From the NCBI GenBank assembly GCA_020725385.1, contig DYFC01000003.1, forward strand, positions 1-12,403: DNA of 12,403 nucleotides, in the 5' to 3' direction. The notes beneath the pieces are model-generated. The model worked only from the letters and a program-made list of their open reading frames with translations. It was not told where the DNA came from and did not search any database. The position numbers were made by a program, and so were the translations under genes. Below are positions 1-12,403 of this stretch, in pieces; position 1 is the first letter of the stretch, and each line of letters begins with the position of its first letter. The stretch is from Nitrospira japonica (GTDB taxonomy: Bacteria > Nitrospirota > Thermodesulfovibrionia > Thermodesulfovibrionales > SM23-35).

Positions 1-459
1 GGTATTGGAACAACATTCAAGATATATCTTCCATTGACTAAAGAAGAAGAGCATTATGCAGGCTCAGAGGTAATGCAGAAGATAGAGGGCGGGACAGAGA
101 CGATACTATTTGCAGAAGATTCTCCGGATGTGAGGGAATCGGCAGTGCATTTACTTGAGGAATTTGGATACAAAGTGATAGAGGCATATGATGGAGAAGA
201 AGCTATAGAGAAGTTCAAATTATATAAAGACCAAATACAACTTGTAATACTTGATTTAGTGATGCCAAAGAAAAATGGGATAGAAGTATATGAGGAGATA
301 AAGAAAATAGTTCCTGAAGTAAAAGTAATTTTCACGAGCGGATATTCAGAAGATGTTATTAGCAAGGGGACAATTTTAAAAGAAGGTTATGAAATAATAC
401 AGAAACCCATTTCTCCAGCACAACTACTTAAGAAATTAAGGGAGATGCTTTCAAATTAA
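1..459 (+). CDS. Hybrid sensor histidine kinase/response regulator, 3' part (5'-truncated by window edge)
   Basis: Frame 1 is open from base 1 and reads GIGTTFKIYLP, the typical end of a HATPase_c domain. A linker and a receiver domain follow (ILFAED, phosphoacceptor in LVILDLVMP, FTSGY, IQKP). The TTG start at 34 in the ORF track is internal. Confidence 0.9.
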   Translation, partial: GIGTTFKIYLPLTKEEEHYAGSEVMQKIEGGTETILFAEDSPDVRESAVHLLEEFGYKVIEAYDGEEAIEKFKLYKDQIQLVILDLVMPKKNGIEVYEEIKKIVPEVKVIFTSGYSEDVISKGTILKEGYEIIQKPISPAQLLKKLREMLSN

Positions 460-481
460 AAATGCAAGATGTAATTCTAAG

Positions 482-1888
482 TTAATGGATTATTTCTGCT
501 GTGAAATAATATAATTCTGCATCTTTCCATGCATCTGAAGGCAGCCCTGCTTTGTAACATATCTGTTTTAAGAAAGTTTCTCTATCCCAGCCAAATTCAA
601 CAGGCACCTGTGGTAAAAGTATTCCGCTATGGCCATATTTTCTAATTACAAGACCATGTTTTCCTATAATTATGTTATTAACATTAGTAACTGGCAATAA
701 TGGCGATAATAGAGTAATTTCTATGTCAAGATCTTTGAGTTCATCTTTTGTAATTGGCAAAAAACGCGGGTCTTCTGAAGAAGCAGAGATTGCGTTCTCA
801 ATTACCGATTTATAAAGCGGCATATATGGCTGAACATGTCCGATACAACCTCTTAATTGTCCATTTTCTTTAATTGTTACAAAAACAGCGCCATCGGTTT
901 TAAACTTCGGATTTTTAATTTCTTTATCTATGACTTTTTTTCTTATAACATATTCCTGGATTGCATCTTTTGCAAGAGCGAGAAGTTCTTTTTTCTCCTC
1001 ATCTGTCAGAGGCTCTTTGAATAAGCCAATAGATGCATAGCCAACGACTCTTTCTTTATCTCCTGTTACATCTCCTGAATTTGCATATTTAAAAGTTGTT
1101 CCAATATTTGCTCCAGCCATTCTTGCAGCTTCAATAGCTATAATTAAAGAATATCCTCCACAAAATTCTCCTTCACCTGTCCTGAGAAGATTTTCTGCAT
1201 CTTTTAAAGAAAGTCTTTCAATTGCCGAGATAACTTTGTTATCCATTTCTTTTGCCTTTTCATAATTATGATAATGTGATAAATCGGTGCTTGCTATGAT
1301 TATTGTTTTTTCATCAAGCATTTCGGATAATTTTCCTGTAAGGTGGGTGAATGTTTTTCTTGTTGGAGAACCTACAAGTATTGGTATTATTGTAAAATCC
1401 TTCAAAACAGTCTGAAGAAAAGGCAATTGCACTTCGAGTGAATGCTCTTTTTCAAATGCTTCTGCGAGAAATTTTACATCTGCCTGTTCATTGAGTAATC
1501 CTTCAGCGAGCTTTTCATTTATGTAAACATCACCAAGAGGGGTTCTAAGAAATCCTTTTGTATAAACAGACGCTCCATTAAAACCTTTGTGATGACTCGG
1601 GCCGATTAAAATTACTTTGTTTATATCTTTTCCCTCAAGTTGTTTATAACCAAAAGCAGCCACCTGACCTGAATAGATATATCCGGCATGAGGAGAGATA
1701 AGAGCTATCATCCTTTCATATGTTTTTACTTTTGTAACTTTTGAAAGAAAATCCTGAATAATTTTCTGGAGACTTTCTTTATCAGCAGGATAGAAGGAAC
1801 CTGCAACTACAGGTTCTTTTCCGGATACTTTGCAAGCAAATAATATCAAAAACAAAGGTAGTAAAAAGAAAATAACATTCTTACCCAT
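482..1888 (-). CDS. amrB: AmmeMemoRadiSam system protein B/A fusion (MEMO1-like domain + AMMECR1 domain), 468 aa, with N-terminal lipoprotein-like signal peptide
   Basis: MEMO motifs EPVVAGSFYP, SPHAGYIYSG, GPSHH, EHSLEVQLPF, ASTDLSHY, SGDV..VVGYA. AMMECR1 motifs AVFVTI..GQLRGCIG, DPRF, GILLPQV (about 482..1012). Start moved from 1945 to ATG 1888 because GGAGGAGGG (1895..1903) lies 6 nt upstream and a hydrophobic leader follows immediately. Confidence 0.92.
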   Translation of the reverse strand: MGKNVIFFLLPLFLILFACKVSGKEPVVAGSFYPADKESLQKIIQDFLSKVTKVKTYERMIALISPHAGYIYSGQVAAFGYKQLEGKDINKVILIGPSHHKGFNGASVYTKGFLRTPLGDVYINEKLAEGLLNEQADVKFLAEAFEKEHSLEVQLPFLQTVLKDFTIIPILVGSPTRKTFTHLTGKLSEMLDEKTIIIASTDLSHYHNYEKAKEMDNKVISAIERLSLKDAENLLRTGEGEFCGGYSLIIAIEAARMAGANIGTTFKYANSGDVTGDKERVVGYASIGLFKEPLTDEEKKELLALAKDAIQEYVIRKKVIDKEIKNPKFKTDGAVFVTIKENGQLRGCIGHVQPYMPLYKSVIENAISASSEDPRFLPITKDELKDLDIEITLLSPLLPVTNVNNIIIGKHGLVIRKYGHSGILLPQVPVEFGWDRETFLKQICYKAGLPSDAWKDAELYYFTAEIIH

Positions 1889-2015
1889 CTTCAACCCTCC
1901 TCCAGAACATTGCTTCATGCAATTGTTCATTTTTCCCCTCTGCATTTGAGTCTTCTTTTAAAGATAAAAAAGACCATAAAAATACAAAAGCTTTTAAAAA
2001 TTCTCTTCTTGTCAT
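1881..2015 (-). CDS. Small 44-aa protein with twin-arginine (Tat) motif, resembling the AmrS N-terminus: MTRREFLKAFVFLWSFLSLKEDSNAEGKNEQLHEAMFWRRVEDG
   Basis: Hand translation; not in the ORF track. The ATG lies 2 nt after the amrS stop with GGAG 6 nt upstream. TRREFLK matches the Tat consensus (S/T)RRxFLK exactly. The stop overlaps the amrB start (ATGGGTAA, 8 nt), so the ORF fills the whole amrS-amrB gap. Confidence 0.8.
   Translation of the reverse strand: MTRREFLKAFVFLWSFLSLKEDSNAEGKNEQLHEAMFWRRVEDG
1895..1903 (-). promoter_or_regulatory. Shine-Dalgarno for amrB/A, embedded in the small ORF
   Basis: GGAGGAGGG 6 nt upstream of ATG 1888. Confidence 0.75.
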
Positions 2016-2017
2016 TT

Positions 2018-2992
2018 TTAACTCCATACCCCGGGCATAGCAGCATTACAAAATCTGCATTTTCCATTTGAAATATTATTCTTAATTATTTGATAACCTG
2101 TTCTTTCAATTAGAATTTTTTTACAGGAGGGACAATAAGTGTTTTCAGCTTCAGTTCTAACATTCCCGATATAAACAAATTTTAAACCTGCATCAATAGC
2201 TGTTTTTCTTGCATTTGTTAGTGTCTCAACAGGAGTTGGCGGAAGGTTTGTAAGTTTATAATGCGGGAAAAACCTTGAGAAATGTAGAGGCACATCAGCA
2301 CCAAGATTTTTTACAATCCATCTACACATTTCATTAATTTTCTTCATATCGTCATTCAAAGTAGGTATAACAAGATTTGTAATTTCAAGCCATATTTTTT
2401 CTTCTTTCAAAACAACCAGAGAATTCAATACAGGTTTGAGGCTTCCATTACAAATCTTATCGTAAAAATCTTCTGTAAAAGCTTTCAGGTCAATGTCAGC
2501 AGCATCCATATATTTACAAAGTTTTCTTAAAGGTTTTTCATTTATATAACCGCATGAATGCATTGTATTTTTAATATTATTTTCTTTTGCTTTAACAGCT
2601 GTATCAAACATATATTCATAGAAAGCTGTAGGCTCTGTGTATGTGTATGCGATGGATTTACAATTATAAGTTTTTGTGTAGCTGATTACTTTATCAGGAG
2701 GCAAATCATAGGTATCGGTCTCTTGGGGTTTTGCCTGTGAAATTTGCCAGTTCTGACAGAATTTGCAACTTAAGACACAACCGGCTGTTGCGATTGAAAA
2801 TGCTTTAGTTCCAGGTAGAAAATGGAAGAAAGGTTTCTTTTCTATCGGGTCAACATGAACAGCGCATGGTTTTCCATATACAATGCTATATAATTTGCCA
2901 TCTTTATTAATTCTTGTCCTGCAACGGCTTGTCTGATTCACATCAAGAACACAACCATTAGGACAAAGTTCGCATTGTACTATCTTCCCCAT
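2018..2992 (-). CDS. amrS: AmmeMemoRadiSam system radical SAM enzyme, 324 aa
   Basis: N-terminal CELCPNGC..CRTR, DPIEKKPFFHFLPG, radical SAM CxxxCxxC (CVLSCKFCQNWQISQ), YTYTEP, HFSRFFPHY, YIGNV, C-terminal CPSC..CRFC. Adjacent to the amrB/A fusion. Confidence 0.93.
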   Translation of the reverse strand: MGKIVQCELCPNGCVLDVNQTSRCRTRINKDGKLYSIVYGKPCAVHVDPIEKKPFFHFLPGTKAFSIATAGCVLSCKFCQNWQISQAKPQETDTYDLPPDKVISYTKTYNCKSIAYTYTEPTAFYEYMFDTAVKAKENNIKNTMHSCGYINEKPLRKLCKYMDAADIDLKAFTEDFYDKICNGSLKPVLNSLVVLKEEKIWLEITNLVIPTLNDDMKKINEMCRWIVKNLGADVPLHFSRFFPHYKLTNLPPTPVETLTNARKTAIDAGLKFVYIGNVRTEAENTYCPSCKKILIERTGYQIIKNNISNGKCRFCNAAMPGVWS

Positions 2993-2998
2993 GTATAT

Positions 2999-3004
2999 AT
3001 TATA
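2999..3004 (-). promoter_or_regulatory. Putative sigma70 -10 box for leaderless amrS transcript
   Basis: TATAAT-atatac-ATG (6-nt spacer); no SD-like sequence before ATG 2992. Confidence 0.55.
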
Positions 3005-3012
3005 TCTTAATT

Positions 3013-5103
3013 CTAATTTGAAAGCCCAAACATTATTAATGCAGAAATTGTTTTCATTAATATAAGCAGAATTATTGTTGTTGTAAAACCAAATAATGGA
3101 ATAAGAATTATTGTTGATGAAATCGCACCTATAAAAGAACCGATAAGTTCAATACCATACAAAGAGCCTCCTTCACCGATAGCTTTTGTTGCAGAAGCAA
3201 ACCAGCTACCTGTAACAATGCCTGTAAATAATGTAATTAAATAGAAAGCCATCCCGTATTCGAAGAAAATTAAAAATATGATACAAACAGCTATTGAAAA
3301 TAAATCAAGAATTAGGAGTAGTTTAGTAGTATCCTTCTTTTCTTTTTGTATTTTTGTGCCAGCCCACAATCCTACCATCAATAGACCGGATAGAAGACCA
3401 ATTTTTTCATAGATATATCCATGTATTGCCTGGTAACCAAGTATTAAACAAATGCTTAGTGCCATACAATAAAAGCCTGTTATAAACATCGAAAAGTATA
3501 TTTTCTGTTTCCTGTTTTTAAAAATGAGTAAGGACAATATTGAAATAATAGTTAAAAAAACAATTAAGTGCCATTTTGTTAATTTATGAATAAATGAAAA
3601 AATTTTTGAACCTTGAATTTCATCCCAAATCATAAGATTATAAAAATATGCTAATGGTCTGGAATCTTTATTGATAGTTTCTATCTTGCCAATTCTTTCT
3701 TTAACATATTTGATGCTAAAATCAGAAAATATATCATCAAATATCCGGCTATGAAAATACCATGTCTTTAAGTTATGTTTAAGGAATCTTTCCGCCAGGA
3801 TAGAAGGTTCTATATCCAAAGGAGAATCAGAAGCAAATATTTTTCCATATTCATGCGATGTAACTTCAACATTGTTAAAAACACTCTTAAGTGTTTTGTA
3901 AATTGTGCCATTTAAAGTTTGAATGCTTTTGCTCATATATCCAAAGGAAGCAGGAAGATTGAGCATAAGCAATCCGTCATGCTTTAAAGTTTTCTTAACT
4001 TCTAAAAAAAATTCTTTTGTGTAAAATCTGTTTAAACCTGCTGTTGATGGTGGAGGGAGATTTAACATTATTAAATCATAAGTTCCTGACACGCTATTTT
4101 TTATAAAAAGCCTGCCATCATCTATTTTAAAAGAAATGCGTGAATCTTTAATCACTGGTTTGTCATCTTCTTTTATTAATTCTTTAGAAATCTCGATAAT
4201 TTTAGGGTCAATTTCAACATAATCTATCTTCATTACAGGATATTTAATTAATTCTCTTAGAATACCGGGTAAGCCTCCAATTAAAAGTATTCTTAATGGT
4301 GATTTATGCATTGTCATTGCAAGATGTGCATTTAATTCTTCTGTCTGAAAATCGGGATATGAAAACTGTAACTGTCCTGAAACAAATAAGCTTTTCTGGT
4401 TATTTCTTTGAATTACCTGAATTTCGCCATATTTTGACTCAATCGATTTTATTAAATTAAATCCGGGCAAATTAATATTTAATGGAGAAAAGTTAGGGAT
4501 GAAAAAATAATATATTGCAGGGAAAAGTAAAAATAATAGAACTAATCTTTTTCTGGAAATATAAACTCCTGCCAATATGCTTATTAAAGAGAGGATGAGT
4601 ATTAGATGAATAGAGCTAAAGTTTCCTGCAATAATAAATGTGAAGGCGCTGCCGGCAATGAAAGCGCCGGCTGCCTCTAATCCATAAATATTTCCTGCGG
4701 CATTTTGTCTTTGAAGGCTTGATACTGCGAATGGGAATTGAAGACCGATTGAAAAGCATAGCGGAAAAAGTACAAAAGCAGTCAATGAAAGAATACCGGG
4801 CAGGGAAATGAATTCACCGGGTGAAAGCCCTAAAAAAAGACGAAGAAATCTTATTCCTATGATAGTTGGAAATGAAATTACGCCGGTGGCAATAAAAGAG
4901 AATGCAAAAGCATTTTTGCATTTTATATATTTTCCTGCCAGACTTCCAAGTCCAACATAAAAGAGCCAGAAAGACAGGGTGATGCCAATGTCGAGTTCAT
5001 TACCAGAGAAAACGGAAAGGAGATTCCTTAGAGCTATAATTTGAAGAAGCATGGAATTGAAGCCCATGAAGATGAAGAAAATGTTTCGAGGTGCAGCGTT
5101 CAT
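3013..5103 (-). CDS. Membrane protein with central spermidine-synthase-like (class I SAM-binding fold) domain between two multi-TM regions, 696 aa
   Basis: Hydrophobic N-terminal ~200 aa (with GNELDIG, IYGLEAAGAFIAG). Soluble core ESKYGEIQV, SGQLQF, ILLIGG, YVEIDP, DDGRLF, NRFYTKEFF, INKDSRP. Hydrophobic C-terminal ~190 aa (LYGIELIGS). Matches the fused membrane/spermidine synthase architecture, but the catalytic motifs are degenerate. Confidence 0.8.
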   Translation of the reverse strand: MNAAPRNIFFIFMGFNSMLLQIIALRNLLSVFSGNELDIGITLSFWLFYVGLGSLAGKYIKCKNAFAFSFIATGVISFPTIIGIRFLRLFLGLSPGEFISLPGILSLTAFVLFPLCFSIGLQFPFAVSSLQRQNAAGNIYGLEAAGAFIAGSAFTFIIAGNFSSIHLILILSLISILAGVYISRKRLVLLFLLFPAIYYFFIPNFSPLNINLPGFNLIKSIESKYGEIQVIQRNNQKSLFVSGQLQFSYPDFQTEELNAHLAMTMHKSPLRILLIGGLPGILRELIKYPVMKIDYVEIDPKIIEISKELIKEDDKPVIKDSRISFKIDDGRLFIKNSVSGTYDLIMLNLPPPSTAGLNRFYTKEFFLEVKKTLKHDGLLMLNLPASFGYMSKSIQTLNGTIYKTLKSVFNNVEVTSHEYGKIFASDSPLDIEPSILAERFLKHNLKTWYFHSRIFDDIFSDFSIKYVKERIGKIETINKDSRPLAYFYNLMIWDEIQGSKIFSFIHKLTKWHLIVFLTIISILSLLIFKNRKQKIYFSMFITGFYCMALSICLILGYQAIHGYIYEKIGLLSGLLMVGLWAGTKIQKEKKDTTKLLLILDLFSIAVCIIFLIFFEYGMAFYLITLFTGIVTGSWFASATKAIGEGGSLYGIELIGSFIGAISSTIILIPLFGFTTTIILLILMKTISALIMFGLSN

Positions 5104-5109
5104 TTTTAA

Positions 5110-5115
5110 ATTATA
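5110..5115 (-). promoter_or_regulatory. Putative -10 box for leaderless transcript of the spermidine-synthase-like gene
   Basis: TATAAT-ttaaaa-ATG (6-nt spacer); no SD. Confidence 0.6.
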
Positions 5116-5148
5116 CTACGAACAGTTGCTGTACTAAAGGGTTAGAAT

Positions 5149-5982
5149 TTAATGCATTTTAAATGGGACAGGAATAAATGTTAAGAAAAATATTAAAAGT
5201 GCGAGCCATCCTATAAACCTTCTTTTACGGTCAAGATATGGTTCCCAGTAGAGAACAGGCGGGTGTCTGATTCCAAGTAAAAGCAGAAGCAATGACCAGA
5301 TAATCCAGCCTTCCCAAAGAAAAATGCCAAGCAATGACATTATTAAAATTAAGATAAATGAAATCTGTGCATGTTTTTCTCCCAGTAATGCGTATGCAAT
5401 ATGTCCTCCGTCAAGCTGTCCAACAGGTATTAAATTCATTGATGTAACAAAAAGACCTATCCATCCGGCAAAAGCTACCGGATGGAGTAGTATGTCATGT
5501 TCAGCAGGGGTAACGCCGAGTGTTATTAACGAGAGAAGGTTGAATAGTATAGAATCTCCAAAAACAAGCTCTGGACTCAAATCTTTTATAGATACAATTT
5601 TTGACATGTTTAGTCCAATTATAGAAGCAACAACGGAAACAACAAAACCTGCGATCGGGCCTGATGCCCCTATATCTACAAGAGATTTTCTATTTATTAT
5701 CGGTGACTTCATTTTTATAAATGCTCCAAATGTGCCTATCAAATTTGGAGCGGGTATAAAATAGGGAAGTGTTGCTTTAACACCATGCATTTTTGAAGTA
5801 AAGTAATGGGCAAATTCATGTGTTAACAATATGGTGATGAGACTTGCAGCAAAAGGAATGCCTTTATAAATTTTAGAAGGTTCTGCAAAAATATCTACAC
5901 CTGCTTGCATTGCTCCAACAGCTAAAGTAGATAATACTGTTAGAAAAAATAATATGAGGTGTTTATATGGAATATTTTTCAT
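5149..5982 (-). CDS. Site-2 protease family (peptidase M50) intramembrane zinc metalloprotease, 277 aa
   Basis: HExxH (HEFAH) within a hydrophobic segment, LPYFIP..GTFGAFI, DIGASGPIAG, and NLIPVGQLDGGH supplying the third Zn ligand. Confidence 0.93.
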   Translation of the reverse strand: MKNIPYKHLILFFLTVLSTLAVGAMQAGVDIFAEPSKIYKGIPFAASLITILLTHEFAHYFTSKMHGVKATLPYFIPAPNLIGTFGAFIKMKSPIINRKSLVDIGASGPIAGFVVSVVASIIGLNMSKIVSIKDLSPELVFGDSILFNLLSLITLGVTPAEHDILLHPVAFAGWIGLFVTSMNLIPVGQLDGGHIAYALLGEKHAQISFILILIMSLLGIFLWEGWIIWSLLLLLLGIRHPPVLYWEPYLDRKRRFIGWLALLIFFLTFIPVPFKMH

Positions 5983-5987
5983 AATTT

Positions 5988-5993
5988 ATTATA
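5988..5993 (-). promoter_or_regulatory. Putative -10 box for leaderless M50 protease transcript
   Basis: TATAAT-aaatt-ATG (5-nt spacer); no clear SD. Confidence 0.6.
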
Positions 5994-6105
5994 TTAACTC
6001 GAATAACGCAGTTATTGCTAAAAAATTATTTAAGCCGGAAAGTGCAATTGAAATAATGCAGATGTTGCGAAAAAATTTATTTTTCAATAAGCATTTTGTA
6101 ACTTT

Positions 6106-8763
6106 TCATCCGGGATCCTTTATTCTTTTGAATAATTTCTCTAATTCTACCGCAAAGAACACTATAGAAGAGAGAATGAGTGTTAATATTAATTCATTAA
6201 GTGTTAAAGGTGAAGTTTTAAATACAGGATTTAAAAATGGAACATAAATAGTTGCCATCTGAAGCACAAAAGTTAAAATAAAAGCACCCATTAGAGGTTT
6301 GTTCGAAAATAATCCCAGACTGAATAAAGAAGCTTTTTCTGCCCTTATCGCAAGCACATGACCCATCTGGCTTAAGCATAACACCGTAAAAACCATTGTC
6401 TGCCAGTGGGTTAATCCATTTTTTATTGACCATGCCTGCGTAAAGATTGAGACAAAACCCATTAGCAATCCTACCCATATAATATGAATGCCGAGACCAT
6501 GGGCAAAAATACTTTCTTCAGGATGTCGAGGAGGTCTTTGCATTATTCTTTTTTCAGCGGGTTCTGCTGCAAGCGCAAGACCGGGCAGGCCATCTGTTAC
6601 GAGGTTTATCCAGAGGATATGTACGGGTAAAAGGGGGATAGGTAATCCAAAAAAAGGAGCAAGGGAAATTGTCCATATCTCTCCTGAATTGCTTGTCATT
6701 GTATATTTTATAAATTTACGAATATTATCAAAGATTCTTCTTCCTTCCTTTACTGCTTTGACGATTGTTGCAAAATTATCATCAAGTAATATCATATGAC
6801 TTGCTTCTTTGGAAACATCTGTTCCTGTAATTCCCATCGCAATACCAATATCAGCTCTTTTTAATGCAGGAGCATCATTTACTCCATCTCCTGTCATTGC
6901 AACAAATTGTCCTTTATCCTGCAATGCTCTAATTATCTTAAGTTTTTGTTCCGGCGCCACCCTTGCGTAAACTCTGATATGTTCAACTTTTGATTCAAAT
7001 TCCTCGATTGTAAGCTCTTCAAGCTCTTTACCTGTTATTATTGAATCGGAATTATTATCAATGATGCCCAATCTTCTGGCTATAGCTTGTGCTGTTACAG
7101 GATGATCTCCTGTTATCATTACTGGAATAATACCTGCTGTCTTACACATTGATACTGCTTCTTTTACCTCTTCACGGGGTGGGTCCATCATCGCAGTAAT
7201 GCCAAGAAAAATTAGGTTAGTCTCAATAATATCTGTCTGTATTTTTTCAGGAACAATTTCCATCTTTTTCATTGCAATACCAATTACTCTGAGACCTTCG
7301 GAAGCCATTTGCTCTGCTATTTTCAGAATTTCTTTTCTATTTATTTCTGTTAGACCTGTAGAAGCAAGAACATAAGAAGATTTATCAAGCAATGCTTCAA
7401 CAGCTCCTTTTGTGAAAGAAATGAATTCAGAGGAGGATATTCTGTGGATTGTTGTCATACACTTTCTTTCAGAATCGAATGGAATCTCCGATATTCTTGG
7501 ATAGCTTTGTTCCAGAGTTTTTTTATCGATTCCTGCACTTTTTGCAACTTCATAAAGAGCGATTTCAGTAGGATCGCCGATGATTTTACCTTCTTTATCA
7601 ACCGAAACGTCATTATTCAATACAAGCCCTGCCATTACAAAATCATAAGGAGAACTTTTTTTAAACTGTAAATCAAGTGTAATGTTTTTTCCCGTATTAT
7701 TTGCTCTGAAATCTTCGACTTTTAATATCTTATCATCAACATAAATCTGTTCTACAAACATCTTGTTTAAAGTTAGGGTTCCTGTTTTATCAGAACATAT
7801 ATAGGTCACGGAGCCAAGAGTCTCAACTGCGGGCAATTTTCTAATCAAAGTATTTTGCTTTACGAGTTTCTTTGCTCCGAGGGCAAGTGATATTGTTATA
7901 ACGGCCGGAAGAGCCTCGGGTATAGCGGCTACCGCAAGTGAAATTGATGTAAGAAGCATTAATAACGGAGGTTCTCCTCTGATGATTCCAAGAACAAAAA
8001 CAATTGCACAGATTATTAATACTGCAAACGCAAGTTTTTTCCCGAATTTAATAAGCCTCTTTTGTAAAGGTGTTTTTACTTCTTCCTGCTCCTGAAGCAT
8101 TGTGGCTATTTTGCCGAGCTCTGTTTGCATTCCTGTAGCTGTTACAATTCCTGCACCTCTACCGTAAGTTACAAAAGTACCTTTATACGCCATATTTTTT
8201 CTATCACCAAGAGGAATATTTTCACCGGAAATTGTTTCGGAAACTTTTTCAACAGGAATAGATTCTCCGGTAAGTGCAGCTTCTTCGACCATTAATCTTT
8301 GTGAGTCCGTTAATCTTAAATCAGCAGGAACAATTCGGCCTGCATCAAGAAATACAACGTCACCCGGAACTATTTCTGATGCCGGGATGTTTGTAGCAAC
8401 TCCATCTCTGCTTACTATTGCAAATGGAGCTGCCATTTTCTTTAATGCTGCCATTGCTTTCTCGGCTCTGTATTCCTGAACAAATCCTATTATTGCATTA
8501 AGAACAACGATTACAATAATTGCTATGGTATCTACAGGTTCACCTATAAATCCGGATATAATAGCAGCAGCAATCAGGACAAGAATCATAAAATCCTTGA
8601 ATTGATCAATGAACATCATGAAGACAGTCTTTTTTTTCTTTTCTTTCAGTTCATTGGGGCCATATTGTTCAAGACGTTTCAGTGCATCTTCCGGAGATAT
8701 TCCTTTCTCAGAAGTCCGCAATTCTTTATAAACGCTGTTTATGTCTTTCTGGTGCCAGTTCAT
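6106..8763 (-). CDS. Cation-translocating P-type ATPase, P2A (Ca2+-ATPase-like), 885 aa
   Basis: YGPNEL N-terminus, TGES phosphatase motif, AIPEALP in TM4, phosphorylation site [43 protein letters not shown] in TM6. Confidence 0.95.
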
Positions 8764-8770
8764 TTGATAG

Positions 8771-8776
8771 AGTGTA
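8771..8776 (-). promoter_or_regulatory. Putative -10 box for leaderless P-type ATPase transcript
   Basis: TACACT-ctatcaa-ATG (TANNNT, 7-nt spacer); no SD. Confidence 0.45.
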
Positions 8777-8823
8777 ATTAAATCTGATAATAAATTATTT
8801 GATAAAAATTATAAATTTTGTGG

Positions 8824-9522
8824 TCAATCACCTAAGTATGCTTTTCTGACTTTTTCATTGTTAAGTAAAAATTTGCTTTCTCCCTCAAAAGCAATTCTAC
8901 CATTTTCTATAACATATCCTCTATGTGAAAGTTTTAAAGCAGCCATTGCATTTTGTTCAACAAGAAGAATTGTTACACCTTCTTTATTTATTTCTTTTAT
9001 AGTCATAAATATTTTATTAACAATTATGGGTGCAAGTCCAAGTGATGGTTCATCAAGTAAAAGAAGTTTCGGGAAAGACATTAAAGCTCTGCTAATTGCG
9101 AGCATTTGCTGCTCTCCACCGCTTAATGTTCCACCTATCTGATTTTGTCTTTCTTTGAGAACAGGAAAAAGAGTGAAAATTCTCTTAAGCATTTCATCAA
9201 AATTTCCTTTTTCTGAAAATGCTCCCATCTCAAGATTCTCCCTGACAGTTAATTTCGGGAAGATTCTTCTACCCTCTGGAACCTGACTTATGCCTTTTTC
9301 TACAATCTTATGTGGTGGAGTATTTTTAATGCTTTCGGCCTCAAATAATATTTCTCCTTTGACAGGCCTTAGTATTCCGGATATTGTCATTAATGTTGTA
9401 GATTTCCCGGCCCCATTATTTCCTATAAGACAGACAATTTCACCTTGATTAACTTCTAAATCAATTCCCTTCAGAGCTTCTACATTTCCATAAAAAGTGT
9501 GAACACCTGTAAGTTTTAACAT
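8824..9522 (-). CDS. livF: Branched-chain amino acid ABC transporter ATP-binding protein LivF, 232 aa
   Basis: Walker A GNNGAGKST, VPEGRRIF, signature LSGGEQQMLAI, Walker B LLLDEPSLGLAP, VEQN, KAYLG. Start placed at ATG 9522 (MLKLTGVHTFYG), 7 nt after the livG stop, instead of 9630, which would overlap livG by about 100 nt. Confidence 0.93.
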   Translation of the reverse strand: MLKLTGVHTFYGNVEALKGIDLEVNQGEIVCLIGNNGAGKSTTLMTISGILRPVKGEILFEAESIKNTPPHKIVEKGISQVPEGRRIFPKLTVRENLEMGAFSEKGNFDEMLKRIFTLFPVLKERQNQIGGTLSGGEQQMLAISRALMSFPKLLLLDEPSLGLAPIIVNKIFMTIKEINKEGVTILLVEQNAMAALKLSHRGYVIENGRIAFEGESKFLLNNEKVRKAYLGD

Positions 9523-9529
9523 AATCTGG

Positions 9530-10291
9530 TTAATATTCCTTACCCAAATATGCTTCGATAACGAGTTGATTGTTTTTAATATCTTCAGGAATTCCTTCAG
9601 CAATTTTAACTCCATGATCCATGACAACAATCCACTCTGAAATCCCCATTACAACTTTCATATCGTGTTCTATGAGCAGTACTGTTTTTCCGAGTTTTTT
9701 CATATTTTCAATCAGCTCCATAACCTGTCCAGTTTCCTGTGGATTCATTCCTGCTGTAGGTTCATCAAGCAATATAAGGGATGGTTCCGATGCAAGGGCT
9801 CTTGCAATTTCAAGTTTTCTTTGTGCTCCGTATGGCAAACTACCAGATACAGTATTTGCAAAATCGTAAAGCCCAACAAACTCAAGGTATTCAATAGCTT
9901 TCTCTCTAATTATTCTCTCTTCCCGTCTGAATCTTCCAAGCCCGAAAACAGTATCAACAAGACCTGAAGATGTCCTGCAATGCTGGGCAACAATAATATT
10001 TTCAAGAACAGCCATTTCTTTAAATAACCTGATATTCTGAAATGTCCTTGCTATTCCGAGCTTTGCAATTTCATGGGGTTGAAGATTAACAATGTCTTTA
10101 CCAGAAAAAAATATTGAACCTTTAACAGGTTTGGTCAGTCCTGTAATGCAATTGAAAATTGTGGTTTTCCCTGCGCCATTCGGCCCTATAATGCTCATAA
10201 TCTGATTTTCTTTTACTCTCATATCAAGATCTTCAATTGCTTTTATTCCACCAAAGTGCATTGAAATATTCCTAAATTCTAAGAGATGCAC
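9530..10291 (-). CDS. livG: Branched-chain amino acid ABC transporter ATP-binding protein LivG, 253 aa
   Basis: GPNGAGKTT, IARTFQNIRLF, LPYGAQRKLEIARALA, LLDEPTAGMN, IEHDM, VIEAYLG. GTG start with GGAGG 5 nt upstream, overlapping the end of livM. Confidence 0.93.
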   Translation of the reverse strand: MHLLEFRNISMHFGGIKAIEDLDMRVKENQIMSIIGPNGAGKTTIFNCITGLTKPVKGSIFFSGKDIVNLQPHEIAKLGIARTFQNIRLFKEMAVLENIIVAQHCRTSSGLVDTVFGLGRFRREERIIREKAIEYLEFVGLYDFANTVSGSLPYGAQRKLEIARALASEPSLILLDEPTAGMNPQETGQVMELIENMKKLGKTVLLIEHDMKVVMGISEWIVVMDHGVKIAEGIPEDIKNNQLVIEAYLGKEY

Positions 10292-11399
10292 TTTTACCTC
10301 CGAGAATTCCTTGAGGTCGGAAAATCATAAGAATTACAAGTCCTGCACCAAGTGCGAGCATTCTATAAAGTTGAACTTCACGTAATAATTCTGGAAGAAG
10401 TACCAGTAAAAATGCCCCAACAACAACCCCGCTTATGCTTCCCGAGCCCCCGAGTATAACCATACATAAAATCAATACCGACTCCATAAAGGTAAAACTC
10501 TCGGGAGAAACAAATTGCATCTTTGCAGCAAAAATAGAGCCCGCGAGTCCTGCCCAGAAAGCTCCGAAAGCAAAAGAGTATAACTTATACATTGTAGTAT
10601 TAATTCCTATGGTAGAAGCAGCGATCTCATCTTCCCTTATTGCAATCCATGCGCGGCCAATTCTCGAATTATGTACCCTTTTTGTTATTAAAATTGTAAT
10701 TACTACAAAAAATATCAGTAAATAATAGAAATGCGTTAGCTTATAAAATGTGAATGAAAAAACAACAGGTGTTGATATTCCTGAAATTCCATTTGGCCCT
10801 TTTGTGAGGGTATCCCAGTTATTTAGAATCAACCTCACAATTTCTCCAAACCCCAGTGTTACTATTGCAAGATAATCACCTCTTAATCTTAAGGCCGGTA
10901 TAGCCAGAAGAAAACCTGCGATTGTGGTAAGTAACATAGAAAAAGGTAAAGCTGACCAGAATCCGATGCCAAGCTTTGTATTAAGCAAAGCATATGTATA
11001 AGCTCCAATAGCATAAAAAGCAACAAAACCAAGATTAAGAAGGCCAGCGAATCCAACAACTACATTCAGACCGAGAGCAAGGATAATATAAATGCAAGAA
11101 AGTATAGCAACATCAAGCACATAATCCCTCACAAAAAAAGGCATAACAAGTAAAACAGCGAATAATACATATCTCAAATAGATAGATTCATAAACGGGAG
11201 TGAGCAGATTGGATTCGAAAATATTATAAATTTTGTGCAAAGGGTCTTTAAATATATTCTTATATCTGAGTAATGATTTAAATAGAAGCAGGGTTAGTAG
11301 AATTATTATGAAAGAAATTAAAGCAGCCTTTAATCCCTTAAAGGGAAGAAAAAGTATAGCAAACCAGATAGAAATAATTAATGGGTTGATAAGCGACAT
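10272..11399 (-). CDS. livM: Branched-chain amino acid ABC transporter permease LivM, 375 aa
   Basis: LGLNVVVGFAGLLNLGFVAFYAIGAY, LRLRGDYLAIVTLGFGEI, GRAWIAIREDE, SPESFTF, FRPQGI. Confidence 0.92.
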   Translation of the reverse strand: MSLINPLIISIWFAILFLPFKGLKAALISFIIILLTLLLFKSLLRYKNIFKDPLHKIYNIFESNLLTPVYESIYLRYVLFAVLLVMPFFVRDYVLDVAILSCIYIILALGLNVVVGFAGLLNLGFVAFYAIGAYTYALLNTKLGIGFWSALPFSMLLTTIAGFLLAIPALRLRGDYLAIVTLGFGEIVRLILNNWDTLTKGPNGISGISTPVVFSFTFYKLTHFYYLLIFFVVITILITKRVHNSRIGRAWIAIREDEIAASTIGINTTMYKLYSFAFGAFWAGLAGSIFAAKMQFVSPESFTFMESVLILCMVILGGSGSISGVVVGAFLLVLLPELLREVQLYRMLALGAGLVILMIFRPQGILGGKSASLRI

Positions 11400-11402
11400 A
11401 TT

Positions 11403-12305
11403 TTAAACTTTCTCTAATTCTGCCTTTCTGAAAAGTCCTCCGGGTTTTACAAGTAATATAATTATCAAAATCACAAAAGCATAGGCATCTTTATATTCAC
11501 CCGAGATATAACTTCCACCGAGACTTTCAACGAGTCCGAGGAGCAAGCCACCAACCATTGCACCCCTTATACTTCCTATGCCACCAAGCACAGCAGCGGT
11601 GAAGGCCTTAATGCCCGCAATGTATCCGATGAAATAGTTTACAAGACCGTAATACATAGCAACCATTAGCCCTGCAACCGCTGCAAGTGCAGAACCAATT
11701 ATGAATGTAATTGATATTATGGTATCAATGTTTATTCCTACTAAAGATGCCATTGTCTTATCCTGTGCAACAGCTCTCATTGCTTTTCCAATTTTAGTCT
11801 TCCTAATAAAAATTCTAAGGAATAACATAATCAAAACAGAAACAATGATGATAAAAAACTGAACATATGTCATTCTTATTGACATGAAATAAAATCCTTT
11901 GGCTCCAAATAAATTGGGAAAGACTTTATCGGTTGCTCCCTGTGTTAGCATTACATAATTTTGAAGAAATATTGATACTCCTATTGCGCTTATTAAAGGA
12001 CTCAGACGGGGAGAATTACGCAAAGGTTTATATGCAATTTTCTCTATTGTAAAGCCATAGGCAGAACAAAAAATTATCGAAAGAAGAAAAGTTAGAACCA
12101 GAGATAAAAACATGCTATAGTTTGTTACTCCAAGGACTGTGAGGAATCCAAAGAATATAATTCCGAAATATGCGCCAAGCATATAGATTTCTCCATGAGC
12201 AAAATTAATTAGTTCAAGAATCCCGTAAACCATCGAATAACCTAATGCGATAAGCGCATATACACTGCCGAGGGTAATACCATTAATTAATTGTTGTAAA
12301 AGCAT
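11403..12305 (-). CDS. livH: Branched-chain amino acid ABC transporter permease LivH, 300 aa
   Basis: QQLINGITLGSVYALIALGYSMVYGIL..INFAHGE, GKAMRAVAQD, KAFTAAVLGGIGS, KPGGLF. Confidence 0.94.
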   Translation of the reverse strand: MLLQQLINGITLGSVYALIALGYSMVYGILELINFAHGEIYMLGAYFGIIFFGFLTVLGVTNYSMFLSLVLTFLLSIIFCSAYGFTIEKIAYKPLRNSPRLSPLISAIGVSIFLQNYVMLTQGATDKVFPNLFGAKGFYFMSIRMTYVQFFIIIVSVLIMLFLRIFIRKTKIGKAMRAVAQDKTMASLVGINIDTIISITFIIGSALAAVAGLMVAMYYGLVNYFIGYIAGIKAFTAAVLGGIGSIRGAMVGGLLLGLVESLGGSYISGEYKDAYAFVILIIILLVKPGGLFRKAELEKV

Positions 12306-12310
12306 GGTGA

Positions 12311-12319
12311 ATTTTAACA
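12311..12319 (-). promoter_or_regulatory. Putative extended -10 box for leaderless livH transcript
   Basis: TGt-TAAAAT-tcacc-ATG (extended -10, 5-nt spacer); no SD. Confidence 0.6.
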
Positions 12320-12348
12320 GAAAACATAAATAGTAGAAAAGGGCTCGA

Positions 12349-12403
12349 ATTGCCTCATCAAAAATCTAACTGAAAATGATTCATTGCCTCATTTAAAAAT
12401 CTA
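12349..12403. repeat. Imperfect direct repeat, two copies of 20-21 bp, period 34 bp, running to the window edge
   Basis: ATTGCCTCAT-C-AAAAATCTA (12349..12368) and ATTGCCTCAT-TT-AAAAATCTA (12383..12403). Confidence 0.8.

What the first reader, a model, noticed from the sequence alone, without database searches (positions are those of the whole stretch)
1881..2992. AmrS appears split and permuted: its missing N-terminus (Tat leader + EAxF motif) is a separate 44-aa ORF downstream of the catalytic gene
Seen: amrS starts abruptly at MGKIVQCELCP, and the in-frame sequence upstream has no start codon and no AmrS-like residues. Directly after its stop is a coupled ORF MTRREFLK-AFVFLWSFLSL-KEDSNAEGKNEQLHEAMFWRRVEDG*. 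Family knowledge, from memory: AmrS proteins usually begin with about KEAxFYxxLxDGxVxCxLCP, and some carry a Tat leader in front. Joining the peptide to the enzyme gives LHEAMFWRRVEDG|KIVQCELCP, which restores that pattern with no gap or excess. Inference: the peptide supplies the N-terminal strand in trans and could carry folded, Fe-S-loaded AmrS through Tat by hitchhiking, as hydrogenase small subunits do for large subunits. Alternatives are a paralogous accessory or substrate peptide, a relic of duplication, or misassembly.
Basis: partly seen in the sequence, partly recalled or inferred. Interest (0 to 1): 0.85.

Follow-up and report, generated by a model that had tools for sequence, protein, structure and literature searches.

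The report
Detached Tat leader for split AmrS
A radical SAM enzyme gene has lost its first ~47 codons, and those codons (an export signal plus the enzyme's first strand) survive as a separate, conserved 44-residue gene just downstream, which probably docks onto the enzyme and takes it across the membrane.

Summary
All genes lie on the minus strand: N-truncated amrS (2992..2018), a 44-aa ORF (2015..1881), then a lipoprotein-type amrB-amrA fusion (1888..482). The ORF is a real gene. It occurs in 35 of 61 related genomes, which are exactly the 35 that carry this truncated AmrS type. It is under purifying selection and forms 77 short-protein clusters in metagenomes. A profile of it aligns end to end with the first ~47 residues of full-length, Tat-leader-bearing AmrS homologues (hhalign 95.5%, E 1.4e-8). 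The truncated enzyme resumes two residues later. A co-fold puts the peptide tail against AmrS residues 1-9 and 27-40 (score 0.92, best control 0.00). TatC is present. The partner AmrB-AmrA carries an export signal, and a second, leaderless Amr set lies elsewhere in the genome. The best reading is a split, order-swapped gene whose detached leader binds the enzyme by strand complementation and probably exports it by Tat hitchhiking. Export itself is inferred, not shown. This is a new variant of known kinds (split genes, Tat hitchhiking).

The parts
2018..2992 (-). N-truncated AmrS (AmmeMemoRadiSam radical SAM enzyme), 324 aa. It starts 6 residues before the first conserved Cys and has no leader and no KEAxFY segment.
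   Evidence: TIGR04337 378 bits, profile 12-333/349. All 119 readable sequences among the 120 closest database relatives start the same way, and 118 of the 120 are 324 aa. Aligned to fused homologue P0202, enzyme residues 5-323 match P0202 residues 49-369 at 47% identity.
1881..2015 (-). 44-aa ORF that is the detached AmrS N-terminus: a twin-arginine motif (TRREFLK), a short hydrophobic region, an S-N-A/E possible signal-peptidase site, a linker, and the tail LHEAMFWRRVEDG, which stands for the enzyme's missing first strand.
   Evidence: Conserved in 35 of 61 relatives and 21 of 301 genomes sampled across the phylum. 77 short-protein clusters. hhalign to Tat-AmrS N-termini gives 95.5%, E 1.4e-8. 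Median pS is 0.80 against pN 0.26. Co-fold interface is peptide residues 32-43.
482..1888 (-). AmrB (Memo-like) fused to AmrA (AMMECR1), with an N-terminal lipoprotein-type signal (MGKNVIFFLLPLFLILFAC). Its start overlaps the stop of the small ORF (ATGGGTAA).
   Evidence: TIGR04336 274 bits and TIGR04335 177 bits. A Cys lies 5-8 residues before the AmrB domain, after a hydrophobic run, in 30 of 30 loci. The start at 1888 is chosen from the GGAGGAGGG upstream and from homologues' starts.
3013..5103 (-). Polytopic membrane protein with a spermidine-synthase-like domain, 20 nt upstream of amrS. It is a conserved neighbour of exported-type AmrS.
   Evidence: PF01564 84 bits. NF037959 (fused MFS/spermidine synthase) scores 38.4 bits, just under its cut-off of 40. 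Homologues lie upstream of truncated amrS in 17 other loci and beside the fused Tat-AmrS in L045 and L046.
2999..3004 (-). TATAAT box 6 nt before the amrS ATG, with no Shine-Dalgarno between them. It may be the promoter of a leaderless amrS transcript.
   Evidence: A TA[TAC]AAT box 5-6 nt before the ATG in 22 of 24 loci; one of the two misses has no upstream sequence. The general promoter scan found no more sites than chance and did not list this one. This is a lead only.

Best explanation
An ancestral exported AmrS (Tat leader, linker, KEAxFY strand, catalytic body) was split. The catalytic body is now made from its own start codon without a leader. The first ~47 codons persist as a separate 38-47-residue gene, placed after amrS and directly before amrB-amrA. 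The peptide's C-terminal tail (consensus KEAMFWRRLD) binds AmrS as the missing first beta-strand, next to AmrS residues 5-9 and 34-36. The peptide's twin-arginine signal then takes the folded, Fe-S-loaded enzyme through TatABC as a hitchhiker. On the outer side it meets the Sec-exported AmrB-AmrA. Shown here: the split, the homology, the strict co-occurrence, purifying selection and the reversed gene order. Supported by modelling only: the binding mode. Inferred from context: the export, any cleavage at the A-x-A-like site, and the reason for the split. The confidence given (0.62) is for the whole model including export; for the split plus strand complementation alone I would give about 0.85.
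For: Homology and tiling: a profile of 30 peptides aligns over 46 columns with columns 4-50 of a profile of 46 Tat-leader AmrS proteins (95.5%, E 1.4e-8). The window peptide alone matches P0264 residues 3-52 (E 2e-5). The window enzyme's residue 5 aligns with P0202 residue 49, while the peptide ends at residue 47.

Conservation: the peptide is present in 35 of 61 relatives. In 33 it is whole, in one it is split by an in-frame insert, and in one it is cut by a contig end. These are the same 35 genomes that hold an AmrS at least 55% identical to the window's. The other 26 have only copies at or below 47% identity. These genomes are kin, so the counts are not independent.

Gene order: amrS-peptide-amrBA is seen in 27 of 29 first loci and in families from other classes.

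Coding: median pS is 0.80 against pN 0.26 over 435 pairs, and the invariant Ala uses all four third-position bases.

Database: 77 of the 80 profile hits are proteins of 38-104 aa that end at the match. No ~370-aa fused form carries this leader.

Co-fold: score 0.92 in all three runs, best of 3 controls 0.00. That mark was reached by 58 of 80 solved complexes and 2 of 110 mismatched pairs. The runs share at least 62% of their contacts and the partner's pLDDT is at least 51. The interface is peptide 32-43 against AmrS 1-9, 27-40, 125-129 and 151-154, not the CxxxCxxC site. No AmrS structure is in the PDB. In the AF2 model of the fused homologue the equivalent segments are strands 41-43 and 49-51.

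Export context: TatC is present. AmrB-AmrA has an export signal in 30 of 30 loci. The genome also has a separate leaderless AmrS, AmrB and AmrA. Fused Tat-AmrS exists in the same family and in several phyla. The split clade is one branch (SH-aLRT 98) and is sister to the leader-bearing clade.
Against: No experiment or expression data exists; no RNA run held the stretch. The window's own peptide matches neither Pfam TAT_signal nor TIGR01409. Only 6 of 30 and 3 of 30 family members do, so 'Tat signal' rests on the motif and on homology to Tat-leader AmrS.

The co-fold could partly reflect what the model learned from full-length AmrS sequences; halves of split genes tend to pass. My own alignments were used, so the calibration counts hold only roughly.

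A radical SAM enzyme outside the cytoplasm needs SAM and a reductant there, and nothing here explains their supply.

In 2 of 35 genomes (G038, G052) amrS is not next to the peptide.

The tree was a quick search rooted on three paralogues. The split clade is sister to, not nested in, the leader-bearing clade, so a Tat-bearing ancestor is inferred from the peptide and not from the tree.
Confidence: 0.62

Rival explanations
1. Strand complementation without export. The peptide inserts as a membrane anchor, or stays on TatBC, and tethers AmrS at the cytoplasmic face. There AmrS has SAM and reductant, and acts on something handed across the membrane to AmrB-AmrA.
For: The homology, co-occurrence and co-fold evidence fits this reading equally well. 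It removes the problem of SAM supply in the periplasm. Basic residues flank the hydrophobic stretch on both sides in the consensus, so topology is not settled by charge. A polytopic membrane protein with a SAM-type fold is a conserved neighbour.
Against: The hydrophobic stretch is only ~11-13 residues and rich in Gly. That is typical of a signal h-region and short for a stable anchor (my reading). A signal-type insertion would put the tail outside, not inside. Fused relatives carry Tat leaders, many followed by a Cys in a lipobox-like position, which implies real export of the whole enzyme. The partner AmrB-AmrA is exported.
Confidence: 0.17
2. The peptide is an independent exported small protein that serves AmrB-AmrA as partner, substrate or mimic of the AmrS N-terminus. 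The truncated AmrS works alone in the cytoplasm.
For: The peptide gene is always directly upstream of amrBA, and stays with it in the two genomes where amrS lies elsewhere. Its stop overlaps the amrBA start in the window.
Against: It co-occurs strictly with the truncated AmrS type, in 35 genomes with both and 26 with neither. The enzyme lacks exactly the segment the peptide carries, a segment kept in 109 of 117 fused relatives. The co-fold with AmrS passes with controls at 0.00, and the contact is away from the radical SAM site. A cytoplasmic AmrS would be separated by the membrane from its exported partners, although a full leaderless set already exists.
Confidence: 0.08
3. The ORF is a decaying relic of a duplication, or an assembly artefact, and has no function.
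For: Permutation by duplication and loss would leave such a fragment for a time. Partial duplications of the N-terminal module do occur in this family (P0251, P0252, P0282, P0315).
Against: The frame is intact in 33 of 35 genomes across several families and classes. Substitutions are far fewer at non-synonymous sites. There are 77 clusters at 50% identity. Independent contigs from other studies bridge the junctions.
Confidence: 0.02

Closest known systems
Tat 'hitchhiker' export (hydrogenase small/large subunits, DmsAB, PaoABC)
   Same: The twin-arginine signal sits on only one partner, and a signal-less, cofactor-loaded partner would be co-exported as a folded complex. Basis: Introduction passage of PMC10924467 and the abstract of PMC4273604 in the listing.
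   Different: In the known cases the signal-bearing partner is a full folded subunit with its own function. Here the mature part is about 17-20 residues, and it is a strand cut out of the cargo enzyme itself.
Dedicated hitchhiker subunit of FAD-dependent dehydrogenase complexes (Burkholderia cepacia GDH gamma subunit)
   Same: A small protein whose main known role is to carry the Tat signal for a catalytic subunit that contains an Fe-S cluster, and to help it fold. Basis: passages of PMC6719666.
   Different: The gamma subunit has 168 aa, of which 47 are signal and 121 form a five-helix mature protein unrelated to its cargo. The peptide here has 38-47 aa in all and is homologous to the cargo's own N-terminus.
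Full-length exported AmrS (Tat- or other-leader AmrS, about 370-385 aa)
   Same: The same leader, linker, KEAxFY strand and catalytic body, in one chain. It is found in the same bacterial family (L045, L046) and in several phyla, and is also linked to a membrane spermidine-synthase-like gene.
   Different: It is one gene and one polypeptide. Many have a Cys after the leader in a lipobox-like position. The peptides have no Cys.
Split or circularly permuted genes arising by duplication and partial loss; engineered split-protein strand complementation (recalled from general knowledge, no call)
   Same: Two genes tile one ancestral protein, with the N-terminal piece encoded after the C-terminal piece. 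The small piece is a single strand that would complete the fold in trans.
   Different: The small piece also carries the targeting signal, so the split separates 'address' from 'cargo'. No remnant of the presumed duplication was found here.

Membership tests
AmmeMemoRadiSam radical SAM enzyme (TIGR04337) | Whole-protein score above the curated cut-off | tested here: met
   378.2 bits against a cut-off of 220.
AmmeMemoRadiSam radical SAM enzyme (TIGR04337) | Radical SAM CxxxCxxC motif and the N-terminal Cys cluster | tested here: met
   C72, C76 and C79, and also C7, C10, C14 and C24, are invariant in the 48-row alignment. Pfam Radical_SAM scores 67.9 bits.
AmmeMemoRadiSam radical SAM enzyme (TIGR04337) | Full-length match including the N-terminal KEAxFY segment (profile positions 1-11) | tested here: not met
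   The match starts at profile position 12, or 11 in six frames. The segment is encoded by the separate ORF 2015..1881. The enzyme is therefore a member in two pieces.
AmmeMemoRadiSam radical SAM enzyme (TIGR04337) | Genomic association with AmrA and AmrB | tested here: met
   The AmrB-AmrA fusion starts 130 nt after the amrS stop. The same order is seen in 27 of 29 loci.
Twin-arginine (Tat) signal peptide | S/T-R-R-x-F-L-K motif near the N-terminus (motif recalled from general knowledge) | tested here: met
   The window peptide has T-R-R-E-F-L-K at residues 2-8. RR is invariant in 30 of 30 and F6 is nearly invariant. 74 of the 77 short database hits have RR-x-hydrophobic-hydrophobic.
Twin-arginine (Tat) signal peptide | Match to curated Tat-signal models (Pfam PF10518, TIGR01409) | tested here: inconclusive
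   The window's own peptide has no match. 6 of 30 members match PF10518 (best 5.1e-5) and 3 of 30 match TIGR01409 (best 8.6e-6). These are very short models.
Twin-arginine (Tat) signal peptide | Tat translocase encoded in the genome | tested here: met
   TatC at 237 bits on contig C65. TatA/B were not searched.
Twin-arginine (Tat) signal peptide | Tat-dependent export of the bearer | not testable with these tools
   This needs fractionation or reporter work with RR-to-KK and tatC mutants.
Tat hitchhiker pair | Signal on one partner only, and stable complex formed before export | tested here: inconclusive
   AmrS has no leader. The co-fold scores 0.92 against a best control of 0.00, which supports binding but does not show it.
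Split/permuted gene | The two products tile a single-chain homologue without overlap, in swapped gene order | tested here: met
   The peptide covers P0202 residues 1-47 and the enzyme covers residues 49-369, with residues 2-4 unaligned at the seam. The peptide gene lies 3' of amrS.
Bacterial lipoprotein (AmrB-AmrA fusion) | Signal peptide ending in a lipobox Cys | tested here: met
   By pattern only: L-F-A-C in the window, and a Cys after a hydrophobic run in 30 of 30 loci. No dedicated predictor was run. Two distant loci (L080, L081) have a signal without Cys.

The most novel reading that the evidence does not exclude
A free-standing gene for a Tat signal peptide. This ~40-residue 'detachable address label' has as its only mature part one beta-strand excised from its cargo. 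A radical SAM enzyme would be exported only after it has folded well enough to capture the strand. It would also mean that a whole AmmeMemoRadiSam set (AmrS, AmrB, AmrA) works outside the cytoplasm, so the system's substrate cannot be only cytoplasmic RNA, and radical SAM chemistry takes place in the periplasm.
Probability: 0.55. Interest if true: 0.85.

Novelty: new variant of a known kind. Interest (0 to 1): 0.76.

Why it matters
Tat hitchhiking is known only with full subunits as carriers. A natural carrier reduced to a signal peptide plus one strand of the cargo would be the minimal form of that mechanism. It would also be a natural counterpart of engineered split-protein and hitchhiker selection systems, and it offers a built-in folding check before export.

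The finding also points to an extracytoplasmic version of the AmmeMemoRadiSam system, whose function is still unknown. In this version the leader sits on AmrS or on a detached peptide, AmrB-AmrA carries an export signal, and a membrane protein with a SAM-type fold is a conserved neighbour. A 2007 prediction, read here as one passage of PMC2034487, proposed an RNA base modification for AMMECR1. An exported set points instead, at least for this branch, to an envelope or extracellular substrate.

There is also a practical point. These 40-residue genes are named only 'hypothetical protein' where they are named at all, and they match no curated family other than weak Tat-signal models. As a result the truncated AmrS is annotated as if complete.

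Tried and rejected
In-frame relic upstream of amrS. Several relatives read F-Y-N-K-x-M just before the start, at the spacing of the ancestral F-Y, and the HMM sometimes extended across the stop. I rejected this reading. The conserved element is a TATAAT box 5-6 nt before the ATG, and it falls in different frames in different loci.

Fused form carrying this leader. None was found among the 80 hits of the profile search. The three long hits are repetitive proteins with 11-13 partial stretches. Two long 'members' of peptide clusters (P0325, P0330) are unrelated proteins, so this is clustering noise.

Promoter and terminator scan. Promoter-like sites were no more frequent than chance (20 found against 21.7 expected) and no terminator-like site was found. 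I use this only as weak support for one transcription unit.

Expression. No RNA holder was listed for the stretch, and all laid runs were DNA contigs, so nothing can be said on transcription or translation.

Literature. Searches for AmmeMemoRadiSam, for radical SAM / twin-arginine / hitchhiker, and for AMMECR1 with Memo and radical SAM found no description of a split AmrS or of a stand-alone Tat leader gene. Burroughs et al. 2019 (J Biol Chem 294:10211), cited in PMC7159879 as describing Memo-AMMECR1 systems, is not held. It and its supplements may describe exported versions.

The separate profile alignments answer the same question. I ran no signal-peptide predictor, no AF2 model of the truncated enzyme alone, and no fold search.
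Full report
What is in the window. The relevant genes lie on the minus strand with at most 20 nt between neighbours and no terminator-like site between 5300 and 400. There are four of them.
- A polytopic membrane protein with a spermidine-synthase-like domain (5103..3013).
- amrS (2992..2018, 324 aa).
- A small ORF (2015..1881, 44 aa).
- An amrB-amrA fusion. I start it at the ATG at 1888, which overlaps the small ORF's stop as ATGGGTAA and follows GGAGGAGGG.

AmrS is a clear member of TIGR04337 (378 bits, cut-off 220), but it matches only from profile position 12. Its ATG is the first start codon after the upstream in-frame stop. A six-frame HMM search finds no N-terminal match upstream. The small ORF matches no Pfam or NCBIfam family. 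The join has a few surplus residues rather than none. The window has 17 residues from the EA motif to the first Cys, against 13-14 in fused homologues (my count).

The small ORF is a real, conserved gene. A search with the peptide in 61 related genomes gave hits in 32. In the 29 fetched loci the order amrS-peptide-amrBA held in 27. One locus is cut by a contig end and one lacks amrS nearby. The 30 peptides are 38-47 aa long. Their consensus is M-x-R-R-D-F-L-R, then a Gly-containing hydrophobic stretch, K-K-V-K-A-E, a short basic linker, and the ending L-K-E-A-M-F-W-R-R-L-D. R3, R4, A35 and W38 are invariant.

A profile of these peptides found the gene in 35 of the 61 genomes: whole in 33, split by an in-frame insert in G024, and cut by a contig end in G017. 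The other weak hits cover only the leader part inside long frames, and I read them as ordinary signal peptides. Searching the same genomes with the window's AmrS gives a bimodal result. Thirty-five genomes hold a copy at 55-100% identity; the next best copies are at 50, 49 and 47%. The two sets of 35 genomes are identical, and the other 26 genomes have neither feature. The genomes are kin, so this is not a statistical test. No genome among those searched pairs the small ORF with a full-length copy of this AmrS type.

Codon comparison shows purifying selection. Median synonymous difference is 0.80 and non-synonymous 0.26 over 435 pairs. Close pairs give dN/dS of 0.05-0.59, and the invariant Ala uses all four third-position bases.

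In a library of 1.84 billion representatives, the profile has 80 hits at E up to 0.001. Seventy-seven are proteins of 38-104 aa that end where the match ends. Three are long repetitive proteins matched in many partial stretches. Where a source names these proteins, the name is 'hypothetical protein'. Species representatives with the gene are all Nitrospirota/Thermodesulfovibrionales-labelled MAGs (22 loci). In an even sample of the phylum, 21 of 301 genomes have it. These include families of other classes that show the same gene order and the same truncated AmrS.

Misassembly is excluded by this recurrence. It is also excluded by contigs from other public runs that bridge both junctions: X4 covers 1809-3300 with 41 differences, X1 covers 1878-2048, and X2 covers 1775-1972.

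The peptide is the detached N-terminus of an exported AmrS. Genomes of this group hold 1-4 AmrS paralogues. Two relatives (G011, G033) have a third type: a 371-aa AmrS that begins with an RR leader, a Cys in a lipobox-like position and a linker, followed by the canonical E-A-R-F-Y...C-x-L-C start. Its 120 best database relatives are mostly 370-385 aa long and come from several phyla according to the sources' names. By my patterns, 66 of the 120 have an RR leader and most of the rest have another hydrophobic leader. Among the 117 with a readable N-terminus, 109 have the EA-x-aromatic-aromatic motif 13-14 residues before the first Cys. In contrast, none of the 119 readable relatives of the window's AmrS has the motif, and in all of them the first Cys lies within 8 residues of the start.

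A profile-profile comparison aligns the 30 peptides over 46 columns with columns 4-50 of 46 Tat-leader AmrS proteins (probability 95.5%, E 1.4e-8). That stretch runs from the RR motif to the residues just before the first Cys. The window's enzyme aligns with the fused protein from residue 49 onward (47% identity). So the two gene products tile the single-chain homologue. The window's peptide alone also matches a fused protein (E 2e-5).

A quick maximum-likelihood tree of the catalytic bodies, rooted on three leaderless paralogues, puts all 17 split-type sequences on one branch (SH-aLRT 98). That branch is sister to the leader-bearing clade. This fits a single old split. The Tat-bearing state of the ancestor is inferred from the peptide, not from the tree.

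How the pieces probably work. A co-fold of the enzyme (48-row alignment) with the peptide (30-row alignment) scored 0.92 in all three runs, against 0.00 for the best of three controls. That mark was reached by 58 of 80 solved complexes and 2 of 110 mismatched pairs. The runs share at least 62% of their contacts, and the partner's pLDDT is at least 51. Only the tail is placed with confidence.

The confident interface is peptide residues 32-43 against enzyme residues 1-9, 27-40, 125-129 and 151-154. The closest pairs are peptide 37-39 with enzyme 5-9, and peptide 33-35 with enzyme 34-36. The radical SAM cysteines (72, 76, 79) are not in the interface, which speaks against a substrate-like binding.

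No AmrS structure exists in the PDB; only remote PFL activase matches were found. The pass is therefore not a memory of a solved complex. It may still reflect what the model knows of full-length AmrS sequences, and my own alignments make the calibration counts approximate. In an AF2 model of the fused homologue (mean pLDDT 79.7), the leader is a helix (residues 4-20), the linker is disordered (21-31), and the segments equivalent to the peptide tail and the enzyme's start are neighbouring strands (41-43 and 49-51). Together these results support strand complementation in trans.

Why export is the likely purpose.
- The peptide's N-terminus matches the twin-arginine consensus. Its hydrophobic stretch is short and Gly-rich, and its c-region ends in an A-x-A-like site (V-K-A in the consensus, S-N-A in the window) (my reading).
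- TatC is encoded in the genome.
- AmrB-AmrA, the partner, has a signal peptide with a Cys 5-8 residues before the AmrB domain in 30 of 30 loci. Two distant loci have a signal without Cys.
- The genome also holds a second, dispersed set of leaderless AmrS, AmrB and AmrA. The clustered set therefore looks like an extracytoplasmic duplicate.
- In that set the only Tat-type signal is on the peptide.
- Fused Tat-AmrS relatives show that export of this enzyme type is a common solution.

Weak points remain. The window's own peptide matches neither curated Tat-signal model, and only 6 of 30 and 3 of 30 family members do. Nothing explains how SAM and electrons would reach an exported radical SAM enzyme. 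No expression or localisation data exist. I put about 0.85 on 'split gene whose peptide binds AmrS as its first strand' and about 0.6-0.65 on Tat hitchhiking. The overall confidence given for the full model, export included, is 0.62.

Origin of the swapped order. The N-terminal piece lies after the catalytic gene in 33 of 35 genomes. In G038 and G052 the truncated amrS sits elsewhere, next to a deaminase-like gene (my reading of the ORF translations, no family search), while the peptide stays directly before amrBA. A tandem duplication of a Tat-amrS gene upstream of amrBA would give this order if the first copy lost its 5' part and the second copy lost its body. Partial duplications of the N-terminal module do occur in fused relatives (P0251, P0252, P0282, P0315). 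I found no remnant that proves this path. The truncated gene seems to have gained its own expression signal: a TATAAT box 5-6 nt before the ATG in 22 of 24 loci, with no Shine-Dalgarno. This suggests a leaderless transcript, but it is a pattern only.

Comparison with what is known. Tat hitchhiking with full subunits is established; I read a passage of PMC10924467 and the abstract of PMC4273604 in the listing. The closest case is the dedicated hitchhiker gamma subunit of Burkholderia FAD-glucose dehydrogenase. It has 168 aa, of which 47 are signal and 121 form a helical mature protein unrelated to its cargo (passages of PMC6719666). The present carrier is four times smaller, and its mature part is a strand of the cargo itself. 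My searches of the held literature found no description of it. I therefore rate this a new variant of known kinds rather than categorically new.

Noticed in passing
window 2999-3004 (minus strand), and L006-L034: A TATAAT-like box lies 5-6 nt before the amrS ATG in 22 of 24 loci, with no Shine-Dalgarno. The truncated gene may be translated from a leaderless mRNA. In some loci the box reads in frame as F-Y-N, which mimics the lost N-terminus by chance.
   Followed up: partly
window 3013-5103 (minus strand); L045, L046: A polytopic membrane protein with a spermidine-synthase-like (SAM-type) domain is a conserved neighbour of exported-type AmrS. It lies upstream of the split amrS in 17 other loci and directly after the fused Tat-AmrS in two genomes. 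Whether it supplies or handles a SAM-derived compound at the membrane is open.
   Followed up: partly
own genome G000: C19:4659-5657, C47:35099-35890, C30:4959-5447: A second AmrS, AmrB and AmrA are present. Each is leaderless and unlinked to the others. The genome therefore has a cytoplasmic and an exported-type AmmeMemoRadiSam set.
   Followed up: partly
L037 1190-1438 (G044): An 82-aa ORF directly upstream of the truncated amrS has a hydrophobic helix and ends in a tail resembling the peptide's (H-K-A-K-Y-W-R-R-L-K-Q). The normal peptide gene also lies downstream at 2433-2555. It could be a second strand donor or chance. It was seen in one genome only.
   Followed up: no
L035 (G024:C91:6823-7044): The peptide gene carries an in-frame insert of about 33 codons between the leader and the tail, and the frame stays open.
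   Followed up: no
L041/L042 (G038) and L038/L052 (G052): In two deep-branching genomes the truncated amrS is unlinked, lying next to genes that I read from their translations as a dCMP-deaminase-like and a diadenylate-cyclase-like gene (no family search was run). The peptide remains directly before amrB-amrA.
   Followed up: partly
P0251, P0252, P0282, P0315 (relatives of fused AmrS): Some leader-bearing AmrS proteins of 427-444 aa carry a second copy of the N-terminal Cys-rich module before the KEAMFY start. Partial tandem duplication therefore occurs in this family.
   Followed up: no
window 2056: One contig of run X4 (depth about 5) has an extra G behind 2056, near the 3' end of amrS. It may be an error or a strain difference that changes the last residues.
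   Followed up: no
L080, L081 (family f22): In these distant members the AmrB-AmrA signal lacks the lipobox Cys, so the partner may be soluble or anchored differently there.
   Followed up: no
window 1-459 and 5149-12305: The other ORFs read, by eye only, as a response-regulator receiver domain, a membrane metalloprotease-like protein, a P-type ATPase and a branched-chain amino-acid ABC transporter. They were not tested with family searches.
   Followed up: no
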